Part shown: piece after piece, positions 1 to 29,012 of the stretch
How the letters are laid out: the number at the start of each line of letters is the position of its first letter
How positions within the stretch are numbered: position 1 is the first letter of the stretch
IMG/VR virus record: IMGVR_UViG_3300005512_000237
Location: 1-29,012 of that record
Strand: one strand, 5' to 3'
Length of the DNA stretch: 29,012 bases
DNA from: a virus
Taxonomy: Duplodnaviria > Caudoviricetes
Made by a program: the position numbers and the translations under genes
The notes under the pieces: generated by a model
Databases searched by the model: none
Seen by the model: the letters and a program-made list of their open reading frames with translations, nothing else
Told to the model about the DNA's origin: nothing

Positions 1-54
1 TATGATAACAAAGTATATTAATTAAGTAAGATGAGTTGAAAGAGAGGACTTCAA

Positions 55-321
55 ATGACAGACAAAACAGTTTTTATCGGTGCGAACAACGGTGGACTTG
101 AGATTTTCTTGGGTGCCGGAAACTTGGTTGCTGGAAATATCCAAACTGCAAAGACTTTCAAATATGTGATGGATACCTACGGTATCGACATCGACAACGA
201 CACAATCTACACCACCAGCAGCATGGACTTTGCTACTGAGTATGGTTTTGAAGATGATGACGATGCTCGGGTTCTGATGGAAGAAGGTTTCAAATTAATC
301 GAAATGACAAAGACTTACTAA
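55..321 (+). CDS. hypothetical early phage protein
   Basis: 88-aa ORF with SD GAGAGG upstream; follows a truncated promoter at the window start. Confidence 0.8.
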   Translation: MTDKTVFIGANNGGLEIFLGAGNLVAGNIQTAKTFKYVMDTYGIDIDNDTIYTTSSMDFATEYGFEDDDDARVLMEEGFKLIEMTKTY

Positions 322-327
322 GGGAGA

Positions 328-678
328 ATGATGATGACTATGACAGTTGGTGTTTTCAAAAATCGTTACATGAAAGATCGTATTGCGTTTCGTGATTTGA
401 AACGAGAACCTTTTGAATCTTTAGAAGCTTTAGAAGATGCTGTAGTTGAAAATGAACTTGATATGTTTGAACTAAAAGATGCCTTACGGAAAGTTCTTTT
501 GAAACTAACCCCTCGTGAAGAACGCATTGTTCGTGAAGTGATTTTTAATGAAAAGACTTTTAACGAAATTGGTATAGACATGAGGGTTTCTGGTGGCCGC
601 ATTGGACAGATATTTGCAAAGGCACTATGGAAAATGCAAAAATCAAAAATAAAAGAACTTTTGGAGGATTTTGCCTAA
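328..678 (+). CDS. sigma70 region-4-like HTH protein (no region 2)
   Basis: C-terminal LTPREERIV...KTFNEIG..MRVSGGRIGQIFAKALWKM resembles sigma region 4 (LxxRExxV...TLxEIGxxxxVTRERVRQIExKALxKL); only 116 aa. Confidence 0.75.
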   Translation: MMMTMTVGVFKNRYMKDRIAFRDLKREPFESLEALEDAVVENELDMFELKDALRKVLLKLTPREERIVREVIFNEKTFNEIGIDMRVSGGRIGQIFAKALWKMQKSKIKELLEDFA

Positions 679-685
679 AAAGTTC

Positions 686-714
686 TTGACAAAGATGTTC
701 TGATAACATATAAT
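686..714 (+). promoter_or_regulatory. sigma70-type early promoter with TGTT-N5-AACA box
   Basis: TTGACA 686-691, 17-nt spacer, TATAAT 709-714; box at 696-708. Confidence 0.9.
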
Positions 715-744
715 GAATATAGAAAGTGAGAAAAGAGGTAAATT

Positions 745-984
745 ATGAATAAGAGTATTGAAACAATTGTTGGAAACTTGACTGATTTCCTTGTGTATGT
801 AGAGAGCTTCTACGGTAACGTGCCTGATGCAGTCTATCCTATTGGTGCTACACCAGAGATGATTCTTGAGGCAACAGCAGATTGTTGGAAAAAGTTTGGT
901 ATTGAGAACTTCTGTGGTGACAGTGTTGACAGAGAACGAGTTCGTGATATTATGATTGAGAAGTTTGGATTGGAGTGGAAATAA
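745..984 (+). CDS. hypothetical early protein
   Basis: ORF with SD AGAGGT, downstream of a consensus promoter. Confidence 0.8.
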   Translation: MNKSIETIVGNLTDFLVYVESFYGNVPDAVYPIGATPEMILEATADCWKKFGIENFCGDSVDRERVRDIMIEKFGLEWK

Positions 985-1310
985 TGGGATTGTTAGTAGA
1001 CGTATATAAGAACGGCAAGTATGATTGCACAAATGGTGGTGTTTCTGCTCGGAACATCAAAGGACTTTGTTTGACAAATGTGGATGGGCCTTTCGATCCA
1101 TCTGATGATTACCCTGCTGCAAAATTGGTAAAACAGACTTTCGGTTTCGGTTCTTCTGTAAAGGTTATTCCAGAGGAAGCAGAGGGTAAACAGACTATGA
1201 TGGGTGGCAACTATGCCGCAACATCTGATTCACGGTTTAGTGATAAAATTGAAGAGATGTTAGGTGTTCACTTTTATGGTGCCGTTCCTATCCATGATCG
1301 TGTGGAATAA
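984..1310 (+). CDS. hypothetical early protein
   Basis: ORF; start moved to the TAATG overlap at 984 (MGLLVDVYK), SD GGAG upstream. Confidence 0.8.
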   Translation: MGLLVDVYKNGKYDCTNGGVSARNIKGLCLTNVDGPFDPSDDYPAAKLVKQTFGFGSSVKVIPEEAEGKQTMMGGNYAATSDSRFSDKIEEMLGVHFYGAVPIHDRVE

Positions 1311-1324
1311 ATGCCAAAAAGTGC

Positions 1325-1353
1325 TTGACATTGTTGTTATGATAACATATAAT
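1325..1353 (+). promoter_or_regulatory. sigma70-type early promoter with TGTT-N5-AACA box
   Basis: TTGACA 1325-1330, 17 nt, TATAAT 1348-1353; box at 1335-1347. Confidence 0.9.
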
Positions 1354-1382
1354 GTAAGTATAGTGAGAAATGAGGTGAAATT

Positions 1383-1925
1383 ATGAATGACTTAGTAAAA
1401 CATATCGAGGCAATCAATGCCAAAACCCAAGAATGGATTGATGCAAATCCAGGCAGTTGGGCTGGTATGGTTACTACCGATTTAGAACACTGGAAAGAGT
1501 ATGGTATTACTACTCCTGCCCAGTATGATCGTTATATGCTGGAAATGTCTGTGTATGAAACACACAAGGATGCATATGGTGTGAAAGGTCGTCATTATGA
1601 CTTTGACAACATGACTGATGAAGAACTCAAAGATGAGTATGAACATCTCTGCAAAGTCGCTAATGAAGAGTATGAGAGGGAACAGAAGTTCTATGCTGAA
1701 CAAGTAGAAGAGTTCAAAGAACTTGTTCAGAAAACTATCGACTTGGGTGCTGGTGATGAAGAAACCGCATTGCGTTGGTTGACTGCTGGACAAGAGTTCT
1801 ACCACATACAAGATGTGGAAGGTTGGGTTTATGACTACAATATTCTGTTTACAGATTATGGTAGGGAACTTGTGAAGAAGTTGGAAAATATTGTAACTTA
1901 TAAAGAATGGTTGGAGGCCGCTTAA
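1383..1925 (+). CDS. hypothetical early protein
   Basis: 180-aa acidic ORF, SD GAGGTG. Confidence 0.85.
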   Translation: MNDLVKHIEAINAKTQEWIDANPGSWAGMVTTDLEHWKEYGITTPAQYDRYMLEMSVYETHKDAYGVKGRHYDFDNMTDEELKDEYEHLCKVANEEYEREQKFYAEQVEEFKELVQKTIDLGAGDEETALRWLTAGQEFYHIQDVEGWVYDYNILFTDYGRELVKKLENIVTYKEWLEAA

Positions 1926-1926
1926 G

Positions 1927-2121
1927 ATGAATGATGTGATTCGTGATATTGAGGTTCTTGAGAATCTTGTGATTGCAATGAACGAGGGTGCTTCTGATGA
2001 GAAGTATGCTGCTCTGTGGGCAGTAGAGAAACTTCTCATTGAGAAGAAGGACATAGTTCGTAAATTTGAATATGAAATGGAAAAGGAGATGGCAAATGAT
2101 ACGCAAGAAATTGCCGCCTAG
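1927..2121 (+). CDS. hypothetical protein
   Basis: 64-aa ORF, SD GGAGG. Confidence 0.75.
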   Translation: MNDVIRDIEVLENLVIAMNEGASDEKYAALWAVEKLLIEKKDIVRKFEYEMEKEMANDTQEIAA

Positions 2122-2311
2122 TGAGATTGTCATCGACTTAACTGGCCCAGAGGGAAATGCTTTTTCCCTAATGGCTCGTGCAACTAGTTTTGCGAAACAG
2201 TTAGGTTTCGATGGCGCCAGTATCGTTGAAGAAATGACAAGTGGTGATTATGAAAACCTTGTCTCAGTGTTTGATAAATACTTTGGCGACTACGTTATCT
2301 TGGAGAGGTAG
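2096..2311 (+). CDS. hypothetical phage protein (DLTGPEGNAF motif)
   Basis: start moved to ATG 2096 after SD AAGGAG. Confidence 0.75.
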   Translation: MIRKKLPPSEIVIDLTGPEGNAFSLMARATSFAKQLGFDGASIVEEMTSGDYENLVSVFDKYFGDYVILER

Positions 2312-2315
2312 AAAA

Positions 2316-2519
2316 ATGACAGGAATCGAACACGCAGTATTGGCAACATCTTTTCTTGCGGCATTCTTTTATGTCGGCAAGTGGATGGGCAAAAAAGAAA
2401 AAGTTGAGGATATTATTGAGCATACTTTGAATATGCTTGAAAAAGGAAACTTTGTCAAAGTAAAAACTTGTGAAAAAAGTGGAGAAAAAGAACTAATACC
2501 ACTTGACAAAGTTATCTAG
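2316..2519 (+). CDS. small membrane protein
   Basis: start moved to ATG 2316 after SD GAGG; N-terminal hydrophobic helix. Confidence 0.7.
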   Translation: MTGIEHAVLATSFLAAFFYVGKWMGKKEKVEDIIEHTLNMLEKGNFVKVKTCEKSGEKELIPLDKVI

Positions 2520-2531
2520 AAGTGGTAATAT
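2503..2531 (+). promoter_or_regulatory. sigma70-type promoter
   Basis: TTGACA 2503-2508, 17 nt, TG-extended TAATAT 2526-2531. Confidence 0.75.
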
Positions 2532-2572
2532 ATAAAGTAATGTGAGTGATTCGGAGAAAGGTTTGTTATGAA

Positions 2573-2719
2573 ATGATTTATGAAACTCTAGAAGAAGCGG
2601 TTACGGCCGCAAAAGAATTGTGTGAAGTGATGGAAACATATGTGAAAATCACTAAAGGACTAAAGGGTGGTTACGAACTCTTTGGAACTGGTGAATTTGT
2701 AATGGAAGTAACGGAGTAA
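2573..2719 (+). CDS. small hypothetical protein, 48 aa (not in ORF track)
   Basis: MIYETLEEAVTAAKELCEVMETYVKITKGLKGGYELFGTGEFVMEVTE fills the gap between the promoter and the next gene. Confidence 0.7.
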   Translation: MIYETLEEAVTAAKELCEVMETYVKITKGLKGGYELFGTGEFVMEVTE

Positions 2720-2722
2720 AAA

Positions 2723-3136
2723 ATGAAAAAAATTCTGATAGCAATGGCGATGGTTGGTGGTGCATTTGTTGCTGGTTCTGCCTTTGCCGAGACTGTTCAA
2801 GATTTTAACAAGACAGTTGTGAACAGAGTTCCCTATAATGTTGAAGTCTGTACCAATCAATCAGTTGGTGGTGACAGAACTGGTGACACATTAAAGGGTG
2901 CAATTATCGGTGGTATCATTGGTAACAATGTAACTAAGAATGTAGACAATGGCGGTGCTGTTGGTGCATTACTTGGTGGTATTATTGGACACAATAATTC
3001 TAATGCCACTGGTGGAGTACAACGAGTGTGTAATATTCAAACTCGTTATAATGAGGAAGTCGTAGAGGTATACTCTCACAGTGTGGTAACTTTTTATCAT
3101 AATGGTAGACAGTATTCTCTTAGATTTCAAAAGTAA
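2723..3136 (+). CDS. exported glycine-zipper protein
   Basis: signal peptide ending AFA; GAIIGGIIG...GAVGALLGGIIG glycine zipper. Confidence 0.8.
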   Translation: MKKILIAMAMVGGAFVAGSAFAETVQDFNKTVVNRVPYNVEVCTNQSVGGDRTGDTLKGAIIGGIIGNNVTKNVDNGGAVGALLGGIIGHNNSNATGGVQRVCNIQTRYNEEVVEVYSHSVVTFYHNGRQYSLRFQK

Positions 3137-3150
3137 CTAGTTGAGTGAAT

Positions 3151-3228
3151 CTGCCCTTAGCTCAGCTGGATTAGAGCAACGGCCTTCTAAGCCGTGGGTC
3201 GGGAGTTCGAGTCTCTCAGGGCAGGCCA
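3151..3228 (+). tRNA. tRNA-Arg (TCT)
   Basis: acceptor CTGCCCT/AGGGCAG, anticodon arm ACGGC-CTTCTAA-GCCGT, GTTCGA T-loop, encoded CCA. Confidence 0.95.
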
Positions 3229-3246
3229 ACTAACTATGAGGATATA

Positions 3247-3498
3247 ATGTATAATAAAAGAAAGAACTTTAAGAAAGAAGAAACACCACAAGGCATGACA
3301 GTTACAGTTCGTAACGGTGATGTAAATGGTGCAATTCGTGTCTTAAAAAAGAAACTTATCAAGGACGGTTTGTTTCAAGAAATACGAGAAAGATCTTTCT
3401 ACGAAAGTAGAGGAACAAAACGCAGAAAGGCAAAGGCCGCTGCAACTCGTAGATATAAACGAAAAATGCAAAAACGATTTGAAGAACTTGGTTACTAA
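3247..3498 (+). CDS. rpsU: phage-encoded 30S ribosomal protein bS21
   Basis: VTVRNGDVNGAIRVLKKK...GLFQEIRERSFYE...KRRKAKAAATRR matches the bS21 pattern; highly basic. Confidence 0.88.
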   Translation: MYNKRKNFKKEETPQGMTVTVRNGDVNGAIRVLKKKLIKDGLFQEIRERSFYESRGTKRRKAKAAATRRYKRKMQKRFEELGY

Positions 3499-3514
3499 CT
3501 AATATAGGTGATTT

Positions 3515-4051
3515 ATGGCACGGCGTGCTAAGGTTGAGAGTGACTCAACTATTTTAAAGAAAAAAAGATTTCGTAAACCGATGTCGCCGGAGCAGAAAGC
3601 TGCAGCCTCTGAACGACTTGCGAAAGCTCGTGAAAAAAGATTAAAAGAAAATCCACCAGAATATAAATCTATACACCCATCTGTTTTAGAAAAGGGTGAT
3701 GATTATTACTTATCACACAAAAAAGTGAAACAATGGATCAAAACACAAAAAGAACTTTTGTCTATTGCAAAGAGTGATATTCGGAGAAATGTAAGGGGTG
3801 CAGAAGCAAGAAAAGCCTCTCACGAAGGTTACATTCGTAGTATGGAAACCTACCTTAGAACTGGGACTTGGTTAGATTTATTTTATGGTGAACACCAACA
3901 AAGTAAAATTAAGTTTAAATGCCTCGTTATGGCCTATCATCCAGACGGAACACCAAAAAGAAGTGTTGGTGTCTGGTATCCAGATATTGGTTGTGAATGG
4001 ACTAGAGAAATGGAAGAGGAAGATGGCTATGACAGTAGAAGAAAAAGGTAA
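3515..4051 (+). CDS. hypothetical basic protein
   Basis: 178-aa ORF, SD AGGTG. Confidence 0.8.
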   Translation: MARRAKVESDSTILKKKRFRKPMSPEQKAAASERLAKAREKRLKENPPEYKSIHPSVLEKGDDYYLSHKKVKQWIKTQKELLSIAKSDIRRNVRGAEARKASHEGYIRSMETYLRTGTWLDLFYGEHQQSKIKFKCLVMAYHPDGTPKRSVGVWYPDIGCEWTREMEEEDGYDSRRKR

Positions 4052-4415
4052 AATCATTCAATTTCCAAGTAAAATGACTGCAAATAGTAATGTAAAGATC
4101 GACAATGTAGCTCTTACAATGCACGATGACTTAAAGTTTGCAGAACATCTAACTGAAGGACTTGTTGTCAATTTAATTCATAATCTTGGAGAGAATGGTA
4201 TTGATACCTCTGATCCAGAATTCATTCGTGATGTCGGATTTACGATTGAATTAGTAAAGTCTCTAATCTATAGAGGTATGGGATTAAAACATCCTATGCA
4301 AGAACTTGTAAAGATGTTTGTGACTACTGATGAGGATGATAAAGATGGTTTATACACCACATTTGATATAGATGCTCTTAGTGAATTTGTGGGTATGAAT
4401 GAAAATGAAGAATAA
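4029..4415 (+). CDS. hypothetical acidic protein
   Basis: start moved to MTVEEKGKIIQFP after SD GAGG; ATG 4023 also possible. Confidence 0.75.
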   Translation: MTVEEKGKIIQFPSKMTANSNVKIDNVALTMHDDLKFAEHLTEGLVVNLIHNLGENGIDTSDPEFIRDVGFTIELVKSLIYRGMGLKHPMQELVKMFVTTDEDDKDGLYTTFDIDALSEFVGMNENEE

Positions 4416-4416
4416 C

Positions 4417-4492
4417 GCTGGTTTAGCTCAGTTGGTAGAGCAGGGGTTTTGTAAACCTCAGGCCGGGAGTTCAAGTCTCTCAACCAGCACCA
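4417..4492 (+). tRNA. tRNA-Thr (TGT)
   Basis: GCTGGTT/AACCAGC acceptor, anticodon loop TTTGTAA, GTTCAA T-loop, CCA. Confidence 0.95.
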
Positions 4493-4493
4493 T

Positions 4494-4567
4494 GCGGGCA
4501 TCGTATAATGGTATTACCTCAGATTTCCAATCTGATGACAGGAGTTCGATTCTCCTTGCCCGCTCCA
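4494..4567 (+). tRNA. tRNA-Gly (TCC)
   Basis: GCGGGCA/TGCCCGC acceptor, TCAGA-TTTCCAA-TCTGA anticodon arm, CCA. Confidence 0.95.
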
Positions 4568-4574
4568 AAATCTA

Positions 4575-4603
4575 TTGACATTCATTCTGTTTTAGGATAA
4601 TAT
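4575..4603 (+). promoter_or_regulatory. sigma70-type promoter for rnh
   Basis: TTGACA 4575-4580, 17 nt, TAATAT 4598-4603. Confidence 0.7.
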
Positions 4604-4631
4604 ATAATACTATGAAAAAAGGTGATAAACT

Positions 4632-5492
4632 ATGATTTTAGTGGACATGAACCAAGTCACCATCAGTAATCTTATGATGCAGATTGGTTCTAAACGACAA
4701 AACGATGTTGATGAGAATCTAGTTCGCCATATGGTTTTAAACTCTATTAGAATGTATCGTTCTAGGTTTATTGAAGAATATGGTGAGTTGGTTCTTTGTT
4801 ATGACAGCAAGAAATATTGGAGAAGGGAATACTTCCCCAACTACAAATCCAACCGTAAGAAGGATAGAGAAAACTCTGGCCTTGATTGGAATCTAATCTT
4901 TGAAACTCTAAACAATATTCGTGATGAGATTAAAGACAACTTTCCTTATAAAGTATTAGAAGTCGAAGGTGCAGAAGCAGACGATTGTATTGCTGCTGTA
5001 GTTGAATATGTTTCAACAACACCATCTGCATTTGAGAATGTTCTTATCTTGTCTGGTGACAAGGATTTTATTCAGTTGCAAAAACACAACTTTGTAAAAC
5101 AATATTCACCAGTTCTCAAGAAGTTTGTGAACGGGCAAGACCCTCACCTATATATTAGGGAACACATATTGAAAGGTGATAGAAGTGATGGAGTTCCAAA
5201 CTTCTTATCATCTGACAATACATTTGTAGATGAGTTGCGTCAGAAACCACTGACAAAGAAAAAACTGGCTACATGGATTGACCTTGAACCAGCAGATTTT
5301 TGCACAGAGGAGATGATGAGAAATTATCAACGCAACAGAACATTGATTGATTTGGATTATATTCCAAGTGACTTGAAGGGTAAGATTCTTGAAGAATACG
5401 AGAAACCCCCAAAAGGTGAAAGATCAAAACTACTAAATTATTTTATACAAAAGAGATTGAAAAATCTTATGGATGACATTGGAGACTTTTAA
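4632..5492 (+). CDS. rnh: T4-type RNase H / 5'-3' exonuclease
   Basis: ILVD, YWRR..FPNYKSNR, EADD, SGDKDFIQL, GDRSDGVPN motifs. Confidence 0.92.
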   Translation: MILVDMNQVTISNLMMQIGSKRQNDVDENLVRHMVLNSIRMYRSRFIEEYGELVLCYDSKKYWRREYFPNYKSNRKKDRENSGLDWNLIFETLNNIRDEIKDNFPYKVLEVEGAEADDCIAAVVEYVSTTPSAFENVLILSGDKDFIQLQKHNFVKQYSPVLKKFVNGQDPHLYIREHILKGDRSDGVPNFLSSDNTFVDELRQKPLTKKKLATWIDLEPADFCTEEMMRNYQRNRTLIDLDYIPSDLKGKILEEYEKPPKGERSKLLNYFIQKRLKNLMDDIGDF

Positions 5493-5493
5493 T

Positions 5494-5946
5494 ATGGTAC
5501 AAGACACATATACACCTCTACTTTCTGAGGTTCTAAAGAAAGTGCATAATGCAAAAACTAAGGATAAGAAGGTTGAGCTTCTAAAACAATATGATTGCGA
5601 ACCGCTTCGTATGGTTTTGAAATCATCTTTCGACCCCAACATTGAGTGGGAAATTCCAGAAGGGGAAGTTCCATTCCGAGCAAATCAGGCAGAGGAAGGA
5701 ACAGAACATACTGTGCTTCGTAAAGAGGCAAGGAAACTTTATCGTTTCATCAAAGGTGGTGATGATACAATTCCTAGATTCAAAAAAGAAAACCTATTTA
5801 TTCAACTGCTAGAGGGCTTGCATAAATCTGAAGCTCAACTAGTAATTGATGCGAAAGACAAGAAACTGCATCAAGTCTATAAAGGATTGTCTGATAATGT
5901 GGTTAAAGAAGCGTTCGGTTGGACGGACAATTATACAAGGAGTTAA
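5494..5946 (+). CDS. conserved hypothetical protein of T4-like phages
   Basis: ORF after rnh with FIQLLEGLHKSEA motif; start moved to 5494 after GGAG. Confidence 0.75.
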   Translation: MVQDTYTPLLSEVLKKVHNAKTKDKKVELLKQYDCEPLRMVLKSSFDPNIEWEIPEGEVPFRANQAEEGTEHTVLRKEARKLYRFIKGGDDTIPRFKKENLFIQLLEGLHKSEAQLVIDAKDKKLHQVYKGLSDNVVKEAFGWTDNYTRS

Positions 5947-5952
5947 ACTTAT

Positions 5953-6486
5953 ATGAAAGACAACTACAATCACTGTTTAGAAATGATTCTGCATCACGAA
6001 GGCGGTTATGTAAATCACCCTAAAGACCCTGGCGGCGAAACCAATATGGGAGTAACTAAAAGAGTTTATGAGTCATGGTGTATGGAAAACGATCTTACTC
6101 AGAAGGACATGAAAGAACTAGAGTTTGATGATGTCGCACCAATATATAGAAAAAATTATTGGGATAGAGTTAAGGGCGATGAACTACCAGCTGGTTTGGA
6201 TCTTTGTGTGTTCGATTTTGGTGTTAATGCCGGCACTGGTAGAGCTGCTAAATATCTTCAGAATATGGTAGGTGCAACTGCTGATGGCGCAATTGGCCCT
6301 GCGACACTTAGAGCGGTAAATGCATATATTCAAGTAGAAGGACTTGCTGCAGCGATTGATACATATCAATCAAATCGTCAAGGATACTACGAATCACTTA
6401 AAACCTTTGAAACCTTTGGTAGAGGTTGGACTCGTAGAAATACAGAAACGACATCTTCTGCACAAAAACTTGCAAAAAACTCTTGA
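5953..6486 (+). CDS. GH108 lysozyme with peptidoglycan-binding C-terminal domain (endolysin)
   Basis: HEGGYVNHPKDPGGETNMGVT, DFGVNAG, DGAIGPAT, FGRGWTRR. Confidence 0.92.
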   Translation: MKDNYNHCLEMILHHEGGYVNHPKDPGGETNMGVTKRVYESWCMENDLTQKDMKELEFDDVAPIYRKNYWDRVKGDELPAGLDLCVFDFGVNAGTGRAAKYLQNMVGATADGAIGPATLRAVNAYIQVEGLAAAIDTYQSNRQGYYESLKTFETFGRGWTRRNTETTSSAQKLAKNS

Positions 6487-6511
6487 CTTTATAGTAACTT
6501 AGTATTACTAT
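6483..6511 (+). promoter_or_regulatory. sigma70-type promoter driving a non-coding transcript
   Basis: TTGACT 6483-6488, 17 nt, TACTAT 6506-6511; no SD-bearing ORF before the terminator at 6584. Confidence 0.7.
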
Positions 6512-6516
6512 AAAAG

Positions 6517-6609
6517 AATGGTTGGGGGTATATACCTCTCTTTCTCTCATTACTCACTTATACCCCCAACCACTCTTTAAAAAGCCCTTGATTTTCAAGG
6601 GCTTTTTTT
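6517..6609 (+). ncRNA. putative small RNA: 14-bp stem displaying a 26-nt pyrimidine-rich anti-RBS loop
   Basis: TGGTTGGGGGTATA 6519-6532 pairs perfectly with TATACCCCCAACCA 6559-6572; own promoter and terminator. Confidence 0.65.
6579..6609. terminator. bidirectional intrinsic terminator
   Basis: AAAAA-GCCCTTGA-TTT-TCAAGGGC-TTTTTTT. Confidence 0.9.
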
Positions 6610-6621
6610 AGCAAAAAGTGC

Positions 6622-6650
6622 TTGACTTTGTTCTAATAACATAGTAGCAT
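6622..6650 (+). promoter_or_regulatory. sigma70-type early promoter with TGTT-N5-AACA box
   Basis: TTGACT 6622-6627, 17 nt, TAGCAT 6645-6650; box at 6629-6641. Confidence 0.75.
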
Positions 6651-6679
6651 ATACTTGTAATGATGAGAAAGAGGTTTTT

Positions 6680-7093
6680 ATGAACATTGTTGAAGTCACT
6701 GGTGGGAACAAGTTTCAGAGAGCAATTGCTGAAAAGGTTGTCTATGAGATGATTCATGCACTTATGCCTCGTATGAGAACTCTAGAAATTGAAGTTCAAA
6801 TCAAAAAACTAACTGGTGATGCAGTTGGTTGGTGTATGATGGAAGACACCAATCGTGAGTTTACTATTGAGGTTTCAAAAGATCTTACTCTTAAAGATTT
6901 TGTCACTACCGTTTGCCATGAAATGGTTCATGTAAAACAGTATGCTCGAAAAGAAATTGACGGTTATGGTGAGAAGTGGAAGGGTAGAAAGATTACTCCC
7001 AAAACTGATTACTACGATTTGCCTTGGGAAAAGGAAGCTTATCGAATGCAAGACAAACTTGCTCAGTTAGTATGGGATGCTGATATTTTATGA
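6680..7093 (+). CDS. zincin-like (HExxH) metallopeptidase-domain protein
   Basis: TVCHEMVHVKQY plus downstream LPWEKEA. Confidence 0.75.
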   Translation: MNIVEVTGGNKFQRAIAEKVVYEMIHALMPRMRTLEIEVQIKKLTGDAVGWCMMEDTNREFTIEVSKDLTLKDFVTTVCHEMVHVKQYARKEIDGYGEKWKGRKITPKTDYYDLPWEKEAYRMQDKLAQLVWDADIL

Positions 7094-7350
7094 TTAATCA
7101 AGAAATAAGAAATAGAATTAAATTGTCAGTCGCTGCATATGCATATGAAATGGAAAATGATTCTATTATGAGTGATGCAGACTTTGATAGTCTTTGTAGA
7201 GAAATAAAGGTGAATGAGTCTACAGGCAATGAAAAGATGGATAATTTCTTCAAGACAGAATTCAATCCTTCTACTGGCCAGTGGATACACAAACATCCAG
7301 AATTAGATAAAATAAAAATAATTTACAACAAATATTACAAAAGTTCTTGA
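7090..7350 (+). CDS. standalone protein resembling NAD-dependent DNA ligase subdomain Ia
   Basis: AAYAYEMENDSIMSDADFDSL resembles LigA YY..D.P.ISDAEYD; 86 aa, no KxDG. Confidence 0.6.
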   Translation: MINQEIRNRIKLSVAAYAYEMENDSIMSDADFDSLCREIKVNESTGNEKMDNFFKTEFNPSTGQWIHKHPELDKIKIIYNKYYKSS

Positions 7351-7375
7351 CAATTAGCGAATCATTTGTTATCAT
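7347..7375 (+). promoter_or_regulatory. sigma70-type early promoter
   Basis: TTGACA 7347-7352, 17 nt, TG-extended TATCAT 7370-7375. Confidence 0.8.
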
Positions 7376-7407
7376 AACTAAGTAAGATGAGAAAAGAGGA
7401 AAAAACT

Positions 7408-7716
7408 ATGGAACAAGTTGCAGTTATTCACACAGCGTTTGAGGGTTCACCATCAACCGTTGCGTTTGTAAACGTGAAAGAGGATATGACTTTAAGTGAG
7501 AAACTTGAGTATGCATATCGTTGGACACAAAACATCTTTGACAGTTGGTCATTGAAGATGCCAGAAGATGGTAATGATGATGTGACAGTTATAGGTGATA
7601 TCTCTAGTGGATACGGTTTGAGGTCTACTTCAGTTGGTGATCAAATATTGGTTGGTACTGAAAAATATGTAGTCGCTCCAATGGGATTTAAAACACTTGA
7701 TGGAGAACCAATATGA
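7408..7716 (+). CDS. hypothetical early protein
   Basis: start moved to 7408 after SD AGAGG; RSTSVGD motif. Confidence 0.78.
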   Translation: MEQVAVIHTAFEGSPSTVAFVNVKEDMTLSEKLEYAYRWTQNIFDSWSLKMPEDGNDDVTVIGDISSGYGLRSTSVGDQILVGTEKYVVAPMGFKTLDGEPI

Positions 7717-7886
7717 GTAATCTAGTAAACGAACAAGTCAAAGAAGCTATTCTTGATGAAGTGGAATCAATGACTATCAGTCAATTTCAAAATGCAGTAG
7801 ATGCTGCTGGTGTTTCTGGAAACACTATCGTTGATGAGATGGTAGAAAATTTGGTTGAGTATCTTTTTGAACAAAGGAGTGTGTAA
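7713..7886 (+). CDS. small hypothetical protein, 57 aa (not in ORF track)
   Basis: MSNLVNEQVKEAILDEVESM...EQRSV; ATGA and TAATG overlaps with both neighbours; SD GGAG. Confidence 0.8.
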   Translation: MSNLVNEQVKEAILDEVESMTISQFQNAVDAAGVSGNTIVDEMVENLVEYLFEQRSV

Positions 7887-8137
7887 TGGGTAAAGTGAAA
7901 GATATGTTGATGGATGTAGAAGAGTTTGTTTATGACTTCTACGACAAAGAAGGCAATCTTATGAAGTCGCCTGCATTTATTATTGATGCTGCTAAAAAGA
8001 AGTTTGGAATTTCTTTTGGTGAATATGCAGAAGAAGTTTTAGAGGGTGACAATGATATGGAGCCTGATTGGGATTGGAATAAAACCGTATCTCAAAACCT
8101 TGTTGGTTACGAGCTGGATGATGAGATTCCTTATTAG
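7886..8137 (+). CDS. hypothetical acidic protein
   Basis: SD AAGGAG; acidic C-terminus DDEIPY. Confidence 0.8.
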   Translation: MGKVKDMLMDVEEFVYDFYDKEGNLMKSPAFIIDAAKKKFGISFGEYAEEVLEGDNDMEPDWDWNKTVSQNLVGYELDDEIPY

Positions 8138-8270
8138 TATGATGGTAATTTTGTCTTTAGGGGGATGCACTTCAGCAGAGCTCGCTGCTACAATGTATAA
8201 AAAGTGTATCTCCAAAACTTTGGATGATTGTCCTATCAAGCATCCTAGTGAGTGGTGGGTTGGAGTATGA
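8118..8270 (+). CDS. small putative lipoprotein
   Basis: MMRFLISMMVILSLGGC, lipobox LGGC. Confidence 0.6.
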   Translation: MMRFLISMMVILSLGGCTSAELAATMYKKCISKTLDDCPIKHPSEWWVGV

Positions 8271-8878
8271 TAACTAGAACAATTGGAACAATGCTAACTA
8301 TGCTGTCTGTTGGATGTCATCCAGCGTTTGCAGATGTTCCATGTGATTATGATAAGACAGTAGAAACAAATTGGACACAACAAATCGAAAAGACTTCTAA
8401 TGTAGATAGGAAAGTTTTTCCATATGTTGATGACACTCGTAAATGTATTATGACAATGGATGTTACCATTGATGGACAGACTTACCCCACTGAGGGTTCT
8501 TATGTTTTTGGGCCTGACATGAGTGAGAACAATGCTTGTGAACAGGCAACCATTAATGCAAAAAAATCTATTATTGGTGAAGTGTCTCCAGAAATACTTA
8601 CTGCAAAAACAGAAATGAATTGTTCAACTACGGATGTGCAGAAAAGTGTGCAAGTTGTAGAAAATCTGCCGCAGAAAAGTGTAATTCAAGAAGGTATTCC
8701 TGTAGAAACAATAACTGAAACAAAAGTTATTGACAATTCACAAAGTAGTGTAGTATACTTACCAAAGTCTAGTAGAAACATTACTATTGGTGGCATAACA
8801 ATTGGGTTTGACCCATATGCAAGTAAAAGAGGCAAATGTTATGCTAATTGGAAAACTGGTGGAACGGACTGTTATTGA
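8267..8878 (+). CDS. exported Cys-containing protein
   Basis: start 8267 after GGAG; signal-like N-terminus ending AFA; several cysteines. Confidence 0.75.
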   Translation: MITRTIGTMLTMLSVGCHPAFADVPCDYDKTVETNWTQQIEKTSNVDRKVFPYVDDTRKCIMTMDVTIDGQTYPTEGSYVFGPDMSENNACEQATINAKKSIIGEVSPEILTAKTEMNCSTTDVQKSVQVVENLPQKSVIQEGIPVETITETKVIDNSQSSVVYLPKSSRNITIGGITIGFDPYASKRGKCYANWKTGGTDCY

Positions 8879-9018
8879 TGATGAGAATTTTAATAGGAAT
8901 TGTGTTGGGAATTGTTTTAATAACATATTACCCACAAATAGGTTCAGTGTTGACAGATGTATTTGTCGATTCTGGAATGCGTGATGATCTAGTTGATACT
9001 TTAGAAGGGATTAAATAA
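8878..9018 (+). CDS. small membrane protein, 46 aa (not in ORF track)
   Basis: MMRILIGIVLGIVLITYYPQIGS...; TGATG and TAATG overlaps on both sides. Confidence 0.75.
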   Translation: MMRILIGIVLGIVLITYYPQIGSVLTDVFVDSGMRDDLVDTLEGIK

Positions 9019-9677
9019 TGAAAAAGATCGCATTACTTGGAGCTGTTGCACTTCTTAGTGCTTGTAGTTCTAACAAGGTGGTGGAGACTGCAATGACTGT
9101 TCCACCAAATTCAATCGTAGACACTCAAACTTATGTCTATAAAGCAAAGGTAGTAGAAGAACAAATTGAGGTTATGCCTGATTGGTTCAAGAAAATGCCT
9201 GAAAGTGAAACTGCAATCTATTCCACAGGAACAGCAGCAACTACAGATTTACAGTTGTCTATTGATCTTGCGGTATTGAATGCAAAGACAACTCTTGCAG
9301 ACAGAATCAATGGTCGAGTTCGTTCTCAGACCAAGTCTTTTGTTGCAAAGATTGGTAGTGAAGAAATTGGTAGTTCTGTATTATCAGAAGTTGAAAAGGC
9401 AACAAAGAACATCATTGCAGATGTAGATGTTGCTGGTTATAAAGTTTCTGAGACAGAGATTATTTCCAATGGCCCTAAATATCGTGCCTATGTTCTTCTA
9501 GAATATTCTGATAAGGAGGCAAACAAAATCATTTTGAACCGTCTTCGTAAAGATAGAATGCTCTTGTCCAAGATTAAAACAACAAAAGCATTTGAGGAGT
9601 TGGATACTTCTGTAGATGAAATTAAAACATCTGATGCAGAAGAGTCAGAGGCAAATTTGAAAGTTCTTACTCAATGA
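9018..9677 (+). CDS. lipoprotein, LPP20-like
   Basis: MKKIALLGAVALLSAC lipobox; PDWF...YSTGTA...AVLNAKTTLA pattern. Confidence 0.75.
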   Translation: MKKIALLGAVALLSACSSNKVVETAMTVPPNSIVDTQTYVYKAKVVEEQIEVMPDWFKKMPESETAIYSTGTAATTDLQLSIDLAVLNAKTTLADRINGRVRSQTKSFVAKIGSEEIGSSVLSEVEKATKNIIADVDVAGYKVSETEIISNGPKYRAYVLLEYSDKEANKIILNRLRKDRMLLSKIKTTKAFEELDTSVDEIKTSDAEESEANLKVLTQ

Positions 9678-10192
9678 TAGAAGCACTTCTATACTCTTTT
9701 CTTTCTGTGGCATCTCCAACTATTGCAGAAATGCCGCAGGGAGACAGAGATGAATTTCATAGAATGGAATCATACTGTCTCGCAGAGAATGTATATCACG
9801 AGGCACGAAACCAACCTCTTGCTGGACAGATGGCGGTTATATCAGTCACTATAAATCGTGTGAATGATCCTAGATTTCCAGACACTATTTGTGGTGTTGT
9901 AAAAGAGGGGCCGCATCGTCCATCATGGAAAGGAACTGGTGAAATGATTCCAGTTCGCCATCGTTGTCAATTTAGTTGGTATTGTGATGGTAAATCTGAT
10001 AAGATTAGAGATGAAGAAACTTTTGTTGATATTCTTCTATTGACAGAATCCATTGTTTCTGGTAGTATAAAGATACTGGATATTACAGAGGGTGCAACAC
10101 ATTATCATGCAGACTATGTAAGTCCAGCTTGGGCAGAAACAAAAACCAAGACTATTGAAATTGAAGATCACATATTTTACAGGTGGGATTGA
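9674..10192 (+). CDS. cell wall hydrolase, SleB/Hydrolase_2 family
   Basis: CLAENVYHEARNQ, NRV.DPRFPDTICGVV, CQFSWYCDG, GATHYHADYV.P.W, HIFY. Confidence 0.92.
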   Translation: MIEALLYSFLSVASPTIAEMPQGDRDEFHRMESYCLAENVYHEARNQPLAGQMAVISVTINRVNDPRFPDTICGVVKEGPHRPSWKGTGEMIPVRHRCQFSWYCDGKSDKIRDEETFVDILLLTESIVSGSIKILDITEGATHYHADYVSPAWAETKTKTIEIEDHIFYRWD

Positions 10193-10755
10193 TGAATATA
10201 TTTTATCTAAACAATGACCCTAAGACTTGTGCTCAAATGCACAATGACAGTCATTGCAGTAAAATGATTATTGAGTATGCTCAGTTGATGTCTACTGCAC
10301 ATCGTGTATTGGACGGAACTGAGTATTACGGTCAAACTAAAAACGGACGTAAAATTAAACGATGGTTACATCCCGATCCTGTTATGGAAACAACTCTTTA
10401 CAAGGCTTCTCATGTAAAACATCCTAGTGGTATTTGGACACGAAAATCAAAACAGAATTATATTTGGTTGTATAATATGTGGACAGAGTTGAATAGAGAG
10501 TTTATGTATCGTTACAACAAGAATGTACCACATGAGAGTTTTCGTAAACTGGAAGGTGTCCTATCCGAAACACCACATCAAATGTATGAACTAGGTTTTT
10601 GTGAACCATTTCCAGCAATGCCTGATGATGTGAAATACGAATCTTCAATAAAATCGTATCACGAATACTATATAAAGTATAAACAGCATCTTGCAAAATG
10701 GACTAAAAGAGGAGCGCCGTATTGGTATGGACAATCTGAATTACGAGTTGCCTGA
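10192..10755 (+). CDS. pyrimidine-dimer DNA glycosylase / endonuclease V-like protein
   Basis: MNIFYL..DP..CAQMH.D.H..KMIIEYAQLMSTAH, HPS..W, PAMPD family motifs. Confidence 0.7.
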   Translation: MNIFYLNNDPKTCAQMHNDSHCSKMIIEYAQLMSTAHRVLDGTEYYGQTKNGRKIKRWLHPDPVMETTLYKASHVKHPSGIWTRKSKQNYIWLYNMWTELNREFMYRYNKNVPHESFRKLEGVLSETPHQMYELGFCEPFPAMPDDVKYESSIKSYHEYYIKYKQHLAKWTKRGAPYWYGQSELRVA

Positions 10756-10912
10756 ACTGAGGGCAAAAATTGGACAGTTACAACAAGAAAATAAAACTCT
10801 TAAACAAGATATGAAGGAATTAACAGAAGCCTATTATGGTGTCCTAAATAGATTAAAGGAGCTAACAGCAGAAGATAAAACTGGTAGACCTCATCAAAAC
10901 ATTATGGAATAG
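10727..10912 (+). CDS. small coiled-coil protein
   Basis: start moved to ATG 10727; heptad pattern. Confidence 0.6.
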   Translation: MDNLNYELPELRAKIGQLQQENKTLKQDMKELTEAYYGVLNRLKELTAEDKTGRPHQNIME

Positions 10913-10915
10913 ATT

Positions 10916-11227
10916 ATGCCAACATTTAAATTTAGAAACACCGAAACAGGTGAAGAGTGGGATGAATTCTTCACATCAAATACAGCAAAATACGAAGCAC
11001 TAGAAAAGAACCCACACATTCAACAAGTTCCAACTACATTCGGAATTGTTTCAACAACAGGAACACTTGATGGAAGAACAGACGATGGTTGGAAAGAGGT
11101 ATTATCCAAAGCAGCTGAAGCACATCCAGACAGTCCACTTGCAGATAGATATGGTAAGCGAACTGCAAAACAAATTAAAACAGCAGAGGTTGTAAATAAA
11201 CATCGTTCAAGATGGAGAAATGACTAA
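10916..11227 (+). CDS. conserved hypothetical protein preceding phoH
   Basis: MPTFKFRNTETGE...NPHIQQ...DGWKEVL; typical position in aquatic T4-like phages. Confidence 0.75.
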   Translation: MPTFKFRNTETGEEWDEFFTSNTAKYEALEKNPHIQQVPTTFGIVSTTGTLDGRTDDGWKEVLSKAAEAHPDSPLADRYGKRTAKQIKTAEVVNKHRSRWRND

Positions 11228-11937
11228 TGGCGAAAGCAAAAGATATTAGAATTGACCAAATGGTATCAGTTAGTGCAGTAACAGATAACCAAAAGAAAGC
11301 GTTCCAAGATTATAAAGCAAACAAGAACCTTTTCTTGTATGGTGCTGCTGGAACTGGTAAAACCTTTATTACTCTTTATCTCGCATTACAAGAAGTATTG
11401 AGAAACGAAACAAAGTATGATTGTGTCTACATTGTTCGTAGTGCAGTTCCAACTCGTGAGATTGGGTTCTTGCCAGGCGATGAGGAAGATAAGACAGCAC
11501 TATTCCAAGTTCCTTATCAGAACATGGTAAAGTTTATGTTTGAACAACCAAACGAACAAGCGTTTAATATTCTATATGACAGACTAAAGAATCAAGGCTC
11601 GTTGATGTTTCTTACAACTTCATTCTTGCGTGGTATTACACTTGACAACGCAATCATCATTGTAGATGAGGCACAGAATCTAAACTTCCATGAACTCGAC
11701 ACAATCATTACTCGTGTTGGTATGGATTCAAAGATTATGTTCTGTGGTGACTTCTTTCAATCAGATTTGCAGAAGAATGTAGAAAGAGAGGGCATCAAAC
11801 ACTTTATGAAAATTCTAAGAGGTATGCAATCATTCTCTACAATCGAATTTACACTAGGTGATATTGTTCGTTCTGGTATGGTGAAGGAATACCTTATCAG
11901 TAAAATTAAAACAGAAGGGAATACAGATAATGGGTAA
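11227..11937 (+). CDS. phoH: PhoH family ATPase
   Basis: GAAGTGKT, IGFLPGD, FLRGITL, IIVDEAQN, TRVG, GD..QSD, DIVRSG. Confidence 0.95.
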   Translation: MAKAKDIRIDQMVSVSAVTDNQKKAFQDYKANKNLFLYGAAGTGKTFITLYLALQEVLRNETKYDCVYIVRSAVPTREIGFLPGDEEDKTALFQVPYQNMVKFMFEQPNEQAFNILYDRLKNQGSLMFLTTSFLRGITLDNAIIIVDEAQNLNFHELDTIITRVGMDSKIMFCGDFFQSDLQKNVEREGIKHFMKILRGMQSFSTIEFTLGDIVRSGMVKEYLISKIKTEGNTDNG

Positions 11938-12181
11938 AAAGAAACAAAGAGCCCATCAAGTTTCAAAGGGTGAAAGAGACAGTGTTGCTCGTTCTACTGT
12001 AAAGGCAATGCGTAGAGAATATATGCAGAGTAGTGCTAGGTTAGACAACCAACTTGCTGCATTTCTTAGGGGTAAGAATGTTATGTTGACTGTTCCCAAC
12101 CCAAATAAAAACGAAACGAATAAAAGGTTCATTCGTGTTCCAGCAAGAGAAGTTTGGAGAGGTTCTCCAAAAAAGTCTTGA
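11930..12181 (+). CDS. small basic hypothetical protein
   Basis: 83-aa ORF, NPNKNETNKRFI motif. Confidence 0.75.
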   Translation: MGKKKQRAHQVSKGERDSVARSTVKAMRREYMQSSARLDNQLAAFLRGKNVMLTVPNPNKNETNKRFIRVPAREVWRGSPKKS

Positions 12182-12206
12182 CTTTACCTAGTAAATTGAA
12201 TATAAT
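12178..12206 (+). promoter_or_regulatory. sigma70-type promoter
   Basis: TTGACT 12178-12183, 17 nt, TATAAT 12201-12206. Confidence 0.85.
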
Positions 12207-12231
12207 ATGTTAAAAATGCGAGGATTAAATT

Positions 12232-12945
12232 ATGTTTATACACAACCATGTAGATATTCCAGAAGTATCTACTAAGACAGTAAATCGTAAGCGTTTCTAT
12301 GTGACGCCTACAGGCCTGTATCCATCCATTACAACCGTATTGGGTGTTCGTAAAGCAAAACAAAAGGGATTGCAAGAGTGGCGTGAAAGAGTTGGTAACG
12401 ATGTTGCCAATCATATCATGCGAACTGCGGCCTCTCGTGGAACTGCTGTTCACCATATGTGTGAAGATTTTCTAAACAATGTTGAAGTAACAAAAGAAGG
12501 AAGAGATTTCTTGCCTTGGTGTTTGTTCTCACAACTAAAACCAACACTTCAAAGTCGCATAAATAATATATACGCTCAAGAATGTGGACTATGGAGTGAG
12601 AAATATCGTGTTGCTGGTCGTGTAGACTGTATTGCAGAATATAACGGTATTCCATCTATTATCGACTTCAAGACTTCTCGTTCTGAAAGACAAGATGATT
12701 ATAATCTTGAGTATTACATTCAAGCCTCTGCATATGCAGAGATGTTTGAAGAACGGACAGGAATCGAAATCAATCAGATTGTGATTCTTGTTGTAACAGA
12801 AGATGGAGCCGTTCAAGAGTTCATCAAAGAGAAGCATGATTACTTGCCTCTTCTTGTAGAAACCATTGATGACTTCACCTCACAATGGGAAAAAGAAAAT
12901 GAAGAAACTAATGATGACAGTAGCGTTGCTACTGCTACCGCTTAG
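12232..12945 (+). CDS. PD-(D/E)XK exonuclease
   Basis: YPSITTVL, RGTAVH, AGRVDCIAEY, IIDFKTS, Q..AYA motifs. Confidence 0.88.
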   Translation: MFIHNHVDIPEVSTKTVNRKRFYVTPTGLYPSITTVLGVRKAKQKGLQEWRERVGNDVANHIMRTAASRGTAVHHMCEDFLNNVEVTKEGRDFLPWCLFSQLKPTLQSRINNIYAQECGLWSEKYRVAGRVDCIAEYNGIPSIIDFKTSRSERQDDYNLEYYIQASAYAEMFEERTGIEINQIVILVVTEDGAVQEFIKEKHDYLPLLVETIDDFTSQWEKENEETNDDSSVATATA

Positions 12946-13273
12946 TGGATTTGCTCAAGATCTTTCACAGGAACTTCCAGAACAACAAAAACCACCACTA
13001 ACATATTGGGCATCAAAACCAATTCAATGTTCGACACCAGAAGAGATTGTTGAACTAATGAAAAAATATGGAGAAACACCAGCAATTGTTTTTGAGGGTT
13101 CTACTGCACTACCAAACGGAGTTCAATCTCCATCAAGATTTGTTGTTGCAATGAATCCAAAAACAGAAACATGGACATTGTTAGAATTTACAGGGCCAAC
13201 CCAAGCTTGTATTTTAGGTGCTGGAACTGGAAAAGTTTCATTGGGGGGAAAGAAAACTGAAATTGCTACTTGA
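12899..13273 (+). CDS. exported hypothetical protein
   Basis: start 12899 MKKLMMTVALLLLPLSGFA signal peptide; two Cys. Confidence 0.75.
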   Translation: MKKLMMTVALLLLPLSGFAQDLSQELPEQQKPPLTYWASKPIQCSTPEEIVELMKKYGETPAIVFEGSTALPNGVQSPSRFVVAMNPKTETWTLLEFTGPTQACILGAGTGKVSLGGKKTEIAT

Positions 13274-13300
13274 CATTCAAATGTCACTGTGGTATAAATA
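13270..13300 (+). promoter_or_regulatory. composite sigma70 / T4 late promoter with a palindrome over the -35
   Basis: TTGACA 13270-13275, 17 nt, TATAAATA 13293-13300; TGACATT-CA-AATGTCA 13271-13286. Confidence 0.75.
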
Positions 13301-13314
13301 AGAATAACCTACCA

Positions 13315-13363
13315 CGTTCATCCTCAGTAGAGGACGGAAGTATGCATAATGCAGAAGGAACGC
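13315..13363 (+). ncRNA. glnA-type (glutamine-I) riboswitch aptamer
   Basis: P1 CGTTC/GAACG, P2 TCCTC/GAGGA, conserved CGGAAGTA, P3 TGCA/TGCA, GAAG E-loop strand. Confidence 0.8.
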
Positions 13364-13388
13364 ACTCAACTGTAAAAAGGAGAGTGGT

Positions 13389-13478
13389 ATGGAACTTTGG
13401 CAGATGTGGACGTATCGAAGATTGATACAAGACCACAAACGCAATAAACTTCTTAAACTACTGTGGTTGCGAAGATAG
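13389..13478 (+). CDS. 29-aa basic Trp-rich peptide downstream of the riboswitch (not in ORF track)
   Basis: MELWQMWTYRRLIQDHKRNKLLKLLWLRR; strong SD AAGGAG. Confidence 0.65.
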   Translation: MELWQMWTYRRLIQDHKRNKLLKLLWLRR

Positions 13479-13562
13479 TTTATTGAAGGGTGATGCCTTA
13501 ATACATCCGTGTGGATCAACGGTTAGTCCACAACACACAACACAGACACAAAGGAGAAAATT

Positions 13563-13802
13563 ATGTCTAATAGTAAAAATCCGTTTGAACTACGGTTCGA
13601 CACATTGGCTCTCGCCAAAGATATGCTTGATCGTCAGTATGACACAGCACAAACACAAATGTTTGAAATGCTAGAACAAGCAAAAACTCAACAAAAAGAC
13701 CTCTTAGAAGTTTTTGAGAAGTATACACCAAAAATGTATACTCCAGAAGAAATTGCAAAGCAGGCTGAAGAACTTTATAAGTTCATCACTAAGAAAGACT
13801 AA
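13563..13802 (+). CDS. hypothetical protein
   Basis: 79 aa, SD AAGGAG; NPFELR...A.ELYKFI. Confidence 0.82.
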   Translation: MSNSKNPFELRFDTLALAKDMLDRQYDTAQTQMFEMLEQAKTQQKDLLEVFEKYTPKMYTPEEIAKQAEELYKFITKKD

Positions 13803-13841
13803 ATTGCAACACTCGTTTATTTGAGTGCTCTGCTTTATAAA

Positions 13842-13875
13842 GATAGAGGGTGGGGCGCCCTGCCCTCTATCACTT
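13842..13875 (+). terminator. GC-rich hairpin, possible terminator or RNA stabiliser
   Basis: GATAGAGGGTGGG / CCTGCCCTCTATC with two G-U pairs; only a short T tract follows. Confidence 0.5.
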
Positions 13876-13892
13876 TAACTAAAGGAAATATT

Positions 13893-14126
13893 ATGAATCT
13901 AGAAGAACTAGCTGTGATGACCCCAAAGAAGTTTGCTATAAAAATTGAAGAAATCGTATCTAAAGGTGGTATTACTTACATGGATGCAATCTTAGATTAT
14001 TGTGCAAAAAATCAAATGGAGCCTGATGCAATCGCTCCTCTCATCTCAAAACCTCTCAAAGAAAAATTAGAAGCAGATGCAAGAGAATTAAACTTCTTGC
14101 CTAGAGTAGCAACCTTACCAATCTAA
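13893..14126 (+). CDS. gp33: late transcription coactivator gp33
   Basis: F...IE.IV....YMDAILDYC...LISKPLKEKLEADARELNFL; directly upstream of gp59; start moved to 13893 after AAGGA. Confidence 0.88.
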   Translation: MNLEELAVMTPKKFAIKIEEIVSKGGITYMDAILDYCAKNQMEPDAIAPLISKPLKEKLEADARELNFLPRVATLPI

Positions 14127-14136
14127 GGAGTTTCCA

Positions 14137-14718
14137 ATGGAAGCGTGGGAAGCTTATCAGATGTATCTTGGTCTAAAATTACACTTTACAACAGACTATG
14201 ATTATTATCAATACAAGGGTAGAACCTCTGCATCTAAAGCATCTTTTTTAAAGAGAAAGGACAGAAGTTTCTTTGCTCGTGTAGCAAGAAAGTATAATGA
14301 GTCTACACAAGATTACTTTGTTAGTAATTTTGTGTGTTCCCCTAAAGGTTGGTTGGGTGACTTTAACGAAACCAACTACAACAACTGGAAGAAAAATAAA
14401 CAAGCACTGACATATAATTTTATCACAGATATGTCATATTTATTTTCACAAATATCACATTTTGATGATATTTTCTCTTTACAAACAGGACAACATCCTG
14501 TATTATTAAAGAACTTCCTCGCTAAGAGAGTAAGTATAGAAACGATGGTAATCCTACAGGGGTTGCTGAATTATGTTCAACAGTGGGATAAGGAACTTAA
14601 AGATGATTTAGTATGGCCGGATAAAAGACGATTGATAGTAAAATACGCCGCATTTCTCAACTATGACAAAGAGAAATGCAAAGATCAACTTCTCAAACTG
14701 ATTAAGGAGACTTTCTGA
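14137..14718 (+). CDS. gp59: helicase loader gp59
   Basis: Y.MYLGLKLHF..DYDY..Y.G, F.KRKDR.FF, SIET. Confidence 0.9.
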   Translation: MEAWEAYQMYLGLKLHFTTDYDYYQYKGRTSASKASFLKRKDRSFFARVARKYNESTQDYFVSNFVCSPKGWLGDFNETNYNNWKKNKQALTYNFITDMSYLFSQISHFDDIFSLQTGQHPVLLKNFLAKRVSIETMVILQGLLNYVQQWDKELKDDLVWPDKRRLIVKYAAFLNYDKEKCKDQLLKLIKETF

Positions 14719-14906
14719 TGTCACAGGAAGAACTAATTCGGGAACGAGACTTCTATCGTGCAAAACTTGAAGAAGCAAATACACGAGTGAAGACCCTAGA
14801 GTTTGATAACGCAGAACTACAGAAGCGTGATGTCGAACTCTCAAAACGAGTATCAGAACTCGCAAACAAGGGTTACTATCGTCCTAAACCTCGTAGGTTT
14901 AATTAA
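14718..14906 (+). CDS. small coiled-coil protein
   Basis: TGATG coupling to gp59, SD AAGGAG. Confidence 0.75.
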   Translation: MSQEELIRERDFYRAKLEEANTRVKTLEFDNAELQKRDVELSKRVSELANKGYYRPKPRRFN

Positions 14907-14912
14907 GACGAT

Positions 14913-14997
14913 GCGCCTGTGGTGGAATTGGTAGACACGCTAGATTTAGGTTCTAGTGCCGAGAGGCGTGGGGGTTCAAGTCCCTTTAGGCGCACCA
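14913..14997 (+). tRNA. tRNA-Leu (TAG)
   Basis: GCGCCTG/TAGGCGC acceptor, CTAGA-TTTAGGT-TCTAG anticodon arm, long variable arm, CCA. Confidence 0.95.
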
Positions 14998-15102
14998 CTT
15001 CAAGGGTTCTGTTCCCCTTGCAAAATAACTGAACAGATGGTGTCACAGGAGTGGGCCATCCTAGACATGATGTGAAACTGTCTACTTTTAAAAGGTTATA
15101 AC

Positions 15103-15303
15103 ATGAAATACAAACAAATGTCACAGAATAGTTGGATAGTCGAAGTTCAAGAGAACGGTAAAACAAAAGAACTATTCATAGAGTTCCCGCCAGGTTGCAT
15201 AGATCAAGTTGGTTGGGATACAGGTGATACAATACTATGGGAAGAACTACCAACAGGTGGTTATTCATTGAAAAAGAAAGAGGATGATAGTGACGGAGAA
15301 TAA
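15103..15303 (+). CDS. AbrB/MazE/SpoVT-like small DNA-binding protein
   Basis: LFIEFP...IDQVGWDTGDTILW swapped-hairpin pattern. Confidence 0.6.
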   Translation: MKYKQMSQNSWIVEVQENGKTKELFIEFPPGCIDQVGWDTGDTILWEELPTGGYSLKKKEDDSDGE

Positions 15304-15316
15304 GGAAATAAATAAA

Positions 15317-16012
15317 ATGCTGACAACAGCAAGACTCATTAGTTACAGTCAACCACCAGAAGGAGAATTATATGTCGGTAACGATGTACAGGAACTTATA
15401 TCGTATTGCGCCCGTGTCTCCAATCCAGCGAACCAACAATCGCACAAAACGAGCGAAAAACTCATACGATATCTATGCAAACACAAACATTGGTCACCAT
15501 TGGAGATGGCTAGCGCTTGCATAGAGATTGAGACTACAAGAGATATTGCACACCAAATTGTGCGTCATCGTAGTTTTAGTTTTCAAGAGTTTTCACAACG
15601 GTATGCAGAACCATCTGCAATGGGAGATGCATTTACCAAAAGAGAATGCCGTTTACAAGACTATGAAAATCGTCAGAACTCGATTGAGATTGAAAATGAT
15701 CCCTCATTGATTGAGAATCAGAAATATCAAGATTTGATTACAGAGTGGACTCGTAGACAGATGGGTGTTATCGAAACATCTCGTAAAGCATACCAATGGG
15801 CGATTGATAATGGTATTGCGAAAGAACAGGCTCGTGCAGTCCTACCAGAAGGTTTGACAAAGACACGATTGTATATGAATGGAACACTACGTTCATGGAT
15901 TCATTATATTGAGTTGCGTTCTGCAAACGGAACACAAAAGGAGCATATGGAAGTTGCACAGAAGTGTGCGATTGAGATTGCTAAAATCTTCCCACTAATG
16001 GAGAAATTGTAA
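15317..16012 (+). CDS. thyX: flavin-dependent thymidylate synthase
   Basis: RHRSFSFQEFSQRY motif, HWSPLE, EQARAVLP, TQKEH; start moved to 15317 after AAGGA. Confidence 0.95.
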   Translation: MLTTARLISYSQPPEGELYVGNDVQELISYCARVSNPANQQSHKTSEKLIRYLCKHKHWSPLEMASACIEIETTRDIAHQIVRHRSFSFQEFSQRYAEPSAMGDAFTKRECRLQDYENRQNSIEIENDPSLIENQKYQDLITEWTRRQMGVIETSRKAYQWAIDNGIAKEQARAVLPEGLTKTRLYMNGTLRSWIHYIELRSANGTQKEHMEVAQKCAIEIAKIFPLMEKL

Positions 16013-16296
16013 TGTATAAATTTATTTTTGAAGATGAAGATCGCCCTTGCCCATATGGTATCACTGATCCATACCATACTAAAAGGATTGAGTTCCAAGT
16101 TAAAGATAATTCTAGTTTGGATGAGATGTTAGATGCATTTGAAAACTTCCTCAAGGCGAATGGTTATCACTTTGATGGTAATCTGGACATCGTGCCTGAA
16201 CATAGTTTTGATGAAACTGTTCGTGGGGATGCAACGCCACAAGAGTGGAATAATGCATATCAAAATGTGACTGTAAAATATAAAGAGCATGACTAG
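16012..16296 (+). CDS. hypothetical protein
   Basis: TAATG-coupled; LDEMLDAFENFLKANGY. Confidence 0.78.
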   Translation: MYKFIFEDEDRPCPYGITDPYHTKRIEFQVKDNSSLDEMLDAFENFLKANGYHFDGNLDIVPEHSFDETVRGDATPQEWNNAYQNVTVKYKEHD

Positions 16297-17122
16297 TAGA
16301 GTATTTGTTTTAGGTAATGGTGAGTCCAGAAAGAATGTAAATCTGGACGATCTCAAATCAGTCGGCCCAGTATATGGATGCAATGCACTGTATCGTGACT
16401 TCACACCAGATGCACTAATTTGTGTAGACGGTGGAATGATGCATGAAGTATATTCCTCTGGTTATGCAACAAATAATAAATGTTACTTTCGTTCATGGAG
16501 TAAACTGCCTGGCGAAATGTATGATATGTTAGTTGAAGGCACTATTTTTGATAGTGATGGATATACCATTGAGAATCCAAAACAAGGTAGAAAAGAGTTT
16601 GTTCTTAATGGAACTGACCCTAATCAAATAAGACAGTTATACGAATATCATATAAACAAAGGCTCTGATAAAAGAACAATTGATGAGTTGTTGTCAAAAC
16701 ATAACAGATGGATTACATGGTTAGAAGAAAACGATGAAGTTCATCTTATATCAGAAGAATATGGTGGTTGGAGTGCAGGCCCAATCGCAGTAAGAATCGC
16801 TATCGAAAATCATAATCCAACAGATGTATTTCTAATTGGATTTGATTTGGGTAGTGTAGATGGAAAGGTAAACAATGTGTATAAAGGCACAGACAATTAT
16901 CTTTCTGGTGAGGCAGTTGTAACCCCAGCAACAAACTGGATACAACAACACTCACAAAACTTTGCAGACTATCCCGATACGATGTTCTGGAAAGTAAACC
17001 CCGCTCCACTAGGAACTGACGATACTTGTCAGTTAGTTGAGGAGTGGGAAAAATACGAAAACCTTCAATACATTGAGCAAGAAAATTTAGATTTAGTTCT
17101 TGACTTTGGTTGGATGATGTAG
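16289..17122 (+). CDS. Rossmann-like protein (DUF115/Maf/glycosyltransferase-like)
   Basis: VFVLGNGESR...YGCNALYRDF.PD.LICVD and VFLIGFD motifs. Confidence 0.6.
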   Translation: MTSRVFVLGNGESRKNVNLDDLKSVGPVYGCNALYRDFTPDALICVDGGMMHEVYSSGYATNNKCYFRSWSKLPGEMYDMLVEGTIFDSDGYTIENPKQGRKEFVLNGTDPNQIRQLYEYHINKGSDKRTIDELLSKHNRWITWLEENDEVHLISEEYGGWSAGPIAVRIAIENHNPTDVFLIGFDLGSVDGKVNNVYKGTDNYLSGEAVVTPATNWIQQHSQNFADYPDTMFWKVNPAPLGTDDTCQLVEEWEKYENLQYIEQENLDLVLDFGWMM

Positions 17123-17133
17123 TATTATAAATA
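17100..17133 (+). promoter_or_regulatory. overlapping sigma70 and late promoters for gp32
   Basis: TTGACT 17100-17105, 17 nt, TATTAT 17123-17128; TATAAATA 17126-17133. Confidence 0.75.
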
Positions 17134-17220
17134 CTATTATATGATGAGATGCATACTTATACTATGCAAAATGTGAAATACTTAAACATACGAAAAACAT
17201 ATACACATAAGGAGAAAAAT

Positions 17221-18114
17221 ATGTCTATTTCAGCGCTTAGAAACCAGAACTCTCTGGACAAACTACTTCAACAAGTCCAAAAGGACGAATCCCCTACAAC
17301 CGAAAAGAAGTCCTATGTGGACGAACGGCTATGGAAACCTAATGTTGACAAGTCAGGCAATGGTTACGCAGTTATCCGATTCCTGCCTGCACCAAAAGGT
17401 GAGGAGATGCCTTGGGTTCGTGTATGGAATCATGCATTCCAAGGGCCAACAGGTCAGTGGTATATTGAGAACTCTCTGACTACTCTTAATCAGAAAGACC
17501 CAGTGTCAGAGTATAACACTCAACTGTGGAATTCTGGTGTAGAATCTGACAAAGAGATTGCTCGTAAGCAGAAAAGAAAACTGTCTTACTATGCAAATAT
17601 CTATGTTGTTGAGGATACAATGAATCCAGAGAACAACGGTAAGGTAATGCTGTATAAGTTTGGTAAGAAGATTTTCGACAAACTTATGGAAGCCATGCAG
17701 CCTGAGTTTGCAGACGAAACACCAATCAATCCTTTTGATTTGTGGGAAGGTGCGAACTTCAAGTTGAAAATTCGTAAGGTTGATGGATACTGGAACTATG
17801 ATAAATCAGAGTTCGATTCTGTATCTGCACTAAAATCAACTGATGAAGAGTTGGAATCAATCTACAATGCAGAACATTCTCTTGCAGACTTTGTAGCTCC
17901 AAACAACTTCAAATCGTATGACGAACTGAAAACTCGTTTGGATGCAGTTCTTTCTGGAACTGTTGTTGCAACAAAGACTGCTGCCGCAATGGTAGAAGAG
18001 GATGAAGCACCATTCAAACCAAACTTCAAATCAGAACCAAATCCAACTATGGCTGCGGTTGATGACGATGATGATGACGCAATGTCATACTTTGAAAAGT
18101 TGGCGAATGAATAA
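17221..18114 (+). CDS. gp32: single-stranded DNA-binding protein gp32
   Basis: D.R.WKP..DKSGNGYAVIRFLPA, WYIENS, GKKIFDK, GANFKLK, NYDKSEF, acidic tail; start moved to 17221 after AAGGAG. Confidence 0.96.
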   Translation: MSISALRNQNSLDKLLQQVQKDESPTTEKKSYVDERLWKPNVDKSGNGYAVIRFLPAPKGEEMPWVRVWNHAFQGPTGQWYIENSLTTLNQKDPVSEYNTQLWNSGVESDKEIARKQKRKLSYYANIYVVEDTMNPENNGKVMLYKFGKKIFDKLMEAMQPEFADETPINPFDLWEGANFKLKIRKVDGYWNYDKSEFDSVSALKSTDEELESIYNAEHSLADFVAPNNFKSYDELKTRLDAVLSGTVVATKTAAAMVEEDEAPFKPNFKSEPNPTMAAVDDDDDDAMSYFEKLANE

Positions 18115-18197
18115 GGTATAGTAGTAAAGTCCTTTGTGCAGTAAGTCTCTCTGAGTCGTAACACCACATAAAAAGACTACTAATTAGAAAAAGAAGT

Positions 18198-18229
18198 GGG
18201 AGGCATCAGAAATGGTGTCTCCCTTTCTT
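18198..18229 (+). terminator. intrinsic terminator after gp32
   Basis: GGGAGGCATC / GGTGTCTCCC stem followed by TTTCTT. Confidence 0.75.
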
Positions 18230-18236
18230 ATAAATA
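18229..18236 (+). promoter_or_regulatory. T4-type late promoter
   Basis: TATAAATA. Confidence 0.8.
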
Positions 18237-18241
18237 ATCAC

Positions 18242-18715
18242 ATGATTAGTTTCGATGTAGAAAATATTACCAAAGGTATTGGTGTAGTCACTGCCAGTCT
18301 TGCATTGATTGGTGGTAGTTATACTCTATGGGATAAGATTGAGAGTAAGGATATTCTTACTTGGGCTCCAGAACACTTCACTGTTTCTGATGGCCCAAGA
18401 GATGGTTCTTTTGATGTTATCGTTGCAAGAGAAAAACACAGAGATGACTGTAAAGTTACTGGATTTAGACTTGAAGTCAAAGACAGTAAGTATATGGTTC
18501 ACACTGCATCCCCTAGTATTGCAAAGTTTTCAGGCCCTGCTAGTGACAAGATAGATAAGTTTGGTTTTTCATTTAGTATAGATGAAGAACACATCCACAT
18601 GATACCAAAGGGTGAAGCAACTCTACTTGCACATATTGACTATGAATGTCCAGAAGGCCCTGTAGTAGTCAACTATCCAGATCACGAAAATTTAAAATTT
18701 AATATCACTGATTAA
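18242..18715 (+). CDS. membrane-anchored hypothetical late protein
   Basis: start moved to ATG 18242 because ATG 18212 lies inside the terminator; N-terminal TM, two Cys. Confidence 0.72.
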   Translation: MISFDVENITKGIGVVTASLALIGGSYTLWDKIESKDILTWAPEHFTVSDGPRDGSFDVIVAREKHRDDCKVTGFRLEVKDSKYMVHTASPSIAKFSGPASDKIDKFGFSFSIDEEHIHMIPKGEATLLAHIDYECPEGPVVVNYPDHENLKFNITD

Positions 18716-18723
18716 ACCTTCTT

Positions 18724-18731
18724 TATAAATA
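18724..18731 (+). promoter_or_regulatory. T4-type late promoter
   Basis: TATAAATA, overlapped by an 11-bp inverted repeat (18728-18738 / 18753-18763). Confidence 0.78.
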
Positions 18732-18797
18732 GTATTGTGAGTTGAGAAGAAAACAATACTATTACCTTATCATTTGTAACGTAACAAGGAAATACAA

Positions 18798-19286
18798 ATG
18801 ATAGATCCAATTACCGCTCTGGCGACTGCCACGAGTGCATTTAATCTTATCAAAAAAGGTTTTGAAGTCGGTCGTGATGTAGAATCTATGGGTTCTGATC
18901 TTGGACGCTGGATGGGCGCTATGTCTGACCTCAAGAAGGCAGAAGAATACGCCAAGAAACCACCCCTATTCAAAAAAATATTTAACGCTGGTTCAGTCGA
19001 AGAAGAAGCCATGGCCGCATTCATGGCGAAGAAGAAGGCAGAGGATATGCGTGATGAACTCAAGAAATTGATTTCTTGGACACGAGGGCCTTCTGCATGG
19101 GATGAACTTATACGCATGGAAGCAGAGATTCGTAAGAAGAGACAACAAGCAATATACGATCAACAAGAAAGACAGAGAAAACTTTTTGAGGGTGTTGCTA
19201 TCGTGTTTTTGATTGGTATTTGTGCAGCAGTTCTTATTGGTGGTGCTTGGTGGTTAATAGAGTATAAAGCAAACAGAGGTTACTAA
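18798..19286 (+). CDS. coiled-coil protein with C-terminal TM helix
   Basis: MIDPITALATA N-terminus, SD AAGGA, C-terminal hydrophobic helix. Confidence 0.82.
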   Translation: MIDPITALATATSAFNLIKKGFEVGRDVESMGSDLGRWMGAMSDLKKAEEYAKKPPLFKKIFNAGSVEEEAMAAFMAKKKAEDMRDELKKLISWTRGPSAWDELIRMEAEIRKKRQQAIYDQQERQRKLFEGVAIVFLIGICAAVLIGGAWWLIEYKANRGY

Positions 19287-19474
19287 TGTTAATCGCATTG
19301 ATTGTTATCACAACATATTTAATTGGTATGTTATTTTATGTAGCATGGATGGATGATAAAATACATAATCCACCACATATACCAGAAACAGACGCAGAAA
19401 AACTTGTTCGTAGTATAAAATTACGAATTGCAGATGCACAATGGAAGTTTAGAAAAGAACTAGGTGAGTTATGA
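19286..19474 (+). CDS. small membrane protein
   Basis: TAATG coupling; N-terminal TM. Confidence 0.7.
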   Translation: MLIALIVITTYLIGMLFYVAWMDDKIHNPPHIPETDAEKLVRSIKLRIADAQWKFRKELGEL

Positions 19475-19701
19475 TACACGCATTCATGCTAGTTGTTGTT
19501 TTGGGTGTGGGTGACGATAGAAGAGAACAACCCAATCCTATGATATTCAGAAGCATCAATACCTGTCTATACTATGCAGAGAAGATTCCTAAACAGTATG
19601 GTAACTATAGGTATAGAGACTATATTCCAGCAAAAGATAGAATTACTGCATATTGCAAGCCTGTCTATGTCAAAGACGGGCCTAACATCTACGATCACTA
19701 A
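19471..19701 (+). CDS. small hypothetical protein
   Basis: ATGA coupling; hydrophobic N-terminus, C...YCKP. Confidence 0.7.
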   Translation: MIHAFMLVVVLGVGDDRREQPNPMIFRSINTCLYYAEKIPKQYGNYRYRDYIPAKDRITAYCKPVYVKDGPNIYDH

Positions 19702-22316
19702 CCAGAGTTTCTAGCAAAACTTGCCGCAGAACTATTATCTTGCATATTAATAGGCATTGCATAAGAACCCCCACCACCATTTGTAATATTTGTAATATTA
19801 GTTGATGGAGCGCTGACTACATTGGTTGAAGGAGTCTGGTACTCTCTAGCAATATCATTTGCAGTAGTAGTTGATTGTTCAAGAGCACCACCTTGATTTG
19901 AAGGCGCACCCATACTAATTCCACGATACTCTAGTTCTGCTTTTGCCTGATCTGGTTCAATCTGAACATTCCCATCAGATGTATATCTAAAGTATACTTT
20001 GTGTGCAGTAGTATTTGTATAACCATACTGTAGTCCAGTTGGAAGTTTTGCGTCTTGGGCAACCTGTTTATCTCGTTTTTGTAGAAGTTGTTCTTCTTGG
20101 CTAGCAAGTCTTCTCTGAGCGTCTTTATTTCTTCTTAGATCAAGTCTTCTATTTGGAGATATTTCTTCTGCTTGTTGTTTTAGTTTTTCTTTTTCTGCTC
20201 TGAGTTGTGTCAATTGATCATCAATTGATTGAACCTCAGCAGAAACTTGTTGTGTCTCATTTCCAACCTGTTCTGGTTCTGAAGATTCTACTTGATACTT
20301 TGCAAACTCCCTTTCCATTGCTTGGAGTTTCATAGCATCTATACCTCGACCAATTGCATCTGGGCCAGTATAGACATTTTCACCAGCATTTGATCTGGTA
20401 ATCCTATCACGAATCTCATCCATCTGGGCTTGAACTGCTGCAGCTTGATCTGCTGACATGGTTGGAGCGGGATCTGACATATCCCCCTCAGAACTTTCCA
20501 TTTGTTCATCTGGCATAGTTCCTTCACCACCAGAAGTAACTTCATTATAAACTCTACTAAATGCTTCGCCAGGACTTTCCCCGCCAGGCAACATTGCCTT
20601 TACTGCGGCCCAACCACCTTTAGCAAGACCTTTCATAATTCTTCCAATGGAGAACAGTCCATCCATTAGTCCACCAAAGTCTAGTGTAAATAGTCCTGTG
20701 AACCAATCCCATATAGAAGCGACAGTATCCTTAATTAATCCTAATAGACTAAATGGTTTTTCTGGATCACCAAAGGAAAATAATCCCATAATCCAATTAA
20801 TTGCAGCATCAATTGGCATTGTAATCAACCCCCATAGACTACTAATACCACCAGTTAGTCCATCCCAAAGTGCCTGTAGTGCAGCTAATGGATCACTGAA
20901 TATGTTTGTTACAAATTCATAAACTTTTCTAAATGGAAGTGTAATCATATCAAACAATCCACCAAATGTTTCACTTAACCATGATACAACTTTTCCAACT
21001 GTAGAGGTTTCACCAAAGAATAGATATTCAAATGCATTTTTAAGTGCTCTGAATGGAGCCATAAAAATATCAAATAGACCACCAAAGATACCTGTAACAG
21101 TATCAATAACAAAATTTATCGGCACCATTATAAGGTTTTTGATACCATCCCAAATTGCCTGAAAACCACCAGCAATATCACCACTAAAGATCATCATAAT
21201 ACCACCAAAGATGTTATCAATCTGCTCAAATACTGCCATAATTGCAGTTCCAAACGCTTTGATTGGTGCCATGATTACATCAAATAGTCCACCAAAGATA
21301 CCAGTAACAGTATCAATAACAAGTCCAATAGGAGTAATAATTAAGTCCATTACGAACCCAAAGATACCTCTTAAAGATTCTACTAGTGGAAATGCATCTA
21401 AAGCACTCGCAAGGTTTTCCATACCAAGAGCATTTAATGCCCATACAGTTACATCTTTAAGTAAGTTGAGTGGTAGTCCGATAAACCAATCAAATAGTTT
21501 CATCATACCTTCTTTAAGACCACCAAAGATACCGTCTAATTTGAACCCTTCAATAAACCCTGTGATAAATCCAATTGCAGCAGTGATACCAGCAACAACT
21601 GCAACGATAGGAAGTGCAAGAGGAGCAAGTGCCGCACCGAATGCTGTGATTGCTGGAATAATAGTAGCAGTAATAACGGTTACAATACCCATTATTGCAG
21701 CCTTCATTCCCAGAATACTACCTAAGAAACCACCAAAGGTTTTCTTTCCTTCTTTTCCATCACCACCACCATCATCACCACCAATTCCTTCAACTGCATT
21801 GATTAGTTGTTCGGTTTGTCTTCTTTGTTCATTTGCTGTTTCAACTTCAGCAGCAGACATAGTATCTTCTTTACCTTGTGCTACCAAAGATTCCTTCATC
21901 TGACGAGTATTATCTGCAATGTCAGCAAACAAGTCTTTTTGTTCAACTTGTGCTTCGTTGATTGAGTCTAGTTTGTCCCCAGATGATTTTTCTACATTGA
22001 TATTTTCAGAGTGTTCTCTTTTGTCTAGTTTAGATTCTGCAATACTACTTTTGAATCTAAGGACAGCATTTCTACCAATTTGTCCAGTGACTTTACTCAA
22101 TGTTCCCATGCCAGGAATCGCATCAGCAAACGCTTTCAGTGGTGATGTTATTGTTCCTACAACATCTCCCAAACCACTTTTTATATCATCTTTAATAATA
22201 GTGCCAACACCCTCTGTGATAGCAGAGTTGTCTGCATTATCTTTAGTTATGTCTATAAGCTTATCTGTTTTAGTATTAACAGATTTTAGTTCGCTGACGA
22301 CTGAGTCTAGTGCCAT
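19698..22316 (-). CDS. tape measure / baseplate hub-like protein (gp29 position)
   Basis: 872 aa, long amphipathic Gly/Phe/Trp-periodic repeats, located downstream of gp26/gp51. Confidence 0.75.
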   Translation of the reverse strand: MALDSVVSELKSVNTKTDKLIDITKDNADNSAITEGVGTIIKDDIKSGLGDVVGTITSPLKAFADAIPGMGTLSKVTGQIGRNAVLRFKSSIAESKLDKREHSENINVEKSSGDKLDSINEAQVEQKDLFADIADNTRQMKESLVAQGKEDTMSAAEVETANEQRRQTEQLINAVEGIGGDDGGGDGKEGKKTFGGFLGSILGMKAAIMGIVTVITATIIPAITAFGAALAPLALPIVAVVAGITAAIGFITGFIEGFKLDGIFGGLKEGMMKLFDWFIGLPLNLLKDVTVWALNALGMENLASALDAFPLVESLRGIFGFVMDLIITPIGLVIDTVTGIFGGLFDVIMAPIKAFGTAIMAVFEQIDNIFGGIMMIFSGDIAGGFQAIWDGIKNLIMVPINFVIDTVTGIFGGLFDIFMAPFRALKNAFEYLFFGETSTVGKVVSWLSETFGGLFDMITLPFRKVYEFVTNIFSDPLAALQALWDGLTGGISSLWGLITMPIDAAINWIMGLFSFGDPEKPFSLLGLIKDTVASIWDWFTGLFTLDFGGLMDGLFSIGRIMKGLAKGGWAAVKAMLPGGESPGEAFSRVYNEVTSGGEGTMPDEQMESSEGDMSDPAPTMSADQAAAVQAQMDEIRDRITRSNAGENVYTGPDAIGRGIDAMKLQAMEREFAKYQVESSEPEQVGNETQQVSAEVQSIDDQLTQLRAEKEKLKQQAEEISPNRRLDLRRNKDAQRRLASQEEQLLQKRDKQVAQDAKLPTGLQYGYTNTTAHKVYFRYTSDGNVQIEPDQAKAELEYRGISMGAPSNQGGALEQSTTTANDIAREYQTPSTNVVSAPSTNITNITNGGGGSYAMPINMQDNSSAASFARNSG

Positions 22317-22327
22317 TTAAATTTACC

Positions 22328-22684
22328 TTATTTCTTTTTGTCTGAATATGCATTACCAGCAAAGAAAGCAGCTACAATTGCAGCAACAGATACGAAATAT
22401 GTTGCAGCCATGTCACCCAAAATCTTTGAAGCATTTTCAAGTCCAACCAAATTTGCAATTACTACTGCAAAAGGATATAGTAACATACCAAATAATGCAA
22501 ACCATGCCATTTGACGCATAGCATCTCTACGGGCATCAGCATCTTCAAGTGCTTTTCTTTTAAATTCCAAATCCATCTCCAATTCTTCTTTGGAAATATG
22601 TCCATCACCATTAGTGTCTTTTTTAGCAACCTCAGCATCAACGGTTACTGTTTTTTTCTCTTCCTCTGCCACAATATTCTCCAT
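22328..22684 (-). CDS. EF-hand-loop plus two-TM membrane protein (holin-like candidate)
   Basis: DTNGDGHISKEE loop, two hydrophobic helices, basic C-terminus. Confidence 0.65.
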   Translation of the reverse strand: MENIVAEEEKKTVTVDAEVAKKDTNGDGHISKEELEMDLEFKRKALEDADARRDAMRQMAWFALFGMLLYPFAVVIANLVGLENASKILGDMAATYFVSVAAIVAAFFAGNAYSDKKK

Positions 22685-22692
22685 AGTGATAT

Positions 22693-22890
22693 TTATCCTC
22701 TTTTATTGGATGCTGCGTGACGGTTTTTCATGTTCTCTTCTTCTAAATGGTTTAATAGTAGAGTAACATAAATCTCCCTCTCCCACGGCATCATATTTTC
22801 TATCTCTGTCAAAGAATATTTGTGATGTTGCATTAATCCAAAATTTAACTTGTAATAATTTTCCAAGCTATTATGGGAGAGGGCTACTAA
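22693..22890 (-). CDS. gp51: baseplate hub assembly chaperone gp51-like frame (not in ORF track; first ATG at 22833)
   Basis: LVALSHNSLENYYKLNFGLMQHHKYSLTEIENMMPWEREIYVTLL...; open from the T8 run at the end of gp26. Confidence 0.82.
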   Translation of the reverse strand, partial: LVALSHNSLENYYKLNFGLMQHHKYSLTEIENMMPWEREIYVTLLLNHLEEENMKNRHAASNKRG

Positions 22891-23591
22891 AAAAAAGTGT
22901 TTAGCCCCTCTAATACAACTTCACTCTCAACACCAGTATTTGGATTTTTAACTTTAACAGAATGTTTCACTTTAGGCATAGTATTAAAAAACTCTTGAAT
23001 TTTCAAGAATTGGTCGTGTGACATAGATTCAATAAACTCATCCAATTCTTTTTCATCCATATCATTTCTATCATATACATTTTCTGCATCATAGATTTGT
23101 CTGACACACGCTTTAATCATAGCAAATGCGGTTTCAGCATCTCCAGCAGTCTCATCAATTTCAGCTACACTTGCAACTCTTGGATAGTCCATAACAACAC
23201 CAATTGTATCTGTAATTTTGATATTGGTATCGTGTCCTACTTCTTTGTGACACTGAACATCAGAAAGGTTAATGTCAACCTTAACTTTTGTTTTCTTGTC
23301 GTCTGGACAAGTAATACTTACTGTAGTTTTCTCACCAATTGATTTTGATCTTAACTGAAGAAAGATATATTCAAGATCGAAGAACGGAATCTTCTTTGAA
23401 TTAACTTTTTCAAATGTGCAGGCATCAACAATATCTTCTACTGCTCGTAGAATATCTGATTGTTGTCCAGACTGTTGTGCCAACATTAATACTTTTTCCT
23501 CTTTTACAAGGAAAGGACGATATTCAACTTTTTCACCAGTTGAAGGGAGCGTCAATTCATATTTCGCCGAGGCGAGTTTTGGTAATGCCAT
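22887..23591 (-). CDS. gp26: baseplate hub subunit / assembly chaperone gp26
   Basis: MALPKL...YELTLPS.G..V.YRPFLVKEEK, FDLEYIFLQLRSKSIGE, LEGL..FF end. Confidence 0.9.
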   Translation of the reverse strand: MALPKLASAKYELTLPSTGEKVEYRPFLVKEEKVLMLAQQSGQQSDILRAVEDIVDACTFEKVNSKKIPFFDLEYIFLQLRSKSIGEKTTVSITCPDDKKTKVKVDINLSDVQCHKEVGHDTNIKITDTIGVVMDYPRVASVAEIDETAGDAETAFAMIKACVRQIYDAENVYDRNDMDEKELDEFIESMSHDQFLKIQEFFNTMPKVKHSVKVKNPNTGVESEVVLEGLNTFF

Positions 23592-23620
23592 AATTTATCT
23601 CCTATTGTGCATTATATTAG

Positions 23621-24304
23621 TTATAGTCCTCCACGACCATTAAATCTTCTAAATCTGTCACGAACCGCTTGAACTTGAGCAAACGGATTTTGAGTATTTG
23701 GACTTCCTCTATCTATTACTCCTCTATTAGATGATGTCGGATTGTTTCTATCATCATTTGCATTTCCATTTGAGTCAATCATGTATAATTCTTTGAATAC
23801 CATTTCGACTGACATTTCTGAAATTGATGAAGCACTGTCATGTGAAAATTCTAACGGGCCTATTGTTTTTGGATAACAATCTAAAAGTTTTATACCAGCA
23901 GTTCTTTTATCTTGCATATCTAATTGCCAGATACTTACTGATGCTTTGTAGTTATTATAGTATTCTAGATTGTATGTGTCTGGTTTATAGATATAGTTCA
24001 TCCATGTTTCAAAATACTTTCTCTCTTCCATTTGTGCAGTAACAAAGAAAGTCATTTGAATAGTTTCTGCATATGTAACACCTTGTGCCATCTGAAAAGA
24101 TGGGCCGTAGATATTTTCATTAGGAACTGTTCTTAGATTCTTGCCTGGAAAGTCTGTTGACTTCACCATAAACGATGCGTGTCTATCTTCCTCTAGTGAT
24201 GGAAAAACAGCGAAAGGACAAATGATTTCTACCTCAAACCTGTTAGGACGAGCAGCCCCACCATATTTGTTAAACTTTCCAATAAAATCGTCTAAAACTG
24301 CCAT
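23621..24304 (-). CDS. tail tube-fold protein (gp54/gp19-like)
   Basis: GAARPNRFEV, FPGK, FETWM, L.DCYP..IGPLEFS tube-fold motifs. Confidence 0.75.
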   Translation of the reverse strand: MAVLDDFIGKFNKYGGAARPNRFEVEIICPFAVFPSLEEDRHASFMVKSTDFPGKNLRTVPNENIYGPSFQMAQGVTYAETIQMTFFVTAQMEERKYFETWMNYIYKPDTYNLEYYNNYKASVSIWQLDMQDKRTAGIKLLDCYPKTIGPLEFSHDSASSISEMSVEMVFKELYMIDSNGNANDDRNNPTSSNRGVIDRGSPNTQNPFAQVQAVRDRFRRFNGRGGL

Positions 24305-24882
24305 TATTGTGGTCTCCTAGGCTGATTTGCCATGCGTCTTGAATCTGCATACACTCTATTCTCAATACCCTGTGGAACAAATCTTTGAACTGGTAATAGG
24401 ACTGCTGCCATCATTTCTTCTGCTGTAATAACTCTAAATCTAGATTGCACATGACTGGCAAGATACCTTTTAATTGTTGGTTTGACCAATGGATTTCGCT
24501 TGATACGATTCCATGTCAGTCTAATTCTTGTATCTTCATTCATCTCATCATTAGTTGCATACTCTGCTACTACATTGAGTAGTTTGAGTCTCATAGGAAT
24601 AGACAGATAATGAAAATTCAACCCAATAAATCCCTCATTCTGTGGGGCATTTCCAATAGGTAAAACTAATGGAAATCTATCATAATAAGGCAATTCATTT
24701 TTGCCCTTTGCATCATAATAGAAAAAGTTCATACGACCGTATTGCGGGCGTTGAGTAATCAACCCCTCTGAAACAAGTTGCCGTGTTGGTGGTTCACCCA
24801 TTTCTCTGATTTTATCTCTAAACCAGCGAACTGAGCGTTCTTTGCCACCTGTCTTTTCTAGTAATTCATCAAAGTATGCCAT
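24304..24882 (-). CDS. gp2: DNA end protector gp2
   Basis: YDAK.K..LPYYDRFPLV, GLNFHYL, KRYL..HV. Confidence 0.9.
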   Translation of the reverse strand: MAYFDELLEKTGGKERSVRWFRDKIREMGEPPTRQLVSEGLITQRPQYGRMNFFYYDAKGKNELPYYDRFPLVLPIGNAPQNEGFIGLNFHYLSIPMRLKLLNVVAEYATNDEMNEDTRIRLTWNRIKRNPLVKPTIKRYLASHVQSRFRVITAEEMMAAVLLPVQRFVPQGIENRVYADSRRMANQPRRPQ

Positions 24883-24887
24883 ACTTC

Positions 24888-24895
24888 TATTTATA
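24888..24895 (-). promoter_or_regulatory. T4-type late promoter for gp2
   Basis: TATAAATA on the minus strand. Confidence 0.8.
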
Positions 24896-24898
24896 CGA

Positions 24899-25330
24899 CT
24901 AACCCAAATGATCCTCTGTCAGTATCTTAAATTCCATCTTTCTATCATTGCACCACTCTATTGCAGCTTCCCATTTTGCTTTATTCACACCCCAAGTGCG
25001 AACTTCATTAATAAATCTTTTGGTTTTGCGTTGTGGTATAGATGGTGGGCCGCACTGTGCTTTAGGTTTGACTTCAATAATCATCTTTTTGACAGAGCCA
25101 TCTGCCTGTCTAACCTTTATATAAAAATCGGGAAAATATCGGTGTCTTCTACCATCCAAAGGTGATATGTAGGGAATAATGACTTCTTCACTGCCCCATT
25201 CAAGTATGTTGTCGCTTCTGTCACAATACACCATAAACTTACGTTCCCAAAGACTGCGATATACAATCTTAGAAGAATCGCCCTTATATTTTTGTGGTTT
25301 AGATGGGATGTATCGACCTTTGTATGACAT
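24899..25330 (-). CDS. gp4: head completion nuclease gp4
   Basis: KYKGD..KIVYRSLWE, WGSEE..IPY, HRYFPDF, IEVKP, NKAKW.AA, LTE. Confidence 0.93.
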   Translation of the reverse strand: MSYKGRYIPSKPQKYKGDSSKIVYRSLWERKFMVYCDRSDNILEWGSEEVIIPYISPLDGRRHRYFPDFYIKVRQADGSVKKMIIEVKPKAQCGPPSIPQRKTKRFINEVRTWGVNKAKWEAAIEWCNDRKMEFKILTEDHLG

Positions 25331-25337
25331 GATGCGT

Positions 25338-25374
25338 TATAAATACTTTCACAATGAACTTAGGATTATTTATA
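25338..25374. promoter_or_regulatory. pair of oppositely oriented late promoters
   Basis: TATAAATA on + at 25338-25345 and on - at 25374-25367. Confidence 0.8.
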
Positions 25375-26255
25375 TGGCGCAATTAGACTCTGTTTCTAGA
25401 ACACCTAGACTAGTAAGTAGTGGGGGTGTTTTGTCTTACCCTAGTGATTTAGGTAATACAACTAGAACCGACCACTATGTCATGTTCTTCATTAATGTTA
25501 CACAACCACAGAATGTTTTATTCCCTGGCGGCAGTGTTGCTACAAGTAGTGCCGGAGTTGCTCAAGAGGCAAACACTCTTCAAGTTCAGAGAGCGCCAAC
25601 TAGAAGACTAGACACATCTATTGCACTTTATATGCCAAGTCAAATTCAGATGTCTCACAAAGCAAATTACGGTGAGCAAGAAATTGGTGCAGCTGTAGCA
25701 ACAGTTTTAGCAGGGTTGCGTGGTTCAAATTCAAATATGGGATTTGGAGAGGTTGCTGGAAAGATTGCGGCAGAGGCAGGAAAAGAAATTGCAAAGGGTG
25801 GAATGGCAGCTTTAGATGCAACTCTTGCTCCTGGCGCTGTTGCTGCTGAAGAAATTGCTTCTGGTAAAGTTCGTAACAACAGATCAGAAATGAAATTTGA
25901 AGGTATTGATAGAAGATCATTTTCATTTACCTTTACAATGCTTCCTACAAGTTCACAAGAAGCAGACACAATAGAAAAGATAGTAACACTGTTTAGGTAT
26001 CATGCAATGCCATCTATTGATGGTAGTGATTTGGCTGGTAGAACAATGATAGCGCCATCAACATTTGATATTCAATATAAACCAGATGCACACCTACATA
26101 GAATTTCGACTTCAGTTTTGGAGTCTGTTGATGTTAAATATGGTGGAGAGCGTCCACAGTTTTTTGTTGATGATCATCCTGTAGAAACAGAACTGACACT
26201 ACAGTTTAAAGAACTTGAAATCATCACCAAAGAAAGAATTGAACAAGGATATTAA
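25374..26255 (+). CDS. gp48: baseplate tail tube cap gp48-like
   Basis: YP.DL, IALYMP, F.G...RSFSFTF.M.P.S..EA, L..VDV.Y, LTLQFKELEI; start moved to 25374. Confidence 0.82.
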   Translation: MAQLDSVSRTPRLVSSGGVLSYPSDLGNTTRTDHYVMFFINVTQPQNVLFPGGSVATSSAGVAQEANTLQVQRAPTRRLDTSIALYMPSQIQMSHKANYGEQEIGAAVATVLAGLRGSNSNMGFGEVAGKIAAEAGKEIAKGGMAALDATLAPGAVAAEEIASGKVRNNRSEMKFEGIDRRSFSFTFTMLPTSSQEADTIEKIVTLFRYHAMPSIDGSDLAGRTMIAPSTFDIQYKPDAHLHRISTSVLESVDVKYGGERPQFFVDDHPVETELTLQFKELEIITKERIEQGY

Positions 26256-26258
26256 TGT

Positions 26259-26786
26259 ATGCCATATTTCTATAATTTTCCAAAGGTTGAATATGATGTC
26301 CGTGGCAATGGTATCACTCAAACAATGACTGATATTACAAGAAGAGTTCGACTAAAACAAATAGTAAAGAATAAAAATGTAACATTCGACTTTTATGATG
26401 TTAAGTCTGGTGAAACGCCTGAGTATATTGCATCAGAGTTTTATGGTGATCCACAGTTGCATTGGATTATTCTAATGGCCAATGACATTACAGATGTATA
26501 CACACAATGGCCAATGTCTACTGTAACCTTTGAAAGATTTGTTAAAGAAAAGTATGACAATGTTGACGATATTCATCATTACGAATATACCCAAGAATCT
26601 GGTGATACAAAGTTCACTATAGAACTTCCAAATGAATCTGCCACAACAATTCCTTTTGGAGCATTACCAGTAACAAATTATCAATACGAAGAAAAATTAC
26701 AAGAGAGTAGAAGAAGAATTCGACTTGTTCAAAAAAGATATATTGATGCAATCAAAAAAGAATTCAGAAGCAAAATAAACGGATAA
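26259..26786 (+). CDS. gp53: baseplate wedge subunit gp53
   Basis: YF..FP.V.Y, GETPE.IA..FYGD..LHWIILMAN, QWP, HHYE. Confidence 0.9.
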   Translation: MPYFYNFPKVEYDVRGNGITQTMTDITRRVRLKQIVKNKNVTFDFYDVKSGETPEYIASEFYGDPQLHWIILMANDITDVYTQWPMSTVTFERFVKEKYDNVDDIHHYEYTQESGDTKFTIELPNESATTIPFGALPVTNYQYEEKLQESRRRIRLVQKRYIDAIKKEFRSKING

Positions 26787-26790
26787 TATA

Positions 26791-28227
26791 ATGGCGAAAA
26801 TTCAATACGCTGGTGAATATATTATTGATGAATGTGTTCTCTGCACAGTAGGTGGATTAGAATTAGACTTAAAAGAACAACTAAGTTACATCACCATCTT
26901 TGAAGACATCTTCAGCAATTCTATCACTGGAACAATTTCCTTTGTGGATACAAATAATCTTACTGCCAATGCTTCTATTATTGGTCAAGAAAAGTTGAAA
27001 CTTGTTCTCGTAACACCTAATGCAAACGATGCTCGTGACAGAACAACTGCAATTAACTTTTCAGAAACCCCTCTTCACATATATAAAGTAGACAGTAAAA
27101 CACAAGTAAACGATAGGACACAAGTGTTCACTCTTGCTTTCACAACAAATGAAATGGTGAGAAACAATCGTATCAGAGTGTCTCAATCCTTTGAGGGTGA
27201 GCCTTCTGTTGAGATTGTAAAGAAAATTATTCGTGACCCTCTTCTACTAGATACCAAAAAAGAATTCTTCTACGAAGAAACATCAAACCTATTTAAAGTT
27301 GTCGCTCCTAATATGCGACCTTTTGATTTCATCAATGCTCTCGCAAAGAGATGTTTGTCGAGAGAATATAATTTCTCGCCTGCCTTTTTATTCTACGAAA
27401 CAATCAAAGGTTTCTTTTTCAGAACCGTTGATAGTATGATGGACAGAAAAAATCCAAGAATGGTTTTTAGAGAAGTAACTCCTAATGATGATGTAGATAA
27501 TATTGGATTGAATTTAACAAACATTTTGAAGTATGAGGTTATTAACTCTACTGACACGATACTCAATACCAGAGCAGGAATGTATGGTTCTCAATTATAT
27601 CAAATTGATTTAGTAAACCACACAATGAAAAAATACGAATATAATTATCTAGAACAGTTTGATGATGATATTCATGTAGATGAATTCAACAGCTATGGTT
27701 CAAAACAAGCACCAATTATTTCAGAAGCTCTAGACGATTACTCAAACAAAATTTCTGATTACCAAGATTCTGTTATTTTTATTCAAACCACTGATAGAGA
27801 TAGTGAAGATGGTCTTTTCAACGATTCTTTTGGTGGTTCTCCATACAACTATAATGGGAATGATTTGTGGATACAGAGAAGAAAGTCTAGGTTCACATCC
27901 CTAGAATCTGGTATATCACTAAGACTAACTGTGCCTGGCAACACCACACTTCAGGCTGGTGACTTGATTGGTGTAATCCTAAAGAACCAAACCGACACTG
28001 CTACTGCACAAGATCCATATCTAACTGGACGTTATCTTGTTAGAAATTTAAAACATGAATTTACAAAAGATACTGGACAACTTAAACATACAATTCATTT
28101 GGACTGTATTCGTGATACAGTTCAAGAACCATACCCATCATACGGTGTTACAATCACTGATGGGGGGAACTCATTAGATGAACTGATTCCAAAAGGATCA
28201 GAAGATTCAAATGAAATAATTTTCTAG
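26791..28227 (+). CDS. tail / baseplate hub protein (gp27 / late control D-like)
   Basis: I.IFEDIF...ITG...VD, IIGQEKL, PFDFI, FYET..GF.F, VPGN..L.AGD, GRYLV..LKH; follows gp53. Confidence 0.72.
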   Translation: MAKIQYAGEYIIDECVLCTVGGLELDLKEQLSYITIFEDIFSNSITGTISFVDTNNLTANASIIGQEKLKLVLVTPNANDARDRTTAINFSETPLHIYKVDSKTQVNDRTQVFTLAFTTNEMVRNNRIRVSQSFEGEPSVEIVKKIIRDPLLLDTKKEFFYEETSNLFKVVAPNMRPFDFINALAKRCLSREYNFSPAFLFYETIKGFFFRTVDSMMDRKNPRMVFREVTPNDDVDNIGLNLTNILKYEVINSTDTILNTRAGMYGSQLYQIDLVNHTMKKYEYNYLEQFDDDIHVDEFNSYGSKQAPIISEALDDYSNKISDYQDSVIFIQTTDRDSEDGLFNDSFGGSPYNYNGNDLWIQRRKSRFTSLESGISLRLTVPGNTTLQAGDLIGVILKNQTDTATAQDPYLTGRYLVRNLKHEFTKDTGQLKHTIHLDCIRDTVQEPYPSYGVTITDGGNSLDELIPKGSEDSNEIIF

Positions 28228-28287
28228 AGGAGGGCCATAAAACAACTCATTTTGTTATGTCAATTTTAACATAGAAAGAGGATCAAC

Positions 28288-28470
28288 ATGACTTCAAAAC
28301 TCAAAAACCGACTTCAAAAAATGTCTTTTCAAAAACAAATCAACAGAAGAATCGAGGTTGAGAAAAACGAGGAAACTAAATACTATGAAGAAATCTATAA
28401 AAAACGAACTATAGAGTTGTTAGGAATACACAATGAAAACATGGGAACAATTACGAGAGGGTGTCTATGA
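28288..28470 (+). CDS. small charged hypothetical protein
   Basis: SD AGAGG; overlaps the next gene by 38 nt. Confidence 0.55.
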   Translation: MTSKLKNRLQKMSFQKQINRRIEVEKNEETKYYEEIYKKRTIELLGIHNENMGTITRGCL

Positions 28471-29012
28471 CCCAAACATATTTAAGGCAATCTTCATGGC
28501 GGGTGGGCCCGGCAGTGGGAAGTCTTATGTAGCAGCGAGAACTACTGGTGGACTTGGTATGAAAATGGTGAACAGTGACGACATCTATGAAAAGATGTTG
28601 AAAGACGCCGGTTTGGATACTACACCAGAGGATATCTTTTCAGACAAAGGACAAGAGATTCGTGGTCGTGCCAAGGGAGTTACAAAGCGTATGCAAGGTA
28701 ATTTCTTGGATGGTAGACTTGGTTTGATTATTGATGGAACTGGTAAAGACTTCAGTAAGATTGCAAAACAAGTTGCTGGACTAAAACAACTAGGTTACGA
28801 ATGTTCGATGATTTTTGTCAATACCTCTTTGGATACTGCATTAGAACAGAATCGAAAGAGAAAGAGAACTCTGCCTGATGACCAAGTAAAGACTATGTGG
28901 AATGAGGTTCAGAGGAATATTGGTGCATTCCAAAGACTATTTGGTTCTTCTAACTTTATCGTTGTCGATAATAATATGGCAGGGGGAGATGGTTTTGTCA
29001 AAATATTGAAAA
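28433..29012 (+). CDS. zeta-toxin-like P-loop kinase, 3'-truncated by window end (not in ORF track)
   Basis: MKTWEQLREGVYDPNIFKAIFMAGGPGSGKS...VNSDD...LIIDGTG...IFVNTSLDTA; open to the window end. Confidence 0.85.
   Translation, partial: MKTWEQLREGVYDPNIFKAIFMAGGPGSGKSYVAARTTGGLGMKMVNSDDIYEKMLKDAGLDTTPEDIFSDKGQEIRGRAKGVTKRMQGNFLDGRLGLIIDGTGKDFSKIAKQVAGLKQLGYECSMIFVNTSLDTALEQNRKRKRTLPDDQVKTMWNEVQRNIGAFQRLFGSSNFIVVDNNMAGGDGFVKILK

Follow-up and report, generated by a model that had tools for sequence, protein, structure and literature searches.

Positions 6483-6609 of a 29-kb T4-like phage fragment (29,012 nucleotides, all of which we analysed and call the window) contain a promoter, a long hairpin with a CU-rich loop, and a terminator. 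Judged by sequence and conservation, this unit is a real, uncatalogued phage small-RNA gene. Its product is probably a trans-acting antisense RNA, directed against AG-repeat ribosome-binding sites in the phage's own mRNAs. An initial annotation of the window had proposed that such an RNA shuts off translation of the early genes. We find a conserved non-coding unit, and predicted pairing with early leaders beyond that due to base composition or Shine-Dalgarno (SD) strength. Covariation between loops and leaders was not significant. An off-switch acting on early genes alone is plausible yet too restricted, because the longest perfect complements of the loop sit in late accessory leaders. The predicted target class comprises the early-cassette genes and, for part of the lineages, accessory genes that are expressed late and located behind gp32, in an operon of the curli type or another envelope operon. 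Replication genes with ordinary SDs fall outside this complementary class.

A promoter, hairpin and terminator downstream of a lysin gene

The window encodes gp32, gp59, gp33, RNase H, baseplate proteins and ribosomal protein bS21 (the last at 3247-3498). The closest annotated phage is Methylophilales phage Melnitz, with 72% identity and 77% of window positions 4600-8200 covered. The hairpin unit sits between a GH108 lysin gene (5953-6486, plus strand; Pfam PF05838 and PF09374; phrog_315 endolysin) and a SprT-like early gene that starts at 6680. It begins with a predicted sigma70-type promoter, TTGACT-17-TACTAT (6483-6511, plus strand), and the -35 box overlaps the lysin stop codon (6484-6486). 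A lysin C-terminal motif is found at most 300 nt upstream in 39 of 57 related units.

Placing the start from the -10 box, the predicted RNA is about 93 nt long (6517-6609, plus strand). A 14-bp stem (5' arm 6519-6532, 3' arm 6559-6572) holds a 26-nt CU-rich loop (6533-6558), which is the predicted pairing region. An intrinsic-terminator-like hairpin and T run follow (6579-6609). All of these parts had been described in the initial annotation and are confirmed; the stem is perfect and the loop is as written. The fold of 6510-6615 has an energy of -45.6 kcal/mol (z -9.3), equalled by none of 200 shuffled sequences, and the mean predicted unpaired probability across the loop is 0.997. Note that the terminator hairpin itself (6579-6607, -17.3 kcal/mol, then the T run) is absent from the list produced by a simple terminator scanner. 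A frame that opens at an ATG at 6518 has 20 codons and no SD, in keeping with the earlier claim that no SD-bearing ORF is present.

A short inverted repeat occupies the promoter spacer and -10 box (6492-6510). Such repeats, of at least 7 bp, occur in 27 of 40 distinct unit promoters compared with 52 of 170 other sigma70-like promoters. Their arms change in step, and G-U makes up 40 of 292 pairs. The repeat may perhaps serve as an operator, or as a hairpin at the 3' end of the lysin mRNA. At the other end of the unit, a site resembling the IHF consensus is present in the terminator region of 29 of 59 units, just 5' of the next early promoter. In the window's terminator region (6579-6609) this site has one mismatch.

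Other features of the window are as follows. An early protein of 116 aa (328-678) has a sigma70 region-4 domain (PF04545) and is a candidate regulator of early promoters. There is a glutamine riboswitch at 13313-13366, and Melnitz has been described with one too. A start-lysine-stop mini frame (2568-2576) overlaps the start of the gene at 2573; additional upstream ATGs recur in relatives. A tRNA gene (4494-4564) is located 2 kb upstream of the hairpin. It is much like the tRNA found 3' of the hairpin in many relatives (compared with that behind position 3444 of the relative L001), and an RNA contig joins the lysin end to the window tRNA (joint 6489-4494). Of 24 RNA runs listed, all assembled as contigs of relatives, eight were compared with the window: among the pieces listed none crossed the hairpin, and in four of these runs 6524-6577 was left uncovered. 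Contigs of this kind show neither transcript ends nor levels, and such gaps count neither for nor against transcription.

Conservation of the unit among relatives

A promoter-anchored scan of 194 records, many of them the same contig twice, gave 57 distinct stem-loops. The window and one further locus, L034, were added by hand to make a set of 59 units. Further, more diverged units were found in G012, G018, G021, G022, L243, L259, L355 and L358. Melnitz carries the unit at 37259-37352 of its record, under an annotated hypothetical CDS. By this comparison, Melnitz-like marine T4-like phages share a conserved, non-coding hairpin gene, of which the window unit is one version. Across the 59 aligned units the TTGAC, TA and AT promoter positions are invariant, in part by construction because units were gathered with a promoter pattern.

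The stem arms are diverse, with a mean identity of 65%, and pairing is retained. Arms pair with their own partners at -21.1 +/- 2.5 kcal/mol and with foreign partners at -12.8 +/- 4.3 kcal/mol. For 27 hand-picked units of the 59, RNAalifold predicted eight consensus pairs, and seven of these had two-sided changes; the compensating changes that the initial annotation suggested looking for are thus found. A pairwise count over 493 helix pairs gave 974 two-sided and 735 one-sided changes, with helices picked per sequence and counts that are not independent. The plus strand folds better in 41 of 59 units and G-U accounts for 80 of 921 pairs. A minus-strand reading, with an AG-loop decoy, is disfavoured by promoter orientation and by the G-U pairs. 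A coding or leader-peptide reading is ruled out: the ATG is missing from 15 of 59 units and the remaining frames range from 5 to 67 codons.

Loop architecture is kept, with two CU lobes flanking an A-rich hinge. In 55 of the 59 loops the hinge reads CUCA and then A or U. The start of the window loop had been likened to the 16S 3' tail. This likeness is only loose, since the core CCUCC is found in 0 of 59 loops, and the same absence rules out a strict 16S-tail mimic. An exact search of viral contigs with the window loop sequence gave 0 matches, and this loop is, by comparison with the others, an unusual variant.

No Rfam 15 family covers the unit at gathering threshold; all 64 weak matches fall below their gathering scores (best 28.1 against 86). 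In bacterial and archaeal genome contigs we found 18 exact-pattern matches, enclosed by helices of 4-9 bp, and in these the unit architecture was absent. No unit was detected in the Pelagibacter phages Mosig and HTVC008M (weak blanks, with no first-look candidates). In two syntenic loci of another lineage (L065, 2186-2347; L055, 1289-1447) the loop motif is within a hydrophobic ORF of about 52 aa. This ORF lies behind an early promoter and is conserved at the DNA level; possibly, it is a dual-function form.

Predicted loop pairing with early leaders in the window

The initial annotation listed six early leaders that match the loop. All six matches are present, and each one overlaps or directly adjoins the purine-rich start signal. 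Ranked among 55 window starts, the predicted target sites, all on the plus strand, are those of the gene at 55, for which the -35 box is outside the window (26-47, -23.7 kcal/mol, rank 1), the SprT-like gene at 6680 (PF10263; 6657-6675, -22.5, rank 2), and the genes at 1383 (1362-1376, -19.4, rank 4), 2573 (2541-2561, -19.1, rank 5; full site -22.5), 7408 (7385-7399, -18.4, rank 7) and 745 (727-740, -17.0, rank 8). The six leaders have a mean of -20.0 kcal/mol, compared with -8.5 kcal/mol for the 49 other window starts. The sigma70-led leader of RNase H (4604-4631, plus strand) is a predicted non-target control. Core leaders, for RNase H (4604), exonuclease (12232) and gp32 (17221), score between -6.2 and -8.1 kcal/mol.

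Shuffled controls were exceeded by the early leaders of the window. The early-leader mean was matched by 0 of 1000 shuffled loops (shuffle mean -11.8) and by 0 of 1000 leader shuffles with the SD core kept (shuffle mean -12.6). In a sliding scan of both window strands, the top three non-self sites were early leaders. Opening the early leader sites costs 1.5-4.9 kcal/mol, to be set against window duplexes of -15 to -22 kcal/mol. Note that relatives are the fairer test, because the six window targets came from the earlier list.

Predicted loop pairing with early leaders in relatives

In 32 of the 33 loop groups of relatives, early leaders outpair internal starts; the pooled energies are -12.8 for early (n = 147), -8.3 for internal (n = 886) and -5.3 for sigma70-led core leaders (n = 44), the relatives in these pooled tests not being independent. 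The weakest class comprises the sigma70-led replication genes (RNase H, exonuclease and gp32). The motif TGAGA is present in 45% of 118 early, 3% of 739 internal and 0% of 33 core leaders. GGAG is rarer in predicted targets, at 19% of early versus 43% of internal leaders. After controlling for SD strength, purine content and G content (109 early, 31 core and 718 internal leaders), an early effect of -3.1 +/- 0.3 kcal/mol persists. The L034 group is included in the 33 early-versus-internal groups and excluded from the SD-controlled test and from the own-versus-foreign test that gave p 0.15, along with the pure CU-repeat comparison made there.

Genome-specific co-evolution of loops and leaders, which the initial annotation had put forward as a check, was not significant: the comparison of own with foreign early leaders gave p 0.15 (33 groups) and p 0.096 (12 groups). 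Two unusual loops, those of the window and G012, rank first for their own early leaders.

In Melnitz, with annotated starts, 21 promoter-led leaders did not differ significantly from 195 others (p 0.24). A p of 0.0006 was obtained only after we chose starts ourselves and removed core genes (13 versus 195). Genome-wide, early leaders were 0 of the 11 best non-self sites in Melnitz, no class of start exceeded shuffles, and avoidance of loop pairing by essential genes, also tested, was not seen. TGAGA was found in 0 of 5 promoter-led leaders of Mosig and 0 of 7 of HTVC008M, two out-groups that have a different host and give thin support. Mosig has three (AG)4 start regions and no detected unit.

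Long exact complements in late accessory leaders

A search with the loop core also returned reverse-sense matches, and these surfaced as late partner sites. In G003, the ribosome-binding site of a gene for a 138-aa protein is an exact 20-nt complement of the phage's own loop. The site is internal to an accessory operon behind gp32, 13 kb from the RNA gene, and late accessory ribosome-binding sites are four of the five best non-self sites in this genome. A 26-nt block is identical in L231 (protein 82% identical) and L200, and the flanks differ. Distant homologues of the 138-aa gene in other lineages (L232 and L233) have an ordinary AGGAG; no unit was found in these two fragments.

A second case is the lineage of L259, L285 and L355. 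Here, one late leader and the loop of its own lineage match over 17 nt, a stretch that takes in the lineage-specific 3' end; with the 13 other loops its match is 13 nt at most. By position and sequence, the operon behind this leader resembles the curli operon of Melnitz.

The window has a candidate late partner site at 18737-18752 (plus strand), behind a late promoter at 18724 and 45 nt 5' of a 162-aa gene (18798). It pairs with the window loop at -16.3 kcal/mol; with the loop of the close relative L001 it is exactly complementary over 16 nt (-25.7). An 11-nt block at 18738 is conserved in eight loci and its flanks vary. Partners of at least 17 nt were found in 4 of 16 genomes or loci, representing two lineages. 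In the remaining 12, the window and Melnitz among them, exact partners measure 9-12 nt, which is the chance level. Because the G003 site is mirror-like (18 nt), a reversed-genome control does not hold for it. For post-gp32 genes, comparing in-group with out-group (105 versus 7 genes, the out-group being too small) gave p 0.056.

The long exact late sites are, in our reading of the sequences, the strongest sign of RNA-RNA pairing, because such matches are expected from neither 16S pairing nor protein binding. Inverted copying is one way in which the sites could have originated, yet they have been retained since.

Several features surround these loci. An inverted repeat (18728-18763) spans the late promoter at 18724 and encloses the AG block of the window. 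Similar repeats are in L238, L241 and L336, and are not in L236, L237, L276 and L240, where the block is still present. In L285 (11097-11140) and L259 (11139-11180), a small hairpin separates the 17-nt site from an SD-less start codon. In our reading, this hairpin could place the AG tract close to the ATG, and RNA binding would open it. In G003 (L230, 7167-11534), L231 and L200, a different late operon replaces the Melnitz-type curli operon. It encodes small proteins with signal-peptide-like starts, for which no Pfam match above cut-off was found, and its last gene has a CHAP domain. Several of its genes have AG-repeat ribosome-binding sites.

Other explanations for the CU loop

The RNA might aim mainly at host mRNAs with AG-rich starts, as a form of host shut-off, the AG leaders of the phage being strong extended SDs that pair with the 3'-most bases of 16S rRNA, or a promoter-proximal DNA motif. 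We think this unlikely, although parts of the data fit. Early leaders are also favoured by the 16S tail (-10.0 versus -7.7), so AG tracts have another reason to exist. By our reasoning, a G-U pair allows an AG repeat to bind that tail. Furthermore, TGAGA is anchored to the promoter: in 59 leaders its spacing has a standard deviation of 1.7 to the -10 box, versus 2.9 to the ATG, and 54 of them have it 11-14 nt downstream of that box. Such tight placement is also compatible with a DNA-level element. A host target would agree too with the lack of significant genome-specific co-evolution, and lambda PreS targets host genes (10.1101/2024.10.31.621285). It would leave unexplained why the early effect survives control for SD strength, and why the motif follows both early and late promoters and also occurs at an internal ribosome-binding site. 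Moreover, 17-20-nt exact complements in late leaders are inexplicable by 16S pairing.

Binding preferences of Rho, S1 or a cold-shock-type protein raise another prospect, that the CU loop is a protein-binding decoy and its match to AG leaders incidental. This has slightly less to recommend it. A pure CU repeat separates early from internal leaders almost as real loops do (-4.4 versus -4.7 kcal/mol; shuffled loops -0.6), the number of CU units slips freely among close relatives, and loops are almost free of G (14 G in 1029 nt of 40 loops), all as a decoy might be. Against this stand the conserved, A-containing hinge, which mirrors the UGAG of the leaders, and the long, exact, lineage-matched partner sites.

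Alternatively, pairing might be positive, with the RNA capping and stabilising the 5' ends of phage mRNAs or opening leader structure. The predicted sites are at or near predicted mRNA 5' ends, the late site of the window is 45 nt from its start codon, and RepG either represses or activates according to repeat length (PMC8295292). We regard this as improbable, given that the SD itself lies within the predicted duplex, both in early leaders and in G003.

Superinfection exclusion as the main role, with the RNA silencing early genes of incoming relatives and having little effect on the programme of the phage itself, is a shade more improbable again. Loops do pair about equally with foreign and own leaders, and RNA-based exclusion by prophages is known (STnc6030 and sas; PMC12197685). 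Such a role is compatible with the antisense explanation and not exclusive of it, and it does not account for exact late-leader sites of the same lineage.

Finally, a cis element only (a tRNA precursor leader, a terminator spacer or a 3' stabiliser of the lysin transcript) is very improbable: a pattern count does place a tRNA-like sequence after the hairpin and ahead of the terminator in 29 of 59 units, and in L059 (1585-1636) a similar CU-loop hairpin is in the 3' UTR of an early gene, its own promoter not in view, but half of the units, the window included, have no tRNA, and a cis spacer needs neither a conserved loop sequence nor distant exact complements.

Comparison with described RNAs

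At the sequence level, the unit resembles trans-acting sRNA genes. It has its own promoter and terminator with no conserved ORF, a conserved unpaired seed on a compensating structure, and complementarity to start regions beyond chance, which is weak in Melnitz. Phage RNAs that regulate by base pairing include c4 of P1 and P7. Others are PreS, VpdS, sar, OOP and STnc6030 (PMC12197685; 10.1101/2024.10.31.621285), with sar blocking translation initiation of a phage gene (PMC12197685). In the parts of these two sources covered, the phage sRNAs described either belong to temperate phages or act as cis-antisense RNAs of a single gene; among them is no trans RNA of a lytic phage acting on a class of its own leaders.

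Cuckoo RNAs of Alphaproteobacteria (RSs0680/CcsR, SmelC397 and others) have two to four hairpins, each with CCUCCUCCC, and occur on bacterial replicons (PMC4615179). They likewise use variable, compensating stems to present a conserved anti-SD-like pyrimidine loop. In contrast, the CU-loop unit has one long CU-repeat hairpin and a terminator, and belongs to lytic phages. The CCUCCUCCC motif was not found in CU-loop units (CCUCC in 0 of 59), only one motif hairpin stands beside the terminator, and the 18 exact-pattern matches in bacterial and archaeal contigs are the ones noted above.

The terminator loop of Helicobacter pylori RepG pairs with a G homopolymer of one operon (PMC8295292). In both systems a C/U-rich loop is matched to a simple purine repeat of varying length in a 5' leader. 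The CU-loop unit differs in having a dedicated hairpin, separate from the terminator, with AG dinucleotide repeats as its sites, in many phage leaders.

RegB of T4 is a protein endoribonuclease that cuts GGAG/U; regB is transcribed from an early promoter and its product inactivates early mRNAs via their SD regions (PMC3014915). Being made early, and inactivating early mRNAs at the SD, is the job predicted for the CU-loop RNA. The element here is non-coding, and the RNA is predicted to pair with sites of the AGAGG or UGAGA type.

Literature searches returned no description of the CU-loop family, the supplements of PMC10690425 being covered in part; these may contain it as an unnamed candidate entry. 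In the part of the Melnitz paper covered, the terms sRNA, small RNA, noncoding and hairpin are all absent (PMC9004378). That paper describes simplified timing control with no middle promoters.

A model for the CU-loop RNA

We propose that host RNA polymerase would transcribe the RNA of about 90 nt from the first minutes of infection. The stem would keep the loop open and protect it, and the RNA should be stable and accumulate. The CU lobes, having no fixed register, would capture AG-repeat leaders, cover the SD and block translation. Translation of the early cassette would then be damped as the RNA builds up. Note that early timing of the RNA is no objection, since T4 regB is likewise early and inactivates early mRNAs. 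The RNA would also keep late accessory mRNAs in check until these are in excess over it; alternatively, they might serve as its sink. Leaders of incoming relatives would also be hit, because the loop is register-free and not genome-specific.

More tentatively, this lytic lineage may have marked a whole class of its mRNAs with AG-repeat ribosome-binding sites, and a single RNA may close the early genes, hold back late operons for the envelope or lysis timing, and then be titrated by the late 17-20-nt complements. Early shut-off in T4 is achieved in part by the nuclease RegB. If the fuller scheme is true, an RNA clock for both ends of infection would replace this protein nuclease.

The unit is present in cultured Melnitz, which has an OM43 host, and so is directly testable. 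If the antisense reading is true, the pair of loop and leader would offer a compact anti-RBS/RBS pair for synthetic use. Within the literature searched, the RNA would have no precedent among lytic T4-like phages as a trans RNA of this kind. An RNA that reads a class of ribosome-binding sites would then supply a missing post-transcriptional layer in a widespread group of marine phages.

Follow-up and report, generated by a model that had tools for sequence, protein, structure and literature searches.

The presence of a glutamine-I riboswitch in a bacteriophage raises the question of which gene the switch controls, in which direction it acts, and what its product would do in the host. The window (the whole stretch of DNA analysed here, 29,012 bases) is the complete record IMGVR_UViG_3300005512_000237, and it contains T4-type genes, a bS21 gene and four tRNAs. 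Its gp59 is 69% identical to that of Methylophilales phage Melnitz, compared with 44% for Synechococcus phages, the next among the matches listed, and its gene order is the same as in Melnitz, where the orthologous locus comprises an exonuclease, a promoter, the aptamer, gp33, gp59 and thyX. This is consistent with the earlier note on this DNA, which saw nothing pointing to a cyanobacterial host. The phage is best classed as a Melnitz-like T4-type myovirus, from gp59 and gene order rather than from a tree, and this implies no particular host. The best-matching sequencing runs are salt-marsh and marine metagenomes, of which 4 of the 20 listed contain at least half of the window's words, and the top one may be the sample from which the record derives. 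The features discussed below are as follows.

3247-3498: phage-encoded ribosomal protein bS21 (phrog_21469), flanked by tRNA genes.
13270-13300, plus strand: promoter-like site predicted from sequence (TTGACA at 13270-13275, a 17-nt spacer, TATAAA at 13293-13298).
13301-13314, plus strand: all that is left of a permuted tmRNA, namely the 3' strand of its last hairpin; some 390 nt are missing.
13313-13366, plus strand: glutamine-I (glnA) aptamer, RF01739.
13363-13386, plus strand: expression platform hairpin CACTC/GAGTG, covering the 3' part of the Shine-Dalgarno (SD) sequence AAGGAG (13377-13382).
13389-13478, plus strand: gene for a 29-aa basic peptide, net charge +6, recognised from family profile matches, selection and column conservation.
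13479-13493, plus strand: in-frame remnant FIEG and a stop after the TAG; this second stop ends the ORFs of relatives (L001, L010, L098, L174, L288).
13487-13532, plus strand: H-type pseudoknot (13487-13507) and GGUUA-loop hairpin (13510-13532).
13563-13802, plus strand: conserved 79-aa phage protein with its own SD, found at 53 viral loci.
13810-13871, plus strand: a pair of hairpins separating the 79-aa gene from gp33, one terminator-like (13810-13827) and one G+C-rich (13842-13871).
13893-14126, plus strand: gp33-like late-transcription coactivator (phrog_254, E 1.8e-21).

The aptamer core (13315-13362), the two arms of the hairpin (CACTC at 13363-13367, GAGTG at 13382-13386), the SD and the ORF all lie where the earlier note had put them. 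Its reading of the core as a glutamine-I aptamer is borne out by the Rfam covariance model RF01739, which aligns over its full length (model positions 1-53) with 60.1 bits and E 4.2e-11, against a gathering score of 35. The three-stem junction and the E-loop are kept, with P1 at 13315-13319/13358-13362, P2 at 13321-13334, the E-loop in the junction and P3 at 13343-13353. Residues C1, G22, G23, G54, C58, G59 and C60 correspond to positions 13315, 13336, 13337, 13357, 13361, 13362 and 13363. The residues beyond G22, G23 and C60 come from the wider list of ligand contacts of this aptamer. The numbering is that of the crystal construct printed in PMC5393176, and the roles of G22, G23 and C60 are those given in PMC11477058. 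The glutamine-II model (RF01704) was discarded, at 16.7 bits below its cut-off of 33. The aptamer fold is not the minimum-energy structure in unconstrained folding, and therefore only constrained folds were used. The locus belongs to RF01739 and is a predicted sensor of L-glutamine. Such cores are not rare in viruses: a pattern scan that returned 120 viral stretches estimates their number at about 1200.

Directly downstream of the aptamer lies the 29-aa ORF, which the earlier note proposed as the regulated product. We built a profile from 27 hand-picked members of the family, and among the distinct ORFs led by an aptamer it matches 62 of 126 viral and 7 of 78 cellular ones, counts which include the training sequences as well as loci enriched by the platform pattern and are not frequencies. 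Run against 1.84 billion representatives, the same profile returned 22 proteins, all short and all with the family pattern. The ORF also evolves as a protein: 68 sequences yielded 27 disjoint pairs, in which dN/dS amounts to 0.26 for the reading frame but to 1.29 and 1.55 for the shifted frames, and the substitutions per codon position are 121/79/182. The peptide is thus conserved behind homologous aptamers and under purifying selection, as the earlier proposal would have it. It belongs to an unnamed family, mostly basic helices of 27-38 aa, with net charges from +3 to +9; a cellular homologue is predicted as a single helix (pLDDT 92). Aromatic or hydrophobic residues make up most of the conserved positions (W4, W7, C8, L12, H16, L24, L25), with positions 4 and 7 aromatic in 47/47 members and position 16 mostly His or Tyr. 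Cys8 is present in 42/47 members, and the window peptide has Thr there.

Searches with the window peptide itself gave no match in PHROGs, no Pfam family at E<=0.05, nothing at 0.9 or above in the ESM Atlas, and no match to DUF4278 (PF14105), a family found in 10 of 64 aptamer-led viral peptides. In Melnitz (MZ577097.1), a homologous 32-aa plus-strand ORF follows the aptamer (L174, aptamer at 4440-4488, ORF at 4511-4609), where GenBank instead calls a 33-aa ORF on the minus strand. Contigs spanning 13301-13512 with 0-1 differences were found in 4/4 metatranscriptome runs, although these may derive from DNA, and neither strand nor level can be read from them. As a separate observation, viral glutamine-I aptamers (L054-L173, L430-L527) precede at least five other groups of short proteins: 63-65 aa with a GTSGY motif, about 50 aa ending in PRLQ-I, 45-49 aa ending in NP-YP, 31-38 aa of a TYRP/Q type, and a DUF4278 type. 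For several of these groups, counterparts from cells occur in Pelagibacteraceae, SAR86 and SAR116. At one locus (L528 1260-1475, G021), a 72-aa ORF consists of two tandem copies of the peptide, with a double aptamer upstream.

How the aptamer could act on this ORF was studied by surveying the loci L001-L294 together with the window, which gave 109 distinct aptamers with 150 nt of downstream sequence. An SD and an ATG-started ORF of at least 14 aa lie within 60 nt of the aptamer in 106 of them (a count made with no chance control), and in 105 of these 106 the ORF is no longer than 70 aa. A stem of at least 4 bp beginning exactly at the base after P1, i.e. at the equivalent of C60, is present in 73 of the 106 distinct viral aptamers, against a mean of 45.6 and a maximum of 54 in 1000 strand-swap controls; with Watson-Crick pairs only, the count is 61, against a mean of 24.6 and a maximum of 39, all observed counts being inflated by related sequences. 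The stem covaries (CACT/AGTG in 30 of the 106, CACC/GGTG in 26, CATC/GGTG in 7 and CATC/GATG in 4), and its 3' partner sits 3 nt ahead of the start codon in 54 of the 73 loci. An SD-covering expression platform, which the earlier note had offered as a candidate, is thus found as a covarying hairpin that is more frequent than strand swapping yields, and it is very probable that the switch governs the 29-aa ORF.

The direction of switching follows from where this hairpin begins. The G23-C60 pair has been described as a linchpin of the glutamine riboswitch (PMC11477058), and in Synechocystis gifB glutamine raises IF17 synthesis, for which melting of a C60 helix over the ribosome-binding site (RBS) was proposed (PMC6212724). 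By analogy with the cyanobacterial switch, bound glutamine would lock P1 and let G23 pair with C60, so that the SD hairpin would lose its first pair, the RBS would open and the peptide would be made. An ON switch is likely because the covarying RBS hairpin starts at the C60 equivalent, the base that is captured on ligand binding, and we consider this direction probable. When P1 and C60 are withdrawn from pairing, opening the RBS becomes cheaper in the models, the median over the 73 loci dropping from 10.2 to 5.9 kcal/mol, a fall that is partly there by construction; the platform hairpin of the window alone is predicted at -7.3 kcal/mol. The opposite arrangement, in which a P1 stabilised by glutamine has the SD hairpin stacked upon it and the gene is kept OFF, draws on the fact that P1 and the hairpin are compatible in secondary structure. 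It is nevertheless unlikely, considering that the C60 equivalent is itself the first base of the hairpin, that G59 could lengthen the hairpin at the expense of P1 in 55 of the 73 loci, and that the type 1 switch tested in PMC6212724 is an ON switch.

Upstream of the aptamer, the window differs from its relatives. In twelve close relatives and in Melnitz, a two-piece permuted tmRNA of about 390 nt (Rfam tmRNA), which had gone unmentioned in the earlier note, lies between the promoter and the aptamer and ends at the aptamer; in Melnitz, the GenBank tmRNA feature extends into the aptamer. In the window, the promoter is fused straight to the last 14 nt of the tmRNA, which are identical to the tmRNA 3' end in L003, L004, L006-L009 and L018. 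The promoter-like site, which also precedes the tmRNA in Melnitz and L007, has its TATAAA within a T4-late-type TATAAATA (13293-13300); a consensus promoter scan did not list it, since the second hexamer has no T at position 6. The tmRNA-less junction is either a rare deletion or an artefact. It was found in none of the viral and none of the metagenome stretches scanned, while the tmRNA-bearing junction occurs in 13 metagenome stretches, and no contig listed from 8 runs spans 13300/13301, the tmRNA sequence being a loose end there in six of them. If the deletion is real, the prediction is that the freed tmRNA strand pairs across the start codon, and the modelled opening cost would then only change from 7.9 to 7.7 kcal/mol in the window, compared with 11.4 to 8.6 kcal/mol in L004, so that the strand would nearly cancel the switch of the window. 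The family could therefore be functional while the copy in the window is crippled, or while its junction stems from assembly or processing, a reading that we regard as a minority one but by no means negligible. The missing junction and the extra helix speak for it; on the other hand, the scanned sets may leave out the records closest to this genome, and the cassette is intact, with aptamer and ORF identical to those of tmRNA-bearing relatives. It is also compatible with the other readings considered here.

The neighbouring genes offer other possible outputs. The earlier note placed the peptide just upstream of gp33, and this does not hold: they are separated by 414 nt that hold the pseudoknot-hairpin motif, the 79-aa gene and two hairpins (a terminator scan gave a single match, equal to the chance expectation with a mean of 1.0). 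In other phages the cassette follows unrelated genes, and the aptamer was not found at 40 of the 53 loci with the 79-aa gene, some of which are incomplete, so the connection to gp33 is one of position only. The 79-aa gene, which is present in the window and missing from Melnitz, has one isolate match (Roseobacter phage CRP-9), no match in PHROGs and only unnamed viral clusters in the ESM Atlas; it has a CA-rich leader and is frequently near a tmRNA or the pseudoknot motif. Of its 53 loci, 12 have both a tmRNA signature and the aptamer, 18 the tmRNA only, 1 the aptamer only and 22 neither, where the aptamer-only locus and many of the last class are incomplete. With the aptamer at 13 of its 53 loci, this gene is a neighbour that is not tied to the switch. 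Among 25 family loci inspected, several follow a major head gene from one of two unrelated families (phrog_138, phrog_267), and others come before a gene for Hsp20, a ligase or a phosphoesterase, according to a scan of 23 neighbours. In L012 and L013, the tmRNA and the downstream motif are present while aptamer and ORF are both absent. Because the neighbours vary while aptamer and ORF are gained or lost together, the two make up a single module that depends on neither tmRNA nor gp33, and they have spread as such.

This bears on whether the ORF is a cis-acting leader or a bystander, with the switch controlling the tmRNA, the 79-aa gene or gp33 instead. The aptamer does adjoin the tmRNA 3' end, and the stop of the ORF often overlaps the downstream pseudoknot in Melnitz-like phages. 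The aptamer is however downstream of the tmRNA, the tmRNA signature occurs without it at the 18 loci mentioned, and most family loci have neither tmRNA nor pseudoknot and differ in their downstream genes. Considering also that the protein sequence is under selection and that cellular copies end in terminators, this alternative is very improbable, and we retain the peptide as the likely output of the switch.

The pseudoknot-hairpin motif that overlaps the end of the cassette was found in about 350 viral stretches and has no Rfam match at E<=10. Seven pairs hold in 40 sequences among 78 distinct aligned copies, the outer pair being C-G in 28 and A-U in 12 (its 5' base was left free by the search pattern), and the hairpin stems are 5-8 bp long in 74 of the 78. 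The motif usually stands directly behind the stop codons of genes of various kinds, or behind a tmRNA, mostly without an aptamer. It is often ahead of gp33, its first half is duplicated in L199 and L201, and among L175-L294 it follows Hsp20-like and ~90-aa genes (labels given by eye); by eye, it also resembles the first pseudoknot of phage tmRNA. Readthrough of the stop driven by the pseudoknot was rejected, since it would add four residues only and the stop-to-motif distances are very variable. The motif is mostly independent of the riboswitch and is probably an element of transcript 3' ends rather than part of the switch.

The same type of switch also occurs in bacteria. A genome scan with a pattern biased towards the platform type of the window gave 104 loci, of which 80 titles were listed: 13 are cyanobacterial, and most of the others are SAR86, SAR116 and other marine proteobacteria, with two complete chromosomes among them, while a few loci may be binned phage contigs. 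The cellular switches precede several peptide families and some larger genes. All 7 cellular homologues of the window peptide come from one marine Burkholderiales family, where they lie behind tandem aptamers among cellular genes, and in 5 of the 7 our own test found a terminator-like hairpin and a U run after the ORF. Among other cellular switches (L313, L316, L346, L374), one precedes an 829-aa ORF in SAR86 and another a pair of genes of 468 and 319 aa. The 500+ aa ORF behind L374, in SAR116, is one that we take to be glutamate synthase. In a cyanobacterial genome (G006, L425-L429), one of five IF7-like genes (L363) lies behind a glutamine-I aptamer with a similar SD hairpin.

The distribution of GlnE, the adenylylation enzyme, was compared with that of the switch. 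Among 29 genomes of the Burkholderiales family, scored on the top 135 RNA candidates per genome, 8 have the switch (GlnE match in 0/8), 18 have GlnE without the switch and 3 have neither; the Fisher p of 4e-5 ignores kinship and is not relied on, and the pattern probably reflects one clade, a single event and incomplete genomes. Type I glutamine synthetase and PII are present in 3/3 genomes tested from this family, and PII in 5/5 cassette-bearing genomes tested. In the SAR86 order, no GlnE was found in 41 genomes and 22 have a switch over the cut-off, which precedes other peptide families or larger genes. In the SAR116 family, the 10 of 61 genomes with a switch all have a GlnE match, and their peptides are of another family; the matches are single-domain ORFs of about 500 aa that align best to the C-terminal half of two-domain GlnE (G004:C1:1905085-1905768). 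A general rule by which the switch occurs only where GlnE is missing is ruled out by SAR116. The literature search returned no paper on Pelagibacter glnE. The Melnitz host is said to have neither glnA nor a glutamine riboswitch (PMC9004378), and another OM43 strain expresses type I glutamine synthetase (PMC5120137).

We propose that, once glutamine has opened the RBS, the peptide would bind and dampen the host glutamine synthetase, as a functional analogue and not a homologue of IF7/IF17. In streamlined marine bacteria it would replace adenylylation by GlnE; phages would place it after highly expressed genes (tmRNA, major capsid) and would benefit in that no ATP is spent on glutamine synthesis when glutamine is plentiful. 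This proposal as a whole is tentative and may well fail in one of its steps. The target in particular is our best guess, one with a reasonable chance of being right but a better one of being wrong. It is favoured because switch and GlnE are mutually exclusive in the Burkholderiales family, and it fits with peptides that are basic like IF7, which works via basic residues (PMC6316151), as well as with the absence of GlnE from the SAR86 order. Against it count the lack of any profile similarity to IF7 or match to DUF4278, the retention of GlnE in SAR116, the reported lack of glnA in the Melnitz host and the missing Cys8 in the window. Co-folding of the G002 homologue (35 aa, 47-row alignment) with two chains of its own glutamine synthetase gave no answer, with a score of 0.00 in 2/2 runs made without folded controls, and it speaks neither for nor against this target. 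Homology to IF7 was rejected by hhalign of the 27 family members against 28 IF7-type proteins (probability 0.1%, E 0.75). A shared R28 register that had been seen by eye failed to hold and is attributed to chance: the IF7 alignment keeps R8, R21 and R28, while the peptide family has R/K at position 28 in 72% and no basic conservation at 8 or 21.

The same glutamine-ON switch could serve a peptide that binds another nitrogen-control protein, such as PII/GlnK, the ammonium transporter, NtrB/C or glutamate synthase. PII occurs in every cassette-bearing genome tested, SAR116 has a GlnE-like gene alongside its switch-peptide cassette, similarity to IF7 is missing, and the conserved aromatic and hydrophobic positions are unlike the arginine-based binding of IF7. 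The cyanobacterial protein PirA reportedly binds PII; PirA-like peptides however contain DUF4278, for which the window peptide gave no match, and the GlnE exclusion in Burkholderiales favours glutamine synthetase, so we regard this alternative as doubtful, if worth keeping in mind. An effector outside nitrogen assimilation, acting for instance on translation, the membrane or lysis timing to signal host richness, would suit the position behind tmRNA or capsid genes in unrelated phages and a Melnitz host reportedly lacking the switch, and the authors of PMC9004378 themselves speculate on lysis timing. It appears rather unlikely, considering that the homologues are stand-alone chromosomal genes in bacteria that need no lysis timer, and that cellular glutamine-I switches also precede the IF7-like gene and the presumed glutamate synthase. 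Returning to glutamine synthetase as the target, a broader scenario can be formulated in which streamlined marine heterotrophs without GlnE evolved or acquired glutamine synthetase inhibitors under riboswitch control that form a second family, not homologous to IF7/IF17, and in which the ~170-nt cassette was taken up repeatedly by unrelated phages, so as to set host nitrogen assimilation by glutamine level during infection; this is distinctly speculative. It would be a candidate answer to how glutamine synthetase is tuned post-translationally in GlnE-less marine bacteria and, if true, would make the peptide a metabolite-gated auxiliary regulatory peptide below the size reach of most gene callers. 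With the aptamer core estimated to occur in about 1200 viral stretches, phages may frequently carry metabolite-gated peptides, a type of cargo that would so far have escaped notice.

The riboswitch in Melnitz-like phages has already been published: glutamine riboswitches were described in Melnitz, in the Pelagibacter phage Mosig, in a Prochlorococcus phage and in 15 related contigs (PMP-MAVGs), and control was assigned to ssrA (tmRNA), with speculation on lysis (PMC9004378). What is new is the peptide output, no downstream peptide being named in the main-text parts of that paper considered; likewise, no title or abstract opening in the literature searched, which was mainly non-subscription, mentions the peptide family or the second RNA motif, although Rfam-type supplements may list such loci. 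The switch-associated tmRNA of Melnitz is missing from the window, and the real output of the switch in Melnitz-type phages is likely the conserved unannotated peptide rather than tmRNA or gp33. The closest parallel is the type 1 switch of Synechocystis gifB/IF17, which has an aptamer of the same family, a C60-led helix over the RBS and a small basic protein downstream (PMC6212724), while the window belongs to a non-cyanobacterial phage with a 29-aa product similar to neither IF7 nor DUF4278. The same paper found type 1 switches only in cyanobacterial genomes, whereas here SAR86, SAR116 and marine Burkholderiales have them too (PMC12379486 briefly notes RF01739 in SAR86), so that glutamine-I switches with small-protein outputs range well past the cyanobacteria. 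The peptides resemble IF7/IF17 in being small and basic, in a synthesis that would occur under nitrogen-rich conditions, and in their occurrence in lineages without adenylylation control, which is partly shown here (PMC6316151); they differ in being about half as long and without detectable homology, with an aromatic/Cys/His pattern in place of the three invariant arginines of the IF proteins. The downstream-peptide/glutamine-II riboswitch has peptides that are mostly of the DUF4278 type and cyanobacterial, unlike that of the window, but it likewise joins a glutamine aptamer to a short uncharacterised ORF (17-100 aa) in marine DNA (PMC2864571).
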